Shown here: piece by piece, positions 1-64,000 of the stretch
How the letters are laid out: every line of letters begins with the position of its first letter
Numbering within the stretch: the stretch's first letter is position 1
NCBI GenBank assembly: GCA_030390025.1
Contig: CM059428.1
Location: forward strand, 147,188,001 to 147,252,000
Direction of reading: 5' to 3'
DNA from: Squalus acanthias
Taxonomy: Eukaryota
Length of the DNA stretch: 64,000 nucleotides
Notes under the pieces: generated by a model
Databases searched by the model: none
What the model was told of the DNA's origin: nothing
Seen by the model: the letters and a program-made list of their open reading frames with translations, nothing else
Program-made: the position numbers and the translations under genes

Positions 1-1399
1 AGACAAGTTAAATGGAGAAGCTCTTTAAAAAAAAAAAAATTGTGTAGGCAATTTTTCATAAATGATTAGGTTTGCTTTTAAAGGTCCCCAACCACAAAAA
101 AATGTTTCAAGGGATACATGATGAAAGTGGGTTTAAACAGGGGGCTGTTAGGACATGGAATACCAGGAACAGTGGTAGTTACATAATCTACAATTGCTTT
201 TAAAATGTAAGTGCATATTTATTTGAAAAATAAACATTTTAAAGGGTATGGGCAAAAGGCATGGAATGGGACCAAGTGGATAGTTTTGCAGAGGGTCAGT
301 GCAGGCATGATGAGCCAAATGGCCTCCTCTGTGCTGTAAAATTCTGATTCTATCTTGAATGTATTGTCAATATTGTGTAGCTTTCATTATGGAATGTTCT
401 AAAAGCTATTTGAAAGCTCAATTTTGATAGTTTTAATAACTGCCACAGGTGCCTCTCTAGAATTAGGATTTCAGTTATGAGCAGGTCTCAAAGGAAGGGA
501 ATGCTTGTAACCATGTGGACAGCGAAATAAACTCCAAACTGGTTGAACAACATTCCTTTCATCTTTGCACAGCTAATAAACTACTGTTTCAATACAATAC
601 TACCAGTATCTTAGGAATATGAATTACTGAACCAACATAAATTATGCTGCACTCACAATAGGATTTTATATAATCTCTCATTGATGAAACTAACTACTTT
701 ATACTGAGGGGCAGTAAAGGAGGAGGAAGAAAATATGGGCATCTTTGGGATGAGGAGAAATAACTCTGGGATCTTTGAACTTGGTACAATATATCTTTTT
801 AAAAGTGGGATTGAGGTTAGAGATGTTTAACAACACTGTCTGATTTTTTTTCAGGGTAGGTCAGGGAAAGAGATCTACGTTCCCTAATGAGGCTCTGGAT
901 GGAGCAGGCTTCATGAGCTGTATGGCCTTTTCTCACACTGGATCCTTCTGTGTTCTTACAATGAGTTTGGATTAGAGAGGTTGTGCTGGGTAAGCTGCTA
1001 TTTGCTAACTGTGGGCAATAAATGCCAAATTTGCCAGCGATGCTCACATCTCGAGAATGAAAAAACTACTGAGTAAAACTGTTTTACGCAGAGTTGTTGA
1101 ATAAACTCTGTAATGCCCTTCTTGTGCCAGGTCCTAAATTTGCCTGTGATTAGAGCAGGGAAGTTCACTGTTGGGGGAAGAGAGTCCTAGTTATATTCAG
1201 AGAGATGTAAACTTCCCACCAGTTTGTGAGACTTACCGCCACTATGGAATGTTACTGGGCTTCAGTGTGATGCTTCTGGAGTCTGTAAAAGCCAGAATGT
1301 ACAGGGGAACATGGAGAGAAGTTTCCACCTGGATGAAAGAATGACATTGTTTTGAAGAAATTGTGTTTGTGCTGGGAGCCAGACATATAACCCGATAGG

Positions 1400-1530
1400 T
1401 TGGATTAAGTTGAGTGCAGAGGATTGCTTGCAGGAGCAGGACCTTATCAGTGTATAGTGATAATTTGTGTTTAACTCCTCCAGTCTGTATGCTATATATA
1501 CACTTGGATTTGCGATTATGGCTCAATCTC
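1400..1530 (-). mobile_element. Possible highly decayed L1/Tx1 RT remnant
   Basis: IQTGGVKHKLSLYTDKVLL resembles the L1 GI...HKISLYADDVLL segment. Confidence 0.4.
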
Positions 1531-1544
1531 TAAAGCAAAGACTA

Positions 1545-3200
1545 TAACAACTTGCATTTATTATAAATATGTCCCTAGGTGCTTCACAGAGGAGAAAAGG
1601 ATATTGCACCAAGCCTTTGCAAGAAGGTTCAGAGAGGTAACCGAAGGTTTGGTCGAAAAGCTGTATTTTGAGAAGATGTTTAAAGGTGGGATGTAGGTAG
1701 AAAGGCCAAGGAGTTCAGGGACAGAGTTGCAAAGAGAAGGGCCGAGGCAGGTGAAAACTGCCATCAAAGGTGGAGTAGGTGGGGAGGGAGGGAGACACAG
1801 GAGGCCAGAATCTGAGGACCGGACGGAGCTAGGATGCAGTAAGGCATTAGTTGGATTTGTAGACAATTACCAGGATTTGAACCCAGATCCACTGGGGAAT
1901 GGGAAGCCAATATAGGTCAACAAGGCTGGGAATGATAGTCGAGTGGGACAAGACATGGGTGGCAATGTTTTGGACAATTTGAAGTTTATGGAGAATGAAG
2001 GTCAGGAGGCTGGTAAGAACGATATTGGAGAAGTCAGGTCTGGAGATGGCAAAGGATTTTGGCAGCAATGAAGGTAAAGTAGGGCTGTAGGCACACAGTG
2101 TATGAAGCTCAACTCTGGGGCGAACAAAGCACTAAGATTGTACTCAGTCAGCTTCAGCCACTGCAAGCCGTCAGGGAGGGGGGTGGAGGGGGGATAGCAA
2201 AAAGACAAAGTTTTTGGCAAGGTCTGAAAATGATGTAGGAAAATGAAGAGAAGACCAAGGAGGGATCCCGTGGAGTATTCTGAAGGTGACTGTGTGGCAT
2301 CTCGAGGAAAAGGCATTTCTGGAGCTGCGTTGGGATAGCTAGGAATATGCAAAGGGAATCTCATGAGGTGAACTATGAAGGAGAAGCAGTGATCACCATG
2401 ATAAACACTACTCTATTCTGATATAAACTGCATCGTCAAACCCCTTTTCTTTGCCTCTTGCACCCTTACCTTTAAAGCCAAGGGCGAGGAGTTAATGGAT
2501 TTCCTCATTTCAAAGATTGAGACCATTCAATCTTTGGGGTTTGACGATGCAATTTGTAAGGAGGTACAAGGTGCCACAGAGGATATTGTTGGTGACTTGG
2601 ATCATCGTGATCTCAATGTGTGGGCAGGCCAGGAATTGGACAATGGGATTTGAACAGGTAAAATGAGCTACGAGATGACAGCAAATTCAAGAATCTTGGA
2701 CAAAAAAGGAAGATTAAAGATGGGTTGTTCCAGAGGTGGACATGTCAAGGGTGAGGTCTATTTTTGGAGTACGATGATGATGTCAGTTTCGAAAGGAAAG
2801 TGGCAGTGCCTGATTGGAAGCCATTATCAATATGGGAGAGTGAAAAGTAGTTCAATGGTCAGGAGTTGGGTAGGGAAAAGGATCAAGCATTCAGGAGACA
2901 ATCTCAGAAGAAGGGGAAATGAGCTTGGAGAGGAAGTGTGGAGAGTGGGGTAAGAGTACCTGCAATGTTATACAGGTCAAGGTTAGGTGAGCGATGGGTT
3001 GGGAAGTGATCAGCGACAGGGAAATTAGCATCTGAGCCAGCTGCGTGAATGGGTTCAATCTTTGTGATGAGGAAATCCATTAACTCCTCGCCCTTGGAAT
3101 TGAAGGTAAGGGTAGAAGAGGTGAAGAAAAGGGGTTTGAAAATGCAATTTGTATCAGAATAAAATAGTGAAGACAAAGGACAATCTAGTCTTGTTCCTTG
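1545..3200 (-). mobile_element. Old rearranged L2 LINE
   Basis: L2 tail (aacaacttgcattta at 1546); fragments ISRPDFSN, LYWLPI, ELMDFLITKIE. Confidence 0.65.
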
Positions 3201-3549
3201 GTGGAGGAGAATGCAAATAGTTCAAGTTTTTCATGCACAACAAAATTTGGGGGTTTAGGATTTTAATCCTACTGAATATATCTTTGAAGGCCATTTTCAC
3301 CAACAGAGGAATCAGAAGCCCTAATTCACCCAGTCCAGCGTTTCTCTATATTCAATAAGCTGGAATGGCTGTGCTTTTTGTAAATTAATGCAATTGCAGC
3401 TAACTGAAAGGACAACAGTTGGAAGTATTTTATAGAATTTAGCAGGAAATTCATTGAGCCTGGGGGCCTTTCCAAATTGCAAAGACTAAGAGACTTTACA
3501 AGGATTTCTTCTCTGCAAAACAGTGGGGGAAGAACTGTGCTGGGTACTA

Positions 3550-3972
3550 CAGGAAACTTTCGTTTATCCGGCATCGACGGGACCGGCGTGGTGCCGGTTT
3601 ATCGAAAGTACCGGATAACAGAGTTATATCTACCGAGGCTATTTTTAACAAAGAGACTCCAAGCAGCACGGGAGAATCTACTCATGCTACTGCAATGTTT
3701 CGGACTTGCGACAGCGCCAGGTGGCCGAGTAGTGGCACTTTTGAAAAGTACCCCTACTGACTAAATCGGCGTTCGCGGACTCGGACTCAGACTCGGGATC
3801 GGCAACATTGCCGGTTATTTGAGAGGATTTTTCGGAGCACTCAGCGTTCGTGGAGACTCGACTGCGACTCGGCAACATTGCCGGTTATTTGAGAGGAGTT
3901 TTCGGAGGATGATTTTTGCCGGTTAAGCGAGAATTCCGGATATTTGGGTGCCGGATAAACGAAAGTTTCCTG
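3550..3972. mobile_element. Tc1/mariner (pogo/Tigger-like) MITE
   Basis: Perfect 24-bp TIR CAGGAAACTTTCGTTTATCCGGCA; TA duplicated at 3548-3549 and 3973-3974; CpG-rich; internal ~65-bp direct duplication. Confidence 0.9.
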
Positions 3973-4087
3973 TATGTGCAACAACATTATAAATGCCTTC
4001 AAGAAGAACTTGCAATTTTGCTGTACGAGCAAAGCAATTCTTCCTGCCCAACATTCCCTCAGTCATCCATCAGTGCTCTGCTTCATG

Positions 4088-4575
4088 AGTGCTTAGGTTT
4101 CACATGTACGCTGATGACACCCAGCTCTACCTCACCACCACCTCTCTCAACCCCGCCCTGCCTGATTTGTCACACTGCTTGCACGACATCCAGTACTGGA
4201 TGAGCAGAAATTTCCTCCAATTAAATATCGTCTTTGGTCCCCGCCACAAACTCCATTCCCTAGCCACCGACTCCATCCCCCTCCCTGACCACTATCTGAA
4301 GCTGAACCAGACCATTCACAACCTTGGCGTCCTACTTGACCCTGAACCGAGCTTCCGACCCCATATCCTCTCCATCACCAAAACTGCCTACTCTCTACCT
4401 CTCTCTGCTCCTTTAAGATGCTCCTTAAAACCCACCTCTTCGGCCAAGCTTTAACCTGTCCTAGTATGTCCTTGTGTGGCTCGGTATCAAATTTTGTCTG
4501 ATAACTCTCCTGCGAAGTGCCTTGGGACGTTTTACTACATTAAAAGGCGCTATATAAATGCAAGTTGTTGTTTTT
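4088..4575 (+). mobile_element. L2 LINE 3' fragment with internal deletion
   Basis: FHMYADDTQLY...NLGVLLD; tail aaggcgctatataaatgcaagttgttg. Confidence 0.88.
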
Positions 4576-5580
4576 GTTGCTTTGCCTCTGATGTAGATAT
4601 AGCATATGTCTCTGTGCATGTCTTCCAATTCCTCAAAAAATGTATCTCTCTCTCTCCTCTGCTGAGTACTTTCCCAGGTCAGATCAGGAACTTGTGAGGA
4701 CATCAAGGACCTATGGGACATACATTTATTAAAAAAAATACAAAATGCAGATGACAAGAGAAGCATCAGAGTAAGTAAATGGACTGTAAAAAGAGAACAG
4801 AAAATGAGGAAGAGGGGGAACAGAGAAGCGCAAAGAAGTCATTCTTTTGGACAGATCATGAACCTGACTCAGGATTTAGATACATTACAAACTGATACAG
4901 GCACAGTGTGTCCACAAGACCTTGAAACACCAGAGAAAACTTTCACTGATGGAAACAGGATTGCACAAATCAGTTACATATTCTCAACACCAGACTTCAG
5001 TCTTCCTTTTATTCCTTAAAAGCAATGTGCTCAATCTTTCGGTCTGGCAGTAACTCGTGTGCTGGAATGAAATGACTCCATCTCCTCAATCTGCATAGTT
5101 TTTCTCTCATCTGTAATACTTTCAGGTAATTGTTGTAACAACTCAATCTCTTGACTGCACCGGAGCCCCTTTCCCCATCCTTTTTCTGTCCCAATTTGCT
5201 GCCCTATCTCATCTTCTGCTTCCCCTCTTTTCCCTGTCTTCTTCCATTCATACTTCCATCCTCCCTCGCTCCCACCCCCGATTCAATTCAAAATCCCGCT
5301 GTTAAGCCCCATCACATATTCTCACGCAGAACTCCATCCTGCCACCATCCCAGGCTCTTATTTATCTTTGATAGGCTCATGCCTAACCTGAGTATTTTCT
5401 CTTGCACCTAATGCCATCTCTCTAGCCTTGTTCAAGTGTCTGTGGGTTGCTAAATTCCCCTCTCTCAATGCTCAGCCCACTACCTTCACTCATTGGTGGT
5501 TAACATCTCCAACCTGATACCCATTTCTCTTTCCCCTTCCCCTGAATTTCACATTCCCCTGAATTTCACAATGTGTCCAA

Positions 5581-6015
5581 GTGTCAGCTTAGCTTAAGTG
5601 GGAGCATTCTTGCTTGGGTCTTAAGGTTGTAGGTCCAGGCCCCAGTCTGTAATTCAGCACACAATCCAGGCGGACACGACTGCACTACTGAGGGAGTGCT
5701 GCATTGTCAGAGGTGCTGTCTTTCGGATAATATGTCAAACCGAAGCACCATCTTTCTGTTCAGGTGGACATAAAATAAAACAGTCTAATGTCACTATTTG
5801 AAGACGAGCAGAGTTCTCCCAGAGTCCTAACCAACATTCCTCCCCTAACCAAAAACAGATTATCTGGTCATTTATTCATTTGTTATTTGTATGACCTTGC
5901 TATGTGCAAATTGCCTACACACTAACAGTGAACGTATTTCAAATGTAATTCATCAATTGCAAAGTGTTTTAGGGTGCCCTGAGGATATGAAAGATGCTCT
6001 ATAACTGCAAGTTTT
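5581..6015 (+). mobile_element. DeuSINE (SacSINE1-like), decayed
   Basis: tRNA-like head; central tactgagggagtgctgca...ctttcggat...caggtgga block; L2-type tail (gctctataactgcaagt). Confidence 0.75.
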
Positions 6016-7457
6016 TACTTTCTCTCCATGCCCTCTCCAAATTCTCTTTACAATGCATGTTTGAGATAGCTGTTCCAACCATTCACCATGGAAGACAACA
6101 AATCTAATCAATGAGGAAGAATCTCTGGTTTCACACTGTAATTTTTCAGTTACTTGCAAATACTGGGGATGAATGTCAGTAGCCAATTAGATTGTGACCT
6201 TAGCTGGAACAGGAAACCAGGATCTAGATATTTCAACCAAATTTTGAAGATTCTTTGGTCAGACAACAATCAGCAACAGCCACCAATCGAAAAAAGGTAA
6301 ACCAATCAAATCATTCAAAAAAAAGTTGAAAATACTTTCCGCTGCCATTTTGAACTCTCACTGTCCGAGTACTGGAAATAAGACTTGCAACAAAAGAAAT
6401 AAAAAATTACAAAATTTACAGGAAAACAATTAAAACCTTTATATTATTTTATGCATTTGAAATGCCAGTAACAATGTTCTCCGTCAGAAGTCTGTGCCTA
6501 CAGAAAAAGCCTGAACCTTAAGTTCATGCAGGTTCTTAATCCATCATTGTTAGTTGAAGAGACTCAGCTACGAGCAGGCACTTGTGTGTATAACTTCTAG
6601 TTGTTTGGCTCACAGCAAAACTGGCCATTCATAGCATGCTCGGAATTACTGTTTACAAGCCCCACCAGAAAAATTACTGAGAAAATTATTTTCGGCCTGT
6701 GTACTCATAATATGAACTCCCCTGTGTATGCATTGAAACAATTAGCTGCTTTCCCCAAACATCACAACCACTGAATGTTGAGTAAATTCCTGAGTGCTAT
6801 AGTAGTTAATTATCATAACTAGAAAAGCCTCCAAGGATAAAACTAGTCATTTAGAGGCCACTTTTGACATGCAGGCCCTTAGACAAATCAGTGATCAGGT
6901 CACAAATCTTTCCTAAACCAAATTGAAAGCATTTAACCGTGTAAACAAAACCTTGCCCATCAGGGGTTCTGTAGACAACTCACATCATAGTCTTGCATCC
7001 TTTGCTGTTCCTTAACTCTACCCATATTGTCTCCACTGCCCAATCACCCTTACTAAAATCTCCTCTTTCTATTGTGGTAATTGTGTCTTTTATCAATATT
7101 GCAGTAAGTGTGTCTTTTATCTACTCCCCTTCCTTCCCAATTTCCCTGTCCTTCCAGAGATCCTATAGCCTGGTATATTCAGCTCCCAAGCATGCTCAGA
7201 TTGTAGCCAGATCTATGTAATGGCTACTACATTGTACCCTTTTAGCTGAATTTGTGCTTCTATTTTTTGTATTCGTTCATGGGATGTGGGCATCACTGGC
7301 AAGGCCAGCATTTATTGCCCATCCCTAATTGCCCTCGAGAAGGTGGTGGTGAGCTGCCTTCTTAAACCACGATGCGGAGATGCCGGTGTTGGACTGGGGT
7401 GGACAAAATTGAGAGGTCGCACAACACCAGGTTATAGTCCAACAGTTTTATTTGAAA

Positions 7458-7499
7458 TCACAAGCTTTCGGAGCTATCGATTGCTCCTTCCTCAGGTGA
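7458..7499 (-). ncRNA. Minimal type I hammerhead ribozyme motif (mirror copy, sense in ARHGAP12 pre-mRNA)
   Basis: Exact reverse complement of 7566-7607. Confidence 0.75.
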
Positions 7500-7565
7500 A
7501 GTAAATTAGATACAGAATTTGTTCTCTATCTATATATGCTTTGGCGATTCTGTATCTAATTTACT

Positions 7566-7607
7566 TCACCTGAGGAAGGAGCAATCGATAGCTCCGAAAG
7601 CTTGTGA
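7566..7607 (+). ncRNA. Minimal type I hammerhead ribozyme motif
   Basis: UCAC-CUGAGGA-A-GGAGC(aaucgaua)GCUCC-GAAA-GCUU-GUGA: core boxes, 5-bp stem II, palindromic AAGCUU at helix III, stem I UCAC/GUGA. Confidence 0.75.
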
Positions 7608-9709
7608 TTTCAAATAAAACTGTTGGACTATAACCTGGTGTTGTGCGACCTCTCAATTCTTAAACCACTGCAGTCCATGTGGTAATTCACTTATTTTATT
7701 TCTTATGCTGATCTTATTGCCCCTTCATGTTACTATGTGTGGAAAATAGAAAAAAAACTGAAGACAACAAGAAGTCCCAGGATTAAGAATGGCTATCCCT
7801 TTGAAGTTCAAACATATTTTGCAGCAAGCAGGCAACAAAATGTTAACACTGTTTGCATCTTGCCTGACAAAGTGGGAATGGCTTGTTGGCTTCCTGATAT
7901 AGAACTGCCTGCTTGTTTTGACACCTGGAAGCAACAGGAAATTAGATTTTCCTCTCGACAACAGGCTGTATGTGTCAGCTACCAGAGTCTTTATCTTAAT
8001 ATGTTTCTTAATAAAAAAGGTAGTTGCCTTATTTTTTTCAGACTGGCAGTTTTCTGTCTTCCATTTTAAATCTTATTGGACGACAGTCTCCATTTTAATC
8101 TTAGCTATTTTAGAAATCATAAAACCAAATTCCTTTTCATCACAGACTGCTCTCCTGTTGTGTGCTAATTTTAAATGAAAGCGTTGTGGTGCAATGGATT
8201 TACACTCTAACATGCTGTGCTTTAGAGTGGTAGGATGCAGGTAGTTTTAGGTTTCTGTAGTTTCTCACGTGTCAAGTTCCTGATTCCAACATGCTACTGT
8301 ATCATAACTGAAGGCCAGGCATTTCCCCAAAGGGAAGAGGAGGAACAATAGACATAATTAACTCCTGTGCACTTCCTATTGATGATAGAGTAACACAGAC
8401 ATTCCTAGTTTCTGTGCCTAGGGAAGTCTGAAGAGAAGAAAAGTAAAATAAATTTTGTTTGGGGTGGGGAAAAGTACTTTTGTTCGCAAACTCCAGGAAT
8501 TTGAAGAAGTAGTAGAAGCAGTTCAACTAGACTAAATAAATGGCAACTCTGGTCTGTCAGCATTTGCATATATTTCAGCCAAGTGTCTGCATTCACGGCA
8601 GCTATTTTGTGCGTCAAAAATTGAAAGATTAGCAATTTAAGACAATTTTAACTATTATATGTTTTAACTTCAACACTCTACCACATATTGTTATTGCTAA
8701 TTTTTCATACTAGAATTTTTCACTAACAATGACTGGTAATTCAAGTGCCAGGCAAAATAGTGATTCAACCATTGTAACCATTAGGTTGGAAATGCAATAC
8801 TGTAACTTTTTGACTAATGTTTCACATAGTATATTAGTTTCATGGTTAGCAGTCTTCATTCTTTGAATTAAAATTTCCCACCATGCATCAGCTACTCCCT
8901 AAACCAACACATATTTTATTAAAAGCTTTTCTTCGGATGCTTTCCCACTTCAGAGCCATATCATTTTTTTCACTAAAGTTAGTCAAGTCTGAAGAAGCAA
9001 AGCCAATTTATACTCATTTTTTTTGCTAATATTAGCAAATGAAGGAATTTTAGCACTAAAGATAACAGGCGACTAAACTAAAAATCTTGAAATGCACCTG
9101 GCAAGTGCACTTAGATGTACACATATACAACAGTGAAAAGGCAACAACCACATGTCAAGAGGGACTACGTTAATGATGGAAGACATATGCTCCGGTTTGT
9201 TCTTTGGCAAGAGGTTAAGGAGCTCCAACTTGAGATTTTTAAAAACTAATTAGTTCTGACCTACTGTCATGTAAAATTAATAAAACCATTCCAAATACTG
9301 TGCCTGAAGAGACCAATGCAGATGTAAATGAACTCAGTAAGCAGGATATTACAGCTGAGATGGCAAGAATTCGCTCTACAGATTGTGCTGATCAAGCAAT
9401 GGCCAATAATCCACCACCATGCCACTGCAGCAAATAAATTCTACTCAAAGGATTGTATAATACCACGCTAATCAGCATTTGAGGGATCAATCTAAACTAT
9501 AGGCCTTTAGAAAAATATTTAATCACTACAAGGCTCTGAGTATAGTTAGGTCATACCAGTACCAAAATCTCCAACCTACTGCAATACAGCTCATGATTTT
9601 TTATAAAGACAGCAAAACCAGTACTGTATTTTAGTACCTGCAATTATACTATTGCTGGTTTAATGGAATTACTAATCATTTATTATAAAAATAAATGGTT
9701 CTTACTAGT

Positions 9710-10108
9710 ACAAGTCCCACTCCAGAGACTTGAGCACATAATCCGGGCTGACACTGCAGTGCAGTACTGAGGGAGTGCTGCACTGACGGAGTGCTGTCTT
9801 TCGGATGAGATGTTAAAGCAAGGCCCCATCTGCCCTCTCGGGTGGATGCAAAAGATCACATGGCACTATTCAAAGAAGAACAGAGAAGTTCTCCCGCTGT
9901 CCTGGTCAATATATATCCCTCAACCAACACCAAACAGATGATCTGGCCATTGTCTCATTGCTGTTTGTGAGACCTTGCTGTGTGCAATTTGGCTGCCGCA
10001 TTTCCCTACATTACAACAGTGTCTACACTTCAAAAGTACTTAATTGGCTGTAAAGTGCTTGGAGACGTCCTGAGGTCGTGACAGACGCTATATAATTCCA
10101 AGTTCTTC
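9710..10108 (+). mobile_element. DeuSINE (SacSINE1-like), 5'-clipped
   Basis: ttcggatgagatgttaaagcaaggcccc...atggcactattcaaagaag; tail gacgctatataattccaagt. Confidence 0.8.
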
Positions 10109-10261
10109 CAATATTTACAAACTGTCTCTCTTCACTTTGCTCTCAATATCTAACACTAACAAATCCCATAAATGATATAATAGAAAAATGTGCATTTATA
10201 GAACACCTTTCACATTAAATGCTCCAAAGCACTTCAAACATAATTAGTTACTTTAAAAAAA

Positions 10262-10633
10262 ATTCATTCTCAGGATGTGGACATCGCTGGTGAGGCTGGC
10301 ATTTATTGCCTGTCTCTAGTTGCCCGATACAATAGAGGCTTGCTAGACCACTTCAGAGGGCAGTTAAGAGTCAACCACATTGGTGTGGGATTGGAATCAC
10401 ATTTAGGCAGACCAGATAAAGACAGCAGGTTTCCTTTGCCAAAGGACATTAGTGAGCCAGTTGACTTTTTATGACAATCCAACAGCTTCATTGTCACTTT
10501 TGCTGATACAAGTTTTATTTCTGGATTTTTTTTTGAAAAACCGAATTCAAATTCTCAAACTGTCACGGTGGGATTTGAACACTCATTCTCTGGATTATTA
10601 GTCCAGTAACACAACCACTACACTACTGTATCC
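10262..10633 (-). mobile_element. tRNA-headed SINE sharing head and tail with the LINE at 29173-32363
   Basis: 10326-10633 aligns by eye with 32065-32363; 10262-10325 matches the LINE 3' end (gctggcatttattgcc...agttgccc). Confidence 0.8.
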
Positions 10634-11240
10634 TAAATTAGAAGGGGAGTGTTTGTTATGCAGACAAACACAACAGCCATTCTGTGCCAGCAATGCCTCA
10701 ACAAACGACCATGAGATAAATGACCAATCAATACAGAAAAACAAATTAAAGAACACTGACTAGAACACTGGGCCTCAGCAAATAATGTCATGGGATTTTT
10801 CACTATCTATCTGAACCACTGGAACTGCCAGAAGGGGCCAAATAAATAGCGCCACTGTAAATTCAGCAGTCCCTTCGTATTGCAGAGAAGTGCCCAACCT
10901 AAATTATGAGCTCAAGTTCCTGGTATAGGGTCTGAAACCAATAAATTCAGAAATGAGAGCACTACGAACTGTGGCAAGAAGAAAGCAATTATATTTCTAT
11001 TCTGAATGTTAATTATTTATAATATATACTTGTTCAGAAGCAAGAGAGTCAGAAGTTACTGCTATATCTTCTGTTTTAAATCCTTATTGTAATCAACTGA
11101 AGTTGCCAGTTAAGCACAGCATGCAGTGAAACATTTTTAAACATACAAAAAGTCATACAATTGCCTATGTGCATTACATCAGATATTAACAAAAAAAAAC
11201 TGTTATTCAGCAAATACTGCATCTCGCTCTCAAACCTAAT

Positions 11241-11948
11241 GGCCCTGATTTTGCTGTAGCAGGCATCGAACGATGTCTTAAAAAAAAGTGTCGCAAGTTG
11301 CTGAAAGTGCAAGCTGATAATGCAGCGAGGGAAACAGGGCATCAGGGATCCAAGTGAACAGGACAACCAATTGTGTATCTCCTTAACCAATCAGATTGAA
11401 GGGTGGAGAAATAAACAGAGGAAGGACAGTGAAGGAAATGCAAATTGGAGTGGGTGAATTCATTATCAAATCAGGTACAGAAAGAAAAATAAGAGGGGAA
11501 AAAAAGATTGGATTAATAGACAAAAAATAGACAAAGAAAAGTTTTTAAAAATGTAATCATTTTAAATATCTCCAACAATTAATCCCTGAAGGAATGAGAC
11601 TTCACACTTGTAATAGTGCCAGAGGTAGATTCGCAGTAATTAACAATTATCACATTTTTAAAAAAGGTACTTACATTTGTAACGACAAGACTTCCTGTAG
11701 CAAGTTTAGTTTGTATCTACCGCGCAAGTACAGCAACTTCATGACATTCAATGCATGTTAATGGTGAGGCAGACAGATTAATGCTGATTTTGAGAAGTCA
11801 ACGGCGGAGCGGCACAACTCGGAAGACAACTTTTGGATATTGGCATTTAACCGCGCATCTGCTCCTCGCCTGAAGTTGCTGTACCATTTACACAAATAAT
11901 GGCGAGCACCATTAGCCTCACTGTTATTTCGACAGCAAAATCTGGCCC
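11241..11948 (-). mobile_element. Non-autonomous DNA transposon (~720 bp, GGCC-terminal TIRs), family copy 1
   Basis: ggccctgattttgctgt ... acagcaaaatctggccc; the body is the reverse complement of the copies at 36559 and 53222. Confidence 0.75.
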
Positions 11949-12046
11949 TTTATCAATTTTTTATGGGAAAATTAGATCAAAACTTGAAGTAGACAATGAT
12001 ACTATGGGCAAAGAGAAGTGGGATTAGCTTTGGATTGCTCTAAAGG

Positions 12047-12463
12047 CAGAGGTTCCCAAAGTGGGAGGCTCAATGAGAGTATCCTGTGGGGGGGGGGGGG
12101 GTGTCGGACATAATGTCTAGAAAATTCTTCAGATCAGCTCCCGCTTCAATGGCGTTACTTCGCTGGAAATATGGCAGAAACCACACACTTCTGCCGAAGT
12201 AATGAAGTGGGAGCAGATCCAAGGAACTTCCCAGACAGTGAGATCTCATGATAAGATTGGACTTCATAGTAAACCCCTAAAGTATAAGGGAGCATAATTA
12301 AAACAGCTGAAGTGACAAAACTGCTAAAGTATTCTGGATTACCACCTTTATCGGCACCAATATTAACCATGCAAAAATATTGTTTCTTAGAAAGAAGGGG
12401 TGTCCATGAACATAACTCTCCGAAGGGGATGGGGTGCAGTAAAAAACTGTTTGGGAACCTCTG
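12047..12463. mobile_element. hAT (Charlie-like) MITE inserted in a CR1 3' tail
   Basis: 14-bp TIR CAGAGGTTCCCAAA / TTTGGGAACCTCTG; near-duplicated flanks ctctaaagg / ctctaagc. Confidence 0.8.
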
Positions 12464-12862
12464 CTCTAAGCAAAAAAACGGCACATACACGATGGCCCAA
12501 ATGGCCTACTTCTATTCTGTAAACTTCAACGATTCTATGGATTGCAGTGCTGCTGTAGCGACAGTACATTTACTGGCCCCAGGAAGGCCAACCGTCTGAT
12601 CCAGTAAGAATAAACAGATCTGGCTGCCAGTCTTTAAAAAAAAAATAGCCATTAGTTATAGAAAACAGGCAGTCTCCCCTTTTGGTTAAATTTCAGAGCC
12701 ACATCAGCCAGGATTTTTGTTTGAGATTCAGAATGAATCTTGAATTCTGGATAGTTTTGTGCTTTGAATTCCAGTCTATGAGTTATGACTGTTCAAAGTA
12801 ATTTCATATCCAATGCATTACATGTGCACGAGAAACTACAAAAGCAGAGACACACCAACACA

Positions 12863-12934
12863 GCAATTAGGGATGGGCAATAAATGCTGGGCTTGCCAGC
12901 GACGCCCACATCCCATAAACAAATAAAAAAAAAC
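12863..12934 (+). mobile_element. Orphan 3' tail of the same LINE family
   Basis: gcaattagggatgggcaataaatgctgggcttgccagcgacgcccacatccc followed by an A-rich tail. Confidence 0.75.
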
Positions 12935-13354
12935 AGAAACACACACCAAGTATACAAACATTTGTTGCAAAACACACTAAGGGCCTCTGGTGGCAGAAAT
13001 CAAATACTGCATGGAAAAAAAATATATGGGGAATATTACAAAGCACAACATAAAAATGTTTAAATCAGAAAAGTAAGACTTTGTGTAGGTTCGGTATGGA
13101 CTGCCTTCACATATTGGTTGCATATTTACATATGTGAACAAGTATGACCAAGAGAAGTATAAAAACAATGAAATCGTTACAATTAGTTAAATTATAAAGA
13201 ATTGCAGTAGTTTTATCTGGTCGAGACTTGTGTACCTTATTGCTTCACAAATGCCTGTTCCACAAGGGTCTGAGACACACTTAAAATTGCTAGTTTGAAG
13301 ATGATTGGTTATATCTCCATAAATAAATATATCCCACTTGTTCCATTTTATGTT

Positions 13355-14665
13355 TAGAAACTAATAGTAAGATTGGGCAGAGTCAACATGGATCTATGAA
13401 AGGGAAATCCTGTTTGACAAACCTATTGGAGTTCTTTGAGGATGTAACTAGTGGAGTAGACAAAGGGGAACCAGTAGATGTGGTGTATTTGGATTTTCAG
13501 AAGGCCTTCGATAAGGTCCCACACAAGAGGTTGGTGAACAACATTAGGGCACATGGAATTGGGGGTAATATACTAGCATGGATTGAGAATTGGTTAACAG
13601 ACAGAAAACAAAGAGTAGGGATAAACGGGTCTTTTTCAGGATGGCAGGCTGTGACTAGTGGGGTACCGCAAGGATCGGTGCTTGGGCCCCAGCTATTCAC
13701 AATCTATATCAATGATTTGGATGAGGGGACTAAATGTAACATTTCCAAATTTGCTGATGACACAAAGCTAGGTGGCAGTGTCAGTTGCGAAGAGGCTTCA
13801 AGGGGATCTCGACAGGCTCAGTGAGTGGGCGAGAACATGGCAGATGGAATATAATGTGGATAAATGTGAAGTTATCCACTTTGGTAGAAAAAACAGAAAG
13901 GCAGAGTATTTCCTAAATGGTGAAAGATTGGGGAATGCAGATGCTCAAAGGGACCTGGGTTTCCTTGTACATGAGTCACTGAAACTGAATGTGCAGGTGC
14001 AGCAAGCCATTAGGAAGGCAAATGGTATGCTGGCCTTCATTATAAGAGGATTTGAGTACAGGAGTAAAGAAGTCTTACTCCAATTATATAGGGCCTTGGC
14101 GAGACCACACCTGGAGTACTGTGTACGATTTTGGTCTCCTTACCGAAGGAAGGATATACTTGCCATACAGGGAGTGCAACGAAGGTTCACAAGATTGATT
14201 CCTGGGATGGCGGGACTGTCGTATGAAAAGAGATTGAGTAAACTAGGCCTGTATTCTCTTGAATTCAGAAGAATGAGAGGGGATCTCATTGAAGCATACA
14301 AAATTATTACAGGGCTTGATAGGGTGGATGCTGGGAGAATGTTTCCCTTGGCTGGGGAGTCTAGAACCAGGGGTCACAGCCTCAGGATAAAGGGTAGGCC
14401 ATTCAGGACTGAGATGAGAAGAAATTTCTTCACAGAGGGTGGTGAATCTTTGGAATTCTCTACCCCAGAGGGCTGTGGAGGCTCAGTCATTGGGTATATT
14501 CAAAACAGAAGTCGATAGATTTCTGACTAGTAAGGGCATCAAGGGATATGGCGATAGGGCCGGTGAATGGAATTGAGGCAGAAGATCAGCCATGATCTCA
14601 TTGAATGGCGGAGCAGGCTCGAAGGGCCGAATGGCCTGCTCCTGCTCCTATTTCTTATGTTCTTA
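13355..14665 (+). mobile_element. CR1 LINE, 5'-truncated (RT and 3' UTR)
   Basis: [32 protein letters not shown] motifs; 3' stem-loop and ttcttatg tail. Confidence 0.93.
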
Positions 14666-14702
14666 TATTTCTTGAATTATTAGCCTTAAAATTAATATAA
14701 CC

Positions 14703-14720
14703 TATATATATATATATATA
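14703..14720. repeat. (TA)9 microsatellite
   Basis: Seen directly. Confidence 0.9.
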
Positions 14721-16129
14721 TCTAATCCTGGGACATTTCTCACTTTCAATTTCCTGGAACTTACAAGCTTTCCACGTGTTTAATTCTTTGTACAACTTAA
14801 TTAACATAAGAACATAAGAACTAGGAGCAGGAGTACGCCATACGGCCCCTCAAGCCTGCTCCGCCATTCAATAAGATCATGGCTGATCTTCAACCTCAAC
14901 TCCACCTTCCTGCCCGATCCCCATATCCCTTGATTCCCCGGAGTCCAAAAACCAATCTATTTCAGCCTTGAATATACTCAACGATTCAGCATCCACAGCC
15001 CTAAGGGGTAGAGAATTCTAAATATTCACAACCGTCAGTGAAGAAATTCCTCCTCGTCTCAGTCTTAAATGGCCGACCCCTTATCCTGAGACCATGCCCC
15101 CTAGTTCTAGACTCTCCAGCCAGGGGAAACAACCTCTCAACATCTACTCCATCAATCCCCCTCAGAATCTTATATGTTTCAATGAGATCAACTTCAGAGA
15201 GTATGGGCCCAATCTACTCAAGCTCTCCTCATAAGAAAACCCTCTCATCCCAGGAATCAATCTAGTGAACCTTCAATGCACCGCCTCCAAGGCAAGTTTT
15301 TCCTTCCTCAGATAAGGAGACCAAAACTGTGCACAATACTCCAGGTGTGGTCTCACCAAAGCCAACCTCCTTTCAATTAAGGCCAACATGCCAATTGTCT
15401 TCCTAAATGCTTGCTGTACCTGCATGCTAACTCTGTTTCCAGTAGGAGGATGCCGAAGTCTATCTGAACACCAACATTTAATAGTTTCTCACCATTTAAA
15501 AAATATTCTGTTTTTCTATTTTTCGTACCAAATTGAATAACCTCAAATTTCCCCACATTATACTCCATTTGCCACCTTACTGCCAACTCACTTAACCTGT
15601 CTATACCCCTTTGCAGGCTCTGTGTGTCCTCCTCACAGCTTACTTTCCCTCCTAGCTTTGTATCGTCAGCAAACTTGGATACATTGCACTCGGTCCCTTC
15701 ATCAAAGTCATTAATATAGATTGTAAATAGGGAGAAAATAGAATATGAAAGTAAATTAGCAAGAAATATAAAAACAGATTGTAAAAGCTTCTAAAAGTAT
15801 GTAAAAAGGAAGAGAGCAGCAAAAGTAAGTGTTGGCCCAAGCACTGATCCTTGTGGCATCCCACTAGTTACAGCCTGCCAACCTGAAAATTACCCATTTA
15901 TCACTACTCTGTTTTCTGTCCGTTAACCAATCCTCTATCCATGCTAATATATTATCCCACCCCATGAGCACTTATCCTGCGTAACAAGCTTTTATGTGAA
16001 ATCCAAATATACTACATCCACTGGTTCCCCTTTATCTACCCTGATGCGGAGATGCCGGTGTTGGACTGGGGTGGACAAAAATGAGAAGTCGCACAACACC
16101 AGGTTATAGTCCAACAGATTTATTTAAAA

Positions 16130-16167
16130 TTACAAGCTTTCGGAGCTGTCGCCCCTTCGTCAGGCAA
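16130..16167 (-). ncRNA. Minimal type I hammerhead ribozyme motif (mirror copy)
   Basis: Exact reverse complement of 16837-16874. Confidence 0.78.
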
Positions 16168-16254
16168 AGGTACAGTGAGTGAATCTACAACATTACACCG
16201 TATATAAACACAGACACTGCAGAGATACAATCTTTCAGGGAAGGTGTCCTTACC

Positions 16255-16605
16255 CACCAGGTACATGGTACATACTCATGTGACTCGGCCAACATTGTCT
16301 ACCTGATACGTTGCAGGAAAGGATGCCCCAGAGCATGGTACATCGGCGAGACCATGCAGACACTCAGACAACGTATGAACGGACACCGCGCAACAATCGC
16401 CAGGCAGGATTGCTGCCTCCCAGTCGGGGAACACTTCAGCAGTCAAGGACATTCAGCCTCGGATCTGCGGGTTAGCGTTCTCCAAGGCGGCCTTCGAGAC
16501 ACACGACAACGCAAAATCATCGAGCAGAAACTGATAGCCAAGTTCCGCACCCATGAGGATGGCCTCAATAGGGATATCGGGTTCATGTCACGCTACAGAA
16601 TGTGA
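16255..16605 (+). pseudogene. C-terminal GIY-YIG endonuclease fragment of the Penelope-like element
   Basis: Open frame HQVHGTYSCDSANIVYLIRCRKGCPRAWYIGETMQTLRQRMNGHR...VGEHF...EQKLIAKFRTHEDGLNRD. Shows IVY...YIGET, R-x3-H, HF, E and GLN motifs of PLE GIY-YIG domains. No RT region. Confidence 0.9.
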
Positions 16606-16836
16606 CTTGACATTGTTGTCTGTCTTTCCAGTTTAAAAAAAAACTTTAAAAAAACAAACTCAAAAAAAAACTGCAGACAGCAGGATTTGACACGTTGGAC
16701 CCCCTGTGACACATCTCATTGTCTTGGCTGTGCTCTGGTATGTCTTTGATGTAAGGACACCTTCCCTGAAAGATTGTATCTCTGCAGTGTCTGTGTTTAT
16801 ATACGGTGTAATGTTGTAGATTCACTCACTGTACCT

Positions 16837-16874
16837 TTGCCTGACGAAGGGGCGACAGCTCCGAAAGCTTGTAA
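16837..16874 (+). ncRNA. Minimal type I hammerhead ribozyme motif
   Basis: UUGC-CUGACGA-A-GGGGC(gaca)GCUCC-GAAA-GCUU-GUAA; stems I and II each pair with one G-U wobble. Confidence 0.78.
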
Positions 16875-18685
16875 TTTTAAATAAATCTGTTGGACTATAA
16901 CCTGGTGTTGTGCGACTTCTCATTTTTATCTACCCTGGTAGTTACATCCTCCAAAAAACTAATAAATTTGTCAAACACTATTTCCCTTTCATAAAACCAT
17001 GTTGACTCTGCCTGATCATATTATGATTTTCTAAATGCTCTGTTACCACTTCCTTAATAATGGATTCCAGCATTTTCCCCAACGACTGATGTCCGGCTAA
17101 CTGGCCTGTAGTTCAGTTTTCTCTCTCCCTCCTTTCTTGAATAGCAGGGTTACATTTGCTACCTTCCAATCCACTGAGACAATTCTAGGGAATTTTGGTA
17201 GATCACAACCAATGCATCCACTATCTCTGCAGCCACCTCTTTTAGAACCCTAGGATGTAGGCCGTCAGGGCCAGGGGATTTGTCGGCATTTAGTTCCATT
17301 AAGTTTCCCCACTTTTTCTCTACTGATATTAATTACTTTTAAGTTCCTCACTCTCATTAGCCCCTTGGTTCCCCACCATCTTTGGTATGCTTTTTGTGTC
17401 TTCTACTGTGAAGACAGGTACAACACATTTGTTTAAAGTCTCCGCCATTTCCTTACTCCCCATTATAATTTCTCCTGTCTCAGCCTCTAAGGGACCAACG
17501 CTTACTTTTGCTGCTCTCTTCCTTTTTACATACTTGTAGAAGCTCTTACAATCTGTTTTTATATTTCTTGCTGATTTACTCTCATATTCTATTTTCTCCC
17601 TTTTAAAAATAATTTTGGTCATCCTTTGCTGGTTTCTAAAGGTTTCCCAATCCTCAGGCTTACTACTATTCTTCGCTACATTATAAGCCTCTTCTTTTAA
17701 TCTAATACTAACCTTAACTTCTTTAGTTAGCCACGGATGGATCACTTTTCCCGTGGAGTTTTTATTTCTCAATGTAATGTATATTCGTTGAGAATTTTGG
17801 AATATTTCTTTAAATGTTTGCCACTGCTTATCTACCATCATTCCTTTTAATCTAATTTCCCAATCTACTTTAGCCAACTCACCCCTCAGATCTATGTAAT
17901 TGACTTTATTTAAGTTTAAGACTCAAGTATGTAATTTTCAAAATTAATGTGAAATTCTATCATATTATGATCACTCTTCCCCAGAGGATCCTTTACTATG
18001 AGATTACTAATTTACCCTGTCTCATTATACAATACAAGATCTAAAATAGCCTGCACCCGGGTTAGTTCCACGACGTATTGTTCTTGGAAACTGTCTCAAA
18101 TGCATTCCATGAACTCGCCCTCCAGACTACCTTTGCCAATTTGATGTGCCCAGTCTATATGAAGATTAAAGTCACCCAACAATTATTGCCTTACCTTTGT
18201 ATTAAATAAGAAATAATAGGAGCATGTAACACTGTCCAACAGTACAGCTACTCCCACCAGTATTTTCTGCCCCATGTTATTTCTTATCCTTACCCATACA
18301 GATTCTACTTCCTGATCTTCCGAGCCAAGATCCTTTCTCGCTACTGTCCATATGTCATCCTTTATCAGTACTACACCCCTCCTTTTCCATTCTGCCTGTC
18401 TTTTCCAAACATCAAGTACCCTGGAATATTTAGTTCCCAACCTTGGTCACCTTGCAACCACGTCTCTGTAATAGCTATTAGATCAAACCCATTTATCTCT
18501 ATTTGTGCCACTAATTAGTCTATCTTGTTACGAATGCTTCATGCATTCAGATACCCTGCTTTCCCTTTATTCGCTGATGCACTATTACCATTAAACTGTC
18601 TGTCCCTTCCTGTCACACTCTGCTTATCTTTACCCAAATCGCTACAATGCTCCATTGCCTTGACTAAATTTCCCCTCATCTGATC

Positions 18686-20406
18686 ATAGAAACATAGAAG
18701 ATAGGAGCAGGAGTAGGCCATTCGGCCCCTCGAGCCTGCTCCGCCATTTAATGAGATCATGGCTGATCATCCAAATTCAGTACCCTGTCCCTGCTTTCTC
18801 CCCATATCCCTTGATCCCTTTAGCCTTAAGAAATACATCTAACTCCTTCTTGAATATATTTAATGAATTGGCCTCAACTGCCTTCTGTGGTAGAGAATTC
18901 CACAGGTTCAGCACTCTCTGGGTGAAGAAATACCTCCTCATCTCAGTCCTAAATGGCTTACCCCTTATCCTTAGACTGTGACCCCTGGTTCTGGACTCCC
19001 CCGCCATCAGGAACATCCTTCCTGCATCTAGTCCCGTTAGAATTTTATAAGTTTCAATGAGATCCCCTCTCATTCTTCTAAACTCTAGCGAATACAAGCC
19101 CAATCGTCCCAATCTCTCTTCATAAGTCATTCCTGCCATCCCAGGTATCAGTCTGGTGAATCTTCACTGCACTCCCTCCATGGCAAGAACATCCTTCCTC
19201 AGATAAGGCGACCAAAACTGCACACAATACTCAAGGTGTGGTCTCACCAAGGCCCTGTACAACTGTAGCAAGACATCCTTGCTCCTGTACTCGAATCCTC
19301 TCGCTATGAAGGCCAACATACCATTTGCCTTCTTAACCGCCTGCTGCACCTGCATGCTTACCTTCAACGACTGGTGCACAAGGTCTCCCAGGTCTCGTTG
19401 CATTTCCCCTTTTCCCAATCTATTGCCGTTCAGATAATAATCTGCCTTCCTGTTTTTGCCACCAAAGTGGATAACCTCGCATTTATCCACATTATACTGC
19501 ATCTGCCATGCATCTGCCCAATCACCCAACTTGTCCAAATCATACTAGAGTTTCTCTGCATCCTCCTCAAACACACACGCCCACCCAGCTTTGTGTCGTC
19601 TGCAAACTTGGAGATATTACATCTAGTTCCCTCGTCTAGATCATTAATATATATTGTGAATAACTGGGGTCCTAGCACCGATCCCTGCGGTACCCCACTA
19701 GTCACTGCCTGCCACTCGGAAAAACACCCGTTTATTCCAACTCTTTGCTTCCTGTCTGCCAACCAGTTCTCTATCCAAGTCAGTACCTTACCCCCAATCC
19801 CACGTGCTTTAACTTTGCACGCCAATCTCTTATGCGGGACCTTACCGAAAGCCTTCTGAAAGTCCAAATACACCACATCCACTGGTTCTCCCTTATCTAT
19901 TCTACCAGTTACATCCTCAAAAAATTCCAGTAGATTAGTCAAGCATGATTTACCTTTTGTAAATCTATGTTGACTTTGTCCGATCCTGTCACTGTTTTCC
20001 AAGTGCTCTGCTATTACATCTTTTATAATGGACTCTAGCATTTTCCCCACTACCGATGTCAGGCTTATAATTCCCCGTTTTCTCTCTCCCACCTTTTTTA
20101 AATAGTGGGGTTACATTAGCTACCCTCCAATCCATGGGAACTGTTCCAGAGTCTATAGAATTTTGGAAGATGACCAGCAATGCATCTACTATTTCTAGGG
20201 CCACTTCCTTAAGTACCCTAGGATGTAGATTATCAGGCCCTGGGGATTTATCGGCCTTCAATCCCGTCAATTTCCCTAACACCATTTCCCTACAAATACT
20301 GATTTCATTCAGTTCTTCCCTCTCATTGGACCCTATGTTCCCCGACATCTCTGAGAGGTTATTTGTGTCCTCCTTTGTGAAGACAGAACCAAAGTATGTA
20401 TTTAAT
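18686..20406 (-). mobile_element. Younger CR1 LINE, 5'-truncated, nested
   Basis: [19 protein letters not shown] and FADD motifs; catagaaa tail; TGATC duplicated at 18681-18685 and 20407-20411. Confidence 0.92.
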
Positions 20407-20744
20407 TGATCTCTCCGCCCACCCCACCTTTTAGTTTAAAGCCCTATCTACAGCCCTAGTTATTTGATTTGCCAGGACACTGGTCCCAGCCTGGTTTAAG
20501 TGGAGTCCGTTCCAACAGAACAGCTCCTTCTTTCCCCAGTACTGGTGCTAGTGCCCTATGAATCGAAACCCCTTCCTCCCACACCACGCATTTAACTCGG
20601 ATCTGCTTGTCCTGATGCCAATTTGCACATGGCTCAGTTAACAATCCAGAGATTATTACCTCTTGTAAAAGAACAAGAATTCCTGTATATACAAGAACAC
20701 TGCAATCAAAGAGTACATGTGCTCCATGACCAACCAGTTAGCTC

Positions 20745-21547
20745 AGGAAAATGCTGGAGTCCATTGTTAAGGAAGTGGTATCAGGGCACTTAGAAAATCA
20801 TAACATGATTAAGCAGAGTCAACATGGTTTTATAAAAGGGAAATCATGTTTGACAAATTTATTTGAGTTTTTTGAGGATGTAACTAGCAGGGTAGATAAA
20901 GGGGAACCAGTGGATGTAGTATATCTGGATTTCCAAAAGACATTTGATAAGGTGCCACATAAAACGTTATTACACAAGATAAGGGCTCATGGGGTTGGGG
21001 ATAATATAGTAGCATGGATAGAGGATTGGTTAACGGACATAAAAGAGAGAGTAGGGATAAACGGGTCTTTATTAGAAACATAGAAACTAGGAGCAGGAGT
21101 AGGCCATTTGGCCCGTCGAGCCTGCTCCACCATTCAATATGATCATGGCTGATCATCCAAATCCAGTACCCTGTCCCTGCTTTCTCACACAGAATCCCCA
21201 TCGAGCCTGCACCGACACATATCCCACCCTATCCCCGTAACCCCACGTATTTAATTCCCCCCAACATATCCCTTCCTATCCTATCCCCGTAACCCCACAT
21301 ATTTAATCCCCCCCTAACACTAAGGGTCAATTTATCATAGCCAAATCAACCTAACCCGCACATTTTTGGACTGTGGGAGGAAACCGGAGCACCCGGAGGA
21401 AACCCACGCAAACACGGGGAGAATGTGCAAACTCCACACAGACAGTCACCCGAGGCCAGATTCGAACCCAGGTCCCTGGCGCTGTGAGGCACCAGTGCTA
21501 ACCACTATGCCACCGTGTTGCCCTTAGGTTGGCAGGCTGTAACTAGT
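20745..21547 (+). mobile_element. CR1 RT fragment split by a SINE insertion
   Basis: ORF 20751-21083 ([14 protein letters not shown]...); the frame context INGSF|GWQAVTS resumes at ~21523. Confidence 0.8.
21072..21522 (-). mobile_element. HE1-like V-SINE joined to a CR1 3' tail
   Basis: tRNA head GGGCAACACGGTGGCATAGTGG...GGTTCGAATC; V-domain TGGAGTTTGCACATTCTCCCCGTG...GGGTTTCCTCCGGGTGCTCCGGTTTCCTCCCAC; then CR1 3' UTR at 21072-21186. Confidence 0.85.
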
Positions 21548-24500
21548 CATAGAGTCATAACAGCACAGAAGGAGCGGCCATCGAGTCTGTGCCAGCTCTC
21601 TGTAGAGCAATCCAGTCAGTGCCATTCCCCCGCTCTATCCCCGTAGCCCTGCAAGTTTATTTCCCTCAAGTGTCTATCCAGTCTCCCCTTGAAAACATTG
21701 AGTGTCTCCGCTTCCACCACTTCCGTTGGCAGCGAATTCCAGGTCATCACCACTCGCTGCGTAAAACAGTTTTTCCTCACATCCCCCCTGTATCTCTTGC
21801 CCAAAACCTTAAATCAGTGTCCCCTAATCCTTGTACCAAAAACTAGTGGGAACAGCCTTTCCCCATCTAGCCTATCCAAACCCGTCATAATCTTGTACAC
21901 CTCTATCAAATCACCCCTCAACCTCCTTTGCTCTAAAGAAAACAAATCCAGCTTCTCCAGCCTGTCCTTGTAGCTAAGATCCCCCAACCCCAGAACCATT
22001 CTGGTAAATCTCCTCTGCACCCTCTCAAGGGCCTTCACATCCTTCCTAAAGTGCGAAGACCAGAACTGGACGCAATACTCCAGCGCTTTATAAAGGTTCA
22101 GCATAACTTCTCTACTTTTGAACTCAATACCTCTATTTATGAAGCCCAAGATCCCATATATTTTGTTAACCACTCTCTCAATATGTCCTGCCACCTTCAG
22201 GGACCTATGCACATTAACTCCCAGGTCCCTCTGTCCCTGCACACTCTTTAAAACTGTGCCATGAAGTGTATATTGCCTCGCCCTTTTCCTTCTGCCAAAA
22301 TGCATCACCTCACACTTCTCTGTATTAAATTCCATCTGCCACTTGTCTGCCCATTCTGCTAGCCTTTATATGTCCTGTTGCAGTTGATTGGTATAATCAT
22401 CACTGTTTGCCACACCCTCAAGTTTGGTGTCATCGACAAATTTAGAAATTCTACTCTGTATTCCAATATCCAGGTAATTTATACATATCAAAAAAAGCAG
22501 TGGCCCCAGCACCGACCCTTGGGGAACACCACTGTCTACCATCCTCCAGTCTGAAAGACAGCCATTTACCACAACTCGCTGTTTTCTGTCCTTAAGCCAA
22601 TTCCTTATACAAGCTGTCACTGACCCACCTATTCCATGAGCCTCAATTTTGTTAACCAGCCTTCTATGTGGTACTTTGTCAAATGCCTTCCGAAAATCCA
22701 TGTAGACAATATCCACTGCATTCCCTTCATCAATCCTCCCTGTTACTTCATCAAAAAATTCAATTAGATTAGTTAAACACGATCTGCCTTTTACAAATCC
22801 GTGTTGGCTCTCCTCAATTAGCTTAAACCTCTCCAAGTGCCCGTTAATTTTTTCCTTGATTATTGTTTCTAAAACTTTACCCACCACTGATGTTAAACTG
22901 ACTGGCTTGTAGTTACTAGGATTGTCCTTGCACCCTTTCTTGAACAATGGGGTCACATTTGCCACTTTCCAATCCTTAGGCACCTTGCCCGGATCTAGGG
23001 AAGATTGGAAAATTATGGCAAGCCCTTCTGCTATCTCCTCCCCCAATTCCCTTAGCAACCTGGGATGCAAGCCATCTGGACCAGGCGACTTGTCCACTCT
23101 AAGCATACCCAGCCTTTCTAGTACATGTTGTCGATCAATTTTCACCGCTTCCATTGCTTCTAGCTTTTCCACTTCTACTGATATTTTGTTAGCATCCACC
23201 TCCTTAGTAAACACTGATACAAAGTACTCTGATTATTCAACCTTGCCCTGCACCTCTAAGCATATATCACCTTCTTTGTCTCGAATAGGTCCCACCCCGC
23301 CTCTTACTACCCGCTTACTGTTTACATGCCGGCAGAAGATTTTTGGGTTCCCTTTTATGTTAACCGCCATTCTACTCTCATATTCTCTCTTTGCCAATCT
23401 TATTTTCATCTTCACATCCCCTCTCAACTTATTGTATTTGGTCTGGTTCTCCCTTGAAGAATTTACCTGACATGCATCGTACACCCTCTTTTTTTGTTTC
23501 ATCATCTTCTCTATCTCCCTCATCATCCAAGGAGCCCTTGCTTTGGTTCCCTTACCCTTCCCTCTTGTTGGAATGTACCTAGCCTGTACTTGGAACATCT
23601 CCTCCTTAAAGATCACCCATTGTTCCATTACAGTTTTTCCTGTCAGTCTTTAGTTCCCAAGGCTAGATCCTTTCGCATCCCATTGAATTTAGCCCTATTC
23701 CAGTTTAGAAGTTCCACTCTAGATTATTCCTTACTCCTCTCCATTGCTAATCTAAATCTTATGATACGATGATCACTCGTACCCAAGTGTTCTCCCACAG
23801 ACACTTGGTCGACCTGGCCCACCTCATTCCCCAGCACCAGATCCAGCAATGCCTCCTTCCTAGTTGGGCCAAGAACATATTGGTCAAGGAAATTCTCCTT
23901 TACACATTTCAGAAATTCCTCCCCCTCCTTTCCCTTTATCTTAGCATTATCCCAATCGATATTTGGGTAATTAAAGTCCCCCAATATCACAACTCTATAG
24001 CTATTGCATATCTCTGCGATTTCCCTGCAGATTTGCTCCTCTACCTCCCTCTCACTATTTGGAGGCCTACAGAATACCCCCAATAGTGTAATCATACCCT
24101 TTTTGCTCCTCAACTCTAACCAAATGGATTCTGTCCTTGTCCCCTCAAGAACATCCTCCCTTTCCAACACTACAATGTCGTCCTTAATCAGCACTGCCAC
24201 CCCACCTCCCTTTTTTCCTTCCCTATCTTTTCTGAACACCTTGTACCCTTGAATATTAAGTGCCCAGTCCTCACTGTTTTAAGCCACGTTTCCGTTATTG
24301 CCACATGGCTAATTATGCTTGTAGCTCACCAACCTTATTCACCACACTTTGCGCGTTTACGTAAATGCATTCTAAACCCATTTTTGAATTTTTCCTAGTC
24401 TTTCTTAGTCTGCTCCTATCTAATATGGTACTACTACCGCCTCCAGCACCATCTTCTCTAGTACTATCCAAAACACACACTCTTTTATGCATCTTATTCC

Positions 24501-25485
24501 TCTTTTCTACTCCTATATGCTGGTGCCCATCCCCGTCAAGCTAGTTTAAACCCTCCCCAACAGCACTAACAAACATCCCCGCGAGAATATTAGTCCCAGC
24601 TCTGTTGAGGTGTAACCCGTCCGGCTTGTACAGGTCCCACCTTCCCCAGAAACGGTCCCAAAGCCTCAGGAATCTAAAGCCCTCCCTCTTGTACCATCTC
24701 TCCAGCCACACATTCATCTGTTCTATCCTCCTATTCCTGTACTCACTAGCACGTGGCACCGGGAGTAATCCGGAGATTACTAACTTTGAGGTTTTGCTTT
24801 TTAATCTCTCGCCTAGCTCCCTAAACTCTGCCTGCAGGACCTCATCACTCTTTCTGCCTATGTCGTTGGTACCGATATGGACAATGACCTCTGGCTATTC
24901 ACCCTCCCCCCTCCGAGTGTCCTGCAGCCGCTCAGTGACATCCTTGACCCTGGCACCAGGGAGGCAACATACCATCCTGGAGTCACGTCTATGGCCGCAA
25001 AAACACCTATCTGCTCCCCTAACTATCGAATCCTCTACCACTATTGCTCTTCCACTCTTTTTCTTCCCCCCGTGCAGCTGAGCCACCCTTGGTGCCGTGG
25101 ACTTGCCTCTGGCTGCACTCCCCAGAGGAACCATCGCCCTCACCAGTACTCAGAAAAGAATACTGGTTGGAGAGTGCGATGCACTCTGGGGACTCCTGCC
25201 TGGTCCTCCTCTTCTGTCTGGTGGTCACCCATTCCCTATCTGCCTGCATACTCTTAAGCTGCGGGGTGACCACCTCTAGAAATATGCTATCCACATAACT
25301 CTCAGCCTCACAGATGCACCGCAGTGACTCCAGCCGCCGCTCAAGCTCCAAAACCCGGAGCTCGAGTTGCTGTAGCTGGCGATACTTCCCGCACATGTGG
25401 TCGTCCAGGCTACGCGAAGCGTCCAGGACTTCTCACATGGCACAGGATGTGCACGCCACGGGACTGAGCTGCCCTGCCATACCTC
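21548..25485 (-). mobile_element. Near full-length CR1 LINE: ORF1 (CxxC region, coiled coil, SGNH esterase) and ORF2 (APE + RT), decayed
   Basis: ORF1 pieces VACTSCAM, LELRVLELERRL, IVVEDSIVRG, CLPGARV, DGLHLN. ORF2 pieces GDFNYP, LDLVL, SDH, KSPGPD, GVPQG, FVDD. (catagagt)n tail. Confidence 0.92.
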
Positions 25486-25502
25486 TAGTGAAAAGACAAA
25501 AA

Positions 25503-26190
25503 ACTATGAGATTGCGAATTAACCCTGTCTCATTACGCAATACAAGATCTAAAATAGCCTGTTCCCTGGTTGGTTCCATGACATATTGTTCTAGGAAACT
25601 GTCCCGAATGCATTCCATGAACCTGTCCTTCAGACTTGCTTTGCCAATTTGATTTGTCCAGTCTATATGAAGATTAAAGTCCAAGATTATTGCATTAATT
25701 TTGTTGCAAGCTCCTACTATTTCTTGATTAATATTCTGTCCAAAGTATAATTACGGTTAGAGGGCCTATATACTACTCCTACCAGCGTTTTCTGCCCCTT
25801 GTTATTCCTTATCTCCACCCATACTGATTCTACTTCCTGATCTTCCGAGCCGAGATCCTTTCTCGCTACTGTCCTTATGTCATCCTTTATTATCAGGGCT
25901 ACTCCCCCTCCTTTTCCATTCTGCCTGTCTTTTCGAAACATCAAGTTCGAAACATTTAGTTCCCAACCTTGGCCACCTTGCAACCATGTCTCTGTAATGG
26001 CTATTACATCAAACCCATTTATCTCTGTGCCACTAGTTCGTCTATCTTGTTCCGAATGCTTCGTGCATTCAGATAAAGAGCCTTTAATTTAAATTTTTTA
26101 CCATTATTCCCTGCTTTGACCTTATTCTCTGCTGCACTGCTACCATTAAACTCTCTGTCCCTTCCTGTCACACTCTGCTTATTTTTAATC
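25503..26190 (-). mobile_element. CR1 APE fragment
   Basis: GGGVALIIKDDI, VYRP, DFNLHIDW and LDLVL motifs; similar to 17995-18640. Confidence 0.8.
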
Positions 26191-26699
26191 AAATTGTTTA
26201 AGTATTAAAATAACTACTTTCAAAAAAGACCTCCAATTTTGTGGTTCGACAGACATTACAGTACACAGTCAAGTATTATCTTTCACCCTGAATAAACTCA
26301 GAACACATTTAGATTGCACTTTCAATACCACATCAGCAGTTTTTAGTTAATCAGCTTATAAATGATGAAATTCAAAATAAATGTCCAATACTTATGACGT
26401 GGCTCTTTTTTTATAGGTTTTTTTCCCCCCATGTTCACATGCTACACAAGATCAAAAGGTAGCTACAGATAAGGAAGACTATTCAGCCAATTTTAGTTCA
26501 CCCATCCAGGAAGATCCCAAAGTTCCATCGCAGTACCATCTAATTTTTATTAAATAATTCCAATGTTTTTGACTCCACTATTCTATCTGGACGTCCATTT
26601 CATACGTTGATTACTCTCTGAATGACAAACTACTTCTGCATATCAATCTTAAATTTTCCCTTGACCAGTTTAAACCTGTGACCTCTTGTCCTAGGAAAT

Positions 26700-27560
26700 C
26701 AATGTAGGTCAGTAAGAACAAGAGTGATGAGTAATCACGTCTTGGTGCAGGACAGGATATATACGGCAAAGGTTTGGAGGGTGGAGCTTGGGAAATCGCC
26801 AGGGACATCGCTAGAGTAGTCAAGTCTGGAGATGACAAAGGCATGTATAGGGTTCAGTGGTGATGGAGATGAGGTATATGGGTGGAAGCGGGCAATACTG
26901 CAAAGGGCTAGGCATGTGGTCTTGGTAATGGATAGGATGTGGAATTTCAAGATCAGATCAGGGCCAAACAGGATGCCAAGACTGCAAATGGTCAGGTTCA
27001 GCATGAGAGCATGGCCAGGAAGGTGGATGGAGGGCACAGGAGCAGAGCTGGTGGTGGGGTGAAAGATAATGGCTTCAGTCTTCCTGATGTTCCGCTAGAA
27101 AAAAGTGATTCATTTAATACTTGATGTGAGCCAAACAGCGAAGAGGTGGTCAAGAAAAGTAGTGAAGTACAGCATGCATGTGAAAGTTGACTTTCTGTCT
27201 GCAGATGATGCTACCCAAGGGCAACATGAAGATAAGGAAAAGGAGGGACCAAGAATCAATCCTTTGGCGATAGATCTGAGACTATGGTGCAGGAGAGAAA
27301 AGAGAAGCCCTTGTTGGAGATGTGCTGGCTACATTGTAAATGGAATCATGCAAGAACAGTCCAAGGAGCTGGACGATGGAGGTGGCATTGGAGCAAGATG
27401 GCGTGGTCAACTATACTGAACATTGTGGAGAAGTGGAGGGTTGCAGAATAATAGTGTACCATGGTCACAAAGGATAACATTCGTGACTTTGGCTAGGGTC
27501 ATTTTGGTGCTGAGAGAAGGGCAGAAGCCAGACTGCAGATATTCTAACAGGGAATTTTGG
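26700..27560 (-). mobile_element. Old L2 LINE fragment
   Basis: IHAFVISRLDYS, HILSITKT motifs. Confidence 0.65.
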
Positions 27561-27961
27561 GAGAGATATGAGCAGGGTGACTAACCCTTTCCCTTTGTCT
27601 GCAGAATCACCGAGTCTCGACTACACTTTTCACCGCTCATCTGAAATCACTAACTCACCAAGTGGGAAATCATGGGTGTGAATCCATGTTCTACCATTCC
27701 AGGTCATAGAAAATTGCAATTATTGTGCTTCAAGCTACTGGAGTTATTTATAATTTTTAAAACTGCTTGTTAATTTAACTGTTACCAAAATTCTGCATTT
27801 TAAACTCTGAAATGCACTTAAATAATAGACTTTCTAACCTGGTTTGTCCCATAGCCACTTTCAATGCTGTGGGTGAGCATTATTGAAATGAAAGCAAAGA
27901 AGAAACAATAAGTATTTCTGCAGTGTATTTTGCATAACTCAACATATCTGAAAGAGATTTT

Positions 27962-28970
27962 CAACAACAACTTGCATTTATATAGCAATGTTAATATAGA
28001 AAAATGTCTCAAGGCGCTTCACGTAAGCATAATCAGACAAAAATCAACACTGAGTCAAAGAAGGAGATATTAGCAGAGGTGACGAATAGCTTGGTCAAAG
28101 ATGTGGGTTTTAAGGAGGGTCTTGAAGAAAGAGAGCGAGGTGGAAACAGAGAGAAAATTCAAGATCAGAAAGCCTAGACTGCTGAAGGCACGACCACCAA
28201 TAGTGGGACGAAGGGGGCCAGAGCTGGAGGAATACAGAGTTCTTGCATAGTATTACATAGTAGTTACAGCACAGAAACAGGCCATTTCTCCCAACAGGTC
28301 CATGCTGGTGTTAATGCTCTGCATGAGCCTTCTCCCACCATTCGTCGTCTAACCCCATCAACATATCCTTCTATTCCTTTCTCCCAAATGTGTTTATCAA
28401 GCTTCCCCTTAAATGCATCTATGCTAGTTGCCTCATATATTCCTTGTGGTCATGAGTTCCACACTCTAACCACTCCCTGGATAAAGAAGTTTCTCCTGAA
28501 TTCCCTATTGGATTTATTAGTGACTATCTTATATTTATGGCTCCTAGCTCTGGTCTCAGCCGCAAGTGGTAACATCTTCTCTATGTCTACCCTATCAAAC
28601 CCTTTCATAATCTTAAAGACTTCTATCAGATCACCCCTCAGACTTCTCCTTTCTAGAGAAAAGAGCCCCAGCCTGTTCAATCTTTCCTGATGGGTATAAC
28701 TTCTCAGTTCTGGTATCATCCTAATAAATCTTTTTTGCACCTTCTCCAGTGCCTGGGAGGGCTGTAGGACTGGAGAAAGTTACAGAAATAGGGAGGAATG
28801 AGGCCATGAAGGGATTTGAGCACAAGGATGAGAATTTTAAATTTGAGGTATTGGGGGACCGGGAGACATTAGGCCTGCGAGAATTGGAGTGTTCAATGAG
28901 CAGGACTTGGTAGAGGATAGGAGTTTTAGATGAGCTGATGTTTACATCGTGCAGAGGATGGGAGACCAGG
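27962..28970 (-). mobile_element. L2 3' fragment split by CR1
   Basis: Tail caacaacaacttgcatttatatagc at 27962. Confidence 0.7.
28246..28753 (-). mobile_element. CR1 3' fragment nested in L2
   Basis: LGLFSLERRSLRGDLIEVFKI...FFIQGVVRVWNS; the L2 continues on both sides. Confidence 0.85.
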
Positions 28971-29172
28971 GTGTACTACATTGTCAGAAGTGCCATCTTT
29001 TGGATGAGACATTAAACAGATGGTTCAGGTGAATGTAAAAATCCCAGAGCACTATTCGAAGAAGAACAAACTGCATTTGTCTACATAACAGTCATTTCAC
29101 TTCAAAAGTAATTAATTGGTTGTGAATCACTTTGGGATATGATAATGAATTATATAACTCTAAAAATTATTT

Positions 29173-32100
29173 TTTATTCTGGGCGTCACTGGCAAGGCCA
29201 GCATTTATTGCCCATCCCTAATTGCCCTCGAGAAGATGGTGGTGAGCCGCCTACTTGAACCGCTGCAGTCTGTGTGGTGAAGGTACTCCCACAGTACTGT
29301 TAGGGAAGGAGTTCCAGGATTTTGACCCAGCGACAATGAAGGATCGGCGATATACTTCCAAGTCAGGATGGTGTGTGACTTGGAGAGGAACTTAGAGGTG
29401 GTGGTTTTCCCATTAGCCTGCTGCCCTTGTCCTTCTAGGTGGTAGAGGTCGCGGGTTTGGGAGGTGCTGCCGAAGAAGCCTTGGCAAGTTGCTGCAGTGC
29501 ATCTTGTAGATGGTACGCCGGTGGTGGAGGGAGTGAATGTTTAAGGTGATGGATGGGGTGCCAATCAAGTGGGCTGCTTTGTCCTGGATGGTGTCAAGCT
29601 TCTTGAGTGTTGTTGGAGCTGCACTCATCCAGGCAAATGGAGAGTATTCCATCACAGTCCTTACTTATGCCTTGTAGATGGTGGAAAGGCTTTGGGGAGT
29701 CAAGAGGTGAGACACTCTGCCTCTGACCTGCTCTTGTTGCCACAGTATTTATGTGGCTGGTCCAGTTAAGTTTCTGGTCAATGGTGACCCCCAGAATGTT
29801 GATGGTGATGGATTCGGCTATGGTAATGCTGTTGAATTTCAAGGGGTGGTGGTTAGATTCTCGCTTGTTGGAGATAGTCATTGCCTGGCACTTGTGTGGC
29901 GCAAATATTACCTGCCACTTATTAGCCCAAGCCTGAATGTCGTCCAGGTCTTGTTGCATGCGGGCATGGACTGCTTCATTATCTGAGGAGTTGCAAAAGG
30001 CACTGAACACTGTGCAGTCATCAGCGAACATCCCCATTTCTGACCTTATGTTGGAGGGAAGGTCATTGATGAAGCAGCTGAAGATGCTTGGGCCTAGGAC
30101 ATTGCCTTGAGGAACTCCTGCAGCGATGTCCTGGGGCTGTGATGATTGACTTCCAACCACCACAACCATCTTCCTTTGTGCTAGGTATGACTTCAGCCAG
30201 TGGAGAGTTTTCCCTCCGATTCCCATTGACTTCAGTTTTACTAGGGCTCCTTCATGCCACACTCAGTCAAATGCTGCCTTGATGTCAAGGGCAGTCACTC
30301 TCACCTCACCTCTGGAATTCAGCTCTTTTGTCCATGTTTGGACCAAGGCTGTAATGAGGTCTGGAGCCGAGTGGTCCTGGCAGACCCCCAACTGGGCATC
30401 AGTGAACAGGTTATTGGTGAGTAAGTACCACTTGATTGCACTGTTGACGACACCGTCCATCACTTTGCTGATGATTGAGAGTAGACTGATGGGGCGGTAC
30501 TTAGCCAGATTGGATTTGTCCTGTTTTTTGTGGACAGGACATACCTGGGCAGTTTTCCCACATTGTCGGGTAGATGCCAGTGTTGTAGCTGTACTGGAAC
30601 AGCTTGGCTAGAGGCACGGCTGGTTCTGGAGCACAAGTCTTCAGCATGACAGCCGGGATGTTGTCGGGGCCCATAGCCTATGCAGTATCCAGTGCGCTCA
30701 GCCGTTTCTTGATATCACATGGAGTGAATCGAATTGGCTGAAGACTGGCTTCTGTGATGGTGGGAACCTCAGGAGGAGGCCGATATGGATCATCCAGTCG
30801 GCACTTCTGGTTGAAGATGGTTGCAAACACTTCAGCCTTGTCTTTTGCACTCATGTGCTGGGCTCCACCAGCATTGAGGATGGGGATATTCATGGAGCCT
30901 CCTCCTCCAGTTAGTTGTTTAATGGTCCACCACCATTCACGACTGGATGTGGCAGGACTACAGAGCTTTGATCTGATTCGTTGATTGTGGGATCGCTTAG
31001 CCCTGTCTATAGCATGCTGCTTCTGCTTTTTAGCTTGCATGTAGTCCTGTGTTGCAGTTTCCCCAGGTTGGCACCTCATTTTTAGGTATGCCTGGTGCTG
31101 CTCCTGGCATGCTCTTCTACACCCCTTATTGAACCAGGGTTGGTCCCCTGGCTTGATGGTAATGGTAAAGTGAGGGATATGCCGGGCCATGAGGTTACAG
31201 ATTGTGGTGGAATACAATTCTGCTGCTGCTGCTGATGGCCCACAGCACCTCATGGATGCCCAGTTTAGAGCTGCTAGATCTGTTCTGAATCTATCCCATT
31301 TAGCACGGAGGGTGTCCTCAGCGTCAAGACGGGACTTCGTCTCCACAATGATTGTGCGGTGGTCACGGCCAGATGCATCTGCGGCAGGTAGATTGGTGAG
31401 GACGCGGTCAAGTAGGTTTTTCCCTCGTGTTGGTTCTCTCACCACCTGTCGCAGGCCCAGACTGGCAGCTATGTCGTTCAGGACTCGGCCAGCTCGGTCA
31501 GTAGTGGTGCTACCGAGCCACTCTTGGTGATGGACATTGAACTCCTCCACCCAGAGTACATTCTGTGCTACTCTCAGTGCTTCTTCCAAGTGGTGTTCAA
31601 CATGGAGGAGTACTGATTCATCAGCTGAGGGAGGGCGGTAGGTGGTAATCAGCAGGTGGTTTCCTTGCCCCTGCTTGACCTGAAGCCATGAGACTTCATG
31701 GGGTCCGGAATCAATGTTGAGGACTCCCAGGGCCACTCCTTCCCGACTGTATACCACTGTGCTGCCACATCTGGTGGGTCTGTCCTGCCAGTGGGACAGG
31801 ACATACCCAGGGATGGTGATGGAGGAGTTTGGGGACACTGGCTGAAAGGTATGATTCTATGAGTATGATTCTGTCAGGCTGTTGCTTGACTAGTCTGTGG
31901 GACAGCTCTCCCAATTTTGGCACAAGTCCCCAGATGTTGGTGAGGAGGACTTTGCAGGGTCGACTGGGCTGGGTGTGCCATTGTCATGTCCGTAGCCGGT
32001 GCAGAGGTCGATGCCGGGTGGCCCGTCCGGTTTTATTCTTATTATTGCTTTTTGTAGCGGTTTGTTACAACTGAGTGGCTTGCTAGGGCAGTTAAGAATC

Positions 32101-32363
32101 AACCACATTGCTGTGGGTCAAGAGTCACTTATAAGGACGGCAGATTTCCTTCCCTAAAGAACATTAGTGAACCAGATGGGTTTTTACAACAATCCGGTAG
32201 TTTCATGGTCACCATTACTGATGCTAGCTTTTTATTCCAGATTTATTTAATTGAATTTAAATTCCCCAGCTGCCGTGGTGGGATTTGAACTCACGTCTCT
32301 GGATCATTAGTCCAGGTCTCTGGATTACTAGTCCAGTAACATAACCACTATGCTACCGTTCCC
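29173..32363 (-). mobile_element. Apparently full-length (~3.2 kb) decayed LINE: APE endonuclease + RT, no ORF1, tRNA-derived 5' head
   Basis: APE start LLTNIWGL..KLGEL..QQPD..IES at ~31950, TYRPP, FNVHH. RT motifs ALDIKAAFD, GVPQGNVLGP, FADD. 3' end ...GGGCAATAAATGCTGGCCTTGCCAG...A-rich. A/B boxes at the 5' end; possible TSD ATTATTT. Frameshifted. Confidence 0.88.
32281..32355 (-). promoter_or_regulatory. Pol III type-2 internal promoter (A and B boxes) in the LINE 5' head
   Basis: A box TAGCATAGTGG (32355-32345) and B box GAGTTCAAATCC (32292-32281), separated by a duplicated CTGGACTA.T.ATCCAGAGAC hairpin. Confidence 0.7.
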
Positions 32364-34367
32364 TATTATTTGGCAATGCTTGAACACTTTAAATGCATTC
32401 TCTATTAAAAGGATCCAGTAAATACTCTATGAATTTAAATACTTTGAAATCAGAAATAAAAGATTTTACTTTTGCTTCAATTTAATTGAACTTTCTAAGG
32501 CCTGTCTGGTACTAAATATTGGCATGTTATTTATTACAGCCAGTTCACGTTCCCTTCTACTAATGCATGTCTACACTACATGATCATGATGCACAATTAA
32601 AATAACCAAACTTGTTTTGCAGAATTCTACATAAAAGTAACAGGAATTTTTCAGTCACATGTGCACCACTGCATAGGAGACTGTTGTTCAAAAGGATAAG
32701 CTACTTGCTTTTAATTACCTAAATTAAGATGGAAAGTTTACCCTAATGAACACAAACTCCAAAAAAGTTTCCTGTGGATCAAGGAAACAAGAATAGGAAA
32801 ATCATACTATATATTAAACGGTAGCTTTACTATAATTATCCTGTCCTTTAATCATTAAACCATTTTATATTCAGGTTGTATGATATAAAGTCTGTGGTAG
32901 TAGCAGAACATTCTAATCAGCACCAGGCTATCTTTTATAAAAACATCTTTCCACAAATTTAATTGATATCATAATACTGTACTGAGAATACATACAATGT
33001 TAACAAAAAATACTGTTGATTAGATAGCAAATGCCATTATAGCTCACTGTGTCCAACTGCTGCCTTTCCTCCCCTCCCTGCCCCAATACAGCACTAAAGT
33101 CCAACAATTGTTATAATTGCATTGTCGGTTTCCTATGTGTTTAGGGAAATTGTTGCATAAAGAAAAATGTGGACATGTAGGAGTTGGAATGCACAAACAA
33201 TGCTTCACTTCCTTTTACATTCATAAATGTAACAAGGTTCCCCACTGGAAAACAAGGTGTAGCACCAAGATCAATTTAGTGCCAAATCTTAAAAATAGAT
33301 GGAGATTTCCATTCGAGAAAGACAAAACCATATCAATGATTAGCTGTAGCTGCCAGAAGTACTTTATTGAGCAGGAGGTATATCAGTAAAATTCACTGGC
33401 AATACCGAAGTGCCAGAAACTTTAGATTATGTTAAAGGTTAAAATAATTCTCAACATAAACAAGCAGTTTTGCTAGTAAGTCTAGGTTCAAATATTTTTT
33501 TTAAACCTACCTTTTGTTCCAGATACATTTCGCCTACCACAATATTATAGGTTTGATACGCAACTACTGAAAAGATAAATTCTGATGTTTCGGTTTCTTC
33601 ATACACTGTGCCAGCAGTTCAGTAAGCAGCTTACACCAACTGAGCTCTTGCAGCTGTGCGCTGCAAACATACAATCAAGCTCTGACACATAAGGAAAACA
33701 GCTGAGTGGCATCTGAGTTTACATTTGAAGTGCAGTTACTCTGCTTACTCTCCTACACCAAATTTTGTTCTGCTGAATATCAGCATAAAGAGGGAGTAAG
33801 AAATTCTAATATCTTTGCAGCATACAACAAAATTAAGATATATTAATTACAACCCACACACAAGTATCCCACACACTACATGTTATGCTTCTACTACTGA
33901 TTTAGAACAAGTAGAAAGTGACAGATCCGGTAGTATTTCATGTCTCAACTGCCAGTATAATGAATTAATTATATTAGTAGGCCGGAGATGGAGAGATATC
34001 AAATCTGTAAATTCAACATATCATTAAAGAAATTTAATAAAATCACATCCATCTATCACAGTTTACTTCTAATGGTCATATGACTGAACACATTACTCAT
34101 GGCTCCATCAACAAAAGTTCTTCCTACATCACCCCAGCAGACATCTATCAGCAAACAAATTACGCTCATTACTGGCAAAAGATGTCTACTCAGTGGTAAA
34201 AGTTAGAACTATAACTTCTTGCACTTGTTATTGTAAAAATATAGATGAGTATAAAGTGGGGAAGACCTTTTTATACTCGCATTTACTTTTTCACTAAAAA
34301 TAACTACCAGAGGAAAATGTGCCCTTAATGTTCAAGTTTCTCTAATCATTCAATCGGTGAATACATT

Positions 34368-35107
34368 GGGCCATAATTTGCGGCCCCTACGGGCATGTAT
34401 GCGGTGTGTACGCGCCCATAGGGGCCGCACAAGTTCCGGGTTTAGGCATGCGCTGCGCATGCGCTAAAACCCGGAACTTGCGATCTGTCTGATCTCCCCC
34501 CGGGAAAAGGACATCCGTGTGCAGAGAGTTGGGCTATTTGCCCAACTTCTGCCCAGCGAATGCCCATGAAATTCTTACGCCTGGTAAAAGCAGGAATAAG
34601 GCCTGCTTTCACCAGCGTAAAAGTTTTAAAAAACAGAAAAATAAAATTAAGTTATACATTTAAAAACTTGTTAAATAAAGTTTGTTTATTTTTAGCCCCT
34701 TTAAAACATGTACATTTATTTTACAAAAAATTAAATTTTTGTTTTATATATTTAATTAAATGCCATTTTAATTAATTTTAAATGTGATGTTTTTTTTAAA
34801 TTTATTTGATGTGCAGGTGTATTTTTTGGGGTATTCCCATTCATACTTATGGGGTTTCCGTACACATGGAATCCCGATAAGCATGAATGGGGATTCCCTT
34901 CTGTCATTCGTTGGTCCGGCCCACATGATCCCAGGGGCACTCGCGAACCACCTGCGCCCCTGGATACGTGGACCTCTTCCCGCGGGTACCCGGAGAGCCC
35001 CAGGACCGCGAGTCTCCGTACCTCCCAGACCACCAGGTAGGCGCGGATTTTATTTGCAGATCAGCGGCATTTCCCCGCGGGAAGCCTCCAACTGCAAATT
35101 CAGGGCC
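34368..35107. mobile_element. CpG-rich MITE with imperfect TIRs, ATT TSD and internal hairpins (PIF/Harbinger-like, inferred)
   Basis: att|gggccataatttgcgg ... ctgcaaattcagggcc|att; hairpins at 34380-34428 and 34430-34480. Confidence 0.75.
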
Positions 35108-36558
35108 ATTATATATTGTAATGTTGCGTCATACTAACCTACGGTTCCCAGGTTCCTTAGTCTGTGCTCAGTTAACCCATCTCAGTCCACATGGATGTGC
35201 AGGTGTTGCTGATCATCATCGGGCTAAGAAAGGAAAAACTATCTACATTCTAGCCACATTGTTTGCTTCTGACCTCCATGTAGTGCTCCATGAATGAAGT
35301 GGATATATCTGAACATCGGGAAAAGGCAGTGCCCATGGTCAGCTATGATAACCCACCTACATAGCCTAAAGTATTAACATTTACTCGCCAGGGTCACAGA
35401 TGGAACAAAAATACCAGAGGACTTCTGGGATCCATGATGCCCCAAAACATACAAGTTATCAACTTTGGGATCAGAGAACATTTTCTGTGTTACAGAAGTC
35501 AGTATTTATTTTTGAAGTTGGTATTACTGCACTTACAATTGGATTTTGACTCTGAAATCATTGATCTTAAGAAGATAATCTTCAATTTAAGACAAAAATA
35601 AAACATTTTGTCTGTTCAAGGATTGTTCCTTAATTTGTACTGCATTTCTGGCTACATTTTTGGTGCAGTCTCAAAAGCTAAAATAAAAAAATTATTCATT
35701 CTTGCTGAGCTGATTTAAAGTGTTCATTTCCTTCTGCCTATAGTAGTAAAGTTCAAAATGTAATTACATTTCAGCCTTCATATGATTCATTGCAATACTA
35801 CAAGAGATAATTACTTTATTTCCAAAAATAAACTAGCTACTGACAAAAGCAGTCATGTCACAAGTTTTTAACGTCCAAGTCGCATTAATCTGCAAGTACT
35901 AGAAGTGGACTAGTACCAAGCCAGAACAGTTTACAACGCTGAGGTAAAATTTCCTCTTTAATTACATTAGTAAACTGGAGTCACCCGAGTCAGTAGGGGG
36001 ATGAAAAATAGGTTTGAAGCTATTCTGCTGGCTCTTCACCATCTGGCACTACTTCGATAATTGCCCATCTGAATTGACATCCAAAATAGGCAAGTATATT
36101 GTAATGAGACTCAAATGTTGGGAATATGTAATATGACATATCTCCCATCATTTGCACTATAGTAAAGCTGGGCCTGATGAATGCCATGTATTCTTAGCAT
36201 CCAGGGTTGCTGAGGGAGCTGGATCGGTTCCTGACTGGAGCAGAGATCACATCATAGAGCAGCTAAGTGTCTATAGATAACACTTGGTCCTTGTAAATAA
36301 AATTTAAATCTCAATTGTACTAGGCAAAGTGGGAGATGGGGAATATCAAGAAAAAAAGTTAAAATTTACAGCCAGTGCGGCAGCCAATTCTCTCCACCCG
36401 CACCACCGGAGGAAGGTGACCTGGCAGTGGCAGACACACCATAGTAGCCTGTTAAAATTATTCAAATAATCCCAATGCTGGGAAATTAGCTGGGGGCAGA
36501 AGCACAGGGGAGAAGTCGTGCCCTGCCAAAGTTCTACCACCATTGCAGCAGAGACATT

Positions 36559-37297
36559 GGCCCGAATTTTGCGGTAGGAATAACGATGAGGCTATCGGCG
36601 CTCACCGTTATTATGGAGTAAATCGGACAGCAACTTCCGGCGCCTGCACATGCGCAGTTAAATGCAGAAATCAGAAAGTTGCTGTCCAATTTGCCCTGCT
36701 CCTCCACAAGCTTCGCTCCAAAGATAGCTCACTAGGAGATTCGGCATTGAAACACATGAAGGGTGTGAAGTTGTGGTACTTACCCACTAGTTACCCACTA
36801 TACATGCCAGAAAAAGTTAGGGCTGGTGCATTCAAGTGTAAGTGAATTTTTAACAGCGTGAGAAGTCTTAATTACTGCCAAACAACCTTTCTGGCAATGA
36901 AAATGTACTTTTATCAGTGTGGAGTCTCATTCCTTCAGATTTAATTACTGCTGGGGATTTTATTAAAATTGAAATAATTTTTTTTTTACTTTTTCTTTCT
37001 GTCTCTCAATCCCATCTTTCTTTCCATCTCTATTTCGCTTTCTGCACGTTTTACATTGTAATAAATATTCTAATTTATACTTCCTGGTTTAGACTCTGCA
37101 TGTCTCAGTAAGGATTAGTCAATCTGATTGGTTGACGAGCCGCGCTGTTGCTTGCCCTGCTCACACAGGTCCCGGATCCCCTGTAGAGTGAGTCACGCTG
37201 AAATGGATCTCTAACTATTGTAAGTTTCCGCACAAAAGCCCACGAAAAGCATAATGAACAGCGCCGTTCCTTCGCCACTGATCGCAAACTCCAGGCC
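36559..37297 (+). mobile_element. Non-autonomous DNA transposon, family copy 2
   Basis: att|ggcccgaattttgcg ... cgcaaactccaggcc|ata; collinear with 53222-53955. Confidence 0.75.
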
Positions 37298-37739
37298 ATA
37301 AATTTGTTCCGCTGTTGTTTTTATTAGGCAAGCTGACTTCTGCATGTAAGCAGGCACTTCCAATTGTTTTCGATTAGAACAAAAAGAAAATTAATGTAAA
37401 CACCTTATATATAAACCGATTTATAATGCAGTTTTATGCCAGTACTTCTTTGAAAACATTGTGACACTGCAGCACAGTTAAACTACCTTTTTGCACTGAT
37501 CAAAAATCAGTGATTAGCAAGACTCTGTGCATGTGTGTTCTTAAAAGCTTAAGGAAAACACAAAAAAAAACCTGTTTAGATGTTCATTTCTATTAACTTT
37601 CTCCACCTATAGTGGGAGAGAGATTGAAAATGAGATTGTGGGAGCAACAACCATCAGTCTATGTAGCAGGGAAAAGAAACTTTAGCCTTTACTTGGAGAG
37701 TAGCAGGAAGCACAGTAGATGATGCAAGATAGAATCATA

Positions 37740-38634
37740 GGGGTAAAAATTCACTTGGTTGCGCCACCCGTTAGCGCCTTAAGAGGGCGCTAATGGGGCG
37801 CAAAGCCGCTAACGCCCGGGCGCAGCGATGTTTGCGCCGCTCGAGAACTTAACTTGAGATTGTGCGGCGGCGCTAAAACTTACCGCTGCGACCACCTGCG
37901 CGCGCAGATTGTGACGTCATTCCATGGTGCAACGCCCTTGGGGTGCCCCGTAGCGGAAATTGAGTGGCGCCCCCTGCCTTACCGCCTGGCGCTTCCAACG
38001 ACCAGAAGACTGGAACGCTATCAATCGCTGTGGGGCTGGGGGGGGCGCTATTTAAAGGGGGCCTCTTCCTGTCTTTTATTGTTGGTGGCATTTTTGAACT
38101 ACGCATTCTGAGAGAGAGAGAGGGAGAGACTTCTGGAGAGATTCAACGTTGTGTGAAGGAGTTTTGGGTACTGAGCAGCACTTTGCAGGTTCATTTTGAT
38201 TTGCCATTCCTTGTATCGATTTAGCAGAGACCGTGGGAGCTGCACTCTGAGCTCTTTGCCTGGTGCTCTCCATTGTTCTTGCCAGCACATTTGATGTGCA
38301 AGTCTCTCCAGGCCGAGATTCAAGGCAGCAATGAACAGGATGTGGATGGAAAGCAAGATTAACCATCCCCTTTAAGAACTGGCCCGTGCCATTGTGTGTG
38401 TGTTCCATTGCTGACTGACATTACATGAGCTTCACCAGCGCTCCGAGTTAGCGCCTCACTGCTCGGCCTTTGCGCCTTAAGAGAGGTGTGCAGCGCCTGC
38501 TTTAGCGCTCCACTCACCTCCCGGGGCGGTAAAAGTGAAGTTTCCCGTCAGTGCCGATAATTAGCGCCAGGCGCTAATATTTGCGTCCGGACGATATTTG
38601 CGCCCCAAATGGGGCGCGACCTAATTTCTACCCC
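37740..38634. mobile_element. CpG-rich MITE with GGGGTA termini and ATA TSD (PIF/Harbinger-like, inferred)
   Basis: ata|ggggtaaaaatt ... aatttctacccc|ata; many subterminal (tta)gcgcc motifs; inserted in a CR1 (atagaatc)n tail. Confidence 0.78.
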
Positions 38635-40359
38635 ATAGAATCTTACAGCACAGAAGGAGGCCATTTGTAATGTTGTGCCTGTGCTGGCTCTTTGAAAATT
38701 AGTCCTCTTCAAGAATGTATCCAACTACCTTTTGAAAGTTCCTATGGAATCTGATTCCACCAACCTTTCAGGTAGTGCGTTCCAGATCACAACAACTCTG
38801 TGAAATCATTTCTCCTCATTTCCCCTCTAGTTCTTTTGCCAATTATTTTAAATCTATGACCTCTGGTTACAGACCAATGCTCCCTCTACTTTTTTTTTTG
38901 GGTGCACGGCCCATTCAAATTTCCACGCATGCGTGGTTTTTCCATTTAAAAGCCGGTGAGCTGCCTGCACAGGACCGCCAGACCGCTGCGCAGCCACGCG
39001 GCTTAAAGGGAACATCGTTACCAACCCACTTGCTCTATCAAAACTCCTGATAGTTTTGAATAACTCTATTAGGTCTCCTCTTAACCGTCGGTGCTCTAAG
39101 GAGAACAATCCCAGCTTCTTCAATCTCTCCACGTAACTGAAGTCCCTTACCCCTGGTATCATTCTGGTAAACCTCCTCTGTACCCTCTCCAAGGCCTTGA
39201 CATCCTTCCATAGTGTAGTTCCCAGAATTGTACACAATACTCCAGTGATTTGTAAAGGTTTAGCATGCCTTACTTGTTTTTGTATTCAATGACCCTATTT
39301 ACAAAGCCAAGTATCCCATATGTTTTCTTAACCACCTTATCAACTTGCCCTGCCACCTTCAAAGATTTGTGAATATGCACCCCACCCCCAGGTTTTTCTA
39401 CTCTTGCACCCCCCCCCCCTCAAAATAGTATCATTTAGATTATACTGCCTCTCCATGTTGCTTCTCCCAAAGTGCATCACTTCACACATCTGCATTAAAT
39501 TGCATCTGCCTGTGCCTACCCATTTCACCAGTCTGTCTATGTCCTCCTGAAGTCTGCTACTATCCTCCTCACTATTTACTACGTATCATCCGCAAACTTC
39601 AAAATTATACTCCCTATATCCAAGTCCAGGTCATTTATATAGAACAAGAAAAGCAAAGGTCCTAATACTGACCCCTAGGAGACCCCTAGGAGACCCCACT
39701 GCATAATTCTCTCCAGTCAGAAAAACATCCATTCACCACTACTCTCTGCCTCCTATCCCATAGCCAATTACGTACCCAAGTTACCACCGTCCCTTTAATA
39801 CTATGTGCTTCTGTTTTCTGAATAAGTCAGTTATGCGGTACTTTATCAAATCCAGTTTGAAAGTCCATATATACAGCTAATGCACTACCTTCATCAACCC
39901 TCTCCGTTACTTCATCAAAGAACTCAACCAGGTTAGTCAGACATGATTTGCCTTTAACCCATGCTGGCTGACCCTTATTAACCCATGCTTCAAGTGAGAA
40001 TTAATTTTGTCCTTGACAATGGTCTCTAGTAGTTTTCCCACCACTGATGTTAAACTGATTGGCCTGTCGTTGGGGGCGGGACTGAAACCCAACAACCAGC
40101 AGTCCCGTCCCCAACGCACCCCCATTGATAAAATCCAGCCCTTTGTTCCAGGAGGCAGTCACACCCCTTAGATTAAGTAGTACTTTAGAGTTCGTCAATG
40201 GTCAGGGACAGGAGGTTGTGACTAAGAGTCAGGAAGGTATGGGGACCCAGGATGTAGTGATGGAGGAGCCTCGACCCTTGTCTTTGACCAACAGGTATGA
40301 GGTACTTGCTCATGAGAACAAGGACTGCAGGGTGGATGAGCAAACTGACCATGACACTG

Positions 40360-42563
40360 GGAAATGTTTGCACTCAGAGGGACCTGGGTGCCCTTGTAAA
40401 TGAATCACAGAAGGTTAACATGCAGGTACAGCAATTAGGAAAGCAAATGGTATGTTAGCTTTTGTTACAAAGGGATTAGAGTATAAGAGTAAAGAAGTCT
40501 TACTACAATTATACAGGGCATTGGTGAGGCCACACCTGAAGTACTGTGTACAGTTCTGGTGTCCTTACCTAAGGAAAGACATACTTGCCTTAGAGGGAGT
40601 GCAGCGAAGGTTCACTAGACTGGTTCCTGGGATGAGGGGATTGCCCTATGAGGAGAGATTGAGTAGACTAGGCCTATATTCCTTAGAGTTTAGAAGAAAG
40701 GTGATCTCATTGAAGCACATAAAATTCTTAATGCTGGGAAAATGTTTCCCCTGGCTGGGGAAATCTAGAATACGGGGTCAAAGTCATAGAATAAGGGGTA
40801 AGCCATTTAGGACTGAGATGAGGAGAAATTTCTTCACTCAAAGGGTTGTGAATCTTTGGAATTCTCTACCCCAGAGAGCTGTGGATGCTCAGTTGTTGAG
40901 TATATTCAAGAGAGAGGTCGATAAATTTTTGGGAACGAGGGGGGTTGAGGGATATGGGGATGGTGCGGAAGGGTGGAGTTGAGGTGGAGGATCAGACATG
41001 GTCTTGGTTTTTTTTTTATTCGTTTATGGGATATGGGCGTTGCTTTCAAGGCCAGCATTTATTGCCCTTGGGAAGGTGGTGGTGAGCCGCCTTCTTGAAC
41101 CGCTGCAGTCCGTGTGGTGAAAGTACTCCCACAGTGCTGTTAGGGAGGGAGTTCCAGGATTTTGACCCAGCGACAATGAAGGATTGGTGATATACTTCTA
41201 AGTCAGGATGGTGTGTGACTTGGAGGGGAACTTGGAGGTGGTGGTGTTCCCATGCGCCTGCTGCCCTTGTCCTTCTAGGTGGAAGAGATCGCGGGTTTGG
41301 GAGGTGCTGCAGTGCATCTTGTAGATGGTACACACTGCAGCCACGGTACGCCAGTGGTGGAGGGAGTGAATGTTTAAGGTGGTGGATGGGGTGTCAATGA
41401 AGCAGGCTGCTTTGTCCTGGATGGTGGTGTGCTTCTTGAGTGTTGTTGGAGCTGCACTCATCCAGGTAAGTGGAGAGAATTCCATCACACTCCTTACTTG
41501 TGCCTTGTAGATGGTGGAAAGGCTTTGGGGAGTCGGGAGGTGAGACACTCGCCGTAGAATACCTAGCCTCTGACCTGCTCTTGTTGCCACAGTATTTATG
41601 TGGCTGGTCCAGTTAAGTTTCTGGTCAATGGTAACCCCCCAGGATGTTGATGGTGGGGGATTCGGCGATAATAATACCATTGAATGTCATGGGGATGTGG
41701 TTAGACTCTTACTTGTTGGAGATAGTCATTGCCAGGCACTTCTGTGGCGCGAATGTTACCTGCCACTTATCAGCCCAAGCCTGAACATCGTCCAGGTCTT
41801 GTTGCATGCAGACATGGACTGCTTCATTATCTGAGGAGTTGTGAATGGCGCTGAACACTATGCAGTCATCAGCGAACATCCCCATTTCTGACCTTATGAT
41901 GGAGGGAAGGTCATTGATGAAGCAGCTGAAGATGGTTGGGCCTAGGACACTGCCCTGAGGAACTCCTGCAGCGATGTCCTGGGGCTCTGATGATTGACCA
42001 TCGACCACCACAACCATCTTCCTTTGTGCTAGGGATGACTCCAGCCAGTGGAGTGTTTTCCCTCCCCGATTCCCATGGACTTCAGTTTTACTAGGGCTCC
42101 TTCATGCCACACTCAGTCAAATGCTGCCTTGATGTCAAGGGCAGTCACTCTCACTTCACCTCGGGAATTCAGCTCCTTTGTCCATGTTTGGACCAAGGCT
42201 GTAATGAGGTCGGGAGCTGAGTGGTCTTGGCGGAACCCAAATTGGGCATAAGTGAGCAGGTTATTGGTGAGTAAGTGCCGCTTGATAGCACTGTCGATGA
42301 CACCTTCCATCACTTTGCTGATGATTGAGAGTAGACTGATGGGGCGTTAATTGGCCAGGTTGGATTTGTCCTGCTTTTTTGTGGACAGGACATACCTGGG
42401 CAGTTTTCCACATTGTCAGATAGATGCCAGTGTTGTAGCTGTACTGGAACAGCTTGGCTCGAGGCGCGGCTAGTTCTGGAGCACAAGTCTTCAGCACGTT
42501 GAGTGGCGGGACAGGCTTGAGGGGCCAAATGGCCTACTCCAGCTCCTATTTCTTACATTCTTA
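40360..42563 (+). mobile_element. CR1 3' portion, its 3' UTR split by the LINE at 41008-42497
   Basis: ORF 40452-40982; tail ...ggccaaatggcctactccagctcctatttcttacattcttatg at 42520-42565. Confidence 0.82.
41008..42497 (-). mobile_element. 5'-truncated copy of the same LINE family (RT and 3' end), nested in a CR1 tail
   Basis: [19 protein letters not shown] and FADD motifs; poly(A) seen as T-run at 41008; CR1 3' UTR resumes at 42498. Confidence 0.88.
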
Positions 42564-44435
42564 TGCTTGGTTTGTACCCAAACTATCTCCACCTTGAAGG
42601 CCTGCCATTGCTCAATTACTGTTTTCCCAGTCAATCTTTGTTTGCAGTCCAGCTGTGCTAGATCCCTTCTCAAAATCACTGAAATTGGCACTCTTCCAGT
42701 TGGGTATTTTCAGCTTTGATTTTTCTTTGTTCCTTTCCATAATTACTTTAAACGTAATTATACCATGATCATTATTGCCCAGATGATCTCCCACTGAAGT
42801 ACACTCCCTTGTCCTACTTCATTCCCCAGAACTAGATTCAGTACTGTTTCCTTACTTGTTGGGCTAGAAACATACTGATTAAGAAAGTTCTCCTGTAAAC
42901 ATTTTAGGAATTCTTCACCCTCCTTGCTCTTTACTCTGTTTCTTTGCCAGTCTATGTTAGGGCATTTGAAGTCCCCTACTATTACTGATCTATTATTTTT
43001 ACATTTCTCTGAAATTTGCCTACATATTTGCTCTTCTGTCTCCTTCTCACTATTTGGGGGCCTATATTAAGCACCCAGCAATGTAACAGCTCCTTTTCTG
43101 TTGCTTAACTCTAATCAAATAGATTCAGTCTTTGAACCCTCTGGTATATCATCCCTCTGTAGAACTGAAATATTATCCTTGATCAATACTGCCACCACCA
43201 CCACCAGCCACCAACCCCCCCACCCCTCCATCCTGTCTTTTCCCCTTCCCTAACCCTCCTGAATACATTTCAGCCAGGAATGTTTAGTTCCCATTCCTGC
43301 CCATGTTTAAGCCAGGTCTCTGTTATAGCCACTATATCATAACCCCATGTGGCAACTAGCGCCTGTAGCCCGTCAACCTTATTTGTAACGCTCCTCAGAT
43401 TAACACACATGCATTCCAACACTATGCTCGTCGGCTTTGCTTTATTCCTCCATCTAATTCCTGCTCTTTTTACACTATCCTTTGTCCTGTTGCTGTTTGT
43501 CCCTCCTAATTTTCTCCTCTCTGCTGCTGCATTTTGCTGCCCCTCCCCATGCCAAATTAGTTTAAACCCTTCCCCACAGCACTAGTTAACCTCCCTGTGA
43601 GGACATTGATCCCAGCCATGTTCAGGTGCAACCCATCCAGCTTGTACAGGTCCTTCCTGCCTCAGAACTGGTCCCAATGCCCCAGGAATCTGAAGCCTTC
43701 CCTCCTGCACCACTCATCCAGCCACGCATTCACTTGCACTATCTTCCTGTTTCTATACTCACTAGCACGTGGGACTTGGAGTAATCCAGAGATTACCACC
43801 TATGAGGTCCTGTTCTTTAATCTTTTTCCTAGTCCCTGAAACTCTGCCTGTAGGACCTCAACCCTTTTCCTACCTATGTCATTGGTTCCAATATAGACCA
43901 TGACTTCTGGCTGTTCCGCTTCCTCTTGCAGAATGTCCTGCACCCATTCAGTAATATCCTTTAACCAGAGAGGTAACACACCATTCAGGACTCAGGTGTG
44001 CAGTAGCAGAAATGTCTGTCTATCCCCGACTATTGAATCCCCTATAACAACTGCATTTCTGCATTTTCTTGTGCCCCCGTGCAGCCGAGTTTCCCACAGT
44101 GCGCTGGATTTGTTTCTGACTGCACTCCCCCGAGGCATTATCACCCTCACTAGTATTCAACACTGAATGTGACTGCCACACTCCCAGAGAATTCCTGCAC
44201 TACCTGCTTGTTCCTCCTCGTCTGCCTGGTGATCACCCACTTCCTCTCCTCCTGAAATCTTTAACTGCGGGGTGACCACCTCCTGAAACGTGCTAGCCAC
44301 AAAACTCTCAGCTTCCCATATGCACAGTAGTGACGCCAGCTGTCACTCAAGATCAGACTCTCAGTTCGAGCAGTTGCAGTGTTTCCTGAATATGTGATTT
44401 TCCAGGACACACAAAGTGTGTGGAAGCTCAATTAG

Positions 44436-46522
44436 TGATCAAATATGACACCAAGGTTGCGAACAGACTTGGTCAGCCTTAGACAGTTGCCGGGGAGAGA
44501 GATCGAATCAGTGGAAAGGGAACGGAGTTTGTGGCGTGAACCCAAGACAATGGCTTTGGTCTTCCAGATATCTAATTGGAGGAAATTTCTACTCATCCAG
44601 TGCTGGATGCCGGACAACCAGTCTGATAGTATAGAGATGGTGGAGGGTTCAAGAGTGGTGGAGGAGAGGTAGAGCTGGGTATCATCAGCATACATGTGAA
44701 AACTCACGTTGCGTTGCCGAATGATGTTACCGAGGGGCAGCATGTAAATGAGAAACAGGAGGGGGCCAAGGATAGATCCTTGGGGAACACCAGAGGTGAC
44801 AGTGCGGGATCGGGAAGAGAAGCCATTGCAGGTGATTCTATGGTTACAGCTGGAAAGATAGGAATGAAACCAGGCGAGTGCAGTCCCATCCAGCTGGACA
44901 ACGGTGGAGGCGTTGGAGCAGAATTTTGTGGTCAACCGAGTCAAAGGCTGCAGACAGATCGAGAAGGACAAGAAGGGATACATTACCTTTGCCGCAGTCA
45001 ATTAGGATGTTATTTGTGACCTTGGTAAGAGCAGTTTCAGTACAGTGGCAGGGGCAGAAGCCTGATTGGAGGGATCCAAACAACAAGTTCTGGGAAAGAT
45101 GGGCACAGATTTGGAAGGCGACAACACATTCAAGAACTTTGGAGAGGAAAGGGGGGTTGGAGATGGGGTGATAGTTTGCAAAGACAGAGGGGTCAAAGGT
45201 AATTTTTTTTTTTTTGAGGACAGGGGTGGTGATGGCAGATTTGAAGGAAAGGTGGATAATACCTGAGGAGAAAGAACTGTCAACAATATCCACGAACATG
45301 GGAGCCAGGAAGGAAAGTTGGGTTGTCAGCAATTTAGTAGGCATAGGGTCGAGAGAGCAGGAGGTCGGTCTCAATGACAAGATGAGCTTTGAAAGGGCAA
45401 GGGGGAGATAGGAGAGAAATTAGAGAAATATGCAAATTTAGGGTTAGGGCAGGGGGAAAACAGGGAGGAAGGAAGGTCTGGTGGGCTAGGGGAAGGGAGG
45501 GAATTGAAAGCAGAAGCAGTTGAACGGATGCTGTCGATCTTTTTAACAAAGAAGCCCATGAGCTCCTCACATTTATTGTCGGGAGGTGAGGGAGGAGGAG
45601 ACAGGGGAGGGTGGTTTGAGAAGACGGTTAGTGGTGAAGAGAAGGCTGGTGTTATTTTTGCCGTCCTGGATGATCTTAGAATAGTGGGCGGTTTTAGTGA
45701 TGGAGAGCAGGACCCGGTAGTGCTTTATATGATCTAGCCAAATCTGGTGATGGATGATTAGACCAGTTGTCCGCCAAAGATGTTCAAGTCTGCATCCCTT
45801 GGACTTAAGGGAGCGGAGATGAGAGGTATACCAGAGGGAATGACTAGGGTGAGAGAGTGTAATGATTTTAGTGGGGACAATGGCATCAAAGGTGGTGGAG
45901 AGGGTGTGATTTAGAAAGTCAGTAGCTGTAGAGATGTCATGGAGAATTGTAGGCCAAAGGCTAGGTAGTTGGGAATTAGAAAGTGCAGTGGTAAGGGACT
46001 TGAGGGAGAGTTTTTTTTCCAGGGGTGGGTACAAAAAGAAGTGGGTTTAGGAGGGGGGAGGGGAATATGGGTAGAGAGTGATAAAAGAAAATGGTCGGAG
46101 ATTGCCTTATCGGTGATAGTTACGGAGGGGATAGCGAGGCCACAAGAGATGATATGATCGAGGGGGTGGCGGTGTATACAGGTGGGAGAGTTGACATGAA
46201 GGGAGAGATTAAGGGAGGAAAGGAGGGCAGTGAACTCAGAGGAGAGGGAGCAAGAAGAGTTGAGGTGGAGTTTGAAATCACCAAGGATGAGAAGTCGCTC
46301 GGTGCAGAGCCAGAGGGAGGAAAGCAGAGAAGATATCTCATTGAGAAAATTGGTGTGGTATTTGGGTGGGCGATACAGAATAAGGATTTTAAAAAGAGAC
46401 GCGAGGGGTGGAACAAGGCGAGATGCTCGAAGGAGGAGAAGCTGCCGGAGGAGTAGGGAGACAGACCAAGGTGTGATTTAGATATAAGGGCTACACCACC
46501 ACCACGGCGGTTTGTCAAGCAC
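44436..46522 (-). mobile_element. L2 LINE ORF2 (APE and RT), decayed, 3' end missing
   Basis: GGGVALI, LLDLSAAFDSVDH, GVPQGSILGP, YADDTQLY, NLGVIFD motifs. Confidence 0.9.
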
Positions 46523-47148
46523 AATTAACTGTTAATGTACCTAGTAGCAAATCTAGTTTTAATACTACAGTGCATTTAGAGAATCGTTACTCCATTCCTC
46601 TCTAGGGCAAGTTTCTCCAATACCGTCCAGATTGTAAAACCAATGGGAATATTTTTTGAGAAAAAATATCACAAATTGCAAACCCACTGATAGTAGGAAC
46701 TTAGAAAATCCCCATTTTAACCAACCCCCGCACCCCCCCCACCCCCCAAAAAAAAATCTCTCATTATTCAAGAGAATCTCCTGGTAACTCAGTCAAGGAG
46801 CAATAACGATATTCCTTGAAGTTACCTGTAAACTGAACTATCTAGCACCTTCCCAATTGAGAAGGATAGCATGGCAGAGGGCAATGTGACAAGAGCAAAA
46901 CTCTCTCCCATGTGGATTCTTTAGGCCCTGTTGTACATTACTTTCAGTATTGTGACACTATTTGTATCCCAAGTTTATCCCTTTCGTTTTCTTTTTGTCT
47001 AGTACTCTATATTGATAGATGGAAGGGTCAAGCATTAATTTGACCATGGTTTCTTCATGGTGAATTGTTTTTCAGAATAAAGGATGGAGGTGCTGATGTG
47101 CTGCACTCTACTTTGCAACCTGCAAATGAGCAAAGTATAGAGTGGGAC

Positions 47149-47338
47149 AAAACAGAAAACACTCAGCAAGTCAGGCAGCTTCTGTAAAGAAAGGAAAAAG
47201 GTTAACATTTCAAGTATCCTGAATCATTAACTTTTTTTCCTTTTCTTACAGATGTGACCTGATCTTCTGAGTGTTTCGAGCTTTTTTTGGTGTTTGTTTC
47301 AGATTTCTAGCATATGCAATATTTTGTTTTATGTTTTG
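47149..47338. mobile_element. Decayed fold-back element with a one-sided tail, probably Penelope-derived
   Basis: Imperfect palindrome aaacactcag...ctgtaaagaaaggaaaaaggttaa / ttaactttttttccttttcttacag...ctgagtgttt, followed by an unpaired tail. Flanked by the 16-bp direct repeat AAGTATAGAGTGGGAC at 47133-47148 and 47339-47354. Confidence 0.65.
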
Positions 47339-48414
47339 AAGTATAGAGTGGGACTGGTTTTGAGGGGGAAACGGTTAACTTTCTTATAAAAAGGGTATCC
47401 CCGCTTAAGCTAGGGGAAAAACGAGGCAAGATTGGTAGACTAGGAAAACACTTCCAGAATGCAATTCTCCTTTAAAGGGCAACTACAGCTTAGTTCTAAC
47501 AAATGATGCATGGTAAAAGGGATCACCTTTCATACCAATTCCTCCACATCAAAGTCCTTCTTAATTAAGAGCTTGCCATTTTCCACTTATTCTGGATAAG
47601 GGTATCAGGGAATATGGACAAAGGCAGGTAAATGGAGTTGAGGTACAGATCAGCTATGATCTAACTGAATGCGGGAACAAGCTCAAAGGGGTTGAATGGC
47701 CTACCTGTTCCTATGTTTCTAGATTCTGTACCTTGCAGCACACCATCAACAAAATAAACCAAAGGGAGCCAATATTTGGGGGGGGGGAGGGGGGGGGGGG
47801 GGGGAAAGAGACAGATCAAATTGGGAGATAAAGCAAAGCTAATAACCATGGATTAGTAACAGCAGACATGTTTTGTTTAGACCAAGACAGTTTGTAATGC
47901 CAGATAAAGTGACTATGTTTGCAATGTATCAATTTCATCACTGTGACCTTGTAACAAAGCAGCACTGTACTACTGTTAGCCAATATTTATCTACATAAAA
48001 ATAAAGCATGCAAACATTAGTTTATATCTCCCAGTATTTTACAGAAAAATGCCTTACTTAAGGTTTCCATGGGTTCTCCTGTGTACACACAGAAAATACA
48101 GACAGAGAGTAGCCCACAACAGCAACAGTCAAGATTCTGGTAGGTTTAAGCCACAGGAGCATTTGACATATTATTCTGCCACTTGTAACACACGTCCTTG
48201 GTGGGATCTCAAGAGAACAGCCCACATTGTCATCTGGTTCCCAGAAATGATAAAAGAATGATAAAGAATCAAAATAAAAATAACATTACCAATCCAATTA
48301 CTATGATAGGAGCCTTACGCAGGAAAAAAGGTTTGCAGTTACATTCTTAGTAACATGCCTCAAAATCAGTACTAAAGGGGGGGAAAAAAAAACATTTTCA
48401 TCTTTTGTTCTGAG

Positions 48415-50545
48415 AGTACAACAACTTGCATGATATAGCCGCTTTAGCATAGAAAATGTCCCAAGGCACTTTACAGGAGCGTAATCAGACAAAATTTGAC
48501 ATCGAGCCACATAAGGAGATATTTGGACAGGTGACCAAAAGCTTGATCATAAGGAGCGTCTTAAAGGAGGAGAGAGAGGTAGAGATGCAAAGAGATTTAG
48601 GGAGGGAATTCCAGAGCTTAGGACTTGGACAGCTGAAGGCACGGTTGCCAATGGCGAGGTGAAGACCAGAATTGGAGGAATGCAGAGTTCTCAGAGGGTT
48701 GTAGGGCTGGAGGGAGATACAGAGATGGGGAGGGGCAAGGCCATGGAGGGATTTGAATAAGGGGATGAGAATTTTAAATTTGAGGCATTGCTGGGCCAGG
48801 AGTGAATGTAGGTCAGCAAGCACAGGGATTATGGGTGAACAGGACTTGGTGCGAGTTATGATACAGGCAGCAGAGCTTTGCTGAACTGAAGATTACGGAG
48901 GGTGGAAGGTGGGAGGCCGGCCAGGAGAGAATTGTAATAGTCGAGTCTGGAGGTAACAAAAGCATGGATGAGGGTTTCAGCAGCAGATGGGCAAGGGCAG
49001 AGGTGGAGACAAGCAATATTACGGAGGTGGAAGTAGGCAGTCTTGGCAATGGAGAGGATATGGGTCAGAAGCTCAGCTCGGAGTCAAATAGGACACCGAG
49101 GTTGCGAACAGTCTGGTTCAGTCTCAGACAGTGGTCAGGGAGGGGGAATGGAATCAGTGGCATGGGAATGGTGTTTGTGGTAGGATCCGTAGACACTGGC
49201 TTCAGTCTTCCCCAATATTTAATTGGAGGAAATTTTAACTTATCCAATACTGGATGTCGATCAAGCAGCGTGGCGAATCAGATACAGTGGAAGGGTTGAG
49301 AAAGGTGGTGGGGAGGTAGAGCTGGGTGTGGTCAGCATACATGTGAAATGTGATGTTGTGTTTTCAGATGATGTTGCCAAGGGGCAGCATGTAGATGAGA
49401 AATAGGAGGGGCAAGGATAGATCCTTGGGGAACTCCAGAGGCAATGGTGTGGGAACGGGAAGAGAAGCCATTGCAGGAGATTCTCTGGCTATGACGGAAT
49501 AGATAAGAATGGAACTAGGCAAGGGCAGTCCCACTCAGCTGGACAACAGAGCAGAGGCATTGGAGGAGGATGATGTGGTTAACTGTGTCAACGGCTGCAG
49601 ACAGTTTGAGAAAAGACGAGGAGGGGTAGTGTATCACGATCACAATCAAAGAGGATGTAATTTGTTGGACTTTGATTAGAGTTGTTTTACTGCTACAGCA
49701 GGGGCAGAAATCTGATTGGAGAGTCAAACATGGAGTTGCAGGAAAGATGGGCATGGATTTGATAGGCTACATACAACATGTTCAAGGACTTTGAAGAGGA
49801 TATGAAGATTGGAAATGTTGCAGTAATCTGGAAGAACAGAGGGGTCAAGGGTCGGTTGTTGAGGATGGAGGTTATGGTGATGGTTTTGAAAGGGAGGGGA
49901 AACAGTACCTTAGGAAATAGAACCATTTACAATGTCAGCTAGCATGAGGACCAGGAAGGGAGGTTGAGTGGGCAGCAGTTTACTGGCAAGATGGTCAAGA
50001 GAACAGTTGTGTCTCATGGACAAAAGGGGAGATAGGAGAGAAACTAGAGATAGATGTGGGGTCAGGTCTGGGGCAAGGGGGAAATTTGGCTTGCTAGGCG
50101 AGGGGAAGGGAAGGGAGCCAGCTGAACAATGGCCTCTGTCTTAGTGACAAAGAAGTCCATGAGCTCTGCACACTTGTTTCAGGTGAGGGTGGAAGGAGGA
50201 GGGGAAGAGGGATTTGCGGAGACAGTTGGTAGTGAGTACAAGCAGACAGGGTTATCTTTGCATTCCAGGATGATCCTGGAATAGGGAGCAGTTTTGGTAG
50301 AGGAGAGCTGAGCTGGATAGCGCTTGATGTGGTCAAGCCAGATCTAGCGATAAATGGTTAAACCAGTTGTGTACCAGATACATTCAAGTCTACACCCTGA
50401 AGATGGAGGCTGCATCAGGAGGAAATGACCAGTGTGGGAGAGTAAGGATTTTACTGGGGCATCAAAGGCAGAAGTGAGGGAGAGATTGAGCAGAGCGACA
50501 GCTGCAGAAGTATTGCGATGAATGAGGGCCAAAGAATGAAGTTTG
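48415..50545 (-). mobile_element. L2 LINE 3' half, decayed
   Basis: L2 tail at 48418; VRNLGVLFDSELSF, LSAAVDTVNH, PKLWNSLP motifs. Confidence 0.85.
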
Positions 50546-51139
50546 AAAGTACAGTTGTATGTGAATAGGTATTTTATTAAGTTTCAAAGGATTGTAGCTG
50601 AATTATGCACTATGCAGCAAAATTAAGTTTAACCAGAGAATCAAACAAATTAGGAAATATTTTGTAGCTCCTCAGACATTGCACATTTAAAGAACATTTA
50701 TTTGTGGAGATACAAACATAAATGTGAAAACCCACAAATCTATAATACGAATCCAGTCCAGAGAAAAAGCAACTGCAAGCCTGTAGCAGCAAGAGACCAG
50801 GACTGAAAGTATTTTCTAAATCTGAAGCACTGGTTTGAGGGTACAGTTTTCAAAAGAATTTCCTTCTGATTACAAGCAGATACTTGTCTAGTGCAGCTCT
50901 GATAGATATACCTAAAGTATGGTGTCATAGTGCTTAGTCAGGAGACAACCATTTTCTTCTAATATGCGATTAAATCATGCTACCATTTTCAATCACACAA
51001 ACATTGGTCTAAAAGACATTAAAAAGGAACCACCACAAGATAGGCAAATCAAAATATTTCACAATTTTAAATTTGATATAGTAAATTTAAATTGTGTTAA
51101 CTCCCCAACTCATGAGCAAATACTAAATAGTTTAAGGAT

Positions 51140-51480
51140 ATTGCTGGAGTACAGTTCAACAGACCTCCAGTAGCTCACCCATTATTCCTGAGTCTTCGTG
51201 TTGAACATTGGCAAGCTATTGAACTGCAACAGGCATCACAACACAGAAGGAAGCCATTCCTGTCCTGTCCTGAGCTTGGTCCTATCCTTACTAACACTCA
51301 TACACACATGCACTTCCACCAAGGGTTACTGCAGTCCAGAGCGAGAATTCCCTGCCCGATTTTCCCCTCCCTAGCCGAGGGCACCGAGGCTAATTGTAGC
51401 ATCCCTACTGAGATCAATTAATTTCACACAAACTGGGAAATCAGTCTGTGTAGCTCGGCTACCAGTAGATAAATTTTCTG
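51140..51480 (-). mobile_element. Ancient SINE-like repeat; related fragments at ~53040-53160, ~54480-54615 and ~35130-35420
   Basis: Shared motifs ttttcccctcccta/t and ctaactcagcacagac (reverse complement gtctgtgctcagtta) recur at these sites; family not identified. Confidence 0.45.
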
Positions 51481-53221
51481 AACATCAGGGGATCCTATTT
51501 TTAAACTCATATTAGAAAGTTAAACTACAATCCTGAACAGGACAACTACTTTCTAGCTTTACAGTTTGTAAATCTACAAACCTTTAAGTGAGATAGAAAA
51601 CGAAATTACGATTTCACATTTGACTTGAAAAAAGTTTTCAACCTGAGGCAATTGAAATTACTGTGCACTTTATGTTGTTAACATTACATTTACTATTTTG
51701 CCAATTCGTAGCTAGATGAAGTGCCTCACCAAGGTAGAGTATTCTGTATTCAACTTAGATAATCTTTTCTTCTATTGGTGGGAAAAGGCATTTGCAAGAC
51801 TAATAAAAAAAATAGATGGTCTGTATCTATCAGTCAAAGAAGATAGCATAAAGGCAAATTGTACTCTCAGTATTTCTCACAAAGTGGAGGAAAATCCTGA
51901 TAAACTTTACTTTTGTTAATGTTGCTACTGTTTGAAATTAAATGTACTTGAAAAGAAGAGAAAATGCTACAGAAAGTAAAATTTAGTTGTAATATTTAAG
52001 ATTCAAAGGACTGCAGGCAGTTCATCATCCAACAAATTAAATCATGAAGTGTTAGAATGTAGCTTTAAGCCCATGGATCTCCCATATGCCAAGGTTTTAA
52101 TCTCAGCCATATGCCAACCTTCTTAACCTCAGACATAAGGACTGTATGAGTGCACCGTAGGCACCTCCCTACAAGGAATGTGGGTAAGTCACCTTGGGAG
52201 GCTGAGTCAAGACCAACATGGCCAGAGCCTGCTCTCAGCAGTGGGAAATGATGTAGAGAGAAGATGAGGAAAAATGTAAAATCAGGACATGGGAAAATAA
52301 ATTCTAAAATGACAATGATGAGTTATTTAATGTCTACCAACCTATCACACCATTTATTGCACCAACTACTCCGAACTTATTCCTTAAGTAGGGCAATAAA
52401 CTTCAAATTACTAGAAAATTAATTTTAAAATTGACAATTGAAAATTACTACATTATGCATTTAAATAGTCCTCTACTCTGTTCCTATGGGGCTGTGCTAA
52501 TATTTGAAAAACACTGCTTTCCCAAAATTATTTATATAAAGGCAATGATGGGCAGATTAAGTCCACTACATGACCAGCCAGTAGTGTTACTTGATAGTTA
52601 TCATTTTAGTGAAAGCAACAAAATAGACTGAAGAGCTTTAATACACAAATCTGTACCTGCAGTAGCAGCTTTCATTTTTTTGTCTATGACATATGTACAA
52701 TTCCTTTAACTTCCACTGCTCTATGAATGTGCCAAAACTAGCATCAAGGCAGACAACAGTATCAAATAATACATTTCACAGAACAGGTCAGATTTGCATA
52801 CATTTTTTTGACTTACTTAATGATACCTCTATTTTCAACTGAATCAGGGAATACCCAGTTATTTTGAAGACCGACACTATTGTGAAAAGGATAAAGATTT
52901 ATAAAATATACATACACGCACACATACATATATGCACATTTATATACTGTATGTCCATACACATCCAAACACATTTTATTACAAGATTCCATATTTTGCC
53001 ATCAACTACATCCACAATTTCCAACATGAGCCAATGGAACAGGAATCCTGACTAATTTTCCCCTCCCTTTCCCCAGGTGTTGAAGCAACTTGTAGCATGC
53101 CACGTGATTAGCTAACTCAGCACAGACCCACGATACTATGGTCGATATGGCTCAGTTACACTTACTATCTATCAACAAAGACATCTTCTCAAGAATTCTG
53201 TTTAATGGTAACTTTTACATT

Positions 53222-53955
53222 ATTTTGCAGTAGAAATAACAGTGAGGCTATCAGCGCTCACCGCTATTAAAGGAGTAAATCGGACAACTTCCAACGCCCA
53301 CACATGTGCAATTAAATGTGGAAATCAGGAAGTTGCTGTCCAAGTTGCCCTGCTCCTCCAGAAGCTTCGCTACACTGGTATCTCGTCAAGAGACTCGGCA
53401 TTCAAGTGAAGTTGGGGTATTTATGTGATAGATACCCACTAATCATGGCAGAAACAGTTAGGGCTTGTCTATTTACGTGTAAGTGAATTTTTAATGGCAT
53501 GATAAGTCTTAATTACTGTCAAACAATCGCTCTAGCACGGAAAATTAACTTTTACAAGTATGGAGTCTCATGTTTTCAGATTTTGATTATTGTTGGAGAT
53601 TTTAAAAAATTTAAAAACTGAAATAAAACTTTCTTTACTTTTCTTACCTCTCTCTCTCTTAATCCCATCTTTCTTTCCCTCTCTTTATTTCACTTTCTGT
53701 ACATAATTTAGTTTCTAAATTTACACTTCCTGGTTTGGACTCTGCTCTGTTCAGTAAGGATTCTCCAATCTGATTGGTTAAGGAGACACACCGTTTGCTT
53801 GCCCTGTTCGCACAGATCCCGATGCCCTGTAGATTAATTTTGATTTCTAATAACCACAATTTCCAGGGCAAAAGCCCATAAAGTGTCTGTGGGCAAGTGT
53901 AAGTGTAATAAATGGCTGGTATCATTTGTTCGCCGCTAACCTCAAAATCCAGGCC
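53222..53955 (+). mobile_element. Non-autonomous DNA transposon, family copy 3 (left terminus clipped)
   Basis: attttgcagtagaaataacagtgaggctatcagcgctcacc ... caaaatccaggcc|att. Confidence 0.72.
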
Positions 53956-55456
53956 ATTATATTTTCTATGCCCAGAAAAACTACAAGTTATTTTCAGGAA
54001 AAATTAGAACACTAACTTAAGCTGCATTTACTTTCTTTATATTAACCGAACTATGCAATCACTGCATAGTGGTCTATTTGGGGAAAGACAACTGGAAGAG
54101 TTGCCATTTGTGCATCCAAATCCTGAATTTGAAATGGTTTAATCCCTCCAATCGCAGTGAGGAACTTGATATTGATGCCTTAAGTCTATATGATAGTTTC
54201 ACTCCCAGGAGGCACTAAAGATCACTATGCATCACCAAGAACACAATTTTGAGCTTTTCATAGAAAAATGGACCAATCACAGAATATGACAACCAAATCC
54301 AGAAAATCCCATAATCCCATTTAATAAAAATGGAATCTGACTTAGTCACTGCAAACCAGCAGAGAATGCAGAATATGATGCCTATACACCAGAAGTAGTT
54401 TTGGAATGCCACACAATATAAATGGAATTTGACTTATTCAGTCACTGCAAAACAATAGCCCTGCACACGACTCTACCCCTCTAATTTTCCTTCACTACTC
54501 TAGGAGATGCTGCAGCCTCTGCTCAAAAATATCAAATTGGAAATAGAGTGACTTAGGGATCTAGTATGCGCTCATTCCCCACTCAGTGCTCTAAAGCTTA
54601 GCGCTACCAAGCTAGCCCAATAATCAATCAAGGACTCCCAAGTACTGATATACATATCTGCTCTGAATGATTTTCTTCTCAAATTTTAAGTAAACCCTTA
54701 GTATCTTAAATTAATCTACACAATGAACTAACGTAATTACCATATGACAGGAACAGTATTTGACAAAATCACTATAGGTCACAGTAAAAATCATTGGACC
54801 ACCAACATGACAGAATCTGCATTACTTCAGCCTTATAATTGTTAGCTTTCAGAAGGAGATTGTGAAAAAATATCCTAAAGTACCTTTCTGGAAATATTCT
54901 TGCAGTCCAATGACCATGAACCAACATCAGAATATATTAATTGATTGATCAAATCAGTTCCACCAGCACTTAATATATATTTATTAGCAAACCTGTATTC
55001 ATTTTAAATGTTTCTATTCTGTCAAGCAACCACCATGTTGTACTATTGTTTCAGGAACCTTGAAACAACTTTACTTCTAATTTTAGGAACCATAATTCAA
55101 ATGACAATGGAAACATTCAGTATTATTACTTGGACATTTAGTGATTGAGGAAGTTGCAAAATAGGGTTGCTATGTAGGGGCCACCATAGTTATAGCAGAC
55201 AATGCATCACAGTGAAGTGATTACTTTTACCATAATTTGATTTTCCGTCAAAAACCCAGATTTGTTTTAATCAATCACAGAGGCAGAGATAAAAACATAT
55301 CAACTTAACAGAAAATAAGTGTAACTAAAAATTCCAGAAAAGGTTTGTAGAAGGTACAAGCCTCAAGAAGAACAATGAGGCAATACATTTCTATTCCTTT
55401 TTTTTTTAAAGAGCAAAATTACCATAATCTTCTATGCAGTAATATGAAATTCCTAC

Positions 55457-56182
55457 CTGCAACTGTTCCGTGGAACTGCTACTATGTTCATCTCCAGATT
55501 CAGAGTCTTGATGATGCCTTTCTGAACTCTCTGGAACCCATTCACCTGAATGTTCAAGAACCAAGTTCTTAATTTTCTCTACATCCAGGGGTTCAAAATC
55601 CTGTGGCTGTCCTGGGATGCGGTTCGGACTTGTAACTTTTAAATACTGTGATTCACTCTCTCCGGGTCCTTGACTCTGGTTACTAGCTTTGGCACTACTT
55701 TGGACTCCAGAATGCAAATGGACCATCCCTTGAACACAAGCCTTGTCCTGGTTCTGCGTTTGGCTCGTGGTCTGGTTCTGTGCAGAAGTCTGGGCTTGCG
55801 ACTGTCCCATAGAGGATTTGAAAGAGCTGGAGTAATCTAGTGGTTTGGAAAGATTTTCAGTGGACACCTGCAGTAGCTTGGCATCTGCATTTAAACTAGC
55901 AGATTTGACTTTAACAGAACTGGGTACATGTTTCACTGGTGGCATTAATGCCTTCCGAGGTAGTTCTTTAACATACTGTGCTGGAAGATAAAAAGGCTTT
56001 GAGCTATCTTCCTTCTTAACCTGCCACCAATCACTATTTGTCTTCTTCAACAAAATATACCTTTCACCTTGCTTTATTGAAATCTTTCTATCTTTTGCCT
56101 CGTACTCATAATCATACTCCACCTCAATATAGACCTGTCCTGGAACAATAGGTACATCTGGGTTTCCGTCTTTCTCAGCCAT
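55457..56182 (-). CDS. ARHGAP12: First coding exon of Rho GTPase-activating protein 12 (N-terminal SH3 domain plus linker); partial gene, downstream exons not found in window
   Basis: Translates as MAEKDGNPDVPIVPGQVYIEVEYDYEYEAKDRKISIKQGERYILLKKTNSDWWQVK...PFYLPAQYVKEL...KALMPPVK...HQDSESGDEHSSSSTEQLQ, matching the vertebrate ARHGAP12 N-terminus as I recall it. ATG at 56182; phase-0 donor CAG|GTAGGA after 55457; 726 nt = 242 codons. Confidence 0.93.
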
Positions 56183-56249
56183 CTCAAAGAAACTATTGTT
56201 CACCTTTTGAAGCTGGCAGTAATCCACATGATTTGTTTCCAATGTTTCA
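56183..56249 (-). other. ARHGAP12: 5'UTR part of the first coding exon of ARHGAP12
   Basis: Acceptor ttttccccatctttAG|tgaaac with AG at 56251-56250. The listed ORF extension MCVCVFFPIFS is only the translated (TG)n/pyrimidine tract. Confidence 0.8.
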
Positions 56250-56265
56250 CTAAAGATGGGGAAAA

Positions 56266-56285
56266 ACACACACACACACACACAC
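56266..56285. repeat. (AC)10 microsatellite abutting the splice-acceptor pyrimidine tract
   Basis: Seen directly; reads (GU)10 in the minus-strand pre-mRNA. Confidence 0.95.
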
Positions 56286-57524
56286 GTGTAAATATTGCTT
56301 GTTTATCCTTAATATGAAGATCATTGTAGAACTCTGATATCATTGTAAATCTTTATTGCAAGCCTATATCACTGTACATTTTTGCAATTTTTAGATGATT
56401 TAAAACCAATGAACTTGCATATCACAGTTTTCTTATACAATCTTAAAATTACTGCTTTAGTCAGAATTAAATCTAATCTCTGAATTACTGTAGGCTCTTT
56501 TAATTAAATCATTTTTGCTACAACAAATTTCCACCACATAATCATCAACTGATATACTATATATGCAACTCAAACAGATTATTGAGACAGATTTAGAAAA
56601 CAAAGCAAGATGAGAATAAAGGTAGTTTAAGCAGAAAAAGATTATAAAAAAAATTAGACAATGCAAAAGTCACATTATTGAGTTGTCAAAAACATAACAC
56701 AGCAACAAAAAGAAAAGCTGCAGGGTGAATTGATGACAACAATTAAATAAAATTGCAGTTTTCAGAAACAAAACAAACAGCTTCTGAAAAGAATTACAAA
56801 AACTAAAGATACTGAAGCAGAATTCTAAAAAACATGCATAGACTTCCCAAGTTAAGTACAACAGGGTTAAGATTTTCAGGTGCTATTGTAATATCTATAA
56901 AATAGCAGATCTCACATGACATTGCTCACAGTAAATCAGATAAAACACCATTCTAGAAGTGCAGGAGTGTTATGCTGTGTAATGAACAACACAATCTATT
57001 CCACTTACTTCAAAGTCACTTCATCCAAATATGATAATTCAAACGCTGGCATGGACTGGTTGGGCCGAATGGCCTGTTTCTGTGCTGTATATTCTATGTA
57101 ATGCTATGTAAAGAACTACTAACTTTTATCATGTGTTTATAAGGGGGTACAACATCTCAGGATTCCAACGACTTTATAAACCACTCATGGTTTATGTCTT
57201 CTGAGCTTTTTAAATTGTGTTACTGTCGATATAACTTTATAATATTTACAGGTTACAGTTCTAGCTCGGTATTTGAGGGTTCTGCTCGTTAGACACAAGC
57301 TGTGAGGAGGTTGTCCAAATTAAATTTAGGGAACCAATGAAAACCGCCTTTGGCTTTGCACCAGCTGCAGTATAACTGCACCAGTGTCAAATGAAGTTTA
57401 AAAAGTTACTGAGCAGTCTGTACAAATAATTGTGTGCATAACTCTATATTTCCTAGCCAGAAAGCAATGCAGAACCAGCATTAGAACTTAGGTCTACCAA
57501 CCACATCATGCTAAATAACAGTAG

Positions 57525-58640
57525 TTGCGCCTTTTACTAGGGAGCACTCTGGCCTTGGAGTCAGAAGGTTGTGGGTTCAAGCCCCACTCCAGGGACATGA
57601 GCACATAATCCAGGCTGACACTTCAATGCAGAACTGAGAGAGTGTTGCACTGTCGTAAGTGTCATATTTCGAATGAGATGTTAAACAGAGGTCTGCATTT
57701 CTCAGGTGAATGTAAAAGATCCCATGGCATTATTCGAAGAGCAGGGGCGTTCTCTCAGGTGTCCTTGCATAGTCTTACATAGGATTTACAGCACAGAAAC
57801 AGGCCATTCGGCCCATGCCGGTGTTTATGCACTGCACGAGCCTCCTCCGACCCTTCATCTAATCATCAACATATCCCTCTATTCCTTTCTCCCTCATGTG
57901 TTTGTCTAGCTTCCCCTTAAATGCATCTATGCTAATCGCCTCAACTACTCCATGAAGTAGCGAGTGCCACATTCTAGGTAAAGAAGTTTCTCCTGAATTT
58001 CCTACTGGATTTAGTGACTCTCTCATATTTATGTCCCCCAGGTCTGGTCTCTCCCGCATGTGGAAACATCTTCTCTATGTCTACCCCATCAAACCCTTTC
58101 ATAATCTTAAAGACCTCTATCAGGTGACCGCTCTGTCTTCTCTTTTCTAGAGAAAAGCACCCCAGCCTGTTCAATCTTTCCTGATAGGTATCACTCCAGT
58201 AAATCTTTTTTGCACCTTCTCCAGTGTCTCTATTTTCTTTTTATAATAGAGACCAGAACTGTTCACAGTACTCCAAGTGTGGTCTAACCAAGGTTCTATA
58301 CAAGTTTAACGTAACGTCTCTGCTTTTCAATTCTATCCCTCTCGAAATTAACCCCAGTGCTTTGTTTGCTTTTTTAAAAATGCACTGGCCTTATTAACCT
58401 AGGTCGCTACTTTTAGTGATTTGTGTATCAGTGTCCTGGTCAAAATTTCTCTCTCAACCTACATTACTAAAACCGATTATCTGGTCATTATCTCATTGCT
58501 GTTTGTGGCAACTTGCTGTGCGCAAATTGGCTGCACGTTTTCCTACATTACAAAAGTGACTATACTTCAAAAGTACTTCATTGCTATAAAGCGATTTGGG
58601 ATGTCCTGAGGTTGTGAAAGGCACTGTATAAATACAAGTT
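57525..58640 (+). mobile_element. DeuSINE (SacSINE1-like) split by CR1
   Basis: B box GGGTTCAAGCC at ~57573; Deu block; 3' half resumes at 58431. Confidence 0.8.
57766..58430 (-). mobile_element. CR1 3' fragment nested in a DeuSINE
   Basis: Same family as 28246-28753; GTGTCCT duplicated at 57759-57765 and 58431-58437. Confidence 0.85.
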
Positions 58641-58729
58641 CCCGCTCACATTTTTTTCTTGCATATTACGCAGATGTACGAAAAAGACTCTTAACTTTTA
58701 GAAAGTTAATTATTTCCTTTAAAAAAAAA

Positions 58730-61600
58730 TTCACTCACAGGATGTGGGCGTCGCTGGCAAGGCCAGCATGAGGGGGTGGACATATGAGGAGAGGTTGAGT
58801 AGATTGGGACTCTACTCATTGGAGTTCAGAAGAATGAGGGGCGATCTTATTGAAACATAGAAGATTGTGAAGGGGCTTGATCGGGTGGATGTGGTAAGGA
58901 TGTTCCCAAGGATGGGTGAAACTAGAACTAGGGGGCATAATCTTAGAATAAGGGGCTGCTCTTTCAAAACTGAGATGAGGAGAAACTTCTTCACTCAGAG
59001 GGTAGTAGGTCTGTGGAATTTGCTGCCCCAGGAAGCTGTGGAAGCTACATCATTAAATAAATTTAAAACAGAAATAGACAGTTTCCTAGAAGTAAAGGGA
59101 ATTAGGGGTTACGGGGAGCGGGCAGGAAATTGGACATGAGGCTGAGTTCGGATCGGTCGAGGCCCTGTGGGTGGCGAAGCGGGCCCAGGGGCTGAGTGGC
59201 TGGGTCCTGCTCCTACTTCTTGTGTTCTTTAGATTTGAGGGGAGGATCAGATCAGCCATGATCTTATTGAATGGCGGAGCAGGCTCGAGGGGCCGCTTGG
59301 CCTACTCCTGCTCCTATTTCTTATGTTATGTTCTTATTGCCCATCCCTAATTGCCCTCGAGAAGGTGGTGGTGAGCCGCCGCCTTGAACTGCTGCAGTCC
59401 GTGTGGTGAAGGTACTCCCACAGTGCTGTTAGGTAGGGAGTTCCAGGATTTCGACCCAGCGATGAAGGAACGGCGATATATTTCCAAGTCAGGATGGTGT
59501 GTGACTTGGAGGGGAACTTGGGGAGGTGGTGGTGTTCCCATGCGCCTGCTGCCCTTATCCTTCTAGATGGTAGAGGTCGCGGGTTTGGGAGATGTTGTCG
59601 AAGTAGCCTTGGCGAGCTGCTGCAGTGCATCTTGTAGATGGTACACACTGCGGCCACGTCACGCCAGTGGTGGAGGAAGTGAATATTAAAGGTGGTGGAT
59701 GGGGTGCCGATCAAGCGGACTGCATTGTCCTAGATGATGTCGAGCTTCGAGTGTTGTTGGAGCTGCATCCATCCAGGCAAGTGGCGAGTATTCCATCACA
59801 CTCCTTACTTGTGCCTTGTAGGCGGTGGAAAGGCTTTGGGGAGTCAGTAAATGAGTTACACGCTGCAGAATACCCAGCCTCTGGCCTGCTCTTGTAGCCA
59901 CAGTATTTATGTGGCTGGTCCAGTTAAGTCTCCAGCTAATGGTGACCCCCCAGGATGTTGGGGAGGGATTCAACGATTGTAATGCCATTGAATATCAAGG
60001 GGAGGTGGTTAGGCTCTCTTTTGTTGGAGATGGTCATTGCCTGGCACTTGTGGTGCGGATATTGCTGGTCACTTATCAGCCAAAGCCTGGATGTTGTCCA
60101 GACCTTGCTGCATGTGGGCAGAGACTCCTTTGTTATCTGAGGAATTGCGAATGGAACTGAACATTGTGCAGTCGTCAATGAACATCCCCACTTCTGACCT
60201 TATGATGGCGGGAAGGTCATTGATGAAGCAGTTGAAAATGGTTGGGCCTAGGACACTGCCCTGAGGAATCCCTGCAGCAATGTCCTGGGGCGGACATGAT
60301 TGACCTCCAACAACCACAACCATCTTCCTTTGTGCTAGGTATGACTCCAGCCAGTGAAGAGTTTTCCCCCGATCCCTGTTGATTTTTACTCGGGCTCCCT
60401 GATGCCACACTCGGTCAAATGTTGCCTTGATGTCAAGGGCAGTCACCTCACCTCTGGAATTCAGCTATTTGTCCATGTTTGGACCTAGGCTGTAATGAGA
60501 TCGGCAGCCAAGTGGCCCTGGCGGAACCCAAACTGGGTATCGGTGAGTAACTGCTGCTCGACAGCACTGTCGATGACACCTTCCATTCACTTTGCTGATG
60601 ATTGAGAGTAGGCTGATGGAACAGTAATTGGCTGGATTAGATTTGTCCTGCTTTTTGTGGACAGGACATACCTGGGCAATTTTCCACTTAGTTGGGTAGA
60701 TGCCAGTGTTTTAGCTGTACTGGAACAGCTTGGCTAGAGGCACAGCTAGTTCTGGAGCACAAGTCTTCAGCACTACAGCCAGGATATTGTTATTCAGCAC
60801 TATAGCCTTTGCCGTATCCAGTGCGCTCAGTCGTTTCTTGATATCATGTGGAGTGAATCGAATTGGCTGAAGAATGGCATCTGTGATGGTGGGGACCTCA
60901 GGAGGAGGCTAATATGGATCATCCACTCAGCACTTCTGGCTGAAGATGGTTGCAAATGCTTCAATCTTGTCTTTTGCACTCACGTGCTGGGCTCTGCCAT
61001 CATTGAGGATGGGGATATTCATGGAGCCTCCTCCTCTCATTAGTTGTTTAATGGTCCACCACCATTCACGATTGGATGTGGCAGGACTAGAGAGCTTTGA
61101 TCTGATCCCTTGATTGTGGGATCGCTTAGCCCTGTCTATAGTATGCTGCTTCCGCTTTTTGGCATGCATGTAGTCCTATGTTGCAGCCTCCCCAGGTTGA
61201 CACCTCATTTTTAGGTACGCCTGGTGCTGCTCCTGGCATGCTCTTCTACACTCCTTATTGAACCAGGGTCGGTCCCCTGGCTTGATGGTAATGGTTGGGT
61301 GAAGGATATGCCGGGCCATGAGGTTACAGATTGTGGTGGAATACAATTCTGCTGCTGCTGATGGCTCACAGTGCCACATGGATGCCCAGTTTTGAGCTGC
61401 TAGATCTGTTCTGAATCTATCCCATTTAGCACAGTGGTAGTGCCACACAACACAATGGAGGGTGTCCTCAGTGTCAAGATGGGACTTCGTCTCCACAATG
61501 ACTGTGCGATGGTGACTGCTACCAATACCGTCATGGACAGATGAAGCTGCGACCAGTAGATTGGTGAGGATGAGGTCAAGCAGGTTTTTCCCCTCGTGTT
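58730..61600 (-). mobile_element. 5'-truncated copy of the same LINE family, interrupted by CR1 at 58770-59333
   Basis: Collinear with 29173-31430. The host motif ggccagcat|ttattgcccatccc is split by the CR1 insertion. Confidence 0.88.
58770..59333 (+). mobile_element. Young 5'-truncated CR1 with two tandem 3' UTR modules
   Basis: ORF 58867-59139; modules at ~59139-59231 and ~59233-59333, both ending ctgctccta.ttctt.tgtt. Confidence 0.88.
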
Positions 61601-62170
61601 TGTTAAATTATCAGAAGCTTTCCTTAATTTAATCTAAAACCAGTTCATATTTCTGGTCTACAAAGAGATCATTTAGTGTGTATCAAACGTCTTTAGAAAT
61701 ACGGTTTAAGACAGGAACAGACACAGCTTCAACGACAAACCTGCAAAGTAAAAATCTTGTAGTTGCATCTCTGTGTCATGTCGTAACTTGCCGACCAGTT
61801 CATTCCTGATCAGTAATACATTTTTCTAGGTGTTTTAGTCAGACGAGGTTTTTAAAACCAATATATAAATTAGTGTGTGTATATAGGCCACACACACAGT
61901 GTCACTCAATTCAACATTGCACTGTATTAGCTATGGCACATTTTTCATGCGATCAATAATTTCTATAATAAATACACACACAGTGTCAGGGCAATACACA
62001 AAAGTGAAGAAAAAACCCTCAGCTCTGGTGATGAAATAATAAATGAGGCAGAGAGAGAAATGAGCATGCATTTCAGAAATATCTGAAAGTTTATGAACTG
62101 CTCTTCCCCCCCTTTAGATATAAAACATTTAAATGCAATAACCATCACATTGAAACCTGACTCCCACAGA

Positions 62171-62173
<3 letters not shown>

Positions 62174-62207
<34 letters not shown>
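62174..62207. repeat. (TG)17 microsatellite
   Basis: Seen directly. Confidence 0.95.
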
Positions 62208-62209
<2 letters not shown>

Positions 62210-62498
62210 GGGGGGTCAGTGCGCGCCAGCCCGAGTCGGTGCGATTGTTGATCTCTGTGTGTTATTTAAATAATTTATTATTTATGAAGGGGGCGGGCGG
62301 AAGGCGCTGAATCAATCTCAGGTTTCCTTGTGGTTGCCGCTTCCTCCTTGGTTTTAACCGAGGCCCCGGTCTCGGCCTCACCGCCCACATACACACACAC
62401 ACCGCGGGAGGAAGGGGAGGCCGTCAGTTCATGCTTTACACACATTAGATGATTATGGAGAGGGAAACACAAACCAGAGAGAGAAACTTTTCACTCAC

Positions 62499-62760
62499 GG
62501 TCACTTTACTCAGCAAAAGTTTGAGCAATAAAAAATAGCCATCACGCACCTGCTCCGGAGGGTGGGAGCGGCCGCGGGAGGAGGAGGTTTAATTTCCCGG
62601 CGAGCTGCTTCAATATCCGTGAGTTGACGGCTCCCCCGCAGATTTGATTTTCTATTATTTTTTAATCCCTCCTCAGCCGCCTTCTGGCGTCGAACAAACA
62701 AGATTTCGCCTCGTTTCCACTCGGTGACGTTTGGGTCGCGCGCGTGCGCGTTCCCGCCGC
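62499..62760 (-). other. Candidate non-coding first exon of ARHGAP12 (5' boundary unknown)
   Basis: Minus-strand donor ACC|GTGAGT (GT at 62498-62497) inside the CpG island, just downstream of the NRF1-motif array. Inference only. Confidence 0.45.
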
Positions 62761-62809
62761 CGCCGCCACCCTTCTTCGTCTGTCTCGCGGACACGCGCGT
62801 GTGCTCCCC

Positions 62810-62995
62810 GCCCGCCTTCTGCTGTCCCGTGGACGTGCGCATGCGTTCACCCCCTGCCCTCCTTCTGTGGTCCCTGGGACGTGCGCATGCGTTCACCACC
62901 CCCTGCCCTCCTTCTGCAGTCCCGCCGACATGCGCATACGTTCACCCCCTGCCCTCCTTCTGCTGTCCCGCCGACGTGCGCATGCGCTTCCCTTT
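62810..62995. repeat. Minisatellite, ~4 units of 46-49 bp, each with an NRF1-type motif
   Basis: Unit ~ccccctgccctccttctgctgtcccgccgacgTGCGCATGCGttca. Motif starts at 62836, 62882, 62931 (variant TGCGCATACG) and 62977. Confidence 0.9.
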
Positions 62996-64000
62996 CTGCC
63001 CCCCTCTTCTCCTCCTCTCGGGATACATGTGTGCGGTTGCCTGGCAGCGACACCTCGCGGCTGCAGCAGGAAGGCAGGGCTGGGAGCGCGGCTGGGAAGC
63101 TGCGAGCGACGGACTTTTGATATCACACTTTTGATGGGGTAACATTTATCGTCGCGCGAAAGTTTAGAGACCCCTGCCCGGCTCTTTAATATTTAGCTAA
63201 CACAGCGGGGTTTGCTTTTTAAGGTGAACATGCCGACATGGTAACTTGAATTTTTACATGGAAAACCCCATATTACCTTAAAATGTTATTGAGTCATTCG
63301 CAGCTGGCAGCATCATTTCGGGATTGTCCCATTCGGTAATTGGTCGTGTGATCCAATAAAAAAGTGCACTCTCCGATTCTAGGCTTGAGGGTATTGCAGA
63401 TGAAGGGGTGAGACAGCATCATAAATTGTTAGAGGGGCACAAGCAATTTAGCAGCATCATCTGCACCGTATTCGATATTTATACCATTTTTGCTCATGTT
63501 TTCCTAGTTGATATAATGGTAAACTGCATGCTCCCAAGATCAAAACGTGATTGGAGCTATAGTGAACGAGTTTTATTTAACCCCATGTCCATGTTAGGTA
63601 ATTTCATTCAGCAGATCACCTCTACATGCCTTGTTTGTAAAATTATTTTGATTTTATTTAGGTTTGCGTAAGGAACAGGATATTCAAGTTGAATATTTTC
63701 ATTATATATCAAGATGTTGAAGTGTGAACAGCTTTTTTACAGGAGGTCAACCTGAATAGAATTATATACAACATGCCATAGAACTGGAGTTAGACTGCAA
63801 GAAACATTGATAGTTTTGTTTATGAAGCTCTAACTAAAGAAAATGACCCTATCGATTCTGACACAAAAAACTGTGGCAAATTCACTAGACCCTTCTATAC
63901 AAAATGCAATCAAAATATCATTATTAAATGACAAGCTTTATAACATCCAATTACCAAAGGAAATTATTCCAATTCTCTAGGTATATAAATAACAAGATCA

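Follow-up and report, generated by a model that had tools for sequence, protein, structure and literature searches.

SacSINE1 and the DeuSINEs, reportedly described by Nishihara and colleagues in 2006, combine a tRNA head, a conserved body and a LINE-type tail, and have been described as non-coding elements with a separate partner LINE. The free SINEs of the family analysed here, to which we take this label to apply, have all three parts, but in our case the head and body of the SINE are present on the partner LINE itself. In the literature where DeuSINEs and SacSINE1 are discussed (PMC5499810, PMC4824008, PMC3747384), CmiSINEs are given a tail from L2-2_CM at 78.6%, with 'CR1-4_DR-like' as another tail partner, and the function of the central SINE domain is called unknown (PMC4824008). 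In this regard, other composite elements come close to the one reported here without matching it. The short Persaeus SIDE forms of lepidopteran Zenon elements arise through internal deletion, with variable breakpoints and possibly repeatedly, but they have neither tRNA homology nor a Pol III promoter (PMC6740152), whereas the deleted forms described below are textbook SINEs. SINEs with bipartite LINE sequences, such as Bov-tA or SINE2-1_ACar with Vingi-2_ACar, join a tRNA head to 5′ and 3′ parts of a LINE (Kojima 2018, PMC5786205); these are non-coding and received their head after the deletion, whereas here the head sits on a full coding element. Small-RNA-derived Pol III promoters are also found in the TRIM retroelements Cassandra, Helenus and Ajax which, unlike the element here, are of the LTR type, non-coding and at most 1,263 bp long (PMC10886601).

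On the LINE side, Zenon elements lacking an ORF1 and ending in a poly-A tail have been described in five elasmobranchs (Stuart et al. 2026, PMC13343379). The main text of that paper does not mention tRNA, Deu, SacSINE or polymerase III, nor does its supplement mention tRNA, and the head, the purge of T runs, the missing AUG and the derivation of SINEs go unremarked in it. A LINE with a SINE front end has apparently been published as a sequence but not as an idea, and our searches of the openly accessible literature met with no account of a coding LINE that has a tRNA head. Here we describe what we consider, on balance, to be a dead copy of a once self-mobilising 3.3-kb Zenon LINE with the complete tRNA-derived head and body of a SINE at its 5′ end, whose RNA is likely made from end to end by Pol III and whose translation likely needs no AUG.

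The element at the locus and its family

Judged by its sequence, the element at 29167..32363 of the window (the whole 64,000-nt stretch of Squalus acanthias DNA analysed) is a decayed full-length copy of a tRNA-headed, single-ORF LINE of the elasmobranch Zenon family, in which the following parts can be recognised:

32363 to about 29167, minus strand: whole element, aligning to positions 1-3289 of the 3315-nt consensus at 92.5% BLAST identity
32277..32363, minus strand: tRNA-derived head (Rfam tRNA, 26.3 bits, E 0.0031), first base at 32363
32345..32355, minus strand: A box, a type 2 Pol III promoter motif by sequence
32281..32292, minus strand: B box, by sequence
32295..32336, minus strand: tandem duplication of 21 nt in the anticodon-arm region (Tandem Repeats Finder, 2.0 copies, 90%)
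32068..32276, minus strand: SINE body, common to the free SINEs and the LINE and shared with SINE copies
31945..32067, minus strand: linker, a stop codon followed by the open, Arg-rich ORF frame without in-frame AUG
32058-32056, minus strand: GCT near which a candidate non-AUG start would lie
29218..32064, minus strand: single APE-RT frame, broken here, 973 codons from stop to stop in the consensus
29167..29300, minus strand: 3′ tail with A-rich end, common to the free SINEs (35,258 exact matches to a 26-mer from it)
32365..32371, plus strand: ATTATTT, possible 7-bp TSD on the 5′ side of the element, low complexity
29166..29172, plus strand: ATTATTT, possible 7-bp TSD on the 3′ side, overlapping the A-rich tail

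The A box, duplicated hairpin, B box, endonuclease, RT and A-rich tail listed in the original prediction are all there. The LTNI motif of the endonuclease begins at 31944, and the broken frame still matches Exo_endo_phos_2 (E 2e-6) and, in two pieces, Pfam RVT_1 (E 8e-20 and 5e-8). With respect to the consensus, this copy shows 11 indels, plus frameshifts and stops that break the ORF, and it lacks the final ~15 nt before the A tract, its A-rich tail lying near 29178-29167. The 3′ part of the body (about 32185-32068) is what we take to be the Deu domain of SacSINE1. As for the Pol III head of the original prediction, its tRNA likeness turned out to be real but modest, and its promoter is recognised by sequence only: the Rfam score (601-base search) falls below the 29-bit cut-off, ARAGORN makes no tRNA call within the 64-kb window and Rfam gives no match at E ≤ 0.05 on four longer head-bearing loci, so this is a derived head and not a tRNA gene. 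By its head and its A and B boxes the element resembles a tRNA-derived SINE (SINE2), with that sub-cut-off score, but at 3.3 kb and with a selected ORF it is neither short nor non-coding.

Forty loci were taken as likely long copies, 30 of which have head and tail and, together with the window copy, gave a 31-copy consensus. The majority sequence is 3,315 nt long, the copies being 94-97% identical each, and a jump in column conservation among the 31 copies sets a sharp 5′ end for the family at window position 32363. After a 329-nt leader, the consensus holds a single APE-RT frame of 973 codons (bases 330-3251), the one intact ORF that the original prediction had proposed to look for. A copy with both the head and the whole ORF intact was not seen among those fetched, a small sample of thousands, and in full copies with a head the natural frames reach 778 aa at most. 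Variants shared by several copies should mostly derive from source elements. After removal of CpG-type sites, variants present in at least three copies fell into 60 synonymous and 57 missense changes plus 1 stop, and singletons into 334, 781 and 57, respectively, that is, a synonymous share of 51% versus 28%. The resulting omega of about 0.38 for shared variants (P 1.6e-6) indicates purifying selection, and the true value is probably lower because recurrent mutation dilutes the shared class. Headed source copies encoded a protein under purifying selection.

The assignment to Zenon, a CR1-group LINE, agrees with the single APE and RT ORF, the absence of ORF1 and the poly-A tail, all of which were found. 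The first 400 nt of the published SquAca_Zenon-1 (3,314 nt) match our consensus by eye almost letter for letter and, in the first 400 nt compared, the seven elasmobranch Zenon consensuses (SquAca_Zenon-1, -2 and -3, and Zenon-1 of CarCar, ScyCan, RhiTyp and HypSab) all open with the tRNA head and body (PMC13343379). In contrast, the Zenon consensuses of coelacanth and hagfish show no such head in their first 400 nt, and they do contain T runs. The lack of room for an ORF1, which had been noted at the outset, is a general Zenon trait; a causal role of the head in the loss was rejected, since Zenon and the metagenome relatives are also single-ORF elements. A quick tree of 45 RTs, built without a named Zenon, L2 or Ingi/Vingi reference, agrees loosely: the element falls into a 34-row group (SH-aLRT 97) that also contains a moth protein and single-ORF relatives lacking a name, and the host CR1s lie outside it. 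None of 80 metagenome relatives showed the head by BLAST and A/B-box pattern, although these are 25-63% identical and the closest group is barely sampled, and none of 20 did by Rfam; relaxed ARAGORN made 23 scattered calls among them, the one abutting an ORF start (L345) without Rfam support. Searches of viral contigs did not find the family, and those of the PDB gave generic L1/R2 matches only.

T runs and the choice of polymerase

Vertebrate Pol III terminates at runs of four or more T. Such terminators, whose presence on the sense strand the original prediction had suggested examining, are absent from the consensus, where no TTTT occurs in 3,315 bases against 14 runs of A, 11 of C and 9 of G. 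Under a null model (3000 draws), which keeps both the protein and the third-position base use of the ORF, 18.5 TTT runs are expected and 5 are observed, with none of the draws that low, whereas for TTTT the expectation is 3.6 and the observation zero (P 0.015). Shuffling of the codons within the ORF, in contrast, gives a mean of 1.85 TTTT, against which the observed zero is not significant (P 0.11). A first host CR1 control behaved as expected (observed/expected 33/31.9 for TTT and 12/10.0 for TTTT), a second one was somewhat low in TTT (15/20.3, P 0.05; TTTT 3/5.6), and the 3′ end of a host L2 contains 7 TTTT within 567 nt. Moreover, the 37 of the 80 metagenome loci with frames of at least 800 codons, all invertebrate relatives, never fall below 0.75 (TTT) or 0.49 (TTTT) of their nulls. 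The two CR1 families taken as controls lie in the window itself, at 21889-24278 (minus), 19041-20273 (minus) and 13354-14305 (plus), the second having genome matches at 97-99% identity. As a trace of Pol III in the sequence, the T-run signal appears strong for TTT and moderate for TTTT, and it is indirect. The tRNA-like promoter head together with the absence of the Pol III stop signal makes a Pol III-made protein-coding element likely.

In the published sequences, the A box is kept in the consensuses of five elasmobranch species (by eye) and the B box in those of four, HypSab being one base short, and the sequence between them varies across sharks and rays (by eye). In seven organisms contigs include the head, the linker and the ORF, X3 having two short records that bridge them, although contigs cannot show transcription. 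With the unit real and autonomous, its RNA could nevertheless be made by Pol II, the captured SINE part serving as a 5′ UTR or as an internal Pol II promoter and the boxes and T-run scarcity having other causes. LINEs are said to be Pol II units and Pol III RNAs to be limited in length (PMC10886601), the sense strand is T-poor (19.6%), and the codon shuffle mentioned above is not significant. Against it, the boxes have been kept despite their variable surroundings, the TTT depletion is missing from two of three host controls and from the 37 relatives, and a capped, scanned RNA would face nine upstream AUGs with none in frame, so that we regard transcription by Pol II as rather unlikely, if deserving of attention.

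The leader and the start of translation

In the 31-copy consensus no in-frame AUG precedes the endonuclease, the first in-frame Met being codon 288, beyond that domain, and each of the nine leader AUGs is either closed or out of frame. An out-of-frame AUG just upstream of the ORF is found in the main consensuses of all five species, and a start there followed by a frameshift was tried and rejected, since 39 of 91 copies have AUA instead and no canonical slippery site was seen by eye. Read-through of a short in-frame uORF was likewise discarded, being blocked by two stops in the S. acanthias genome. This uORF of two codons (consensus 303-329, window about 32090-32064) ends in a TAG that has become GAG or CAG in 20 of the 91 copies, where the later TAA nearly always closes the frame anyway (it does so in 79 of 91 copies overall). 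The consensuses of the other species keep the TAG and have no TAA, and a stop just 5′ of the ORF may be maintained.

An Arg-rich stretch of 37 codons precedes the endonuclease and resembles the N-terminus of P0010, a 40%-identical relative. The codons GCT-ACN/AAA-AAR lie in the ORF frame in the consensuses of all five species (by eye), the register upstream of them differing in RhiTyp (by eye), and of 63 copies 59 have a spacing just past GCT that is divisible by three, as do 15 of the 19 that deviate, which slippage of an AAT repeat could also explain. A putative non-AUG start would thus be located near window position 32058. In searches for structure, the leader gave no stable fold beyond shuffles (z 0.31; z 0 to -1 in a second test) and no compensated pairs among 31, and a dicistrovirus-type IGR IRES, also considered, yielded no stable or covarying fold under pseudoknot-free folding; the initiation mechanism is accordingly without structural support. 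In this line, a review raised non-AUG, IRES-type initiation as a possibility for the ORF2 of LINEs (PMC3894237), and for Pol III RNAs the ORF2 protein alone has been reported to suffice for retrotransposition (PMC2666806).

The purge of T runs and the missing AUG could also be accounted for without any new initiation mechanism if the life cycle were split, with Pol III making the template RNA and the protein coming from a separate, capped RNA that Pol II would make from these copies or from sister copies, its translation start being supplied by read-through or splicing. The negative searches for leader structure agree with this scheme, as do the pieces of the ORF contained in several annotated gene models of sharks (P0002, P0005-P0008). 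The inclusion of these pieces is probably an annotation artefact or exonisation; one Heterodontus gene model covers the body end, the linker and the endonuclease. However, selection on the ORF in headed sources requires that protein and template come repeatedly from one lineage, and an unsystematic look revealed no conserved splice or start arrangement, which leaves a split cycle as quite an improbable solution.

The mobile unit and the free SINEs

A query with the head-endonuclease junction gave 3,961 candidates in the genome, of which 40 were scored, and exact 26-mers from the body end and from the start of the endonuclease had 4,363 and 5,290 matches, respectively, whereas reversed controls, that of the tail 26-mer included, had no match. 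The junction, whose recurrence the original prediction had proposed to test, is thus present at thousands of places and is not a peculiarity of this locus. In a test unbiased towards the head, the first 30 endonuclease-start matches were taken in position order: 19 extend to the A box, and the others end in the tRNA part (4), the body (5) or the linker (2). Similarly, among the 29 best-scoring matches to an ORF-only query, 18 reach the A box and a single one ends in the tRNA part, with the body and the linker accounting for 5 each. No upstream sequence is common to the 17 copies whose truncation lies past position 100, and no alternative 5′ UTR or ORF1 of the conventional kind was found in the 59 copies examined. 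Moreover, in 6 of the 30 full copies the element splits an older repeat whose halves rejoin in an empty-site test, the joins overlapping by 0-6 nt or leaving small gaps; 6 other copies have repeat matches on both flanks that do not rejoin, and the remainder are repeat-free on one side. The idea of a SINE-LINE hybrid moving as one unit is in this way borne out by six head-to-tail copies, each inserted whole in a single event. The 28 two-ended copies have A tracts at their 3′ end, and 5 of them share end words of at least 6 nt, versus 7.4% of mismatched pairs. Such sharing is not enriched across the family, so that TSDs carry little weight, and the ATTATTT words of the original prediction, present at both ends as described, amount to weak evidence.

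That a SINE simply inserted next to a truncated LINE, or became joined to one by template switching, here or repeatedly by chance, might seem in keeping with the abundance of free SINEs having the same head, body and tail and with the unenriched TSDs, but it is no longer credible to us, refuted as it is by the empty-site joins of single-event insertions, by a copy survey with one fixed junction in every headed copy and no alternative 5′ end in 59, and by the identical junction in the consensuses of five species.

Other traces of the family were noted along the way. Further 5′-truncated copies occur in the window at 41008-42498 (minus, 93% to the consensus) and 59334-61604 (minus, 90%). Two headed copies about 4.3 kb apart in near-tandem on a small contig (L285 and L304, G000:C242) are possibly a segmental or tandem duplication. 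A relic 67% identical to the family consensus (L086:487-1150) hints at much older activity of the family, and a search for an older headed subfamily behind it retrieved only the same family. Deletions of 10-25 nt with respect to the consensus are frequent in the copies (in the window, for instance, at 29512, 31306 and 31366), suggesting a deletion-prone host genome.

The free SINEs look like internal deletions of the LINE, and their sequences fit families shed by deletion. Of the first 30 body-end matches, 17 are followed by the ORF and 13 pass directly to the tail. The latter do so at several breakpoints, some of them common to several copies, and many of these junctions are bordered by a piece of the LINE linker and, across the break, by the last portion of the ORF. 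Larger internal deletions are also present (L180, L183, L185). In a head tree of 59 LINE and 20 SINE sequences both kinds interleave without support (11 changes), and none of the supported branches requires multiple origins. DeuSINEs are widespread (PMC4824008) and the relatives are headless, for which reasons capture of the head in the shark-ray lineage is favoured. The window also holds an older free SINE of the same head, body and tail type (10273-10606, minus, about 80% to the consensus), as well as tail-only fragments at 7263-7368, 12863-12933 and 58740-58769.

In the life cycle that we would propose for the Pol III-transcribed Zenon element, TFIIIC would bind the A and B boxes, and Pol III would traverse the T-run-free element and stop at a run of T in the flank. 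Translation of the uncapped RNA would then begin internally and at a low rate, at a non-AUG codon close to where the SINE body ends, and the resulting protein would copy its own RNA starting from the 3′ tail. With promoter and tail at opposite ends, any internal deletion would yield a working SINE, a route with which the several breakpoints observed agree. Taken to its full extent, and here we speak tentatively, sharks and rays could have kept an autonomous retrotransposon that is a natural protein-coding Pol III unit, whose uncapped 3.3-kb RNA is entered internally in the SINE body at a non-AUG codon and which repeatedly sheds SINE families, with the Deu domain as a ribosome-engaging module and not inert filler.

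SINEs are held to be elements that 'cannot encode a protein' (PMC5786205). The divide between LINEs and SINEs rests on polymerase and coding capacity, LINEs being regarded as Pol II-transcribed and coding and SINEs as Pol III-transcribed (PMC10886601), and a high-copy family uniting a Pol III promoter with a 3-kb ORF under selection would run counter to this rule. If true, there would be a direct route from LINE to SINE through simple deletion, and the unexplained central domain of SINEs would have a first coding context in which to be tested. A compact, single-ORF element driven by Pol III would, in addition, be a useful model for the translation of uncapped mRNAs.
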